Position numbers and translations under genes: made by a program
Shown: positions 1 through 64,000 of the stretch, piece by piece
Layout of the letters: the number at the start of each line of letters is the position of its first letter
How positions within the stretch are numbered: the stretch's first letter is position 1
The notes under the pieces: model-generated
What the model saw: only the letters and a program-made list of their open reading frames with translations
Told to the model about the DNA's origin: nothing
Databases searched by the model: none
DNA from: Dipteris shenzhenensis
Taxonomy: Eukaryota
Assembly (NCBI GenBank): GCA_047967505.1
Contig: CM106538.1
Length of the DNA: 64,000 nucleotides
Direction: 5' to 3' (one strand)

Positions 1-499
1 GCATGCATCGGCATGCACTCAGGCGAAGGTTCAGAAGGAGAGTGTAGTGGTGAGGCGTCACATTTGCGACTTTCAAGATCAGCTCCATCGGATGCAGACA
101 GATCCCCAACACCCTGCTTTTACGGTTGAGCAAGTGTGGAAATCCCTGTGAAGAATCTCATCCAGTGGTCTTAGCAGCACATTCTGCACTTGCTATCTTT
201 CCAGTAGGCATGCATGCAAACCTACTCGCAAGGCCCTCCTGATCCTTTGACACCAACAATACGGTTATGACGAAGGAGGAGTGATCCCGAGCATGGAGAC
301 GTTATGCCTCAAGGTTCTCCAGGTAGAGTTGACCGTCGTCAAGGAACGCCTTGACAATCACTCTCACCACCTAGGTTGTGTTTAAGGCAACAGGTATGGG
401 TCTCGTTGGATGGACACACTGTGTTGAGTGCATCCTCATCTTTGACAGTGGTTTTGGTTGCTTCACGCAACCTCTTTGGTCAAGGAGTACCATCAAGAG

Positions 500-3400
500 G
501 AGGAGCACCAAATGTTGGAGGTGCAGCAATGGCGGGTCAAGTCAAGTATGCCAAGTTTTTGGGGAAAAAATCCAATGACCCAGATGCTCATGTCTGACAG
601 TTTGAAAAGGTGTATGCGGTCAACAACCCGCCACCCATGGTACCACTTCGATAAGAGGCAGTGTTCGAATCAGCCTTGGTAGGCAAGGTGTCAAGGTGGC
701 TTGTAGAGTATGCGGTGGACCAATTCACTACATGTGATCTCGTCCACACCGCATTCTTGAGACGGTTTCATAAAGAGAAAATGATACTGCAAACTCTGGA
801 AAGACTATGGATCAGGGAGATCAAGATGTGGAGGATTATGCATCCCAATTCAATTTACTTATGCAATGCATGCCACAAGAGAATTGGTTTACTCAAGAGG
901 TGCTGAACGACTGCTTCATTTTGAGGTTGTCTCAGGAATTGCGGACAGCATTGGCTTTGGTGGATCAGACACAAACGGGACTCACGACGGGGCACAAGCG
1001 GTGCGAATAGGAGAATCTCTGCATGGCAGGGTGGCCAAGAACCACAAGTCCTCAAAAAGCAAAGCCAAGAAGAAATTGGCAAAATCTAAGAAGTTTGATG
1101 ATAGCGATGAAGATTCGGACGCTGATAGCTCCAAAGAGAACTCTAAAGAAACCAGTACGGAGGAGTTCGACTTGGAAGCGATGAAGAAGAAGACTTGGCA
1201 AGCCTCTAAGGTTGCTCCAGTGGCTTTGGATATGGATCAGTTGTTGTCAAAGGTTTGAAAGGCTTCTAGTACACTCACTACCAGAATCCAAGTCATTCAT
1301 CAGTGGAGTGCACCCTCAATGAGAATTGGTGTGCGATATGCTTGACCAACACCGACAACACAGCAGGCTACCACTACAACAGTCATGGCCAACGAACAAT
1401 TATTCAATAGCAGGATCTGGGGGCATCTTATGTGCAAGAGGAGCAACCCCAATCGTCGTTCCAATGAGGCCATGGTAGCGGTGGTGGCCACGAACACGGG
1501 GTGGTGATCATGGCCAAAATTGACCGAAAACATGCTTGTTCTGCTTGGAAGAAGGCCATTGGCGGAATGAATTGCTTGGACACTCAAGAATGGGATCGGC
1601 AACGAGTAGAGTGGCAAAAGTTTATGGGAAAAATGCTGAGTACCTCCATGGTGCACATTGTGGAGAATGACCCATTGGTATGCCCGGAGATTAGTATTAT
1701 CACCTGTGCGGGTACAAAGCTGCACGGGCCGCGACCACCAAGAAAGGTGGCAAGCTATTGGATTGGTCAATACAGGAGCAAGTACAACTACAAGTCCGAG
1801 ATTTGGTGACGGAGGAGCCACCCTTGATGAAGCTAGCCAAGTCCTAAAAGGCACCCAAAGGATCATGCAAGGTATAGTTTGCAAAGCCGATTGTTCAACC
1901 AAAGTCGGAGATTACACAAGGGAAGTTCAAAGTTCACTTATCGAGGAACGGTCTGAAGGTTGTCAAAGAACCTCCATTGTTGGTGGCTAATCAAGCCAAG
2001 AAGCGAGCAATTTCTCCACAAAGGGAGCTAGGATTGGAATGCATTCTGGAAGCATCGATCCAGATTTCATTGGGTAGATTACTCAACTTGGTACCTAGAT
2101 TCCACCATTAATTGTTGCACTCTTTCCACAAGGAATCGGAGCCGGAAGAGGTGGATCTGTGCCAAGCTGATTCCTCTCTAGTACCGGTAGTTCCTCTGAT
2201 GAACATGAGAATTCTGATGATAATAGCAAAAGCACAAGGCCGGACGTTCCCACAGGTTCTAGTGGATGGAGGTTCGGGGGTCAATATAGTCACCTTAAAA
2301 ACCTGCCAGGAAATGGGATGGATGTCCTGGGAACCGGCGCCATTCCTAGTCTGCATGGTAGATCAATGCCTAGTTAGACCACTCAGAATCTTATGGGCAG
2401 TAGTCTTGGAGGTGGCGGGCATCTCATTCGTGGTCTCATTCATGGTGCTAAATATGGAAGCCCTGACACCATAGTATAATGTACTCTTGGGCAGGCCCTG
2501 TCTGCAGCAAAGCAAAGGTCAATCAGAACTGGGAGTATAACATCATCTCTGTGCGGAGAGGCAAGAAGAAGGTGCGGGTCACAATGGGAGTAGCAGCACC
2601 CTTGGTAGATGTGGTTTGACCAGTGTTGGCCGAGACTGTGAACATGGTGGATGGACTGGAGGATGATAAGGAGGAAGCCTTCCTCAAAGCTAATGCAAAG
2701 TTGGTCTGGATATTCATCATTGATGTGGAAAGCATTACGGAGCAATACTTGCATCAAAATCTTTTTGCGGGGTCCATCAGCACAGTCCAAGAGGAGGTGG
2801 CCGAGCAACAGCAAGCAGCAGTTGATATGGATTTGCAGGATCTCCTACAGAGCAAGAGAGGGAATTTGAGGAATGAATGAGCCGAATCACACGGTTGTAA
2901 GAAGATGCATTGGATATGGTTTTTCTGGGGGATGATGGTGCATCTAAGCCAGTCAAAACTAGCACTTTACTACTGATGGCCAAATTTCAAAGTGAACTGA
3001 TAGCTCCGCTGAAGGATTTCTCCAATGTGTTCGCTTGGGACTATGCTGATTAAATAAAAAATTTTACCAGCATCGAGTTAATATGAAGCCGTATGCGACT
3101 CCGACCAAGATACAACAATATCGCATGAATCCGCATGTGGCCAAACAAGTGCGAGAGGAGTTGGAGCACTTACTGCCAGTGGGATTCATAGCACCAATCC
3201 AGAATCTGGAATGGATTTCACCTATTTTCATCATGCCAAAGAAAAATAAGAAATCACACATTTGTGTGGATTACCGCAAGCTGAACGTGGCCATGGTACC
3301 AGATCCCTTTCCTCTACCATACATGGATTCCATGCTGGATGAAGTGGCGGGTCATGAGGTATACTCATTCATGGATGGGTATAGTGGATACAATCTAATC

Positions 3401-4390
3401 AGGATGGCTCCTGAAGACCAACCCAAGACAGCATTCATCACGTCGTGGGGAGTCTGTGTGTATAGTCATGTGGTTCGGATTGTGAAATGCTCCCTCCAGT
3501 TTCTAGAGAGCAATGCAGGAGATTTTCGGCTCATACTTGATGGACTTCATGCGGATCTTCCTAGATTATCTCAACATGTTCGAAACCTTCACCGAGCACC
3601 TGGAGCATTTGCGAAAGTGTTTCCAATGATGTAGGGAGGTTTCTTTTAGCTTGAACCTTATGAAATGTGCATTTGCGGTATGTAGCGGGTGGCTTCTAGG
3701 TCGCATCATCTCGACGGAGGGAATTGCGGTGGATCTCGATAAGGTTGTAGTGATTATGCAAGTGCTTGCACCAACAATGCCTAAGGAGTGCTTGTGCTTC
3801 CTGGGGTAGATCCGATGGCATGGCAGACATTTGCGGTTCCTGGCTCTTACTAGAGATTCCCTTGAATGCACTTACTCCTATGGAACCAAAGGCATTTTTG
3901 TGGACCGCGGAGTGTGACAAACCTTACCGTGGCAACTCAAAATCTAACTTTCAAGAGCATCAGTGCTAATGTCTCCCAATTGAGAGAAGAATCTTCATGT
4001 ATTTGTTGATGCTTCGGATAGGGCTATTGGTAGTGTCTTGATGCAGGAAGATGTGGACAAATGGTATTGCCCAGTCTACTACTCAAGCTGACGGCTCTCA
4101 ACTACTGAAAAGAATTATTATGTCATGGAAAGAGAAGGACTGGGCATGATTTATTCAATCAAAAAATTCTGGCATTACTTGTTGGGCCGACCTTTCGTGT
4201 TCCATGTTGATCATTCTGCATTGATGTACTTAGTGAAACAAAAAAATCTTACGGGTCGATTGGCACATTGGGTATTGTTGCTACAGGAATATGAATTTGA
4301 TGTTATTCATCAGTCAGGCTCGCACCAAGTGGTAGCAGACTCCTTATCTTGACTGGAGTCTGGGGAGCTGCCAACGGGAGTGGAAGATGA
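500..4390 (+). mobile_element. Degenerate Ty3/gypsy gag-pol (gag, protease, RT, RNase H), truncated before integrase
   Basis: Protease VLVDGGSGVNI (~2255-2290); RT ICVDYRKLN, DPFPLPYMD, SFMDGYSGYN, DQPKTAF (ORF 3083-3634); RNase H FVDASD, EREGLGMIYSIKKFWHYLLGRPF, VVADSLS (~4000-4350). Many stops and frameshifts; PR-RT-RH order; no LTR located. Confidence 0.9.
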
Positions 4391-4409
4391 ATTTCCTTCT
4401 AACTTAAAC

Positions 4410-4870
4410 CCACCACAAGCCAACATATTTACCTCCTCTTGGGTAAGTTTTGTGGCTTTATCCACGGGCCAATATACAAGGAACTCTTGTAGGCATAGGG
4501 GCAATGTTGTTGTCCACACCCAAAGTATGTGTACATAAGGTATTACAAAGCCACATCATTTGTGTTGTGGCTCCACCATTTGGGTACTTCCTCATTGAAA
4601 AGAAGCTGAGTGCAGGACAACCATTCCTTGACTTAGATATAGTCTCATTGCACTTTTTCCTCTCTAGTATCCATCCTAGTCACTTGATATGACTTCCAGC
4701 TCTTGTTCTCCTAATCGACCAAAATGCTTGGTTCACTTCCCTCTCCACCACAATCTCTGCATCCTCATGATCAACAAGTTTTCTCCCTGGGCAACCTTTA
4801 GGTTGATGATCTTCAATGACATGGTAAAATTCAAGCCTATGGATTCTCCCCTCTTCAACATCTATCACTA
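4410..4870 (-). pseudogene. Degenerate coding fragment, possibly the C-terminal part of the MULE-like transposase at 6540-7620
   Basis: Minus-strand peptide QAFWSIRR...KKCNETISKSRNGCPALSFFSMRKYPNG...MWLC on the same strand, downstream of the transposase; the family link is from recollection only. Confidence 0.3.
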
Positions 4871-6539
4871 TTTTTTGCTTTCACTGTCTGTGCCACTTTA
4901 GATTGCTTATCTGCTCTTGCTTCACTAGCCCTCTTTGCAAGCATGGCCCTTGACCTATGTGCTTTCCCCTTTCATAAAAATATGTGCAAGCTATCCCTTG
5001 TTGACCTATATGCTTGGCCCTTGACTTATGTGATTTCCCCTTTCATAAACATATTTCTTTGCACTTTGAATCAAGGCAGATACAACTGCATCATATAAAC
5101 TAATTTTTCCCTTGAAACCCTCTCTATCTAGCCAACTATGATGCTTGCTTTCAGACATATTTCATATTGGAGTGCATCTTGAATTAGCATTATTAATGAC
5201 TTGTATTAGGAGAAAACAAAATCCAATATGAATGACGGGTGCTAGCATAGCAAAAACAAGGGTGGGCCTAGATACAAGTGAGAACTTACCACTCCTTTAA
5301 GCTCTCCCCAATCGTGGATCCCCACATTCCACCAACTCAGCCAACTTTCTATATATTGTAGCTCCTTCTTGTTTAATTTTGACTGTGGTGCATTCTATAT
5401 ATTGTAGCTCCTTCTTGTTTAATTTTGGATAATGCCACCATAGTTAGATTGCTTGAGACATCTTTTTAGCATCTTCTTTTGTTGTGGCTTTCCTCCATTC
5501 TCACACATCTCCTTATGTTCAGTTTGACCCTCCTTCACAATGTATGCCTGCATATGACAAACTAGAATTTTCTCACAATGGAATATACATGATCACTCTC
5601 ATGTATGCCTATGTATGACAAACTAGAATTTGCTCACAATGAAATATACATGATCACTCTCATCCATCCATGACATTGTCTATACCCCCATTAAAGACAT
5701 CACATAGCCTACCAATTTGCTTGGGCTTCATCAGCCATAAACCTAAAGAAATATGCTTTTTTATTCCGTGACCATACCATCACTTCATCTCCCAAAAAAT
5801 AATCGGTGCTTCTATATCTTCTTCTTTCATCTTGCATGTGGCTATAGTGTCCTAGTTCCTCCTAATCGCTCCTTTTCAATTAATTTTAGTGCTCACCCTC
5901 GTGCCCTCTTGTTAAATAACCGATTCACTCATGCTCCCTTCTCTCGCTTCCCTCCATCATCGCCACCTCTACCCATGTCCTTTCTCACTACACTCCTCCA
6001 CCATAGCTCACACCTCTCTCTATTTTGCTTCGCCATAGCTTCATCCCTCTCAGCTCCCTGAAAAGCTTCGATTTTACACTTAGGCTTTAAGAAAGCTTCA
6101 GTAGAGAGGGTTTTTGCCCTTTCTTGGCTCCATTAAGCACCTAGGGAAATCGGTTGTTGCCCATTCTTCCCTTCTCTCCACAGCTCAAGTGTATCTCCCT
6201 CCCCTCCCTATATAGGCGCTCATAGCGTAGAAACCTCTCGAATGAACTTTCTAGAATGAAAGTTCAGGAATGCCATCAATTGCCTTATCATCAATTCACT
6301 TATGTTAATTTCATTTAATAAGCCCTCATCGTCCTTTGCTTAGGTTAATTGCCATCCCCATATAAACTAATTAATTTAATAGGGGCATTCTATCGACTAG
6401 GGGGACCTATTATGAGTAGCTCCTGCAAGCTTCACAATGACAAAGCAACATTGAATGCTGGTGGCAATGCATTACTAACAATATTGACAATGCATTACAT
6501 TACTAGCACCCAATGCAAGAGAATATATGAGCATTATAG

Positions 6540-7620
6540 TACCTTGAATCATTAACATGACAAGCTAAGGTGGTCCACCCAAGTACTCATCTGGTATGGT
6601 CAAACATCACCCAAGCACATTTCAAATCACCACTCCCACATCGATTCATGCGATATACCAAATCCACACCTAAAGCTAACCCTTTTGTTGACACTTTAAA
6701 TATGAAGCAATGATCCTTCTCAAACCCTTGCCTTGGAACTTGACGACATTGGAAAAAGTCATATATCAACTTTCTCTTTGACTCTAGGATGCTATCTAGG
6801 CCATCACCTCCTGGTAATGTTTTCCTACTTGCTCTGCCAACCCTTCTTTGCAAGCTACACATCAATAACCACATTAATATATGAATAGAAGGGACTGAAA
6901 AAAATAAAAAAATTTTAAATATAATATGATAATTTTCACCTTTTGGTTTGCGCTAATGGCAACAATTCATCTAAGAAGTTACATAGTTCCAAGTATCCAA
7001 ATATGTCCCCATCTTTGTATGAGGCATTCATCACCATATCGTAGATTAGATCCTTGTAATTTCCATTTGAACTTTGCAGGGGCTAGCACTTCTATGTGTT
7101 TTGATGACATCCTCCACTAGTGCATGTATATTTTTCATGTTCTATCTAGATGTTCCCATTTGGACCTCATGCATTTGAACACCCACATGCATCATCAATC
7201 TTGTAAGTAAAGTTCCCTTGGCATGATGTAATATACATAACACAAACATGAACCAATGCATTTTATAACTTTCTTGCAAAAATGGCAAGTTAAGACACTT
7301 CACTTTGTTGTAGCTAGGTCACCTAAGTCACACTTTTTGATAAAAGGCATTTGAAAATAGCATTGTTAACTAAACCCTTGTTCATCAAATGGGGGCATGA
7401 AGGATTGCAACATTAAAATACCCTTGCATAATAGGCAACTCAAACCACTCTGTTGAATGCAACATGGTTTGTGACAACCCTTGTCCATGTGTGACCATCA
7501 TACTTTTGCTCCATCCCCTCCATTCTTGTGCCTTGGCTTGATGGTGGTGGTAGCTCAAACACACAATCACCATTGTAGGTTCTAGGAATCTCTTCAACTC
7601 GAGCAATCTTTGTGTCTTGC
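6540..7620 (-). pseudogene. MULE-like transposase relic with N-terminal GCM-like zinc DNA-binding domain
   Basis: Manual translation: PRTYNGDCVFELPP..MEGMEQKYDGHTWTRVVTNH..CCNPSC..LTCHFCKKVIKCIGSC, then GVDLVYRMNRCGSGDLKCAWVMFDHTR*VLGWTTLACHV. In-frame stops present. Confidence 0.6.
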
Positions 7621-8671
7621 TAATCAACTTTCCTAAGACAGTCAATCCATACCTTGATCTTATAAGTGGGATGACAATAGATTCCTCTCAACACTTTCTA
7701 GATTCCTCTTGACACTTTATAGAAGTCTTGGCAACATCCAATTTTATTGGATTGTTGCCAATAGTATTGTCCTGTGGTGGTAGTGTGAGACCAATCTCTT
7801 CAGCATCACTTGATAGACCCTATTCGTTTGGAAACGACATCATCCAATCTTCTTGGATTGTTGCAAACTATTTCCCTGTGGTGGTGGTGTGAGATCAAAC
7901 CCTTCATCTTCACTTAATTGTCCTAGGTGAACAAAATCAATACTTGGTGTCCTTGAAGCGCTAGGGAGATCCTCCATTGAGCTTTATTTCTTTGCAAGTT
8001 GCACCATGTACCTTTCTGTAAGGCTACTATCAACAACGTAATGAGAATTTCCTTCTAGAACAATGTGTTGTGGTAGTGGGAACACTGATTTAACATCATT
8101 GTCACATTGAATCACTATGCTCAGCCCAATGACGGTGTCATTTCCCATAACTTGGCATTGTAAAAAGGCCATGGGGATGATACACTTTCCCTTGGTTAGA
8201 GGAACTTGTATTGGGGATGCTTTGCCATCCTCAATTCTATAGTGGCGTCCTTCAACATAAGAGAGATTCGAAAAAAAGAAAGACTAGCTCTACACCCAAA
8301 AAATAGACAAAGGAAAACAAGAGAGATGAGTGAGAGGAGGCAATGATGAGCTCTGCAACCCAAATAAAAGAAATAACAAGGGAATTGAGTAAGAGGAAGA
8401 AATGAAGAGCTCTGTGGCCCCCGATCGGGACTCAAAATGACAAACTTTACCAACCACATGAAAAGAGAAAAGGGACGATAGGATTACACCCTCAAAAGAC
8501 ATAGGAACGGCATGCTCTAGAACTTGAAATGGCAAACTCTGCAACCCTATTGGACTAGAAATGATGAACTCTGCCAACCATAGGAAAAGATAAAGTGGAC
8601 AACAGGACCACACCCTGAAAAGACACAGGGAAGGTGCGCTCTGCAACTCGAAAAGACAAAGGAGTGTTACA

Positions 8672-8765
8672 TATTTAGCAAAACGTTTTAAAATTCAAAA
8701 GACGTTTAGCAAAACATTTTAAAATTTAAAACGTTTTAGCAAAATGTTTAGTATAATGTTTTAAA
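8672..8765. repeat. Short tandem repeat (TTTAGCAAAACRTTTTAAAATT-like)
   Basis: Three to four degenerate copies visible directly. Confidence 0.7.
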
Positions 8766-8809
8766 TTCCCTAGGGCCCCACATAATGTTTTTACAGTTAC
8801 TGTCCCTTT

Positions 8810-9140
8810 CTCTCTAAACTCTCTTCCACTTCGATTTCACACTCCACTCTCTTCCTTTCTTCTCCTCCTTGATTCCTCTCCTCCATGACTCCTTCACCCA
8901 CTCCTCTCCTTCTCGACTCCTCTCCTCCATGCACTCCTTGATTCCTCGACTCCTTTCCTCCATGACTCCTTACCCACTTCTCTCCTCCTTGAGTCCTCTC
9001 CTCCATGCACTCCTCTCCTCCACGACTCCTCTCCCCCATGCACTCCTCTCCTCCTCAACTCCTCTCCTCCATGATTCCTTCACCCACTCCTCCCCTCCCA
9101 GACTCCTCTCCTCCCTTCACCCTCGACTCCCTTCTCCCTT
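8810..9140. repeat. CT-rich low-complexity minisatellite (CTCCTCTCCTCCATG core)
   Basis: Repeated ctcctctc/ctccatg units; explains the spurious ORFs 8797-9039 and 8869-9189. Confidence 0.85.
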
Positions 9141-9854
9141 GACTACTTGCATGCCCACGAATTGGTATCAACCTCTGGAGAACGATTGAGCTCAGGCCCT
9201 TCTGGTTTGCTCTAGAGTCATAGCATCCTTTGAATTTGTAATGAAGTATGATGTTGTAGTAGAGATGAAGCCAATTTTTTACCCTGGCCAGAGCGAAGAC
9301 TTATTGGCTCTAGCCATGAAAAACAATTTGTGGCCAAGGGAGACATTTGTGGCCCCAGGAAATAAAATTGGCTTTTGTGGAGAATTTTTTTCCATGGCCA
9401 CAAATTGTTATTCCTAGCCAAAACAAAAGACTGAGCTTGATAGCAAGTTGTGTGGATGTTACGCACACTAATGCCATAGTAGTATCATCACATGGGGAAC
9501 CTACTTATTGCTATTGATGGTACAAAACATGATGCTTTTCTCCCTCCATACTTCCCCCATATTTCTTTGAATCCCTTTTCCTTGAGCAACATCCACTACG
9601 ATACGATCATCATTGTTATGCCAATAGAGTGGCATATTAAGATCCATGGATGTAATGACTCTTGCACAAATCATCCCATGCTTCCCCCAAGTCTTGATTT
9701 TTTCCTTACACATCTCTTCAAATTTTTTATAAGCCATTTAAGGAAAAGCATCCAATGATTATGAACGGTTCGAAATGATATGTGCATTACACTGACTTGG
9801 ACTCCTATGAGTCAACAAGCAGATTGGGCATCAGGCATGGAAGAATCAAGCAAA

Positions 9855-10680
9855 TGATTGTACGTGATATGCACAAGAATTGTTATCTGTTTGTTGTACC
9901 AGTGAGCACTTTGTATCTCATCTTGTTCTTAAAATGAATAATTTTCAGCAAAATCTATGACAGAGACAATAGTGTCATGGGGAAAATTGGCAAGGCATGT
10001 CATGAACTGCTTATCTGGCAAGCTGGCTAAGTGAAATTGTGAAGCACATATTTTGGGATGGATTGAACCATGTGACCTATAAGCTCCCTTGGCGTAGTGC
10101 TCTTATATGACAGTAGCCATCTCTTTTTATTGGATCCTTAAACATTGACATTTTCAAATCTCCTCCATTTTAGAGCAACATGGTTGTCTTCCCTCATTTC
10201 ATTTGGACAGACATTGAATGTCTTCTTCTTCAGCTTCAAACTACAATGTTTGCATGTGCCACGAATGCATTCAATGTGGTGCCACTCATGGTCTCAAACC
10301 ATTGGCTTCACGGAGACCTTAGGATACGAAACCTACCCTCCCTTGCAACACATGATGAGGATCTAGGTGGCCTACAAATTGCGCATTCATCGGGGGGGCA
10401 TGGGCATGATCCCCATGGAGCAATGCTCCAACACGACCAGATCTCAAGTTATTCATAGCTTGCCGAGCCAGGTCAAAGTCTATGTGTGTTTTGTAACAAC
10501 AAACATTCTTGTCTTTGAGTTTCTTGATGTACCAGGGCTTACAATGCTAAAAGCTCCTCTGCCCAATTGAAATGACCAGATTCTAATCCATAAAGTTGAG
10601 ATATCGCTATCTGCTGACCCAACATACGGGAACAAAAGAACAGTGAACCCCCTTTTTGCACTACTAGAACAAGACAAAAC
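9855..10680 (-). pseudogene. Sola2-like DDE transposase relic (N-terminal part to first catalytic Asp)
   Basis: Minus-strand translation: HCKPWYIKKLKDKNVCCYKTH (~10490-10545) and QFMTCLANFPHDTIVSVIDFAENYSF*EQDEIQSAHWYNKQITILVHITY (~9860-10010). DF(A/S)ENY..Q.EIQS.HW is recalled as the Sola2-type catalytic block. Truncated after it. Confidence 0.6.
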
Positions 10681-10719
10681 ACTGTCTAATTAAAGTATAT
10701 AATGAAGCAAAACAAATTT

Positions 10720-11645
10720 CAACCACCACGTTGGTTTAGGACAGTCACAATTTCAAGTACTGCTACGGTTTAGGACAATCACAATTTTAGTCACCGAGTT
10801 GGTTAAGGACATGTTTAGGACAATCAACCATTGGGCTGGTTTAGGGCACGTTTAGGATAGTCAACCACCGGGCTGGTTTAGGACACATTTAGGACAGTCA
10901 CAATTTTAACCACCGGGATGGTTTAGGACACTGTCACAATTTCAACCACCAGGCTGGTTTAGTCTGACGTTCTCAACTTGGCATATTAGACAATAACAAG
11001 TATATTGCTTTTTATTTCTAAATTTCACAATTAGAAAATAACAATATATTGCTTTTCATTTCTGAATTTCACAATTTCAATCACAATTTATGTCAGTAAT
11101 TGCTTGCTGTTTGACATCGTGAGCTATTTGTCTTGAACCGGTACTAGGCTGATCACATTAACTCCAAGCCATCCCAGTCTAGAAATAATGCTATATGACC
11201 CGAATAGTAGGAAATTAAATTTAACGAATTTAAGTACTAAAAAACACAATAATTTCAACCATCGGGCTGGTTAATAACTAATGTTTGTTCAACCATGCCG
11301 CTGGTTCATGACAATCACATAGCTGGTGATTGAAATGAAGCAGCCATGCTTGCATGACGTTCCAACCACTAAGCTAAATTAGTAAAAGAGTAGTAAAATA
11401 ACAATATATTGCTGTTAATTTTTGCTCAACCACGCCATCGGGATGGACAACAACTATTGTTTGTTCAACCACACTGGTTCAGGACAATCACATAATTGGT
11501 GATTCTGAACCAGCCTACGGTTGCATGATGTTCCAACCACTGGGCTGGTTTAGGACAATCACATTTAGTCCAAGCCTGGTTTAAGAAATGAAACAAGTAA
11601 ACTATCCCAAAGCTCAATCACAAACAACCACTAGGTTGGTTTAGG
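10720..11645. repeat. Minisatellite / dispersed motif array, core ACCACYGGGCTGGTTTAGGACA
   Basis: About 7 near-tandem copies at 10720-10962 and looser copies to ~11645. Confidence 0.85.
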
Positions 11646-11655
11646 CACCATTGAC

Positions 11656-12750
11656 CTGCATTGTATCTAGCACGTGTATGATGTGCTCCTCAAACACCTT
11701 GCATCCCATCTGCATTTTACAGATTGAGATCTCCTCTTCATATTTCTTGCTAAACTCTTCCTGCAAACTACATCAAGGTTGGTAAATTACATGTGACAAG
11801 TTGGTAGAATCCTTTCTTGAGAAAAGATAACAAGACCCAAATTGAAATACCTTGAATACAAACTACATAAGAATCTCCATGGGTAGGTTATACCATGGAG
11901 TGCATTTCATTCTACTCTCTCTCTCTCTCAAGAGCATCAATTTAATCTTCTTTTTTTCTTCATCGCTAAAGTATCTCATCAATGTTGTCTTGTCTGTGAC
12001 AGACCAAATTTTTGCATAAAGAAAACCTCATGTGCCAATGTGTTTAGCACATGGACTCTACCTAACAGTATTGCATGAAAATGTGAAATTAATATGATGT
12101 GAGATTAGATTAAGGACATTGACACTACCCATCCACTATAAGCAAAAGTAACTAACTTGTTCACCTCTGCAAGGCAAGTAGCACTTCACCCTTTTGGGCT
12201 TTGTCGAATTCCAAAAAATTGACAACAAACATGCACATGGCATGAGCGGGTGCAACAAGATACATTGTACAAATGGCCACAACTTTTTTGAGATTCAAAA
12301 CATATAAATTCTAGTAAAATGTAAAAGGAATACTCAAAAGGACTTACCATTTCTTATTGGCTCCATCCATGCTTTGCAATTGTGATTGCCATCCCAAATA
12401 ACAAACTTTTTTTTGCTCAAATGCCTCCACTCCACACTATCTTGAAGCTCCACCTCAAACCCCTCATTGAATCCCCTCCAAACATTGCCCCACTTCTTTA
12501 AGTCCTCATTTGTAACTTCCATTTCTGGCTCCCTTGGTTTTTTCAAGGATACTAGAAAATTTCGCATGGTCTCACAATATTCCACACTTTCAAGACAAGT
12601 CTGCATAGGGGTATGGGGGGAGGTGGCTTGCCATACTTCACAACAGTTGACTTAATGGCATCTTGCAAAATGTCCCTTTTTATCTCCTTTCCATACCTTT
12701 GTTGAACCTTTCCCTTAGGAGATACCCTCTGTATCACCTCCACTATGTTC
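11656..12750 (-). pseudogene. Spliced gene relic with ParB/Srx-like VIWDGNH motif
   Basis: ORF 12334-12606 has KKFVIWDGNHNCKAW followed by a GT donor; further exon-like blocks at ~12157-12300 (FLEFDKAQKGEVLLALQR), ~11851-12060 (HVLNTLAHEVFFMQKFG..PWYNLP) and 11656-11760 (EEFSKKYEEEI..DTMQ), most with AG/GT borders. Frameshifts and stops present. Confidence 0.55.
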
Positions 12751-12807
12751 ACCTTGTTCTAGAATAGAGTTCAAAGGTTGTGTCTCGATTACTAGAAGAA
12801 ATTTTGG

Positions 12808-13020
12808 AGATTCCTTCACAAGGGATCTAAATGTTAGGGGTCACTTTTGCTCTTCAGGTGGTTGGCTAGGTGGTTGTGTATTTCTTTCACATGCTTGTGA
12901 GGTGGCTGCATGTTCTAATCGTCTTCTAGCAGCCACCTCACGAGCACGTGAATGAAACACACAACCACCTGAAGAGCAAAAGCGACCCCCCTAACATTTA
13001 GATCCCTTGTGAAGGAATCT
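12808..13020. repeat. Inverted repeat / hairpin, arms 12808-12909 and 12929-13020, 19-nt loop
   Basis: agattccttcacaagggatctaaatgttagggg..gaggtggctgc is the reverse complement of gcagccacctc..ctaacatttagatcccttgtgaaggaatct, with a 12-nt insert in the left arm and few mismatches. Confidence 0.95.
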
Positions 13021-13852
13021 AGTTATTAACATTTTTATTTTTACTAGAACTAGATCCTGGTAACATAAAAATATATAGACTAGTCACTCATTCATTTTTA
13101 CATAACATAAATTTTCTTATTCATAGACATCCTTTTGTACCCCTATTGTTACCTAAAAAAGGTGTTGAAAAATCATTTCTTTAAGAAACATCCCTCATAG
13201 TCACTCTCAATGTAATAATATTATACATATATAATTACTTATTAAACACATTTATATCATATGTTTCTAGTGTTTTTATAACATAAATGACAAGATATTT
13301 ATGGATATGTTTCTTAACAAGTTTAAATTACTATAAATTAGGATTAACTTGGGCTTCTACATCACTCTCATAAAGTACTTGTAATATTTAATACTATGTA
13401 TGCAAGAATTTTCAAAATATAACCCCATAGATGTGCACAAATGGCGTTTTTCACTCAATTTGAGTGGTTGAATGACTATATTTAGACATTGGATGTGAAA
13501 GTTATGTCACTTTTAAAAGTGATGTCTGGCAAGGTAGTTTCACCAGCAAAGCTACCTTAGAAGACTTGCTTCAAAGGGGTTTTGCTAGCAAAACTACCTT
13601 GATGGCTTGCTTCAATGAGGTTTCTTTGGAGAAACCCTTTCATGAAGATAGGTTGAGAGAGGGTTTCAATGTCACCCCTTATTAAGTAAAAGTTGTAAGA
13701 AGGATCATAAGAGAATTTTCATAGAGAAGTCTACTTACATGTGGGTTTCTTCAAAAGCTATCCCATTATGCTACTCGTCATTCCCAAAGATTCATGTAAA
13801 CATTTGTGTATAAAATAGGCATTGCTATTATACTTTGCATATTTTCTCCTTT

Positions 13853-14452
13853 TCAGATTCTAGCATGATACTGCAAGCTTTCAAAGCACCAACAAAGGCT
13901 TGATGAAGCTAGTACATCACAATGAAGTAAAGCATCACTGTGCATCATCCATGATCCCACATTTTGCATGCCCACAAATACATCTGAATCAAAACCACTC
14001 TTTACTACTTGAGAGTGGATAGCTCTAGCTTTTGTCAGGCACCATATTTTTGCACGATAGGTTTGCTTTGTCTCATCTAGTTCTATCATGTTGCTTCATG
14101 TCTTTAATGCCCCAACAAAGGTCCAATTTTTTGCACTAATGCCCATACTAGAGTGCATTTCAGCAAACAATTCCAAAGCCATAGTATTGTTTTCTTGATC
14201 AACATGCCCCAGGATTATGATATTCCATGTAAACACATCACAATGAGGCAATTCATCAAATACACACTTGATGTTCCCACATTTCACATACATTTTCATG
14301 AAGGCATTTCCAACAAATGCATCTACCTCAAAGCCACTCTTAAATAATTGTGAGTGGATTGCTCTACCTTTCGCAAGCAATTTTATTTTTTCAAGTTTAC
14401 CCTCAAAGTGATTCTCCACTTCCACTACTGTCAAGCCACTACAAGCCTTCAA
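13853..14452 (-). pseudogene. PLS-class pentatricopeptide repeat (PPR) protein fragment
   Basis: KGRAIHSQLFKSGFEVDAFVGNAFMKMYVKCG..VFDELPHCDVFTWNIIILGHV..ALELFAEM..WTFVGALK, then a second ARAIHSQVVKSGFDSDVFVG unit; stop at ~14096 and deletions. Confidence 0.9.
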
Positions 14453-14917
14453 TTGAATTGATAGATTTTTCTCCCATTTAATGTCACTTGATGATTGTGC
14501 AATACTATACCCATTTCATATTGAGGGGAGTGCTGAGATTTTGTACATTAGGATGACTAGAGGGATTTAAAGATCTTCATGTGATTGGAGGATATATCTA
14601 TTGGATGGGATTTGGATTAGGAGATGAGGGCTTGAAAGTAGGTGTGAGGAATCTAATAGGATACAAATAGCGAAAACAGTCTCTAGAAAATATATATCAT
14701 ACTTGCAAAATCATGATCTAGAGAGAGAAACACTCTATCAGCTCTTTCTAAGAGATGGGACTACGTACAAGGCTTAGCAATGATTCCTTCTACCCTATCC
14801 TAGATTTGAAAACCTTCAAACCTCAAAAAGCATCAAGAACTAGCTTGAGTCATCTACTTCCCTTCCTCTCTCTCACTTTCCTCTTTTTCCTAGCTCATCC
14901 CTCACATTAAACACCAA

Positions 14918-15290
14918 AACCAAGCACTTTTCACCTAGCCACTAAGTGTAGGGCAATGGGGAGATAATGGAAGAACCACACGCAAGTAAAGGCATACCTT
15001 GTACTCCCTCACAATGATGCAAAAAATGTGTAGTCTGGCAGTGAGTCACATGTTGTGGGGATCTTGAAGGGATGCCGTTGGAGCCTCCTCCACCATTCTA
15101 CTCCTTATGGGAGCAATACAACCACATACGGTCCTAGAGTGTCATGCAAATAGCTTTTGAAATCTGAATCCTCAAGAGGAGAAGGGAAGGGAAGAAGGGG
15201 AGAGGGGAGAGGAAGAAGGAAAGGGAAGGGGAGTGGAAGCATGAAGCAAGAGAGGGGAAGAGGGGTGAGAGGCATTCACAAAGGCAAGAG
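14918..15290 (-). mobile_element. Athila-like LTR 3' end plus decayed PBS; paralog of 52204-52510 + 58803-58835
   Basis: Direct similarity to 52204-52510; decayed PBS at ~15005-15025. Confidence 0.6.
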
Positions 15291-15999
15291 CAAGAAGATC
15301 CTAAACAACACTCTTGAGAGAGAGCTTGTATTTCTCAGACTTGCAAGTTTACAACTGAAGACCAAAGTGACTTTCTTCCTTTTATACAAGTCACCTTTTG
15401 AAGGAAGGGCCAAAATTTTTAATCCTTTTACTCCCTCTATTATCTCTCTTTACAACTTGCTTGGGCCTATCCCGCTCCAAGGCATGGTGCTACTCTCTTT
15501 CTTTTGTCTTGGCTTCTTGCTCCACTTTCGTTGTTGCTTTCCCATGTTTTGTAAATGGCACTTGTGTTATCCAATTATGACTATAGGCAGGGTAATCATG
15601 GTGGTATGCCATGTTATACCTTCTCACAAAAGGCCCAAGATCCCAAGCTAGTGGTCGTGGGCTAGTATTGCAAAATGGCACTTGTGTTATCCTAACTTGG
15701 GCAGTTGGACTCAGGTGACTGTTTCAAAACTGCATAAAACTACATGTTTGGTTCTACATGTTTGGTTTAAGAGAACCCCAAATGTGGTGCCTTTGTTAAC
15801 CAATGTGATACTGTTCACCCATGCGGTAGCATGCCCCCCTTCCTACAGTTGATCCATATATGGATAAAGACATGCAAAGCAAGCTTGAAGTTGGTATTGT
15901 TTTGATTAGGGAGTGTCAATTGAGGATCTAAAAAAAGGGAAAATTGTTCTGCCAAAAATGAGTGTTATGCATGTCCTCAAAAGTACGGTTCTGTGTGCA

Positions 16000-18900
16000 C
16001 CCGAAGGTACATGCAGATAACTTGTTTATAGAAGGGGTACTCATCTAGATCAAAAACGAGTTCAGGGCAGAGATTTAATTTCCACTCTTTCACTGTTGGA
16101 AATCTTTTAGGAACATCCTATAACAAAATGATCCAAAAGCTAGAAAAAATAAAAATGGAGGGCACAACTGTAGGATCCGAGACTTTTGCATACATGTCCA
16201 TAAATTGTGGCATCTCATAAGTGACACCATAAGAAGTGGCAAATTTTGGTAAGTTAAAGCATGGAAAATTGTACACGATGTTAGGGTTGCTTTCATGGGT
16301 CTTTCAAAATATGCTCCACTTCCAATGTCGGTGGAGAGGCATATAAGCAGGATGAATATAGTGGTCCTAACATGCATTACAATATATGCTCCAATATTAA
16401 GGTTGCTTTAAGAATGGGAGCCACCAAGCTAGATGCATTCCTGCATCTGCACCATTGAAGGGCACATCTTTGGGATTGGGATCCGCGTACCTTCGTCTAG
16501 TCTCGAGCTTATTGGATGCCTGCCACTTCTAAAATATCTTTTGATAAAAGTGGTCAAGGCTCTCACTTCCATGAGATCAACAGCCTTCAGATCAAAACTT
16601 TGGATTTAATCTTTCCATCGACTTAGATTAGTGAGGTCTTTGAAAGGCTTGCACTTATGCAAAATGTGGTACCACTTGGGGTCGTTGAGAGGTATGTCTT
16701 TGACCTGATCATGCAATTTAGTTGGGAAGTGGTTTGGTCTATCAAGAGTGGGTCCTCTGAAAGAGGTTCTATTAGTACAAAGGCCAGTCGAAGTTTAGTT
16801 TGTACCTATCGGGAGAAAATTCGGTGGGCTGGTCCTGATCTATCCCTAGAGGTCAATCCAATATCTCGATGTGTGTGTCAGTAGATGGTTGTGAGGTAGA
16901 TGACTATGTATATGGGGTAGAGGTGGTGGGGTTAGGGAAATTAAGGTAAGTATTTTGGGAGGAAGAAGGTGTGCGGTTAATGTTTGTGGAGGGGTGTGGC
17001 AAGTGTGAGGTATCAGGATGAGCAGTCGAATTGAAGATTGCTATAACTCTATTAGCCACTTCTTTGGTAAGTAGTTTGGGATAAGTGACATGCTCAATTT
17101 CAAAATGACTAAAGTTGTCTTAGAGCATGCACTACATGGCTTCCAAAATTTTATTGTAAAGGATGAGAATGCTAGACAGGTGGTATTGGGTGATGCTATC
17201 AAGAGATATTGATGGATTCTTTGACCTTCCTATCGCGTTCTCGTAGCCACCCGAGGCCTTCAGCGATGGAATGTGGAGAGCAAGCCCATGTTGGGAGGTT
17301 GCTGGGCTTAGATAGTTTAAGAACCTAGGTCTTAGTGGGAAAAAGGGAGGACTCCATTATCTACCTACACCAACCATGAAAATTGAGGATGATAGAATGA
17401 AGGGGGAGTTGTTGAATGTCATGGTCCTTGGAAAATTTTAGGTCATCACTAAAGAAGGCCATGGACAAAATGGGATGGGCATGAAGAGAATGGCGGCACA
17501 AGATGTCAAAACTGTAAGTGGGGGGAAGAGGATTATTAAGGTCTAAGTGGTATTGGATGGAAGCAATTTTATTAACATGGAAGTGGAAGGTGTCTTCTAC
17601 AATGTGGGTTTCAAGATTGCTAAGGCCTCCAAAGCTCGCTCATATTCCACCTCCTTCTGGTTGTCAATCTTTATTTCTTTGCTTTGTTGGTTTTTTGACA
17701 CTTCTAGATGATGATACAATTGATTATAGTTTTCCAGCCTATTAGGAAAGAAGGGAACTCATTTTGGGGCCCTCTAAGAAATTCACTATTTACCTATTTT
17801 TGTTGCACTCAAAATATGGGAAATGCCATAAAATACGGATACTTTACTGCAAAAATGTTAGTCTAGTACTCAAGCTTCACATTAAATGCATATATAAGAT
17901 CCTTGAGTTTCTATGTAGTATCTGACATCGCCAACCCGTCTGGAGCAAGCCAAAACCCCCAAATCGACCCTAGAGACACCGAAAACTGACGCCGGAGACC
18001 CGAAAAAGGGCAAAAATGCATGGAATGGGGGATTTGCACAAAAACACGTTTTGGTCAGCTCGCACTGAATGGGGGATTTGCACAAAAATGCAATTTTTCC
18101 AGCTCACACAATGCGAGCTGGCCAAATCGTGTTTTTGTGCAAATCTCCCATTCTGAGCATTTTTGCCCTTTTCCGAGCCTTCGAGCGTCGGTTTTTGATG
18201 TCTCCAGGGTCAATTTGAGGGTTTTGGCCCACTTCAGACGCATTCGCGATGTCAAAATCATCATATACTGCACAAAAAAATCATCTTTTGAAGATCACGT
18301 ATGTTAGACATAATAAAAGAAAAAGATTTTGAATATGACTTGTTTTATATTTTTACATGGTTTTTTGTATTTTTCCAACGTTATGTTGGCCCTCTTCTGA
18401 TTGGTCGAGAGCCTATCTTTCTAAACCCTAAAAGGCCCCAAAATGAGCTCCCTTTGTTTCTAATAGGCTAGTCCCTAATATTGGCTTGGAGAGCTTTGGT
18501 TTGCTTTTTCTAGGCTATGTGGGTCTTCTCTACAACTGTGCAATATTGTTATAGGGCCTATTTGGTTTTGGAACTTTAAATTGCGAGCATGTCTACTCGT
18601 GCCGTTTCTACTAAGAGCTCCTTTTCAAGATCATCGTTCCATTCGAGGAGATAAATGGCCAGTTCTCGGTCCTTGCGTGCTGTGTCCTCTAGGGCTTCAC
18701 CTAGAGGACTTCACCAATGGCTTGGAGGAGTTTGCGTACCTTGCCCTTTCCAAGTTCAAGCTCCTGCATGAGTTGATCGATTCTTTGTCGAACTGAGTAC
18801 CTTGACTACCTTTGAGAGGGTCTAATGGTGGCGCTTGAAATTTTTGTGGGCCATTTTTGTGCCTTGGACAATGGAGTCCCTAAATCTCTCCTCCATGAGT

Positions 18901-20540
18901 GCTACCTTGGTTGGCACCTACTCCCTTAGCTATTTCTATTCGGTTGTGAGCAATAGGTGGAGTTCATACAGTGCTTAAGGGCCCCTTGGACATCAATCTT
19001 GTTTGTCTCATGAAATGGATTGCTACTTCAACCATCGGGGCCTTGTCCTTGAAAGAGGATAGCAAAGATGCCATCTGCTTTGAGATGTCTAAAAGCGACG
19101 TTTGAGTATCGGGGCCAACAGGATCAATGAAGGAAAAAAAGATATCATTATATAGCTGGTCCTCAATGAATTCGTGATGCCTTGGCTGCTATTGTTGATG
19201 ATCTTGTTATTGCTCCTATTGTTTCTCCAAGATTTGAGTGGTCATGATGTGGAGTGTGACCATGGCGAGAGACATTGTCAAACCTTTCTTATGTGTGATT
19301 GTCACCTTTTCCTTAGCTCTCTCTAACACGTTCTTGGCCCATTGAGAGGATGCTTGGGAAATTTCTTACTGCCTTTGATATTTTGCCTGCTCTTGTGTGG
19401 TTAAGGGGGGTGGAATTGGAGCTCATGGTAGTTGGACACGGCATGAATTGCATTCTATAGCTCCGTAGTGATTGGCCGATCAGTTGGGCTTAGAGATATG
19501 CTTAATGATTGGTATGAAAAGCATGGGGTTACCAATTGTTTATTAAGGATTATGACACTGAAGATGAAGCTCTTTATAAAAGTAGTCGGCTCGCTGTGGA
19601 ACTGCACCAAATCAAGGAGTCAAAGGAACAGCTTGGGCATGATGACATTATGATGATTTGACACAACCACCTTTGTTAGGAAGCAGAGCACTCGGGCTGG
19701 CTTGACAAAAGATTTATATTTAATATTATCAAATGGAATGCCTCCCTTGTTGTGGTGATGACTATCCCAATCAACAGGGGGTACAATTTTTTGTTCGAGG
19801 TGCCACACTTTCAGTAAAGGTTCGATCATGACTAGGAAACCAAAGACGGACTTGATGGAATCAATGATAATTTGAAAGTGGTACATGATGCCTAGTTCAT
19901 ATAAAAATGTAACCCTAGTTACTTGGTTGTAATTATCCATGAACTAGATTACCAACTTCAAATCTAGGTAGCACGGTAGGTGGTTGACTAAAGACATGAT
20001 CCCAACTGCTTCTAGGTAAGGTTGAATTTCGGGGTTGTGGCAAGCCTAATAGCATTGGTAGCTGTGATACCAGAGGATGAAATCAAGATTGGGATTGTAA
20101 AGCAGAAAGGAGATGAATCACCATGCCTTGAAGAGATTCTAGCTGCTGGTGCCCTAGGGGGGATGTATTTGCAGAGTATCTAAGTGCTCTATGTATAGCG
20201 GGGCCATTGGGGTTACTTTGCATCGCTTAGCTGGTTGGGAAGTGGATGCCTATCCAGATTCTTGAGACTAGGATTGGGAGTGGGTTTCCATGGTCAATTG
20301 CTCTTTGATACTGGGATCGGGGAGGGGTAGAGAGATGGACGGAGCTATTGAGGGGGAATGACAGAGGTGGGAGGAGTATGGCAGTGGAGAGAGTGTTGGA
20401 TGAAGTGGAGAGACTAGTGGATGGGGTGGTGAGACTAGTTGTTTCCCCTTGGGAGGGTCACTAGGCCAAATGAGTAATAATTTGGAAGAGGCCACTTAAG
20501 GAGTCATCATAACTTTCAAGGGTAGAATCCATGTAGATGG
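16000..20540 (-). pseudogene. Long degenerate minus-strand coding region of unknown TE-associated protein(s)
   Basis: Pro-rich start (PPKGKQLVSPPHP), globular block FMDNYNQVTRVTFLYELG..GGIPFDNIKY (19620-19940), coiled-coil-like block ~18580-18800; conserved in the paralog at 47970-48915. Confidence 0.4.
17923..18254. repeat. Imperfect inverted repeat (~140-bp arms), MITE/foldback-like
   Basis: 17923-18064 pairs with 18111-18254 at roughly 80% by eye; GC-rich island in AT-rich flanks. Confidence 0.85.
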
Positions 20541-22779
20541 GGGTAGCGGGAGGGCTGGGAATCAATATTGTAGGCTATGGAAAGTTCTGGACAAATTTGG
20601 TTGCAATGGGTAATGCAGTGAATTTTTTCCAAGGGGGTTCCTTTCTATAGAAAATTAATTCAGTGTGCACTGAATTAGCTAATTCATCATGCATTGAATT
20701 AGAGGATCACTGAACTACTATCACGTTGTGCACTGACTTGGTATCCCCACATGGCATTGGGTTATTTAACGTGGTGCACGTTGTCTTATTAACCCAACGT
20801 ACCTTAAATTGCTAATTCAACATGTGCTGGGTTAGCCTTAATGCAATGTGTTTTTCAAGTTGGCCTTTTTTCGGCATTTTTGGGAATTTTGGACATTTCT
20901 TAACATTTTGTGATATTTTGTGACCCGATCGAGGACTCTAACTTAGCTTATGTTACAATTGGAAGGGTTGTCATCAGTAGGGTAGACTTGAAGAATGGCA
21001 GACCCTAAAAACATGGACTATGCATGGGGGGAGGAATTTTGACTCTTGTCCTTAGGCCTAGACTTTGTTGGTGGGGTGTTGTGCATGGACTGAGTTTAGA
21101 CTATCAGGACCCTACTCACCTAGCACACGTGGATTTGACCAAGAGGACTGCCTAACCTAGACACTCACCTAAGACTACAACATATGGATGCAGGTGAGTT
21201 TTTCTTGGAATCAAAACCCTTTTAAGAAAATAACAAGGCAACATACCATGCTACCAACTAAGATGAGAAGGGATTGGTAGGTTGGGATACTGGTTGATCC
21301 CTCTAGTGTGTCAATGGTGATTTTAGTCACTCCATTCTATTCCGAGGCAATAGTGCTATGTTGAGTTGCTACAGATTGTCGACCCTAGCAAGTGATGTTA
21401 CATTTTTATTAGGTATCTAAAGGTGGGCATGAAGCACCTTTCCTCGACCTTTATATCTCCTTCCCATCCAAGGGCATACATGAGGCACCTAATCCTCAAC
21501 CTTGGATCAACATCACCATCTAAGGGATCATCTTCTTGCATTCATTGACTCGAGAAATCCCACAAACTAAGATGCAATCGAATGGCTCACGTGCCACACC
21601 GATTGTCCCCTTTGGATCAAAGGCCCATCTAACGACACGCGTGAATTGCTTAATGTGTGCCATTGGATGAACCGCATCCATCTAACAGATCACAATGCAT
21701 GCCTTTTTGTAGCTATAGGATGAGAGAACATCCAATGGCCATGATTGGATGGCAGTGCACCCCTTGAGAGGACTACTAACTTTTTCCCACATGTATGGAG
21801 GCGAGCCTGTGTGTGAAATGCAACCTTCTACCCCCTTCTACAGTTGATGTTAGATCCAATGTCGATCTAATGGTCAAAATTGAATACTCATTGAGCATTA
21901 ATCTGGGTGTGCCATGTGGACGACTGCCTTGTTACATAATCAACAATGTCCATTAGATCTTGTAGATCTACTAATGGTCCAAATGCAACCGCCATGCCCA
22001 TTGAATGCAATGTGGAGCATGCTATCTGGACCGTTGGATCTTGCAAGATCAATGGCTGTGAATAAGATAGATTGACACCTTGGTTCTCGCCCCTAATCCG
22101 ATGACCAAGATCACCTCTTGAGAATTTGAATTCCCCTTTACGTTGGTAAAAGGGGTAAAGGTTCATGCATGTTTATTTAGACACTTGGAGACTTATTAAG
22201 TAATAAGACAAAAGAAAACAATCTTGAGAAGTGCATGAAGAACACAATCAATCCCAAATTGACTTTGGTGATTTGAGAGGAATATAATTTTTGTACCTAA
22301 GAGATCATGCATTGTCCACAATACCTTTGACTTGAAAATAATGTTGGAGTAAAGGCCTCAAAATATCATACATCTCCATGACGTTTCATAATATTGGAAC
22401 TCGTCTAAGATCAAGCGTCTGGAAATCATACCTTGGAGTCAAAAGATAAGCTTGGGATCAGTCCTTGGAATCATGGCTTGTATCCAATGCTCATCGTAAT
22501 CTACTCAGGCCATTAGGGCAGATTTGGAGTAAAAATGGGCGCTCCAACTTGAGGGCCTAATTAGCTTAAGGGCCTAATTCTTTCTCTAATCAAAAAATTA
22601 GCAATCCACTAATGAAGTGGCTCAAGCATTTAAAGAATTTTGGAAATTTCCCTCCTCATTGCTGGAAGGAAATGCTCCAACTTGCAATTAGCACTCCAAA
22701 AATCTTTTCAAGATGGTATATGAGAAGCACATCCTATGAAGCATCTACATTGAGTGGATTAATCTTTTGGTGTTGTAGA

Positions 22780-24900
22780 AGTGGCTTTTGTTCCTCTAGT
22801 CTTTACATCCGCAACCACTTTGGCATGATCTAAAAGTACCAATGCCTCCACTTGGCATGCAACATCTTTCCATATTTTACTCTTTCTTGTTGGAGGTATC
22901 ATAAAGTCACAAATCTATTGACCCAATGCATGTATCAAAAAATGTGGTAAGAAGTATATGGAGTATGTGATTGGGGATAGAGACGGCATAAAAGCATGAG
23001 AGGACTTGAAAGTGATGGGAACCAATCTAGACCTTTTGGTCAAAACACATCAATGGAAAGGTGCTTTTATCGAAGGAACCATGGGTGTTGACAAAAATAG
23101 AAGAGAGTTCTGTGAAAAGTGTTATCTCAAGTATGAAAAAACCCTCGATTGGGCATATGTGTAGCTTGATGGATTGCTTTACTTTGAATTGAAAAATAAG
23201 TGGTCTCAAGTCATATGATTGGCAAAAAATGATATTGGAATTAATATGCATGTACTTAAAAAAGTAAGTGGTCTCAAGTCACATGATTGGCACAAAATGA
23301 CACAGGTAACATTATTTCCACTTGAACTCAAAAAAAAAAATACACTTTTGTTTTCATTTACTGATACATTATTGTTACTATAGTTTGTACTTCTTCTTGC
23401 TTTGCACTGATGTGGTACTAAAGATGCATTGAATGCCACCAATAAGCTCAATGTATTTATAAGGTGTGTTGGAGGGTCTAATGTGCATGTCTAATTTTCC
23501 TTCTCATTGACAAACTTAGTTCCAATTTATATCCGATGGGTATATGCCGGTGGATCTCATCAAAAGAAAGACATAAATCATCCATTTAGGAAATGAGAAT
23601 TTTAGCCACAGTAATGTCATATGTTTGATTAAAAAGGCATTTACATTAAAAAGGAGAGTACAGTAAGGAAACTAGCCAACTTTGAAGCTAGAGTAGAACA
23701 AGTATTATAGACACACTACATCTAATCGTGCACTTGGTAGATGAATTGGCATATGCAAAAACTTTGCGTAGGCAATGGATGTCTTTCTTTGAACTATTTT
23801 TGAGGTGTTGCAAGGGTATGTAAGTCAAAAATCTAGATGAGAGGGTAGCATGTTATAAATTTTCTTATGCAAACCAATCTAGATATGCCTTGACTTTGGG
23901 ATGATACCACTGATCCACAGGTTGTAGGAGATATTGTACAAGGGAAGAGAAAGAAAAGAAAATGAATATATCCTTGAAACTCAAAGTGAACACCTTTTGT
24001 CTTTCCAAATGTGGAGAACTGGAAAAATGGATCAAACAATATGAAGGAGAAAGAGATGAAAGAGAGGAGGATAGAAAGACATCAGGAAGGACCAAGAGAG
24101 ATAAGCCTTATCCCCCATAGTTATCAATAATGACTACTAAATGCACCTTCAATTAGAAAATGCTCTCAAAGATGCCAATCAAGGATGGGAGATTTGTGAC
24201 ATAGGACACGGTGTTGTGACGTATGGGTATATAATCATATTTCTTTTATTTATATTCATTTATGTATAACCTTTAGGTATATGCTACAAAAAATCCATTA
24301 CCTTTACAGTATTGTTTGTTCAATGCAATGTGGGCATACAATAGTTACTATTGAGTAGAGAAAATTAATGTAAAGCACAACATATTTGATCAACAAGACA
24401 TGGCCGACTTTTTTCAAGATAGTAGATGTTGTGAGAGGGATACAAATCTCATTGTAGGTAAAATGAATTATGTTGGAACCATACAAGACATTTTGCAAAG
24501 TGATATTTAAAGCATTCAAAGTATTTGTATTTGATGCAAAATGTTTGAAGTCATCTCTGGAGGTGCTCAAGCTACATTCAGAAAGGACCCAAATTGTTTT
24601 CTTCTATCGACTCAATATAAATATAGGATGAAGTTATTGACACATTCATCTACCCATGCACTATGAGTAAGCATGCATTTTTCTTATATTGGTGTCTTTC
24701 CCTTGGATTTCATTAAAGCCTGCATGGACATATCATAAATTTTTCCTCAACTATATATATCTTACATGTTTTCTCAACTCGATTGTTGATTGAAAAATTA
24801 ATGGTGGTTTGTGATTCAAGTTGCACCTAGAAATCAATATATATTTAAAAATATGGAAGTGGAGTGTGAAATGGAAGATTAAAAAACAAATGTGTTGGAA
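22780..24900 (+). mobile_element. CACTA/EnSpm transposase relic (Tnp2, DUF4218-like and DUF4216-like blocks), intron-containing
   Basis: NLLDPMHVSKN (~22912-22945), SGLKSHDWHKM (~23267-23300, duplicated at ~23200), LHLIVHLVDELAY..QWMSFFE (~23716-23793), YVGTIQDILQ..FKVFVFDAK (~24470-24545), WWFVIQVAPR (~24800-24830). Confidence 0.85.
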
Positions 24901-25244
24901 GCTATCACTTCCAATACACGTCCTACAAGATTTTTGGAACGTAAAGATAGTTTGAGTTCCTCAAACACTAATTTAGGAGAGCTCGATTTACATGCTAAAG
25001 ATGTGCAAGACCTGACCATGGATGATCAAGAGGATGAGGATCAATCTCAAGAAGATTCTAGTGAGGAATGGATGACAACATTGATAGAAAATATTTTTGG
25101 TTGTGAAACATTTGTATTTGATCTCATTATTACAAGGGGTAGAGTGAAACCCCCACTATCCAAAATTATTAATGGGGTTAAAGTGCTTGCAGACTATCAA
25201 TGTTTTTTTTAATGCTATGTTTTTTCCAAAAGCATTATCAACAC

Positions 25245-25375
25245 AAATATCAATGCTAGTATTGATGTTTTGAAAGTTCCTACAACAAAATCGATGCTTA
25301 TATTGGTTGTAATATCGATGCTTTTATTGATTGTAATATCGATGCCTATATCGACTTTAATATCAATGCTATTAT
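25245..25375. repeat. Tandem ATATCRATGC motif array, possibly CACTA subterminal repeats
   Basis: Five to six atatcgatgc/atatcaatgc copies downstream of the transposase relic. Confidence 0.6.
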
Positions 25376-27099
25376 CATCAAACACCATTTTCTCACTTAT
25401 ACCAATGGACATCATTTTCATTGAAAACGAGTAAAAAGACTGTGAAAATCATCAAAATAGGGCCAAATGGTCGTAGTGAACAAAAGCAAGAGAGAGTCAA
25501 TCAAAAGATGTATCTAAAACGACAATGAATTGGGGGGGGAAGTGCAATATGAATCCAAGAGCAATGACTTCACATGGGAAACAAGGGAAACAAGATTTAA
25601 AAACACTAAGTTTAACAAGCAAAACATTGACTCAGCACGAGCCTTCCCAAGCTGATATGAACTATCAACAAACGAAAAGCCAAGCCTCAAACAAATACCC
25701 ATCTACCAAAAGAAATATCATGGGTCATTCACCATGTAAAAACCTCCTATATCACATGCGTTTAACAATTTTGGCTTTAAGAACCTTTTATGTATGTATG
25801 GTTTACATAAGTCCACAAGAAAATAAAACCCCTTTTGTTGAACTCATGTGTTGTCTTACATATTTTTTAATGGACTCCCAAGAAGAAAGATAGAAAATTC
25901 ACAAAATAGATCCCATTGCTAAACAAAACACACACAAATGCACCACAAACTCAAGACACATACTAGATGCTCCATGCAGAAAGAACCTTTAAGACATTTA
26001 TTAGATGCCCCATGCATAAGAAACAACATCAAGAAAGAAAATTTTCCTTAAATTGTATACAGCTAGATGACTTGGCAAATCCTTGCTCCTGTCATGCTCC
26101 AGAGTCCTAAAAATTATTACAACCCTTCTTAATCTCAATGGCTAGATACAAAACTACGTGACAAATGTAGCACGCATCAAGTAACTAGGAACATAGACAC
26201 CCAACAAGCTAAAATTCAAACAAAGAACTATTAAGAGATGAGAAAAACTATAAGATCCCACACACTTTCAAACACAAGCACCTACAGACCTTGATAGCCT
26301 TACCATATTAAAACATGGGAATTCAGAAAAGGGAGACATTGACAGGACATTGACAGAGACTGGTGGACCAAGGAGGTCACCAAGTAAGAATATCAGAAAT
26401 GGAGTGCTCAACTAAAGCAAAATACATAGCCAACATAATGCTAAGATTAAACTCCTAAAACCAAAGAAACATAGCACATTATAACCACAAGAAGCTGGTG
26501 GGGTCCAAGTTTTACATGGGAGTTTGGTTTGAGAGTTTTAAAAGCCAAAATACTTGGAAGATACTATTAAAAACCAAAACACACTCAACATGTAATGATA
26601 AACAAAGGCATGTCCCACATTAATCTAACTCTCAAGAAGACATTTAATAATAACAAAGCTTCATTAATGACAATCCCCATGCATGCAAGACTCCATGCAA
26701 TCAACTAGCAACACTTGCAAAGAAATAAAATGGACAAGAACTAGCAATTTGTAAGACATATAAATCAAGAAATATTAATCGATGTAAAAGAATTCTACAA
26801 AAAAAATCTTAAATTTTTGGCTAGTTACATTTTTTATTTGAGACCCATTGTAACCAATTATCACGCAGTAAAATGAAATATTGTGAAGATAATATCATGC
26901 GGTATTTTAATACTATGTGGTATTAGTTATACTATAGTATAATAAAATGCAAAATTAGCTTACTATATAAAGCCTACCGACGGTGAACAAACCCCATTTG
27001 GAGTCTCCAAAATCCTTTACTCAGATGTACCACATATTATCAATTTGTTGAACAAGTCCATGCTACCAATTTCACTTTTATCTTTTGCCATCCTAAACC

Positions 27100-27985
27100 T
27101 ATTTGAAAGCACTATTATAGCACTTTTTGACTACTTTTTAGCACCCTTTTTGCACTTTCAAAAGATTTTTAGCACTTTCAAGCACATGTAGGCACGTTAA
27201 GATAGTACAATTTTTTCAAGTTCCCTTAGCACTCTTTGAATACTTTCTTGCACTTTTTAGCATTGTTTCTCACTTTTCTAGCACTTTCTGGCAATTTTAA
27301 AGTGTTTCTTAGGACTTCTTAAAAATACTAAGCAATTTTTTAAGTCTTCTTAGCACTCTTTAGCACTTCTAGGAACTTCTCAGTTCTCTTTTGGAACTTC
27401 CTAGGATTGTGTAGTATTTTTCGTGCACTTGTAAGCACTATTTGAGAACTTCTAAGCACATTTTAGCATGTTTTAGCACATTCTACACTTTTTGGGTACT
27501 TGTTGAAACTTTTTGACACTTTCTAGCATTTGAGTTTTTTCGTATATTTTGGTCCGTGTTTGAGTACTTTTTGGCACGTTTGGGCAGTTTTTAGCATAGT
27601 TTAACTACTGCTTAGCATGCTTGAGCACTTTTTCAACACGTTTTAGCACTTGCTGGGTACTTTTAATCATTGTTGACGTAGCACTCTCTAGGCACTTTTT
27701 AGCACGTTTTAGTACTTTTTGGACACTTTACGAACACTAGTAATCACTTTTTGGCACTTTTCAACATGTTTGGCCACTTTCAAGGAACATTTTAGCTTCT
27801 AAACTCTTGTAGACTTCTTAACGATTCTAAGCAATTTTTCGTCACTCATCATCTCACTTAACACTCTTTGAGCACTCTTATGGCACTTAACCAACACTTT
27901 TTGAGCACTTTCAAATACTTTTGGGCATCTTTTAGGGCTCTTTAAAACCTTTTAGCAATAGCTAAAAGCTTTTATGACACTTCTT
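27100..27985. repeat. Degenerate ~10-11 bp periodic repeat (TTTTTAGCAC-like)
   Basis: Dozens of tagcact/ttagcac/ggcact motifs separated by T-tracts over ~900 bp. Confidence 0.8.
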
Positions 27986-28013
27986 AAGAGTTTGTAGTGT
28001 TGTTATCTATGCA

Positions 28014-28037
28014 AGAGAGAGAGAGAGAGAGAGAGAG
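28014..28037. repeat. (GA)n microsatellite
   Basis: Direct observation. Confidence 0.95.
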
Positions 28038-29678
28038 CAATCTTTTATAAGCGACCAGCCTAATGGTTGAAATAAAAAGTACTGCACTATTTGCTACCAC
28101 TGGGCTGGTTGCAAAACACTAGACTGGTTTACTCCAACCATAGAATGCATAGATTCTCAATTTACTCTTTACAGCAGTGACCAACCCGTCGTCGATATAA
28201 CTACCATCATACTATATGCAAGAAAAGTTCTAAAGAGAGTATGACTCCAATATACTCAAATGAATATATGTGTTACTTTAACACTTAGAATGTTAGAATT
28301 AACTCTATTTCAACAATTTTCGTAGTCATACCAATTCATCTTGATATATAATAACATCGTTAAGTCAATGGCTTTTGTAATAAAGCGGAGTATGATTCCA
28401 TAACACGCAAATAAATAGATATTATACTTCATCACTTCTTAGAATGTTTTCATCTTCAATATATAATAACTTCATGGAGTGAATGATTTTTGTGCATCTC
28501 TTGGATATTAAATAATGTGTTTTCTTGTATAAGGTGGAGTCCCAAGTGAGAAGGGTGGGTCACCACTAAAACCTAGAATGGACTGGGTGTCAAAAATTTA
28601 TTACTCTACATCCTTTTAAAAAAGTTCATTTGTGCACTTTTGATTCTTATAAAATTATTAGTTTTTAAATGTAAATTGAAAGTATTTTTGAATTTTATGT
28701 GATTTACAACACAATGTTAGGAATGGTCTCCTCTAATAAGCATGTTGATCCACTGTAGCCTTCACTTCACAAAGATAATTGTTATCACTAACTCTCTCAT
28801 CATTGTTAGAATAGGTATTCATAAGTACAGCATAGCGGTGTCAGCTAAATTGTGGAAAGTAGCTCTCATGCACACTTAGGTGAGAAGAGGATTTAATCAC
28901 AAAGATGAAAGGAGGCTCTTATCTCTACAAGAGTTCAAAGATTTAGAAAATGTTTGCAAGGTTTAGAAGGGAATAGAGGTGAGAGAGGTAACTAAGAGTT
29001 CCAAGGTTTAGAGAGGGTTGCAAGATTTAGGAGTTCAAGATTGCGCAGTCATAACTTCAAGGGGTAAAGCGTTCAAGAGGGGTGACAAGGCTAAGGAGGA
29101 GGATGGGGAGGAGGAGGAGAAGGGAGGAGGGAGGAAGAGGGGGATGGAGGAGGAGGGAGAAGGGAGGAGGAGGGAAAAGGATGGGAGATTGCAAGGTTAA
29201 GTGGTGCTATCACACGATAGCGCCACCACCTTGTATCCAAAATGTGCTCAAGCAGGTGTCACTCGGAAAGACTTTTTTTGGTCTACAAGGAATTTTCATG
29301 GCGACTACTTTGACCTCCATGTTACTCTCGACACACTCTTTTTAATCTTTTCTTGACTTTAATACAAATATCTTCTCCTTACACAAAAGAAAACACGTTG
29401 GCTTGAAAAAACCCCATTGATGTTCACTACCTTTGTGAAGGTGGTGTCCTTAGACTTTCCAAAATCTACCAAGATCAAGACCCTCTTGTCATCAAGCTCG
29501 GTTGTTGGAATGTACAATTGCATTATTATTATGGCTATCTCCTCAATAAGAGCAATTCTCTTCTTGTAATAACAGCAATTCTCTACTTGCAACCTGGTAA
29601 CAACGGTATTTGAAATTGTACTTTGCACATGCCTTTGCATTTACATAACCACCATAGCCATTCCTATCTTTTGACTGT

Positions 29679-29796
29679 CCATATCCTCTTGTTATGCTAG
29701 CCATTCTCATCCCCAAGCTTTGCCTTCTTGTTGGAGTCCATATCCTCTTGTTATGCTAGCCATTCTCATCCCCAAGCTTTGCCTTCTTGTTGGAGC
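29679..29796. repeat. 60-bp tandem duplication
   Basis: ccatatcctcttgttatgctagccattctcatccccaagctttgccttcttgttggag present twice. Confidence 0.95.
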
Positions 29797-29959
29797 TCTT
29801 GTCCTTTGCAAAGGTGGGGTCTTGGTTAATTTTGTTGAGGGCCCTTGAACCTTGCTCATGAACTCAAATTTCTGAGCGAGCTCCCCACTTACATAAAATG
29901 GATCACAGAACACCATTTGGTCGGGACATTGTGGTGGCATGGATACAGCAGTTCTCAAT

Positions 29960-31496
29960 TTACTTCTCTCAACTCTCACCAGTCTACATGGGCTATGAGA
30001 TGGAATGTAAACTAGCTGAAATAGCTATGCACAGTTGCATGCACATGCATATGACAGTGCAACGACAATATACTAGGTGCAGCTAGTAGCCCCACCTTAA
30101 TAGCATATTGTATTAATGCCAATAGGCAAACTGAGTGCTGTGAGAATGGGGTGGACTGTTCCTCTTCTATTCCCTGCTGAGCTATGGGGCTACTTGCTTG
30201 TCCTTCATCGAAGGGCTGCTGAAGTCTTGGAAGTGCTAACGCATACACAATGAGGAAATGGGGTGCGTCATATAGACTGGCACCCTTAGAGAGACCAGAC
30301 TGACCCAGGGCCAACTGAGACAAAAAATAACGGACTCAAAAACTACACCCACCTACTCTGAAACTACCCTGACCTGCTGCCCACATCAGTGGTTTGCTGG
30401 CATGGCTGCCTGCCAGCAGCCTGCTGACATGGCAGTCTGGCTGCTGCTATGCTACTGTTCTTCTGTCTCAGGACCCAATCTGTTGGTGCAAGTCCACTGG
30501 GGTTGCTAACACCACCACTTGATCATGGTTGTCTTGCCAAAGTGTGTTAAAACTTGGAAGCTAACAATTCCCCCCACACAAGCTCAGGAAAAAAATCAAC
30601 GCTCTAATACCAATACAACAAGCAACAAAACTAGTTGTTTCTCTTACTACACATGGGCTATCTGATTGAGTGTGAAATCGTAAACTGGCCTCAGATCTCA
30701 TAGTACACAGGGCAGCATCTGAAAACACAGTGCTCCTTCTGACTCAAATCTCCTGCAAGTGCAAGGATGCAAGACTAGATGCAACTAGTAGCCCCCACCC
30801 CGTCTTAGCAGATTTGTATTAACACAAATAGGCAAACTGAGAGTACTGTGAGAATGGGGCTTGCCGCTCCTCTTCTATTCAATGGGGCTACTTGATGGTC
30901 CTTCTTGAAGGGCCCCTCATGTAGACTGCTGGCCCCCTTGGAGAGACCAGAAATGATCCAAGGCTGACCGAGACAGACTGCAGGCTGACTCAAAGAGCAC
31001 CGAGGTCAGATCTACTCTGGAGCTCTGACCTGCTAATGATGTCAGTGGTTTGCTGGCATGGCTGCCTGCCAGAAGCCAGACTGCCATCTGGCAGACTGCT
31101 GGCCCCTTGGAGAGAGCAGATTGATCCAGGGCTGACTGACAGACCACACGCCGACTCACAGAGCACCAAGGTCCGACCTACTCTGGAACTCTGACCTGCT
31201 ACTGACATCGGTGGTTTGTCGCATGACTACCTGCCAGTAGCCTGCTGATATGAGGACAGCCACATGGCAGTCTTGCTGCTGCTATGCTCTACTATTCTGC
31301 TGTCTAGGGACTAGGTCTGCTGTCCTGTGATGGCACGGCAGTCCTGCTTTGCTCAGAGCTGCTGTCCTGTGATGCATAGCTGCCATGAGGACCTGCTGAT
31401 GTGTACTGCTGCTGACATAAGCCCATGCCTCTGATCTGCCTGCTCTGCTGCCCTAACCTGCCTGGAATATTAATCGGTTGAAACATGCCTGTCACA
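29960..31496 (-). mobile_element. TRIM-like structure: two related LTR-like repeats around a ~46-bp PBS/PPT core
   Basis: 30075-30475 resembles 30778-31310; between them a PBS-like TGGTATTAGAGC (minus, ~30601-30611) and a PPT GTGTGGGGGGAA (minus, ~30567-30580) followed by TGTTAG. Outer ends uncertain. Confidence 0.5.
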
Positions 31497-31702
31497 AATA
31501 ACCAGTAAGGGAGGGACAGAATAACCTGCAAGGGAAAGGCAGCATAGCCAGCAAGGGGATTGCCAAGGTGCCGGGGTTCAAGACCAGGGAGGAGGGGCAG
31601 AGCAAAGTAAAAGAGAGAGGGCGAGAGGGAGATGGGGATTGGGATAAATGGAATAACAGCAAGGAGGGGAGGCCTGAATAACCAGGTAGGGTGAGGCAGG
31701 AG

Positions 31703-32051
31703 TGCAACAAGACTGCTCCTAACTGACAGTAAACTCCCCTAAATTTGGTAGAATATGCAGGAAAGTTAGAGTAGTGAAGTACCTTATGTTTCAGGAAAAA
31801 GGTAGGAGAGGAAGATCATGGGCTGGATCTTCAACAGGGACTTGTGAGGGGCTGCGCAAGGACAGGAGGAAGTCAATCCTTTTTAGTATTGAACTCTTGC
31901 TGTATATTCTATTTCAGTAATGAAGTACAAGTCATGAATGTCTTGCCAAGTACGACTAGAGCCCTTATATAGGTATGGCCCAGGATAGTACAAAGCAATA
32001 TTGCTTATGGGATTACCTCCTAGGATGCGTAAAAAGTAACCCTCTATTACA
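31703..32051 (-). repeat. 3' LTR (349 bp)
   Basis: Matches 38590-39031 apart from 84-bp and 12-bp deletions, a 3-bp insertion and ~7 substitutions; PPT GGAGGGAGGAT at 32052-32062 (minus). Confidence 0.97.
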
Positions 32052-32415
32052 ATCCTCCCTCCTAAAATAGAAATTTGTCCTCAAATTTGAAAAGGCTGTA
32101 ACCTGGACATACAATGCTCCTTGTAAACCTGAACAGCTCAATTCTGGTCATATCAACTGCACCATGAAGTTTCTCAGTCAAATACCTCCCTGTAGGCATG
32201 CTGATCTATAAATGGATCATATAATATTCCCAAGAAATCAAGCAATTGGGTGGAAGAGCTATGCTGTCCAATATAACAGATCTGATCATATAATCCAGTG
32301 TGAGACATGCTGATCTGAGAAAGGATAGTGAATGCTGGCTGCAGCATGTCAATATATGCGATATAGCAAGAGAAAATCAAATCTGCTCATAAAGACTCAA
32401 TTTTGGCCATAGAAT

Positions 32416-32631
32416 TCAGGTAAGCAATTGAGGGTACTGCTCCACAATTGTAGATGGCTGCCAAGAAGACTCCTCATCAGGTAGACCTCTCCATTTGATA
32501 AGATATTCCATGTAGGACTTGTTCCTCAACACATGATCTCTAAATCCAAGGATCTTCTCAGGTATACACTCAATTTGGCAATCTTCATCCATAGGAGGTA
32601 GCTCTTCCATAACTTGCTCCTTAGGCCCCAA
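32416..32631 (-). pseudogene. Integrase C-terminal chromodomain (frameshifted from pol)
   Basis: PEKILGFR..EYLIKWRGLPDEESSWQP chromodomain pattern. Confidence 0.9.
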
Positions 32632-32726
32632 ATACTTCCTGAGCCACTAGTGATACATGGAATATACTTTGTGTATTCTAGAGGATGGTGGGAGCTCCAA
32701 CTCATAAGCCACTTCCCCAACTTTCC

Positions 32727-35369
32727 TCAAAACCTTGTAAGGTCCATAATACCTATCAGCAATTTAACATTGGTATTACCTTTCAAAGAAGCATGCCTAG
32801 ACTTATGTAATCTGAGAAATACATAATTCCCTTCTTCAAAATGAAGATCTCTCCTATGCTCGTCAGCATAATCCTTCATCCTTGCTTGGGCCCTTACCAT
32901 ATTATCTTTACATTGCTGTAATAGAGCAGTCATGTGAGCCAAATCATCCTTGGCTTGCTGGCTTGTCAATGCTTGATCAATAATGGTTGATGGAACATGA
33001 GCTTTACAGCCAAACATGGCTTCAAAAGCGCTCATACCAATTGAAGTATGCTTGGTGGTATTATAACAAAATTCAGCTAGATGCAACCATTGATCCCACG
33101 ATGCTTGGGTCTCAAAGCAAAAATGCCTTAGATACTCTTCCAACCAGCGGTTAACCTTCTCTGTTTGCCCATCAGTTTGAAGGTGATCTGCTGTACTTGG
33201 GGTAAGAAGTGTTCCCATGGAACTGAAAAGCTCTTGCCAAAAATGCCCCATGAACTTAGCATCACGATCACTCATAATCTCTTGAGGAAGTCCATGTAAT
33301 TTAAACACATTCTCCATGAATTGCTTAGCCACCTTGGAAGCTGTAAATTGGGTCTTAGTAGGAATGAAGTGGGCAGCTTTAGTAAGTCTATCAACAACCA
33401 CAAAGATACTGTTCCAACCCTTAGAGGTCACTAGTAGACCTGTAATAAAGTCCATGCTGATATGTGTCCATTTACCTTGAGGTATAGGTAGAGGTTGTAG
33501 TAGACCAGCTGGCCTCAAATTCAACTCCCTGTTTTGTTGGCAGGGCTTACAGCTTTGAACATAAGCAAGAACATCCTTCCAAAGCCCCTTCCAGTAAAAA
33601 CTCTGTTTTACCTTATCATACGTCTTGTTGAGGCCTATATGCCCAGCCATAGGAGATGAGTGAAATTCCTGCAAGATTGGCAGCTCATAGGAGGAATTTT
33701 CAGTAAGAAATATTCTATCATTATACCACAAGAGCCCATTGTGCAACTTGAAATTGGAATATTGCTGACAGTCAGGATCTTGCAAGTCTTGGAACATAGC
33801 AGCTGCTTGAGGATCATTGAGATACTCTTCTTGAATGCCATGGATCCAATCTTTATAAACCTCAGTATTAGATGATAAAGTACAAGCCCATATCCTAGAA
33901 AGAGAATCTGCCACAATGTTTTCTTTGCCCATCTTGTAATCTATGTCAAAGTCATAGTTTTGCACAATGGATAGCCATCTCCTTTGCTTGGGTGATAGAG
34001 AAGACTGAGATAGAAAATATCTGAGAGTCTTATGATCAATCTTGACCTTGAAATGGCTGCCATAAATGTAGTGGTGCCACTTTTTGATTGCATGAAGTAT
34101 TGCCAATATCTCTTGGTCATAAATGTGGAAACTTGACTCTTTGTCATCCAATTTCCGACTTTCAAAGGCAATAACTCCATGACTCTGCTTTAGGACAGCT
34201 CCAATGCCCCTTCCACTAGCATCAGCCTCAATTATAAAAGGTTGAGAGAAATCAGGACATACCAAGATAGGCGCTGAAGTAAATGCCTCCTTTAATGCTT
34301 CAAAGCTCTTATTGGCACTGTCAGACCATTGGAAAGCATTCTTTTTTAGAAGCTCAGTGAGAGGAGCTGCCAATTTGGCAAAATGCCTTATAAACCTTCT
34401 ATAAAATGATGCTAGACCAAGGAATCTCAGCTGAGTGATATTCTCAGGTATAGGCCAATCCTTTACACACTTTACCTTGCTGGGATCCACCTTAATGCCA
34501 CTACTGCTGACAATATGGCCCAAATATTCCACTTCTTCAGCCATGAAAGTGCATTTACTTGATTTGGCATACAACTGGTGTGTCCTCAATACTTCCAATA
34601 CTTGTTGGACATGCAATAAATGCTCTTCTTTCATTTTGTTGTAGATCAATATATCATCAAAGAATACCAACACAAATTTATAGAGGAAAGGCTGCAATAC
34701 CTTGTTCATTAGGGCCTGGAAAGTTGCAGGTGCATTGGTTAGGCCAAATGCCATCACTTTGAATTGATAAAGCCCACGTTCTGCCCTGAAGGCAGTTTTA
34801 TGTTCATCTCCCTCCTTCATCCTTATTTGATGATAGCCTGACCTTAAGTCAATCTTTGTGAAGTACTTTGCCCCTCTAAGCTCATCCAGTAGATCATCAA
34901 TTCTAGGGATAGGAAACCTATTCTTAACTGTCATTTTGTTCAAATCCCTGTTATCAATACACATTCTAAATGAGCCATCCTTCTTCTTAACCAATAACAC
35001 AGGAGAGGCAAAGGGTGACTGACTGTGTGTAATAAATTCCTTGTCAAGGAGTTCCTTTATTTGCCTTGCCACCTCTTCCCTTTCAGCTCTAGAAAGTCTA
35101 TATGGAGCTTTGTTGATTGACTTAGATCCTAGCTTCAACACAATTGCATGATCCACATCTCTCATGGGAGGGAGATGGTTGGAAAGATCAGCAAATACAT
35201 CAAAGTATTGCTGTAATAGGGACTGCATGTCTGTATCCTCCACCAACAACCCATTACCCTCTTGAGACTTGGTCAACTGAATAGCATAGACTCCACAAAC
35301 ACTTTTCAGGTCTCTGGCCATTCTTCTTGCTGAAATTAAGGACAATTTAGAAGATTGGTGACCCATCAA
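32727..35369 (-). CDS. Gypsy pol (RT, RNase H, integrase), 880-aa open segment of a disrupted polyprotein
   Basis: FRMCIDNRDLN, IDLRSGYHQIR, MAFGLTNAPATF, FFDDILI; EADASGRGIGAVL; H..H..C..C integrase zinc finger; SMDFITGL, IMSDRD, QTDGQTE. Confidence 0.95.
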   Translation of the reverse strand: MMGHQSSKLSLISARRMARDLKSVCGVYAIQLTKSQEGNGLLVEDTDMQSLLQQYFDVFADLSNHLPPMRDVDHAIVLKLGSKSINKAPYRLSRAEREEVARQIKELLDKEFITHSQSPFASPVLLVKKKDGSFRMCIDNRDLNKMTVKNRFPIPRIDDLLDELRGAKYFTKIDLRSGYHQIRMKEGDEHKTAFRAERGLYQFKVMAFGLTNAPATFQALMNKVLQPFLYKFVLVFFDDILIYNKMKEEHLLHVQQVLEVLRTHQLYAKSSKCTFMAEEVEYLGHIVSSSGIKVDPSKVKCVKDWPIPENITQLRFLGLASFYRRFIRHFAKLAAPLTELLKKNAFQWSDSANKSFEALKEAFTSAPILVCPDFSQPFIIEADASGRGIGAVLKQSHGVIAFESRKLDDKESSFHIYDQEILAILHAIKKWHHYIYGSHFKVKIDHKTLRYFLSQSSLSPKQRRWLSIVQNYDFDIDYKMGKENIVADSLSRIWACTLSSNTEVYKDWIHGIQEEYLNDPQAAAMFQDLQDPDCQQYSNFKLHNGLLWYNDRIFLTENSSYELPILQEFHSSPMAGHIGLNKTYDKVKQSFYWKGLWKDVLAYVQSCKPCQQNRELNLRPAGLLQPLPIPQGKWTHISMDFITGLLVTSKGWNSIFVVVDRLTKAAHFIPTKTQFTASKVAKQFMENVFKLHGLPQEIMSDRDAKFMGHFWQELFSSMGTLLTPSTADHLQTDGQTEKVNRWLEEYLRHFCFETQASWDQWLHLAEFCYNTTKHTSIGMSAFEAMFGCKAHVPSTIIDQALTSQQAKDDLAHMTALLQQCKDNMVRAQARMKDYADEHRRDLHFEEGNYVFLRLHKSRHASLKGNTNVKLLIGIMDLTRF

Positions 35370-37800
35370 AGTGATGTGACAATTTAGAAGATTGGTGACC
35401 CATCAAAGTGATGTGCTTACCTTCATGCATAAACTTCATATACAGTCTGTTAAGGTCCATAGAGAATTCTCCCGAGGTTCTCAACCATTCACAACCAAGG
35501 ACAATGTCAATAGGTCCCATTTCCAAGATAAATAGATCTCCATGAAAAGTATAGTCTTGAGAAAGTTGCACTTGAGCACCCTGACAATATTGCTTACTGT
35601 GGGAATGTTGACCATTAGCCACCTCAACTTTGATCCCATGATCCAAAGTGGATGGGCATAACCTCACTGTTTGAAGTGTCTTTGCATTAATGAAGTTATG
35701 AGTGCTCCCACTGTCAACCAAAATGTGGACTGGTCTGTTATTGATTGATTCCTTTTAACCTAAGGGTTTGAGAGCCCTTGCAGCGTGTATCCCAATACAC
35801 TTCATCATCATCAACAACATCATTTCCATTAGAATTTCGAATCTCATCCTCATAATCTTCAACAACTTCAATGTTCCATTATCTAGATCTATTTGAGCAC
35901 CTTGGTAAACTATCATCCATAAACATGGTGTCAAACATGGATAACCCACCTAGATCAAAGGGAAAGGTGGTCCCCCCTTTGGAACTATGATCCTCATCAT
36001 CATCAAGGCCTTCATTCACACAGTCCTGCTATTCATGAAATTCAGATTCTGCTACAAAAGTATTAGGAGATAAATCCTCATCAATCTCTAGAATCAAGCT
36101 CAACTTTGCTCCTGTTTTTGCTTTGCACACATTCCTATGTTCAGGGGTCCACTTCTCACCACGAAGGAAGCACAAATTCTTCTTCTTCCTGTCATCAATA
36201 ATTGCTTGAGATAACTGCTTAACCAACTTGTTTCTTTTATCACTCAGATCATCCTTTGGAGTGGGTTTAAAGGATGACTTTACATCTGTAGCCTTGTAAG
36301 CCTTAGGTTGTCCCATGCCACTGCCATACAGTGTGGGGAACCTAGAAATAGAAGAAGTTGTAGCAGGTGCAAGAAGTTTGCTTTCATCATTGGAAACCCC
36401 TTTGACCATAAGTTTAGTCCCAAAGTGATCAATACCCAAAGTCTTCTCCTTCCCATTGAAATAGAGGAAGTTGTAGCAGGTGCAAGAAGTTTGCTTTCAT
36501 CATTGGAAACCCCTTTGACCATAAGTTTAGTTCCAAAGTGACCAATACCCAAAGTCTTCTCCTTCCCATTGTATTTGGGTTCATTAAGCTCTGCCAACTA
36601 CATGGCCTCTTTAAGAGAATTGGGCTTTTGAGCTGCAACATCTGAAGCAATACTAGGGTGCAGACCATGGATGAACTTGAGCATTCTAACTCTTTCATCA
36701 ATACCATGAATAAACAGAGCCAATTTTCAAAACTGTTTGATATAAATTTTCACTAATCCTTGCTGAGTAAGATCATACCACTTACAAATATATTGATCCC
36801 TAGTAAAAGGAGATATAAAAGTTTTAAGCATTTCAACCTTGAATTCATCCCAAGCATTAAAAGTTAACCCTTCTCGCTGTAGATGCCTCCACCAAGAGTG
36901 GGCATAATCTTCCAGATGAAGAACAACAAATCTAATTTTACCTTGATCATCCTTTGGATATAGAAGGAAGTAGTCATCCATCTTACTGAGCCATTCCTCC
37001 AATTCCTCAGGAGAGGTAGAATCACCTTTGAATTTAGGAAGTATAATCTTGTCTTTCATATCTTTGTCTTGATGAACAGGTCCTTTTGGTTCAATAGATT
37101 TAATTGTTTGTATATATTGCTCGAATGTCATTGCTGCCCTAAGGTCTGCTGATAGCAACTTATATTCAGGGAATTTTTTACACAACTCTTCAGCTGCTAA
37201 ACAGTTATTATTAGGAGTCTTACCATGTGCTGAATCCTTATCCATATGAGTTGTAACTCCACTAGAGTGATAGGTCCTTCGGGCAAAAGCCATAAAACCA
37301 ACCGGTTCAGTTACATGTATAGGATGATCATCATCATCATCTGAACCTGAGTCTCCATCAATTTGGGAATCCACAGGTCTCTTCCCATCACAAATTTGGC
37401 TTCTCTTGAACTGATCAAACCTTTTATTAAAAGTGGCAGACATGTTCTGCATCCTTTGGTCAATGCTCTGATTATTGGTCTTAATCTCATTAGTTAACTC
37501 CTTGAATATCTGTAGCATTGGGTCCATACAACTCTTTATGATCTGCTCTTGGTGAAGGGATGCTTGTACTTGAGGAGTTGCTGCTAAATCCCCTTGAACA
37601 TTGTCAACATGAGGATCATTGGGCTCAAAAGCTACAGCCTGATCATCAACTGGTTCCTTTTCTGAGATGGAATCAAAGATACCCATTGGTTGCTTACTAG
37701 CTTGACCAGTAGACCTCTTGACAGGCATCTTTAATGACTTGAATCTAGAGTAAATGGACTGTCTTAAGCCCTGATCAAAAACCACTACCAAAAGCCCCAA
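35347..37800 (-). pseudogene. Gypsy gag and protease, frameshifted
   Basis: Gag LPKFKGD..EWLSKMDDYF..LEDYAHSWW..WDEFK (36727-37800); LCFLRGEKWTPEHRNVC knuckle relic; protease LVDSGSTHNFI (~35690-35722). Confidence 0.9.
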
Positions 37801-38576
37801 ATGCTAGTTTTGCCCTAATTTCGCAGGTCAACTTTCAAAGAGAAAACTTGAAATTTCCCACTTGATTAGGCGATCCTTATGCCAAGACTGAACCAAAAAG
37901 CCAATCAGGAGTAGAAATTTATAACATTACACCTGGATTGCAAGAAATTGCTAGATCTTTTGGCAAATATCAACCCTGCACTAACTGTTGCAACTGAATT
38001 TCGAATTGCTCATTAACAAAAGTCCAAATCAATATCACTTAATCAGTTGCATCCATGGAGCTAGGCGACCATATGCACTACAGCTGACCCAAAATGGAGC
38101 TGTACATCAGAAATTCGCAGCAGTTCCTCCATGCCAACCAGTCGAGAATTGCTCATAACTCCCCCAAACCATCTCGGATCACCACCAGACTTAGGGAGCA
38201 GCCTCAAGAGATTGAGGCGAACAGATCAAGCCAAGAATGACTTAGTTTGGTGCAGGAAAACAGCAGATCGTCACTTTCTTCAGTTTCTTGCACCAGAGAG
38301 AAAACCACTTCAATGTTGACTCAATCCTCCACCATTTTAGGATTCCCACACATAGAAATGATCAGGGAAGCAAGGGCTTTCCACTGATGCAAGAAGCCCC
38401 AAATTCTGAGCACTTTGAAAATCAGGGTTTCTCAGAGCCTGCCATGTGGCAGCTCACAACAGAAAGTACTTCTGGCGCTGAATTTTTGCAGAGAGGTAGG
38501 CCCCAGGCTCAAGAGTAGATGCTCCAAATTTCAAAGTGATTGGACAAAGAATTTCCCACAAATTCCCACGAAAAGT

Positions 38577-38588
38577 GCTCTGATACCA
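38577..38588 (-). promoter_or_regulatory. Primer binding site, tRNA-iMet (TGGTATCAGAGC)
   Basis: Plus-strand gctctgatacca, 1 nt from the 5' LTR. Confidence 0.95.
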
Positions 38589-38589
38589 A

Positions 38590-39031
38590 TGTAACAAGAC
38601 TGCTCCTAACTGACAGTAAACTCCCCTAAATTTGGTAGAATATGCAGGAAAGTTATAGTGAAGTACCTTATGTTTCAGGAAAAAGGTAGGAGAGGAAGAT
38701 CATGGGCTGGATCTTCAACAGGGACTTGTGAGGGGCTGCACAAGGACAGGAGGAAGTCAATCCTTTTTAGAATTCAGCTGAGTATTGAACTCTTGCTGTA
38801 TATTCTATTTCAGTAATGAAGTACAAGTCATGAATGTCTTGCCAAGTACAACTAGAGCCCTTATATAGGTATGGCCCACGGTAGTACAAAGCAGTATTGC
38901 TTATGGGATTACCTCCTAGGATGCCACGTGGCAACTTATGGTATCCCCTAAAAAAAGAAGAAAACACTTACAAGCCAATAAAGGCCTTTCTACTAACTTT
39001 TAGCCTAAGTAAAAAGTAACCCTCTGTTACA
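38590..39031 (-). repeat. 5' LTR (442 bp)
   Basis: TG..CA ends, adjacent PBS, TATA-like TATATAAG on minus at ~38860-38867. Confidence 0.97.
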
Positions 39032-39038
39032 AGGAGCA

Positions 39039-39075
<37 letters not shown>

Positions 39076-39973
39076 TATGCTTTATCTTTATCTTTTCCTA
39101 TAAAAAAAGTTTGAAACAAAACTGCTTCACAGCTCAGCGGCCAAACTGGTATAGCAGGTGACCTTGGAACAAATTCCATGGAGAACTGTTGCAACCCTCA
39201 CCAGTCATGCACAGGAGTCTGTTCCCATCTGCTAAGGCAACCAATCAGCAATATACACACAAACGGATCCAAGAACATGCACAAACTCACCACATAAGTA
39301 AAACCAGAAAAAGTTCTGCCTATAAGTTGCAAACCGTCAGCTGTCTTTGTTTAGCATGGACCAACTGTTACTTTCCCCTGAATTTTTTTTAAAAAATACG
39401 TGGGTAACATCTGGTCATATTGTGTATGCATGGCAAGAATGTAAGAGGGGCATGCTCTAATGAAATTGGAGCCCAAGTAGTCACAATCATTTTAAAAATC
39501 CAGTCACACCGACTAGTGCAAGAAATATCAACTCTGATAAACGCTTAGGTGTGTGCACCTGGTTTGAAAGCTAAACACCAAGAGTTTTAACCCGATCTGC
39601 CAAAACTTAGTTCTGGAGATGCATTGCTGCTACAATAAGCTTATATCAATAATTTTGCCTATTTATAAAACTGGGCAAAAGAACCAATTGCTCTCTATAA
39701 CATGAAAGGTTTCACAGGTAAAGACATGCAAGAATTATAAGCGACACAAAGTCCTCCAACTATCGATTCAGTTACCTTTAAAAAATAGCAAGTCAAATCT
39801 TCAAACAAATCCTCCATCATTAGTCTTAGAGGTTCGTAAAAACTGAAAAGATGCTGTGACCAAAACAAAGTGGCCACCGCTTTGAAGACATCTCTACGTA
39901 TAAGGGGTGCCATAAGCACTTTACTGATAGCCGTCTCATGCTAAAAAGGGTTCAAGCTACTTCAATAGACTTC

Positions 39974-40615
39974 TTAAGCTGCAGTGGGGGCTTTCTCCAT
40001 GATCACAGTACTACCTTCCATTTCTTGGTTTCCAACCATAAGCACATCATGGAATTCCTCCTCCTCCTCAGGGAGTTTCTCCAAAGATCCAGGTCCATCA
40101 CCATCCTTTTCATCCTCAGGATATCGCACCACCACTACAGGACAATCACAATGATGAACGCAATAGTCACTAACACTTCCCAGGCGAGCTTTATGGGTTT
40201 TTTTAGAAGCTCCAAACCCTCTACTTCCCATTATAACAGCGTTGACACCGAGCCTCTCCACCTCAAGACAGATTCGTTCCTTCATGTCATGATCCTTGAC
40301 AATATGGATCTTATACGGAATTCGAGCATCCAAGATTGGCTTAGCAAGGTCAGCTGCCTTGTTCGAAGTTAAAGTATCAAAATTATCCTCAAGTTTTCGG
40401 TGTGACTCTTCCTCACTTGAGTCAATTGATTGATCCATGGCTCCCCAGTCGGCCCCATAGAGAACACTCGTAGGTTGCACATGAAGTAAAATCACAGAAT
40501 CATTTGGACGAAGGTAATTGGCAACGGCCCAACGCACAGCATAGGCACTCTCATCACTGAGGTCCACTGCAATGGCTATCTTTCGGTTCCCACTTTGCAT
40601 AGATGAAAGTGACAT
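39974..40615 (-). CDS. Universal stress protein A-like (PHOS32/PHOS34-like), 213 aa, single-exon CDS
   Basis: RKIAIAVDLSDESAYAVRWAVANYLRP, SVLYGADWG, KIHIVKDHDMKERICLEVERLG, IMGSRGFGA..LGSVSDYCVHHCDCPVVVVR; uninterrupted; in-frame TAA just upstream of the ATG; probable 5' UTR intron acceptor at 40628-40629. Confidence 0.96.
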   Translation of the reverse strand: MSLSSMQSGNRKIAIAVDLSDESAYAVRWAVANYLRPNDSVILLHVQPTSVLYGADWGAMDQSIDSSEEESHRKLEDNFDTLTSNKAADLAKPILDARIPYKIHIVKDHDMKERICLEVERLGVNAVIMGSRGFGASKKTHKARLGSVSDYCVHHCDCPVVVVRYPEDEKDGDGPGSLEKLPEEEEEFHDVLMVGNQEMEGSTVIMEKAPTAA

Positions 40616-41547
40616 GCTGAGTTAAACCTGCAGCGATTGTTCAATAGGCACTCAATGAAAAAGAACTGTGAGGGAATTGTCAACATGCGGATTAACCGGA
40701 AACAAAAGCTCTAACAGGATCGAACAGTCAGGTAGCATAACTATACTTGACTTTGCGAAGTTACCTGAAACAAAAACTCAGCACATGCTCAAATAAAAAT
40801 AAAACAAGCAGGAAAGAAACAAAATCGGAATGACAGCGCTTACTAGATATCTACTTCTCAGATATTGCTAGAGCATCTTTTGTATCTTAAGTCTTCTAGG
40901 TCTACTTCTACCTACGGCGAACCAGCCAGGACGCTGCAGTCCTTAAGTACATAAACGAATCGCCATACACAACTCAGTAGGGATAGCTGCATTCCAGTGA
41001 GTAAAAGGGGACAGAGAGGAGAAGGGAAGATGGTGAAAGGGAGACGTGGGTGAAGAAGGTAAAGGGTAGAAGAAGGGCAATAGGACAAAGGACAGCGGTA
41101 AGGAAAGAAAAGAAAGCAAAAGGAAGAAGAAAGCGCAGATGGGTACCTGGGGGGGATGGTATGTTGAAGTTGGAGAGGTCCTTGGAAGAAGAAGGTAGGC
41201 GATGGGAAAGCTGTACAGGAGAGTGAAAAGGGAGGAGGGCGATGTGGGCGATGTCACAGCGAAAGCGTATATTAGAGAGAGAGACCCAAAACAAGTGGGT
41301 GCATCCACAGCTAAATGCTCCTAGCATTTTGTGCCCACCCCCCCAAATATGGAAACCCCAAACCCCCCGCCCCCCCCCCCCAATACCCACTTCTCTAGTT
41401 GGGAAATTTGACTTTTTTGTGCCCACTCGCTCTCCATCCCAACTTTTGCCCCAAGTTGGGTTGCCAATCTCATGGGCACTACACGCACAAGCTCCTAGTC
41501 ATGCATGAGCATGTTTGCACCAATGTGTCAATGCATCCATGCAAAGA

Positions 41548-41550
41548 TCT

Positions 41551-41607
<57 letters not shown>

Positions 41608-41987
41608 CTATCTCTATCTCTATCTCTATCTATCTATATATTTATTTATTTATTTAGATGGACATACATATGGGGGGCGGGGGGTGTGTGTGTGTGTAAC
41701 ACACACAAAAGAACGAGTGTGTCACATAGACATACATACATACAAGCACATACACTTATCCATTTATTTATCTATATGTAAAGACGCATATGCATATGTA
41801 TATGCTATGCACATACATACATAAACCTATACATGCATGTCTATGTGTATATGCATATGCGCCTGTATAGATATGCATACATAAACAACAAGTACTCGTG
41901 AGCACTGCCTTAAGTTCTGCCAGATGCAAACGATTGTCAAGATGAATGGACGATGAAACCACTTGCAAATGCAAAAAGATTTGCAAA

Positions 41988-42018
<31 letters not shown>

Positions 42019-42020
42019 TG
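41548..42020. repeat. Microsatellite cluster (CT)n, (CTAT)n, (TG)n and RY-rich tracts upstream of the USP gene
   Basis: Direct observation. Confidence 0.9.
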
Positions 42021-42035
42021 AACCCAATATCTAAT

Positions 42036-43000
42036 CTAGTGGAGGAGTAGAGAATAGGGTCTCAATGGATTAGGACATCTGCCAAAAAGCCAAAAAATTT
42101 TCCCAAACCTGTTATTTGGGAATCTAAGGCTTAAAAACCTGGAGATCTTTTGAGTCAAGAACCTGGAGCATTGACAAAACCATAATAAGTGTGGTACTAT
42201 CTCTGCATGTGCCTGGCATCGTAAACATGTAGCTGTGGCAGTAGCTATCTTCCTCTTAATCAAAGTAGTTCCAACTAGCAATGTTCCAGTAATGCAACAC
42301 CAAAGAAATAATCTTTGTTTTGAGAGGCAGCTTGGCCTTCCATAAAATACTCAAGTTCCTTGACCACCAAGAGAGGGATTTTTGCATATGCCATAAATGA
42401 TTTGCATCAGTGTGTATCCAAGGCATGGGCTGTAGTAGCCTGTATGTTGTCATAGAGGTGAGTTTGCTTAAAGCCACAGGCCGCATATTCAGCCCTTTAG
42501 GATATAACTTCCAGTCAGCTAACATATTATAATGTGAGAGTTGGGGAATGGGCAAGAAAGGCTGCAGAAGATCTTTTATTTTTTTCCAGGATAGACCTAT
42601 GGTGCATTCCAAGCGTGTATTTGGCCATGACCTATGGAAAAGTAAGAATTTGCCCCTGTTCATCTACCACATCTGCAATGCATCTGATACCCATTTTGCT
42701 CAGGTTATATGATTGGACAAGCTCTTGACAAGCAAGAGGAGGATCAAAAACAGCACTCCAAAGGATGCTCTCACCCCTTAAAGAATTAGCATTAGGGTTT
42801 GCAGGATCCCATTTGATATTGAACAGGACCTGTTTCCAATCATGAATGAGTGCCAAGGCGAAGGGGCAGCCTGGGATTTTCCCCATGAATTTCCCAAGTA
42901 AAAGCTCCCAGACATCCACTTCTCATTTGCCATAAAAGCTCTATGGACCATCTGGACTGAACATAATATGGCATACATGCATAAACACTTCAAGCAGCCC
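42036..43000 (-). mobile_element. LINE ORF2 3' fragment (zf-RVT-like region)
   Basis: LWKAKLPLKTKI..TCLRCQAHAEIVPHLLWFC; GIRCIADVVDEQG; frameshifted. Confidence 0.75.
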
Positions 43001-43182
43001 TATGAATTCTTCAGAGCTTCCTTAAGGCAATCAGTTTATGATGCTTGTAAGTAAGGTGATCTAGACAGGTCCTGCATGGAGATAGTTTCTATGTGTTTTT
43101 GATTTGGCCTCTCTGCTTTTAGGAGACTCTTTGTATAATATTAATCTTATAATATAAGCCCTAGGAATTACCCAAAAAAAAT

Positions 43183-43281
43183 ATGTGTGTGTGTGTGTGT
43201 GTGTGTGCGTGTGTGTGTGTGAGAGAGAGAGAGTGTGTGTGTGTGTGTTCTCAAAAAAAGAAAGTGTGTGTGTGAGTGTGT

Positions 43282-43332
<51 letters not shown>
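43183..43332. repeat. Compound (TG)n/(GA)n microsatellite
   Basis: Direct observation. Confidence 0.95.
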
Positions 43333-43334
<2 letters not shown>

Positions 43335-43789
43335 CCAAAATGGAAGGGGGCCACTTGGCAACAAAGTGTGTGGGACACTTTTTAATAAAATTGTAATAAG
43401 TGGAGCACTCCCTGGAAGGCAGTGCTAACAAATACATACACATACATGTCTATGTGGATATGCATATGCATATGTGTAGATATGGACACATGCAGACATG
43501 CACATGCGTGCATTACACACACACACACACAAACAAAAGCTCAATTATACTTAAACTTGTATAAAGTTTGATTTGAACGTACTTTCTTATTGACCCCATA
43601 TGCCATGTTTTCTTGTTCCATGTGTTGGGATCTAGATACACTAATTTCTAGATCACTGGGTCCCAGATCCCTAGTTTCAAATGTACTGCTTCCAAGTTTC
43701 GGATCCCTTTGTCCCGAATGCCTAGTTCCAAATCCATGGCTTCCAAGTTTCTGATTTACATAACCTCTTCTTTAACATTGAGGAACACT

Positions 43790-44950
43790 TTTTTGTAGCA
43801 TATACCTAAAGGTTATACATAAACGAATATAAATAAAAGAAATATGATTATATAGCTGTAGATCACAACACCGTGTCCAATCTATCACAAATCTCCCATC
43901 CTTGATTGGCATCTTTGAGAGCATCTTCTAACCAATTAATGGTGCATTTAGAAGTCATTATTGATAACTCTGGGGGATAAGGCCTATCTCTCTTGGTCCT
44001 TCATGATGACTTTCTATCCACCTCTCCTTCATCTCTTTCTCCTTCATATTGTTTGATCCATTTTTGCAGTTCTCCACAAATGGAAAGACAGCAGGTGTTC
44101 ACTTTGAGTTTCAAGGATATATTCATTTTCTTTTTCTTCCCTTCCCTTATACAATCTCTACTGCAACCTGTGCATCACTGGTATCATCCCAAAGTCAAGG
44201 CATATCTAGATTGGTTTGCATAAGAAAATTTATAACATGCTACCCTCTCATCTAGCTTTTTGACTTACACACCCTTGCAACACCTCAAAAATAGTTCAAA
44301 GAAAGACATGCACTGCCCATGCAAAGTTTCTGCATATGCTACTTCATCTATCAAGTGCATGATTAGATGTGGTGTGTCCATAATACTTGTTCTACTCTAG
44401 CTACAAAGATAGCTAGCTTCCTTATTGTACTCTCTTTTTTAATGGAAATGCCTTTTCAATCAAAGATATGACATTACTGGATAAAATTCTCATTTCCTAA
44501 ATGGATGATTTATTTCTCTCTTTTGATGATATATCCACCGGCATATACCCATCAGATATAAATTAGAACTGACTTTGTCAATGAGAAGGAAAATTAGACA
44601 TGCACATTAGACCCTCCAACATACCTTATAAATACAGTGAGCTTATTGATGGCATTCAATGCATCTTTAGTACCACATCAGTGCAAAGCAAGCGGAAGTA
44701 CAAACCATAGTAACAATAATGTATCAATAAATGAAAACAAAAGTGAATTTTTTTTTTGAGTTCAAGTGGAAATAATGTTACTTGTATCATTTTGTGCCAA
44801 TCATGTGACTTGAGACCACTTACTTTTTTAAGTACAGGCATATTATTTCCAATATCATTTTTTGCCAATCGTGTGACTTGAGATCACTTATTTTTCAATT
44901 CAAAGTAAAGCAATCCATCAAGCTACGCATACACCCAATCGGGGGTTTTC
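43790..44950 (-). mobile_element. Second CACTA transposase relic, inverted paralog of ~23130-24295
   Basis: Reverse-complement match (ORFs 43993/44049 mirror 23865/23833); KVSGLKSHDWHKM in ORF 44656-44868; same GLKSHDW duplication. Confidence 0.9.
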
Positions 44951-44952
44951 AT

Positions 44953-45594
44953 CACACTCGAGGGATCAACCATGCAACCCTCAACCAAGGTAGCATCCTG
45001 ACCTATCAATCGCTTCTCATCTTAGTTGGCAGCACGGTATGCTGCCTTGTTATATTATTAAAAGCATTTTGATTCCAAGAAAAACTCACCTACATCCATA
45101 TGTTGTAGTCTTAGGTGAGTGTCTAGGTTAGGCAGCCTTGGTCAGTTCCATGTGTGCTAGGTGAGTAGGGTCCTGATAGTTTGCACTCAATCCATGCACA
45201 ACACCCCACCAACAAAATCTAGGCCTAAGGGCAAGAGCCAAAATTCCTCCCCCCATGCATAGTCCATGTTTTTAGGGTCCGCCATTCTTCAAGGAGGTTA
45301 CCCTACTGACAACCCTTCCAATTGTAAAATAGGCTAAGTTAGAGCCCTCGACTAGGTCACAAAATATCACAAAATGTCAAGAAATGTCCAAAATTCCCTA
45401 AAAATGCCACAAGAAGGGCCAACTTGAAAAACATGTTGAATTAAGGATAACCCAGCACATGTTGAATTAGCAATTTAGGGTACATTGGGTGAATAAGCCA
45501 ACGTGGACCACATTAAATAGCCCAATGCCATGTGGGGATACCAAGTCAGTGCATAACGTGATAGTAGTTCAGTGCTCCTCTAATTCAATGCATG
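44953..45594. repeat. ~640-bp direct repeat of 47181-47804 (both inverted paralogs of ~20690-21310)
   Basis: Runs from cacactcgagggatcaac to tcctctaattcaatgcatg in both copies. Confidence 0.9.
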
Positions 45595-45599
45595 CTGAC

Positions 45600-45900
45600 T
45601 TAGCTTCCCCCCCCTCTACCTTCTTCGTGATCAGTGTAGTACCACTCCCTTTTGTCGTCAACTTGTCTGAATTGCCATCTTAGCTTTGAACCTCTGACCT
45701 TTACTTCCTAAAGTGCTATAGAGTCAGGGGTGAGACCTTTGCTTCTGATCCATCTTTTGAGAATTGTTGGTCTAAGATCATTTGATAATCCTTGGACATT
45801 GAGACTAAGGAAGGTGAATAGGTCTTGTTTTTGCATCATTGGGTATTGATTTTGTTTCTTTCTTCTTAAAATCCACTTGCAGCACAAGGTTGAAGCCTCT
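45600..45900 (-). mobile_element. LINE ORF2 endonuclease N-terminal fragment
   Basis: FLSLNVQGLS..IAL*EVK..HEEGRGG, matching APE motifs NV.GL, LQE and GRGG. Confidence 0.7.
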
Positions 45901-45909
45901 TTATAGCCT

Positions 45910-45949
<40 letters not shown>

Positions 45950-46334
45950 CTTCTACTGCTGGCTCCTTAGGCTTCTCGTCCAAAGGAGCTAAGTGAAGAC
46001 CACCTTTCAGCCTAGAAGATTTTTCTAAATTTCACTAGAGTAAAGGGGGGGTTGTCTCTAATTCAGCGCACACTGAATTAATTTTCTATAAAAAAGGACC
46101 CTCCATCAAAAGATAAGCTTGGGGTCAGTCCTTGGAATCATGGCCTGTATCTAGTGCTTATCGTAATCTACTCAGGCCATAAGGGGAGATTTGGGGTAAA
46201 AAAGGGCCCTCTAGCTTGAGGGCCTAATTCTTCCTCTAATCAAAAAATTAGCAATCCACCAATGCAGAGGCTCAAGCCTTTAAAGAAATTTGGAAATTTC
46301 CCTCCTCCTCATTGGTGGAAGGAAATGCTTGTCA

Positions 46335-48915
46335 GAACCTTTACCCCTTTTACTAATGTAAAGGGGAATTCAAATACTCAACAGGTGATCTTGGCCATCG
46401 GATTAGGGACGAGAACCAAGGTGTCAATCTATCTTATTCATAGTGATTGATCTTGCAAGATCCAATGGTTCAGATAGTGTGGCGCACATTACATTCAATG
46501 GGCATGGCGGCTGCATTTAGACCATTAAATCTACAAGATCTAATGGACATTGTTGACTATGTAACAAGGCAGACCTCACATGTTACAGCCACATTAATGT
46601 TCAATGAGTGTTCAATTTTGACCATTAGATCTACATTGGATCTAACGTCACCTATAGAAGGGGGCAGAAGGCTGTGCTTCACACACAAGCTCGCCTCCAC
46701 ACATGTGGGGAAAAGTTGGTAGTCCTCTCTTAGGGTGTGTTGCCAACCAATTGTGCCCATTGGATGTTCTCTCATCCTATAGCTACAAAAAGACATGCAT
46801 TGTGATCTGTTAGATGGATGAGGTTCATCCAATGGCACACATTAGGTGATTCACGCGTGCCCTTAGATTGGCCTTTGATCCAAAGGTGGACAATCAGTGT
46901 GGCACATGAGCCATTTGATTCCATCTTAGTTCATGGGATTGCTCGAGTCATTTAATGCAAGAAGCTGATCCCTTTGATGGTGATGTTGATCCAAGGGTGA
47001 GGATTAGGCACCTCATGTACGCCCTTGGATGGGAAGGAGATCTAAAGGTGGAGAAAAGGTGCTTCATGCCCACCTTTAGATCCCTAAAAAAAATGTAGCA
47101 TCACTTGCTAAGGTCAATGACCTGCAACAAGTCAACATAGTACTATTGCCTCGGAACGGAGTGACTAAAATCACCATTGACACACTCGAGGGATCAACAT
47201 GCAACCCTCACCTATCAATCGCTTCTCATCTTAGTTGGTGACAGGATATGCTGCCTTGTTATTTTCTTAAAAGCATTTTGATTCCAAGAAAAACTCACCT
47301 ACATCCATATGTTGTAGTCTTAGGTGAGTGTCTAGGTTAGGCAACCCTGGTCAGTTCCACGTGTGCTAGGTGAGTAGGGTCCTGATAGTCTGCATTCAAT
47401 CCATGCACAACACCCCACCAACAAAGTCTAGGCCTAAGGGCAAGAGTCAAAATTCCTCCCCCCACGCATAGTCCATGTTTTTAGGGTCTGCCATTCTTCA
47501 AGGAGGTCACCCTACTGACAACCGTTCCAATTGTAAAATAGGCTAAGTTAGAGCCCTCGACCACGTCACAAAATATCACAAAATGTTAAGAAATGTCCAA
47601 AATTCCCAAAAAATGATGCAAGAAGGGCCAACTTGAAAAACATGTTGAATTAAGGCTAACCCAGCACATGTTGAATTAGCAATTTAGGGTACGTTGGGTT
47701 AATAAGCCAACGTGAACCATGTTAAATAGCCCAATGCCATGTGGGGATACTAAGTCAGTGCACAACGTGATAGTAGTTCAATGCTCCTCTAATTCAATGC
47801 ATGATGAATTAGCTAATTCAATGCACACTTAATTAATTTTCTATAAAAAGAGACCCCCTGGAAAAAAATTCACTGCGATACCCATTGTAACCAGACTTTG
47901 CCGAAATTTCTCCAAAACTTTCCACAGCCTCCAAAACTGATTCCCAACCCTCCTGGCTACCCCCATCTACATGAATTCTAGCGTCAAAAGTTCTGATGAC
48001 TCCTTAAATGACCTCTTCCAAATTATTACACATTTGGCCAATGACCCTCCCAAGGGGAAACAACCGGTCTCACCACCCCATCCACTAGTCTCGCCACTCC
48101 ATCCAACACTATCTCCACTGCCACAGCTCCTCCCACCTCTACCATTCCCGCTCAGTAACTCCATCCATCTCTCTACCCCTCCTTGATCCCATTATCAAAG
48201 AACAACTGACCATGGAACCTAGTCCCAATCCCAGCCTCAAGAATCTGGATAGGCATCCACTTCCCAACCAACTAAGCGATGCAAACTAATTCCAACAACC
48301 CCACTATACATAGAGCACTCAGTGACCCTACAAATACATCCCCCCTAGCACACCAATGGCTAGAATCTCTTCAAGGCATGGTGATTCATTCTCTTTTCTG
48401 CTATACAATCCCAATCTTGATTTCATCCTCTAGTATCGCAGCTACCAATGCTATTGGGCTTGCCATAGCCCCAAAGTTTAGCCTTACCTAGAAGCACTTG
48501 GGCTCATGGCTTAGGGTTTACATTTTTATTGATGAACTAGGCACCATGCACCACTTTCAAATCATCATTGATGCCATCAAGTCCGTCTTTGGTTTCCTAG
48601 CCCCATGACCGAACCATTTGTGAAAGTGTAGCACTCGAAATAGAAAATTGCACCCCCTGTCGATTAGGATAGTTGTCGCCACCACAAGGGAGGCATTCCA
48701 TTTGATATTATTAAAGATAAATCTTTTGTCAAGCCAGCCCAGGTGCTCTGCTTCCTAACAAAGGGGATATGTTAAGTCATCATAATGTCATCATGCCTAA
48801 TCTATTTCTTTGACTCCTTGACATGTATGCAAAAGTCTCAGATCATACAATTGTGGCCTCCATTGGATTTTTGATCATTTTGTTATAGGATATTCCTAAA
48901 AGATTTCCAACAGTG
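46335..48915 (+). repeat. Inverted paralog of 19612-22164 joined to 16090-16198
   Basis: ORFs 47971-48186 and 46447-46722 mirror 20268-20495 and 21888-22166; junction tgactccttga|catgtatgcaaaagtc at ~48821 skips ~3.4 kb. Confidence 0.9.
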
Positions 48916-48919
48916 GAAG

Positions 48920-51430
48920 TTGTAACATACTCCTCTGAAAGCCAAAGGAGTTTCCTACCCCGGTCGCGTGTGATGCACATACCTTGAGTATAACCTGCCG
49001 GTCCTAAATCCTTCATGTCAAAGGCCTCATGCAACTTGTCCTTTAATGCATCTAGCTCATAAGTGTTCTTGCTAGCCAATAACATATCATCCACATAAAA
49101 TGCCAGAAGTATCAAAATATGATCCTTAGCCCATTTAGTGTAGAGGCAGTGATCAATTTCATTCCTTCTGAAACCCTGGGACAGAATGAAAGCATCAAAA
49201 CCGGAGAAAAGATCTCATCAAACTCCACACCCTTCTCTTTCTTGAACCCTTTAGCAATCAAACGATGTTTTTACTTGGGCACGTCATCACCTGTGACCTT
49301 CATCTTGTAGACCCATTACATGGCAGTGCTTTCTTTCCATGTGGCAAAGAATCCAAGTCCCAAGTCTTATTCTTCATGAGTGAACTCATCTTTGATTGCA
49401 TAGCATACTCCCAGCTGCGCTGATCCTCACACATCATAGCCTCTCTATAACAAGAAGGCTCCTTGAAATCAGTAAGCATCACATAGTCTGTGAAATCAGT
49501 AAGCATCACATAGTCTATGAAATCAGTAAGCATCACATAGTCTACCCCTGGAACAAATCTATGAGGCACTCTAGACATTCTAGTTGATCTTCTCAAGGGC
49601 ATTTCAGGTAGCTATCCCACTTGCATATCATCCACATTTGGCTCATAATTTCCACCAATAAATGATCCATCATATTCCCTTGATTCTGTACCTATGGGAG
49701 TATAAGGTGGCACCATTTCTTGTACATTTGATGCATGGACAACTTGCTGTCTATCAATATCCACGAGAGGATTCGCATCCTGGAAAGTGATTCTCCTCAT
49801 TTCCACATCCCTCATGGGTGTCTTATGCATCTTCTTCTCATTAATACCACATCATGGCTTCATATGATCTTCTTTGCTTCTGGATCCCATAGACGATAGC
49901 CCATCTCTCCACTTTCACCACAACCCAGAAAGATGCGTATTTCCTAGACTTAAGATCTAGCTTCTTCTGAAGCTCTTTTGACACATGTGCAGATGCCTCA
50001 CGCTCAAATATATGAAAAGGAGAGTAAGAGGGCTTCTTGCCACTCCATGCCTCTTCAAGAATACCACCATCCAAACTCTTAGTAGGTGAACTATTGATCA
50101 CATGCACTCCAATCTTCATTGCCTCATCCCAAAAACCACCAGAAAGACTTGCATAGGAAAGCTTACATTGCAACCTTTCCTAAATAGTATAGTTCATCTT
50201 ACCTGCAACTGGATTTTGCTCTAGAGTATGAGGGGACGTGAGCTCCCTCTTGATCCCACGTGCATCATAGAAATGCTAAAAGTCATGAGAGAGATAGCCT
50301 CCATCATTGTCAACCCGTAGGTATTTAAGCATTTTACTTGACTAATTTTCAACCAAAGCCAGCCATTTTTGAAATATTTGGAACACATAGCTCTTCATAG
50401 ACATAGCATAAGCCCACACTTTCCTAGTTGCATCATAATGTCACATAGTATTCACCCCACCTAATGACCATGTAGGCATGGGACCACATATGTCTGAATG
50501 CACCAAATCAAGCTTTGCAAGCTCAGCTTTGAAAAACCTTTGTTTCCCCTTCTTTTATGGGCTGATTTAATCTACTTCCCATAAAGACAATGCTCACAAA
50601 ATTCAAAGTAAAAAAAACTCAAATGCAGTACATCATTCCAGCTCATGTGCCCCAACCGGCAATTCCACAAAGAAGTACTTGGCTACTCGGTTATTACGAC
50701 AACATGATCAGAAACCCTTGATACATGTAAGGGATACAATGTCCCACACTTGGCACCCCTTGCCAAAACCATAGAGCCTTTTTTGAATTTTCAAACTCTA
50801 AAATCCAAAGATGGTTTGAAGACCAGCATCATCTAGTTGACCCCCTGAAATGAGCCTCTTGTCAGCTTAGGCACATGTCTCACATTTTTCAAAACAAATG
50901 CAGACCCATTTGCAAAAGAAAACTTTATGTCACCTGCTCCCACTATGTTACATGCATAGAGATGCACACAACCTGTCTTTCCATTGTCAGTTATTTCTAA
51001 GATGCACACAACCTGTCTTTACATTGTCATAAGTGGAGAACCATTCCATAGGGGGAGTAGCATGGAATGAAGCACCAGAATCCAAAATCCAATCCTAGAA
51101 ATATGCATCATCTAAAGTGGTAAGCAACTCTGTAGGTAGACTAGGCATGAAGAGAATGTCAGTGTCACTATTATCAGTGACGGCATTAATCTCCTCGATC
51201 TTCACTTTTCTTTTGTCCTCCCTTGGACTCTCTTTCTTCTTATTTGCACGCCAATTCGCATTTTTTTAAAAATTAATTTGCTCTCTTTTCAGCTTGTAGC
51301 AATCCTTTTTCATGTGGCCCTTCTTGCCACAATGATAACACTCAATGTTCTGTGCCCAGGATTTGCTACGAGACTTCCCTCTTTCTTGGAACTTCCCCCT
51401 AGACTATGATCTATCCTTTGCCCATTTAAG
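48920..51430 (-). mobile_element. Degenerate Ty1/copia polyprotein (gag knuckle, PR, INT, partial RT)
   Basis: CYHCGKKGHMKKDC (~51300-51342), ILDSGASFH (~51060-51090), LDLVHSDICGPM (~50478-50513), KYLRVDNDGG (~50298-50330), KNKTWDL..LPHGKKALPC, LAFYVDDML; INT precedes RT. Confidence 0.92.
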
Positions 51431-51484
51431 GTTGCATCCTCCTTCTTGCCTTCCATAGACTGTCGTCTAAAATAGCATCCCACA

Positions 51485-52203
51485 AGGCAATGAAGATTGG
51501 AGTGCATGTGATCAATAGTTCACCTACTAAGAGTTTGGATGGTGGTATTCTTGAAGAGGCATGGAGTGGCAAGAAGCCCTCTTACTCTCCTTTTCATATA
51601 TTTAAGTGTGAGGCATCTGCACGTGTCAAAAGAGCTTCAGAAGAAGCTAGATCTTAATTCTAGGAAATGCATCTTTCTGGGTTATGGTGAAAGTGGAGAG
51701 ATGGGCTATCGTCTATGGGATCCAGAAGCAAAGAAGATCATATGAAGCCATGATGTGGTATTAATGAGAAGAAGACGCATAAGACACCCATGAGGGATGT
51801 GGAAATGAGGAGAATCACTTTCCAGGATGCGAATCCTCCTGGAATGTTGATAGATAGCAAGTTGTCCATGCATCGAATGTGCAAGAAATGGTGCCACCTT
51901 ATACTCCCATAGGTACATAATCAAGGGAATATGATGGATCATTTATTGGTGGAAATTATGAGCCAAATGTGGATGATATGCAAGTGGAATAGCTACCTGA
52001 AATGCCCTTGAGAAGATCAACTAGAATGTCTAGAGTGCCTCATAGATTTGTTCCAGGGGCAGACTATGTGATGCTTACTGATTTCATAGACTATGTGATG
52101 CTTACTGATTTCACAGACTATGTGATGCTTACTGATTTCGAGGAGCCTTCTTGTTATAGAGAGGCTATGATGTGTGAGGATCAGCGCAGCTGGGAGTATG
52201 CTA
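51485..52203 (+). repeat. ~720-bp inverted duplication of copia segment 49401-50124
   Basis: Near-identical reverse complement; ORFs 52002-52229 and 49300-49602 share the DYVMLTDF triplication. Confidence 0.95.
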
Positions 52204-52510
52204 CCAAGCACTTTTCACCTAGCTACTAAGTGTAGGGCAATGGGAGATAATGGAAGAAGCACATGCAAGCAAAGGCTTATCGTGGACTCCCCGGCAATGA
52301 TGCCAAAAATGTGGTCTGGCAGTGACACATGTTGTGGGGGTCTTGAAGGGATGCCGTTGGAGCCTCCTACACCATTCTACTCCTTGTGGGAGCAATACAA
52401 GCACATACAATCCTAGAGTGTCATGCAAATAGCTTCTGAAATGTGAACCCTCAAGAGGAGAAGGGGAGAGGGAGAGGGAGAAGAAAAGGGAAGGGGAGTG
52501 GGAACCATGA
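52204..52510 (-). mobile_element. Athila-like LTR end with PBS; target of the 52511-58802 insertion
   Basis: Minus strand ..GACCACA TTTT TGGCATCATTGCCGGGGA (52288-52305) resembles the Athila PBS TGGCGCCGTTGCCGGGGA; sequence resumes at 58803. Confidence 0.65.
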
Positions 52511-52978
52511 TGAGACATCCATATCTGATTACTTCTAGCTTTACATTGAATCACGGGCACATGCACTTGTTTTATCCTCCTAGCCAACCTCGGTGGTAGC
52601 AAGCTTCTCAGCAAAAATCAAGAAGAAGCCATTTTCATAAAAGCTTTAGCTTGCTTAATCCCAACGAGCCCCAAAACTCCCTAGATGGATCTAGCATGCC
52701 ACATGTCTTCAATTTAGGGTCCTTCCTTAATGCATCATTTACCCCTCTCTTGGGATATCTTTGAAACATTTGCCCCTAGGCATATTTCATGCATTTAGGT
52801 CCCTTAGCCTTAGATCCACCTAGTCTAGTGCCATGTCACCCACACCAAGGACCTTGACCTTTATTCCTTTTTGATCATTTACATGTAGCTCAAACAAATA
52901 TAATACAAACATTGATCCTTTAAAGCAAAATATCGACTGACCCTTTCGAGGTCATGTTACCTCAACTTGAGCGTAACG
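52511..52978 (-). repeat. 3' LTR (468 bp)
   Basis: Direct repeat of 58343-58802; abuts PPT GAAGAGGGAAGGAA. Confidence 0.95.
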
Positions 52979-55900
52979 TTCCTTCCCTCTTCAAGCATCA
53001 ATGTCCTCGACGATGAAGTCTAGGAACACTCTCTGTAACTGGTATACGAATTCCCAGGTAGCTTCTGATACAGGTAGACCATGCCATGCAACCAACACCA
53101 TAGGTATCTTCCGATTGCACACTTGCATTGTTCCTCGGTCAGGATTCCTATTGGTTTTCGTCTTGCATTATCCTCTATCTCCTGAAACAAAACAACACCC
53201 TTGATTAATGAGTCACCTGTATGCAAAAATTTCTTTAAACGAGAAACATGAGACACTAGGTGCACCTTACAACCCTGTGGCAATTCTAATTTATAGGCTA
53301 CCTTGCCTATTCTTTTTAGAATTAACCATGGCCCACAATATCGAGGTGATAACTTAGCACACTCTCCTGCAGTCAAAGACAGAGTGCGAAGGAACTATGA
53401 GAAAAACTTTTTCTCCTTCCTTAAATTCTCTAGCGGATCGGTTTTCATCCGCATACGCCTTAGCTCTATCCATAGCTTGGCGGATGCTAGCTCTCGCAAG
53501 TGCTAGCATCTACCGCATCTGAACCACAAAGTTCGCGGCACTAGGCACTTTCTGAGGTATTCCAACTATAGTTGGATTCGCTGGCCTATAACCATAGTTC
53601 AGCTCAAATGGACTGAACCCTGTAGAGGAATGTTTTCTATCATTGTAGGCAAACTCTAATAATGGCAACCACTTGTCCCATGTATGTTGCCTCAATGACA
53701 CACATGCTCTAAGCATATCCTCTAAAATTTGGTTGATTCTTTCCGTCTGACCATCCGTTTCTAGATGATTCCCACTATTCATTCCCAACTCAATCCTTAG
53801 TGTCTCAAATACTGCAGTCCAAAAATGACCGGTAAATTTGACATCTCTGTTTGACACTATGGATTTGGGTAATCCATGCAAACGAAATATATGTCTAATA
53901 AACAAATCTGCCACTTGCAGGGCACTAACAGACTCTCTAGTTGGAACTGGATGAACTCGTCCATCTTTTGAGTTTCTCTAATCTCGATCATTAGAGCACT
54001 CTCTAACATCGTGAAACTCATGTTATGCATAATGCGTGACAACACATCAGCAACTTTATTATCCTTCCCTCTTCGGTACCGAATTGTCAAATTAAACTCC
54101 TGCATGAGTTCTGCCCACCTAGCTTGGCAGCCTCTCAAGTTAGGTTGTTTACAAAAATGTTTCAGAGTATCATGATCAACATCCACATAAAATTCTGATC
54201 CATACAAATAATGTCTCCATGTTTTCAAAGCATGGACAACAGCATACAACTCTAATTCATGAGTTGGCCAATTTCCTTGAGAGGGAGAAAGCTTCTTGCT
54301 TTCAAAGGCTACTAGCCTTCCCTCTTGGTGGAGAACTGCTCCTACCGCAATGCCACTTGCATCAGTTTCAAGGAAAAACAGTTTCTGGGGATCAACTATT
54401 TTTAACACCGGTTCTGAGACCACAGCTTATTTTATGGTGTGAAAACTTTCCTGTTGATTCTGTCCCCATATAAAAGGTGCTTTATCTGAGGTCAGATCAG
54501 TCAATGGCGATATTATTTCGGAATATCCTTTGATATGCCTTCGATAAAATTGGACAAATCCCAAGAATGATCGCAAAAAGCGGTCAGACTCTGAGGGATT
54601 GGCCAAGTCAGTATCTTAGCCACTTTCTTTGGATCCATTTCTACCCCCTCAGGAGTAATTATGAATCCTAAATACTCAAGTCTTACCATACACAGTATAG
54701 TCTTCTTTTTATTTACATAAAGATTGGCTTTCCTCAAAGTATTGAACACTATTCTTAAGTGTTCATGATGCTCAATAATACTTTTACTGAATACCAGAAT
54801 ATCATCAATAAAGTGTACTACAAACTTTTCGATATACGGACGTAGTAAATCGTTCATAAGCATGACGAATGTAGCTAGAGCATTGGTAAGTCCAAAGGGC
54901 ATTACCAAAAACTCATAATGTCCAAACCTGCTTCCAAAAGCGGTTTTATGCACATCCTCGGCTCTAATACGGATCTGATGGTAGCCACACTTAAGATCTA
55001 TCTTACTGGAAATTACGGCCCCATGTAATGCATCTAGCAAATCATCGATCCAAGCCATCGGATACCTGTGCTTAATAGTGATATTATTCAATGCTCTGTA
55101 ATCTAGACAGAGACGAAAAGTATCATCTTTCTTCTTCTTTAATATCAATGGCAAAGCAAAAGGTGAAAAACTTGGTTGAATCTACCCCAACTTGAGGTAT
55201 TCTTCCAGTTGTCTTTGCACCTCCGCCTCTTCAGTAAAACTCAACCTATAGGGAGGTCTACTTACAGGTTCTGCCCCCGAGATTAGTTCAATCTTATGCT
55301 GAACATTCCGCTCTGGAGGTAACCCATAAGGTAGCTCATCCCTAAAACAATCAGAGAACTCCTCTGTTATTTAATCAGCCAGCTTGGCCATCTCTCCATT
55401 TTGGGCAACATCAGTGCTGGCCGAAGAATCATCAATCGGCTCTACCGATGCTGTACAAAGAAACAAAAACTCTTCTTGAGCTTTTCGAATTTCCATCACG
55501 GAAACCAACGGTTCTTGAGGTATATCCTTTTCACCTCATAAGACATACATCACATCATTCATCTTGAATTGATAAATGTGCTTTTTCCAATCTATGGCTG
55601 GATTCTTCCTAGAATGCCAAGCCTTACCCAGGGCTATGTTTGCATGAGCAAGCTTAGTCATTTCAAAATCAAGCTTCTCAGCATAGTCCTGAATTCAAAG
55701 CTCCAACTGGGTAACCCTTTGGTCCCATACTTCAGTTGAACTTCCGTCTGCCATCCTGACTGTATATGCATAGTCAGATGGGCTAGTCTTTAGTTTCAGC
55801 CTCTTTACGAGCTTGGAGTTAATTACATTGTGCGTTGACGCTGAGTAAAACAACACAATGACTTGATGATTAGCTTCTTGCCCTTTCATCTTAATTAACT

Positions 55901-58327
55901 CTGTATCATTAAAGGCTGTATACCCCGTTGCTGTGGGCTTTGACAAGATATTATCAAGTGCACTAGTTACTAACTTAGCAACAGACACACATAACAAAAA
56001 AGGTACTGACCTTTGAGAAGATCTCGCTAGCTGAATCTGCATCTGTTCTGCTCTGGGACTTCCCTCCATTTCCACATTGCATTTTGAGACCATCATCTCA
56101 GCCATCCAACGATCTTTGTTTCGTGGACAATCTTTCCATTGATGAGGCTGAAGGCAACCAAAACACAAGCCTTCTCTCCTCGCTTTTTCCCTTTGCTCTG
56201 GGTTCAAAGAGGACTTCGACCAAGCCCGGGCTACCATTGGTGTTACTTTTCTTTTCATTCCAATGGTGGTACTTGATTTAGGAGTCTCAACTGGTTTTGC
56301 CTGCTTGGCTTGACCACTAGGCTGTGAGGCACTCCCTTTGCTAATCCACTTCTTCTTAAACCCAGTTTTCTTCAGGTACCCATACTGAGTCCCAACCTGC
56401 ACAAACCCCCTTGGTCTATTCCCTTTTGCATCCTCATAGTTCAGGGCTATGGCAATCGCTTCATCTAGCGTGTTCGCATACTTAGCCCGAACTTCCATCT
56501 TTATCCGATCATTCAATCCAAAGATAAAATCTTTTACTTGGATTGACTGAGGTAGGGGTTCATCAACCTTCATTACACTTTCTCTAAACTTATCAGTGTA
56601 TTCTGCCACTGATAAATTTCTTTGACGAAGGTTTTGATACTGGTCCCAAGCTCGGGATGCTTCGTCAAGAGGTAGGAAGTGTTTTCTAAATTCCTTTTAA
56701 AACCCCTCCCAAGTAATGGATGCTACTCCATCTTTCTGTTGTTTTATCCACCACCTATCCGCTGCCTCATTAAACATATGGGTGGCCTCGCGGATTTTCT
56801 TCATATCATTCCTGATTTCACAAATGGCGAATGCCTCGTCCCATTTGTGTAACTAGGTCTCTATGATATCGGAACTACTGTCAAACATCCGACCAGAATA
56901 CTTTTCTGGCCTATAATTGGCAATATTAGGCACCTTAGCCCTCCTAGGCTCGACCATACGAACACTCCGGTTCCATCGAAGATTACCTTTCTCCTCACGA
57001 GATGGTTTGGCAGACATACTATGCACCATTTTCCTGAGCTCAGACTGCCCTACATTTGTTTGTAACTGCTGCACTAAAATCTATTACAAGGCATCCTCTA
57101 ACATTGCAATTCTACCAGATAGTGTATGACCTGTTGGACGCGACACCTGCGGGGTCGGCCGGACTCGCGACTCTACGGGACCCATCCTAGAAGCTTCTTC
57201 TTCTACTTCCATTTAGGTCAATGGGTGTGTGTGTGTGTGTGTGTGTTTTTAAAAATAAAAATAAAACACTGCTTGCAACTGTAATTACAAATCGAAAGTT
57301 CAACTTCCAACTTTACAACAAACCAAGCATATATCACACTATAACCAAAACCACTTTTCATTGTACTAGGGAAACTCCTACAATCCGAAATAACTTAAAC
57401 ACGGAGGCAATTAAATAAGTATATGCTCCCACAAAACTTAGAAGGCATAGAAAGCTCCCTGGTTATATCTTTGCTGCATGAAGAGATTAACTAGTCCCCG
57501 TAAGCCACTCCAACATGCATTTATGACCTGCCTTGTAATCACAAACATGCTGTACGGTCATAACGTCAGACCCTTGCAAAGTAACTGACCCACGACCTCT
57601 GTTACGCACCAACCTTTGGTGTTAACCAAAGCTCCGCCAACTGGTCAAGACTTGCAAATTCCACGATGCTACGTTTTTTTTTTCACATACAACGAGACGC
57701 TCATCTATGAGTTACCAGCATCGAAAACGTTAAAGGATCTCCTCTTAATGCAGATGTCTAGATCAGTTTCCCTATCCCTAAAATAGTTGCAGGTTGACGA
57801 ATGGAATCACAATAAAATTAATTACGAAACTAGTCTATACTCCTAGGCTCCTGAAGTCCCGTCTTGACAGCAAGTCCCTCCCCGCGATATCACGGAGTCC
57901 TGAATGTAACCACCCGAAATCCTTTGCGTGATACCAAAGTATGAACCTACGGCTGTATGCGATCCACTATCACACAATAGCTCTTTGTAGGTAGTCGTAA
58001 CTCCAGTAACCTCCTCACACGATGTCAAGGAACACCAAACTGTAACCAGCATTGCGATGACGTCCGTGGACACACAGTACCTTTGGTCATGCACTGCTCA
58101 TCAGCGCTGCTCCTAATCACGTAACATAAATCTGAAAAGCCAGAGTTCCAACTCCTGCGACAACCTCCCTTAACAAACGACTTTGCAAGCATCAACGTTG
58201 ACGAACTACAGGGTGTCCCCACCAAACGACACAGATAATCTGTCAGGATTCAACACAATCCATCCACACCGCCAATCGACCAGCTTACATCCACGCCTAC
58301 CCAAGACCTTCTCGTGATCCACCTGCA

Positions 58328-58339
58328 GCTCTGATACCA
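58328..58339 (-). promoter_or_regulatory. Primer binding site, tRNA-iMet (TGGTATCAGAGC)
   Basis: Plus-strand gctctgatacca, 3 nt from the LTR. Confidence 0.95.
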
Positions 58340-58342
58340 AAA

Positions 58343-58802
58343 TGACACATCCAAATCTGATTACTTCTAGCTTTACATTGAATCACGGGCACATGCACTT
58401 GTTTTATCCTCCCAGCCAACCTCGATGGTAGCAAGCTTCTCAACAAAAATCAAGAAGAAGCTGTTTTCATGAACGCTTTAGCTTGCTTAATCCCAACAAG
58501 CCCCAAAACTTCCTAGATGGATCTAGTATGCCACATGTCTTCAATTTAGGGTCCTTCCTTAATGCTTCATTTACCCCTCTCTTGGGATATCATTTGCCCC
58601 TAGGCATATTTCATGCATTTAGGTCCCTTAGCCTTAGATCCACCTAGTCTAGTGCCATGTCACCCACACCAAGGACCTTGACCTTTATTCCTTTTTGATC
58701 ATTTACATGTGGCTCAAACAAATATAATACAAACATTGATCCTTTAAAGGAAAATATCGACTAACCCTTCCGAGGTCATGTTATCTCAACTTGAGCATAA
58801 CG
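58343..58802 (-). repeat. 5' LTR (460 bp)
   Basis: Direct repeat of 52511-52978. Confidence 0.95.
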
Positions 58803-58899
58803 CACGAGGCAAGAGAGAGGAAGAGGGGTGAGAGGAATTGGGTTGCAAGGAGGCTATATGGCTTGATCGGCTAGTGGGAGACTCGGGGATTCATACAGG

Positions 58900-59095
58900 T
58901 GTATCGCCATTGCATAGTGACTCCATGAGTGCTATTCAACTAGCACGGAATCAGGTCTTTCATGCAAAGACCAAACACATTTAGGTCAAGTACCATTTCA
59001 TCAGGGAGATACTTAAGGACAAGCACATAGAGCTTGTCAAGGTTTATACAGATGATAACCCTACGGATATACTAAAGAAGAGTCTACCTAGTCAA
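58900..59095 (+). mobile_element. Ty1/copia RNase H C-terminal fragment
   Basis: DSMSAIQLARNQVFHAKTKHI*VKYHFIREIL..IELVKVYTDDNPTDILKKSLP. Confidence 0.88.
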
Positions 59096-60829
59096 GGGTT
59101 TTGAGTATTGTCATGTCTTTATGGCCACTAGTTGTTCTCCCTTCAAGGCACATTGTCCTTTAAGCGAAAGTTTGGGGGGATTAAAGGCCATTTTGCCTTA
59201 ACCTCGGTTATATACAAAATATTCAACATATATATATAAATGACATGGAAGATAAGGGTGTGTTCCTCTCTGGCTCTTACTCTCTCTTGTTTTCACTTTC
59301 GTTGTGAACTCACCCCCAGTTATGTACACAATACTCAACATCTATATATGAATGACATAGAAGCTAAGGGTGGTTTAGCACCCACAAATCTAAGTGTTCC
59401 TCTCTGGCTCTCACTCTCTCTTGTTTTTGCTTCTGTTGTGAACTCACAAAAATGTCCACTAACTCTTAAGTTCCCTTGGCGGGGCAAGCTATTAAAAATA
59501 ATGCACTTCAAATTACATAGCCTTGGCTTTTCCCTTGATTAACGTCCTGCAAAATGATCAAAAATACGAGTGGAACTTAAAGTAGGAGCAAGCCTTTATA
59601 GAAATGCCAATGAAAATGCTTAAAAGAGCACCCATCTTCATCCCCCAACTACAATCTAGAGTTCTACATTGTCTTCATCCCCCAACTATGATCGAGAGTT
59701 CTACATTGTCTTAGCCATAGGGGCTTGAAGGATGGCATGCTACCTTTCTTAGCTCATGAGATAAGTTGCACCGTCATTTGTAACAATTGAACCTTGCTTA
59801 TAAAAAGACCTTATATACCCATGCAACACCTAATTCTAGCAAGAATATTTGTTGCCCACATGAAGGTAAAATCTTTGTTGGGAATGAGGCACTTCACCTC
59901 ATGCTCAAGAAACTTATGGGACAATTATTACAATAGTAGGGGAGGGAAAGAAGAGTAGACGAGTGAAGAGAGGAAAGCAAAGATATTAATGATTGCCATA
60001 AGGAGGGGGATGAGAGGAATGCAAAGACTAGTGAGGGTGCAATTGGAAGACTGTAATCACCTCCCATTTATTTTTTTATTATGTTGTTCTTACAATGTTT
60101 TTTTTGTTTTTGTTTTTGAAACAATGTTATGAAGCATAGCAAGGAGAAATTCACGTGATCTTTTTGCTAAATTGGCATCACCAAAGTGCCTTCTTAACCT
60201 AGCCGAGACCTAGCCACTCCATCTCTTTCAACCTATGAAACTAATTGGAGGCTACTCTTCCCTCTCCTTCCCTCCTATTTCTTTACTCCCTTATTCATAC
60301 AAGTTTATGTAGCCTAGTGGTAAAATTTCTTCTATGAGTATTGGTAAGGTTTTGAAGTAGCCCCTTCTGGTGAATCAATACAATCGGAAGCCTTTCCTAC
60401 TCTGCGACTTTCCACATATAGAACCAATTGCAATCCTCACACCAAAATCAAATACCTCTTGTTAAGATAATTAAGGAAGATAAATTAAGTTGATGGAATC
60501 AAGGGCCCTTAGAATGCGTTAATGGGGATGTAGGTGAGTAAAGTAACGTTGAATCATGGGAAGGCTTTAGGAGCAAAGTAATAACTTCATATGTGGAATG
60601 ACTTTTCATATTAAAATCAACACAATTGAAGTAAAACAGTTGTTTGAACCTACATTGCCGCAATTCATTCATCATATTATTTTTTTGCAAATCTCATATG
60701 GAAATCTATGACCAAAGTTCCCGCAGAAAATGCCTCCTACACCCCTATGTGTCTAGCAATACACCTTTCGTCATACACATTATCCACTCTAACTTATGAG
60801 CTCCACAAATATGGCTCCCAATCTCTTTG

Positions 60830-61052
60830 CTAATACCACTCTTCTCCTATGTGTTGATTTCCTTCACTTACATGTGTCGCAATTGTATCATTTTGGGAGA
60901 GTATATGTTTGAACCATAGGGCTGATAATCTAGCGTATCGATCAAGATTTTCATCAACATAATATATGCCAAATCTCGTCTCCAATCCTAGCGTTGTCTC
61001 AAATCCATCAACGAGAGACCACACAAACATGCCTCGTACATTTGCTCCATCT
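60830..61052 (-). CDS. GH1 beta-glucosidase-like gene, last exon
   Basis: AG acceptor 61053-61054; DGANVRGMFVWSLVDGFETTLGLETRFGIYYVDENLDRYARLSALWFKHIL..EEWY*. Confidence 0.9.
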
Positions 61053-61322
61053 CTGCATCCACATCGATAGCCATTGTATAATGTGGGGAAGAGATTAAAC
61101 CTATCATTTCAAGCTTTGAAGTAAATTGGCATGTTCTCATATCAACAAGTGTACATCATATTTCATCTTTTTAAAAGTGAACATTTCTACGTATACACAA
61201 ATGTACTCTTGAACACTTTTCTATCTTCTTTTTTTTAATGTATGACCTTTTCAAGCCTTAACCTGATATAGACCTAACAAATATTCTATTTTGAAATCTT
61301 TTCACATAAATGAAAGACATAC

Positions 61323-61410
61323 CGTATCCCTTTGATCAACGATTTTAAATATGTTGAATAAAACTCCACTCGATCAACATCATCCAAAGAGGTGTTTGAC
61401 ATGCCCCAAC
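61323..61410 (-). CDS. GH1 beta-glucosidase-like gene, penultimate exon (88 nt)
   Basis: AG/GT bounded; (G)WGMSNTSLDDVDRVEFYSTYLKSLIKGI(R); phases match both neighbours. Confidence 0.88.
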
Positions 61411-61515
61411 CTATGCCATAATATGAATATCATTACCATACTATTTTTTAAGAGTACAAGACAAACTCACTACTAATTGATGTTTTAAGAAAAATAAAAG
61501 GACATGAAACCTTAC

Positions 61516-61612
61516 CAAGTGCCGTTATGTAGGTTGGGAAGTTGTCATAATGAGTCCTCATGTAGCCTACAATTTTTTCCATGCACCATGGTACAGAATA
61601 TTCGCCATCATT
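61516..61612 (-). CDS. GH1 beta-glucosidase-like gene, nucleophile-region exon (97 nt)
   Basis: AG/GT bounded; NDGEYSVPWCMEKIVGYMRTHYDNFPTYITAL(G). Confidence 0.88.
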
Positions 61613-61714
61613 CTGCATGGTGACAACAAATTATGTAATAACTCTCCTTTTAAAAGAAAGTGAATAGATTTTTTTGAAAGCAAAAAAGGACAAAGGTATT
61701 ATTAGTAGCAATAC

Positions 61715-61743
61715 CTTGCCAATGACCACTCCGTCTTTATATG
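61715..61743 (-). CDS. GH1 beta-glucosidase-like gene, short exon (29 nt); upstream exons not seen in the window
   Basis: AG/GT bounded; YKDGVVIGK corresponds to the short ..NG.PIG. exon of plant GH1 genes. Confidence 0.75.
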
Positions 61744-62159
61744 CTGAAACGATAGTTTCAAAAAGTGCTTAGAAAACAAGGTGAAGGGAATGGGAAGAAG
61801 AAATAGAATTCGTTTCAATGTTTATTAAAGTTTGAGAGGGTTGGATTATGAGAGATAAAACGCAAACACCCTAAACTTTCTTATGAAAAAGCTATTAACC
61901 AAGTTTTGAAAGGGTGGAAAAAATTGCTTCTCATTTTCAAATGGGAAGAAGACAGATCACTCATTCTACCGTTTATCAAAAGTTTGAGACCAAAACTTCT
62001 TATGAAAATTTCTATTAACCAAGTTTTCAAAGGGTAGAAAGAATTGCCTAAATTCTTTTCATTTCATAATGCTAATCGGAGAAAAGAAAAGAAAATGCAT
62101 TTCAAATGTTCGGAGAAAACGTAATGAACCTTCATTTTTCACCTCTAAAAAATATTTTA

Positions 62160-64000
62160 GGGGTGCATCAGGGTGAGACTTCAGCAAGACGAAGCAGAAA
62201 GCCTTTGCCTCGGTGGTGAAGAGGTGGAACGTGGAGGTCATCCTCCTACAAGAGATCAAGACAGGTTCTGATAATAATCCTTGGATGGCTCTAAATTTAC
62301 TGGAATTTTCCTCCTTAATCAACTGCCTATCCAGAGGCAGGGGCGGGGTCGCCATTCTGTATCGACCCTTGGTCGCGTGTACTGAGATCGGTCGTTATGA
62401 TATGGGGTCCTTGTTAGCTGTGGAAGTCTCTTACAAGGGGTTCGTCTTCAAGATAGCAAATATCTAGGCTCCGAATGTCTGCACTGAGAGGGGAGAGTTG
62501 TGGAATCTGATGGGAGAAAAGCTATTAGGGGAGAGGTGGTTGTTGGGGGGGGACTGGAACATGGTGGATCGCCCAAAAGATAGATCGGTGCAGTCGAGTG
62601 GGATCCTAGGAGGTGAGGCGGAAGACTGGGATTCCTTGGTGCTAAACAAAGGCCTGGTGGATTGCAGGGAGTTAGATCCGGATGCTCTCTTCGGGTTCAC
62701 TTGGTATAACAAGAGGAAAGGAGAGGAGCTCTGTGCCGGTAGACTCGACAGGTTCTATGTCTCCAAGGAGACCTGCGTGCGCATGCAGGTCTTTCCGATC
62801 ACATCCCTACGTGCCCTTTAAGCTGGACAAACGGCAACTGGCCTATGATCGATTCTGTGTGGAGGTGAGTAGAACCTGGAAGTCCGCCACTAAGGGGTCC
62901 CAGGACCCTATGCTCAAGTGGGATATGGCCATCAAGGCTGTGATGCAGGTGGCTAAAGAGTGTGATAAGCAGAAAAGAAGGTGGGTACATACCATGTCTA
63001 GGCAGGTAAGCAGGTAAGTGCGTGTTGGGAAAGCTTGAAGAGAGCAGTTGACGAAAGCCCGACAGACTCGTACCTGGCTACATTGATGTTCGAGGCTGAA
63101 GAGGTCCTAAGAAAGGTCAAGCTGGAGAAGGCAGAAAAGGCCAGACTTCAAAGTAGGCTGACCTAGTTACAGCATTATGACTGCCCCTCCAAAGTCTTCC
63201 TCCAGGCAGTTAAGAAAAAGCAGACCAGGGAAAGCATCGACAGAGTCGTGGACAAAGAAAGCAACCTTGTCACTGAATATTGGCACATCGCTCAAGTATT
63301 CCTTCAAGAGCTGTCTAGTATAGTGGGGGAACAGGCCATCTCGGTCCAGTCCTGGCAGCATAGGTCCCAAGAGTTCCTAAGCCAAGTGAACTCTTAGCTG
63401 TCGGGGGCCGACAAGGCTAGTTTAAGCAGACCGTTCTCTGTGGAGGAGCTTAAGGAAGCTTTGGACTACCTCGAAAACGAGAAGGCACCTGGCCCAGATG
63501 GCTTGCCAACTCAATTTTTTCAGGCCTTCTGGGAAGTAATTAAATTGGATTATACAGCCATGGTTCAGCAGGCTGTTCGCTGTGGCTCCCTCTCCATTGG
63601 GCTTAGTAAAGCTCTTTCCCAAAAAGCATTCCAAGCTCCGAGCAGGTGATTGGCGCCCCATCACCCTACTGAACACGTCCTATAAGATCCTGGCTAAGGC
63701 CATCACCCTCAGAATAAGGGACTTGTGCTCAAGAGTGGTAGACAAGGAGCAGAACGGGTTCATTAAGGGGAGAGACATTTTCAAGAACATCTTGACTGTC
63801 ACCACAGCTTTAGACTGCGCACAACAGACGGGGAAGAAGACCTTGCTCCTTGGCTTCAATTTTGACAAGGCGTATAACCGTGAGAGGTGGGACTTTATGC
63901 TCTGTGTCCTGAGAAAGCTTGGGTTCGGGACAGTGTTCTGTGGTTTTGTGCAGACACTGTTTGGCAATGCATCTGCTGTGATGCGTTTGAATGGAGGAGC
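62160..64000 (+). mobile_element. L1-like LINE ORF2 (APE endonuclease + RT), degenerate, runs off the window
   Basis: ILLQEIK, GRGGVAIL, WLLGGDWN, FTW..RLDRFYV; KAPGPDGLPTQFFQAFW, WRPITLLNTSYKILAKAI, EQNGFIKGR, FDKAY; stops and deletions. Confidence 0.93.

Follow-up and report, generated by a model that had tools for sequence, protein, structure and literature searches.

Few enzyme families are as well understood as GH1, whose two catalytic glutamates are regarded as defining. The Glu of the I/VTENG motif is the nucleophile of the retaining GH1 enzymes, whose double displacement needs two carboxylates. Plant myrosinases are GH1 proteins that have lost one catalytic Glu and use a cofactor instead, and Klotho and the pseudo-domains of lactase-phlorizin hydrolase (LPH) are GH1-fold domains that function through binding, a catalytic Glu being absent from them. 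Pseudoenzyme paralogues next to active ones are common, and the classical way to preserve binding while abolishing turnover is to replace Glu with Gln. Andre-Miral et al. are said to have converted a Thermus GH1 enzyme, in 2015, into a substrate-assisted N-acetylglucosaminidase by two substitutions, Asp for the Asn beside the acid/base and Gly for the nucleophile; to our knowledge, no natural GH1 enzyme uses a substrate-assisted mechanism. According to PMC8819650, a working glycosynthase results when Ala, Gly, or Ser takes the place of the nucleophile. In GH20, the catalytic set described in PMC9016705 is a consecutive Asp-Glu pair (Asp320-Glu321) together with a conserved active-site His, with no enzyme nucleophile. 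For plant GH1, PMC8571087 names seven conserved residues in rice Os3BGlu6 (Q31, H132, N177, E178, E394, E451, and W452) and states that the fern GH1 proteins closest to Os3BGlu6 retain all seven; ferns thus possess ordinary GH1 proteins too.

The 64,000-nt stretch of fern DNA analysed here (the window) carries on its minus strand the 3' end of a GH1 gene, comprising four exons that encode the 145 C-terminal residues. When joined, the four exons form a single open frame that runs to the stop at 60832-60830, with AG/GT borders throughout. The features of the locus, in the direction of transcription, are the following.

62177..64000, plus strand: degraded LINE-type retroelement, inside the upstream intron and on the strand opposite to the GH1 gene
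61744..64000, minus strand: start of a long upstream intron; contigs exit the window at 61744, and the next exon lies past the window end
61715..61743, minus strand: exon e1', 29 nt, with AG acceptor and GT donor, encoding (A)YKDGVVIGK; its first 2 nt are the end of a codon opened in the exon beyond the window
61613..61714, minus strand: intron, 102 nt, GT..AG, removed in the contigs of four of four runs
61516..61612, minus strand: exon e2', 97 nt, ending in YITALG, placed by sequence and splice sites
61411..61515, minus strand: intron, 105 nt, GT..AG, removed in the contigs of four of four runs
61323..61410, minus strand: exon e3', 88 nt, encoding (G)WGMSNTSLDDVDRVEFYSTYLKSLIKGI(R), with contig joints in four of four runs
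61053..61322, minus strand: intron, 270 nt, GT..AG, removed in the contigs of four of four runs
60830..61052, minus strand: last coding exon, 223 nt including the stop TAG at 60830-60832, placed by Pfam, tblastn, and contigs
60723..60829, minus strand: 3' UTR as far as the contigs extend, one X2 contig reaching 60663

Translation of 61612-61516 on the minus strand gives NDGEYSVPWCMEKIVGYMRTHYDNFPTYITALG, with the motif YITALG where the GH1 nucleophile is expected. The nucleophile codon of the window copy is GCA (Ala), at 61520-61522, and the Asn of the canonical ENG is replaced by Leu. The last coding exon reads WSLVDGFETT as against the canonical WSLLDNFEW. Its ORF matched Pfam PF00232 (GH1) with 56.2 bits at a cut-off of 22.6 (E 2.6e-15), and the three shorter exon pieces gave no Pfam match when searched singly. 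When three full-length relatives were compared with the window by tblastn, matches began at about residue 384 and extended to the C-terminus; nothing matched at 61770-64000, and residues before 384 were absent across the window, in agreement with the initial annotation, according to which only the 3' part of the gene is visible. The LINE pieces in the upstream intron were recognized by Pfam as Exo_endo_phos (E 1.4e-06, 62177-62467) and RVT_1 (E 1.2e-13, 63540-63998), and in the ORF list both the endonuclease and the reverse-transcriptase pieces are interrupted by stops.

Contigs of four public runs (X1-X4, from three studies and under three organism labels) were placed on 60300-62160, and intron or flank bins without cover were counted only where a contig joined across them. 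All three introns, which read CT..AC on the plus strand, were removed in each of the four runs, with joints from 61408/61410 to 61514/61516 and from 61052 to 61323 in every one, in agreement with the four in-frame exons with GT-AG borders and no stops that the initial annotation had described. We take the contigs to derive from RNA on the basis of these joints and of the absent intron cover, the types of the runs being guesses and none of those listed being recorded as RNA. A retrocopy in DNA runs was considered and rejected, because the contigs join across the introns and carry no intron sequence, which points to spliced RNA as their source. The YITALG motif and its GCA codon, also claimed earlier, were confirmed: no letter other than GCA was found at 61520-61522 in the contigs of any of the four runs, so that GAA, which would have indicated an assembly error, does not occur there. 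Across 61514-61612, there were no differences from the window in X1, X2, record 6 of X3, and X4. Spliced contigs of the gene in all three studies attest its expression. In all four runs, the contigs span 61715-61744 and then run on as one common loose end, the minus-strand translation of which (...YFQDWSAKLT) matches the GYFQDWSVKLT that precedes TAYKDG in the full-length relative P0002; the mRNA therefore extends into a further upstream exon, one beyond the window. The X1 contig, 2029 nt long and of depth 123, shows no differences over the 545 nt that it has in common with the window (exons and 3' UTR). This shared part occupies its positions 1485-2029 and leaves 1484 nt upstream of e1', room enough for the approximately 390 missing residues; it is this length alone that suggests a whole ORF. 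X4 provided a contig of 2008 nt. The X1 sample may be the source of the assembly itself; X2 (a different study) and X3 and X4 (different organism labels) are independent of the assembly sample.

A protein search with the last-exon ORF yielded three full-length relatives among 26 candidates, all with YI[TS]ALG, and none of the 26 was identical to the window product. Whether P0002 itself or a profile of the clade alignment was the query, the closest clusters were the same seven, P0001-P0007, here called clade A, at 61-71% identity (to P0002). They comprise Ceratopteris richardii KP509_12G089500 and KP509_12G089100, Adiantum capillus-veneris GOP47_0002669, Adiantum nelumboides L7F22_013394, and three more, the members with names all belonging to one fern family (Ceratopteris, Adiantum). 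With lengths of 511-538 residues, the clade A proteins show a single GH1 domain in alignment with rice Os3BGlu6; PF00232 is present in all of the full-length relatives. At the nucleophile position, six of the seven carry Ala and one carries Gln, followed by Leu, so that the replacement first noticed in the window copy recurs among its relatives in place of the Glu that orthologs might have kept. The acid/base region reads TF[DE]EGND with the Glu retained in 7/7, the window copy's own acid/base lying outside the window. In a profile search of 1.84 billion proteins clustered at 50%, the only fern-type entries among the matches listed were P0021, P0126, and P0198, and the best 150 rows were filled by multi-domain proteins; the scarcity of fern-type rows probably reflects collapse of the superclade, to which clade A belongs, into few clusters. 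Among the library matches listed, no such motif type was found outside the fern clusters, save in animal LPH/Klotho-like pseudo-domains with other motifs; the animal-type multi-domain representatives carry TIDDP, YVTQNG, and DGFDW-like motifs. The ESM Atlas returned generic plant GH1 clusters only, and in the open-access literature searched, we found no description of a nucleophile-less fern GH1 clade.

Several observations bear on whether the window gene is a decaying or truncated pseudogene, or its Ala codon an assembly or sequencing error. The window contains only the 3' third of the gene and a degraded LINE lies just upstream, as a pseudogene might lead one to expect. Against this stand the GCA found in all four runs and three studies, the splicing of every contig onto the upstream exon together with the existence of the 2029-nt and 2008-nt contigs, and the conservation of the sequence. 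The seven relatives are invariant in 53 columns over the 145 residues of the window copy, which fits 52 of them, the sole mismatch being a Pro-to-Ala change in R[HY]P[RK]L; when the clade A relatives were left out one at a time, each missed one to four invariant columns. Within the coding part, organism C differs from the window by four synonymous changes and one non-synonymous change, and organism B by two and one. An expressed, diverged paralogue (record 5 of X3) has 11 codons with purely synonymous differences from the window and eight with non-synonymous ones, seven of the latter being in the last exon (mostly conservative) and one in e2'; the codons for the Glu, Thr, and Thr of DGFETT are each altered synonymously only. 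We estimate from these paralogue counts a dN/dS near 0.2, a value that comes from a rough site count on short stretches with no model fit. The terminal branches of clade A (0.15-0.28) are comparable to those of ordinary GH1 proteins. The substitution patterns in these sequences are signs of purifying selection on the window gene and its relatives. Taken together, GCA in four of four runs, the splicing, the 52 of 53 columns, and the Ala shared by six of the seven relatives argue for a maintained gene and against both decay and assembly error, either of which we regard as very improbable. The earlier suggestion that the gene is maintained rather than randomly decaying is thereby supported.

The extent of the change became apparent in an alignment of the window fragment with 105 hits of 400-620 residues (32 fern-type sequences and 73 ordinary plant GH1 proteins), 15 of the initial 120 having been left out as fused or fragmentary. 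In Os3BGlu6 numbering, the positions compare as follows.

Q31: ordinary, Gln 73/73; fern-type, Lys in 27/27 covered
H132: ordinary, His 73/73; fern-type, never His (Glu 9, Ala 9, Thr 12, Ser 2)
N177: ordinary, Asn 72/73; fern-type, Asp 30, Glu 2
E178 (acid/base): ordinary, Glu 73/73; fern-type, Glu 32/32
Tyr of NHY: ordinary, Tyr 73/73; fern-type, lost in 32/32
E394 (nucleophile): ordinary, Glu 73/73; fern-type, Glu 10, Gln 16, Ala 6
N449: ordinary, Asn 63/73; fern-type, Gly 31/31
E451: ordinary, Glu 72/73; fern-type, Glu 31/31
W452: ordinary, Trp 63/73; fern-type, never Trp

At the seven signature residues, clade A reads Lys, Glu, Asp/Glu, Glu, Ala (Gln in one), Glu, and Thr, retaining two of seven, namely E178 and E451 (each in 7/7 members); within the glycone-binding set of Q31, H132, N177, E451, and W452, only E451 is kept. 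At the five positions that it covers (E394, N395, N449, E451, and W452), the window copy has Ala, Leu, Gly, Glu, and Thr. A Lys-His-Glu at the Q31 motif is invariant across the fern superclade, and its acid/base Glu is preceded by Asp or Glu in 32/32 and followed by an invariant Asn-Asp (Asp-Glu-x-Asn-Asp). The initial annotation had described a Glu-to-Ala plus Asn-to-Leu change in an otherwise intact gene. Both substitutions are real, but the remodelling extends well beyond them: five of the seven signature residues are replaced in the clade, and the larger fern superclade shares the remodelling.

A quick IQ-TREE tree was made from 51 rows (the 32 fern-type sequences, the window fragment, and 18 ordinary GH1 proteins). 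It recovered the fern superclade and, within it, clade A including the window copy, both with an SH-aLRT of 100; in clade A, P0001 and P0002 form a group with the window copy (SH-aLRT 94). The remaining subclades are characterized by ITETG (11 rows, 10 with Glu), ITQTG (12 rows), and, in a small pair, ITQ[IL]G. By parsimony on this tree, three losses of Glu are needed, with five changes among Glu, Gln, and Ala. AU tests were carried out on a reduced set of 31 rows under LG+G4, with groups defined after the tree had been viewed. A single clade of all Glu-less rows was rejected (p 3e-46), a rejection attributable to P0032, which has Gln and is nested in the Glu-keeping clade; when P0032 was left free, a single Glu-less clade was not rejected (p 0.115). 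The results with and without P0032 together indicate at least two independent losses of the nucleophile. The Asn177-to-Asp change is common to all four subclades, and the alignment and tree place the loss of the nucleophile after it, as an event that would have occurred repeatedly.

An AlphaFold2 model of P0002, built from an 87-row alignment, had a mean pLDDT of 89.1 and a pTM of 0.87, with only the first ∼40 residues poorly predicted; by eye, these look like a signal peptide. The top Foldseek match of the model was rice BGlu1 (2rgl_A; TM 0.95 on the target, rmsd 1.5 Å, 43% identity), and the engineered rice BGlu1 E386A/G/S glycosynthases were included among the top matches. In a phmmer search of P0002 against solved chains, Os3BGlu6 (3gno) matched over residues 47-513 with an E value of 4.7e-128, and Klotho chains were also among the matches. 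Judged on the predicted structure of this relative, the (beta/alpha)8 barrel is intact, and it is the pocket that has changed.

We are confident that the final four exons of a fern gene lie in the window, that this gene is transcribed, correctly spliced, and selectively maintained, and that it encodes a GH1-fold protein, in whose clade the nucleophile Glu is Ala. Because that Glu is absent, the classical two-carboxylate retaining (Koshland) mechanism is impossible and the protein is not an ordinary beta-glucosidase. In the databases, the superclade proteins are named either "hypothetical protein" or "Beta-glucosidase", and the latter label is very probably wrong for Adiantum GOP47_0002669 and for several sister-clade proteins. 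As the Ala is kept in related ferns, the window protein has probably taken on a new role, to judge from the sequences. That role may well be that of a pseudo-glycosidase that binds a ligand in the remodelled pocket without turnover, a reading that we prefer tentatively and rate a little short of an even chance. A secreted or vacuolar (beta/alpha)8 barrel would then bind a glycoside or glycan in the conserved, remodelled pocket and could have a lectin-like, sequestering, regulatory, or defensive function. Its origin would be a duplication from a sister fern clade (ITETG) that still carries both catalytic glutamates. The presence of that active-looking sister clade (Glu in 10 of 11) beside Glu-less Gln and Ala clades with the same pocket is consistent with such an origin. 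A pure binder, however, would be freer to lose the acid/base Glu, which is retained in 32/32 with an acidic residue before it and Asn-Asp after it, and this strict pattern fits retained chemistry. Retained but non-classical chemistry, with all its versions taken together, nonetheless appears rather doubtful on the same sequences.

The version of retained chemistry in which a natural GH1 protein switched to substrate-assisted catalysis on 2-acetamido sugars, as a beta-N-acetylhexosaminidase or transglycosidase, draws on the same residues. The Asp/Glu-Glu pair would sit at the end of strand 4 and act as in GH20: the Asp or Glu at Asn177, beside the acid/base Glu178, would polarise the substrate N-acetyl group, which would attack C1 to give an oxazoline/oxazolinium intermediate and make an enzyme nucleophile unnecessary, and loss of the nucleophile and of its supporting Tyr would make space for the acetamido group. 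The acid/base Glu in 32/32, the preceding Asn changed to Asp (30) or Glu (2), and the NHY Tyr lost in 32/32 are what this scheme would require, as is the order of events, with Asn-to-Asp in all four subclades and nucleophile loss later. Clade A has the consecutive acidic pair (Asp-Glu in 5/7, Glu-Glu in 2/7) and no member with a nucleophile Glu, and the invariant Lys-His-Glu at the Q31 motif may, by analogy, parallel the conserved GH20 His. The Glu, Gln, and Ala subclades could even represent successive stages of a mechanism switch in living ferns. Yet the sister clade with the same pocket retains a nucleophile Glu that would be expected to clash with the acetamido group, 16 of the 22 Glu-less sequences have Gln, which is not small, and the Q31, H132, and W452 contacts are replaced too, so that the ligand may be something other than a hexosamine; moreover, mechanism switches within a GH family are rarer than pseudoenzymes. 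We therefore consider such a switch unlikely; were it real, these ferns would have the first natural GH1 protein to have traded its enzyme nucleophile for substrate-assisted catalysis on N-acetylhexosaminides, a natural counterpart of the engineered Thermus enzyme. Still less probable, in our view, is some other non-classical chemistry with the acid/base Glu alone, in which an exogenous nucleophile or cofactor (phosphate, ascorbate, or another anion) or a substrate group would occupy the room that Ala leaves and support a phosphorylase-like, inverting, or transfer reaction, a natural counterpart to chemical rescue or glycosynthase chemistry. The strictly retained acid/base Glu (32/32) speaks for it, Ala is among the replacements that give working glycosynthases, plant myrosinases offer a precedent, and the rice BGlu1 E386A/G/S glycosynthases rank near the top of the solved structures matched by the predicted model. 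Glycosynthases, however, require an intact glycone pocket; clade A has the Ala, but four more pocket residues are replaced. The Gln carried by most of the Glu-less relatives leaves no cavity, the sequence contains no feature that indicates a specific cofactor, and we know of no activated alpha-donors of the glycosynthase kind in plants. Binding without turnover thus remains the reading that we prefer.

In this fern lineage, a pocket has been rebuilt, the acid/base Glu is present in every member, and the nucleophile has been lost at least twice in genes that are still expressed and conserved. Should the proteins be pseudoenzymes, they would be the plant equivalent of Klotho or of chitinase-like lectins, and would add a new class to the sugar-binding proteins of ferns. 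Should they have remained enzymes, they would provide a natural case of a retaining glycosidase changing its mechanism, and natural scaffolds for transglycosylation without product hydrolysis.

Rice Os3BGlu6 (3gno) and BGlu1/Os3BGlu7 (2rgl) are of the same family and fold as clade A, at approximately 42-45% identity, and have in common with it an N-terminal hydrophobic leader (by eye), the conserved Cys pair, the acid/base Glu, and Glu451. Relative to the rice proteins, clade A has Ala for E394, Lys for Q31, Glu for H132, Asp/Glu for N177, Val/Ile for the Tyr of NHY, Gly for N449, and Thr for W452. The sister fern clades (ITETG; ITQTG and ITQ[IL]G) have the Lys-His-Glu, Asp-Glu-x-Asn-Asp, and Asp-Gly-Phe-Glu motifs in common with clade A, whereas clade A differs from them in having Ala rather than Glu or Gln at the nucleophile position, Glu at H132 (Ala, Thr, or Ser in the sisters), Gly after the acid/base Glu, and Thr at W452. 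The engineered glycosynthase rice BGlu1 E386A (3scp), a top-ten structural match, has the equal Glu-to-Ala change of the nucleophile in the same fold. Glycosynthases keep the whole glycone pocket and use synthetic alpha-glycosyl fluoride donors, whereas clade A has a rebuilt pocket and a nucleophile change that arose naturally and has been conserved. With GH20, the likeness would be in catalytic logic only, as the sequence is that of GH1. The Thermus thermophilus GH1 enzyme of Andre-Miral et al. 2015 reportedly has the same pair of changes as the fern clade (Asn-to-Asp, and nucleophile to a small residue); it is man-made and bacterial with the rest of its pocket unchanged, whereas the fern clade is natural and its pocket rebuilt. 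Klotho and LPH have tandem domains, are membrane-anchored, carry other replacements, and are distant in sequence, in contrast to the single GH1 domain of clade A; what the Klotho type and clade A have in common is the loss of one catalytic Glu.

Features of the window other than the GH1 gene are listed here by position, strand, and identity.

32727-37803, minus strand: Ty3/gypsy-type LTR retrotransposon (RVT_1, E 5.9e-40)
36727-37803, minus strand: gag ORF of the Ty3/gypsy-type LTR retrotransposon
39974-40621, minus strand: universal stress protein (Usp) ORF, 215 aa (Usp domain, E 2.6e-29)
53510-56696, minus strand: second Ty3-like element, fragmented
62177-64000, plus strand: degraded LINE-type retroelement (Exo_endo_phos, E 1.4e-06; RVT_1, E 1.2e-13)

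The LINE-type element lies within the long intron 5' of exon e1', antisense to the GH1 gene, and its endonuclease and reverse-transcriptase pieces are interrupted by stops. The RT-RNaseH-integrase ORF of the Ty3/gypsy-type element is open (891 aa), and because this pol ORF is without interruption, the element may be recent. Fragments of gag/capsid, protease, RT, and RNase H from the second element occupy separate ORFs. The Usp domain is complete within its single ORF, which is possibly a host gene without introns or a large exon.

A diverged, expressed paralogue of the window GH1 gene was observed in organism B (record 5 of public run X3), aligning to the window at 60904-61055 and 61514-61577. 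This paralogue differed from the window's last exon at 22 of 152 nt and retained the DGFETT motif; in place of exon e3' it carried 83 letters too different to be aligned. Clade A, the fern GH1 clade that includes the window copy, also contains a pair of Ceratopteris richardii paralogues, KP509_12G089500 (P0004) and KP509_12G089100 (P0006). They reside on the same 198-Mb record with close locus numbers, and the nucleophile position is Ala in one and Gln in the other, making them a natural pair for comparing these two states.

Two-domain GH1 proteins of animal type were also observed, namely PDB 8in1_A and the protein-library representatives P0132, P0196, and P0206. In their first domains TxNEP is replaced by TIDD or TFED and the nucleophile position is occupied by Gln or Lys; the domains look like pseudo-domains of independent origin, with replacements that are in part alike (DGF[DE]W).
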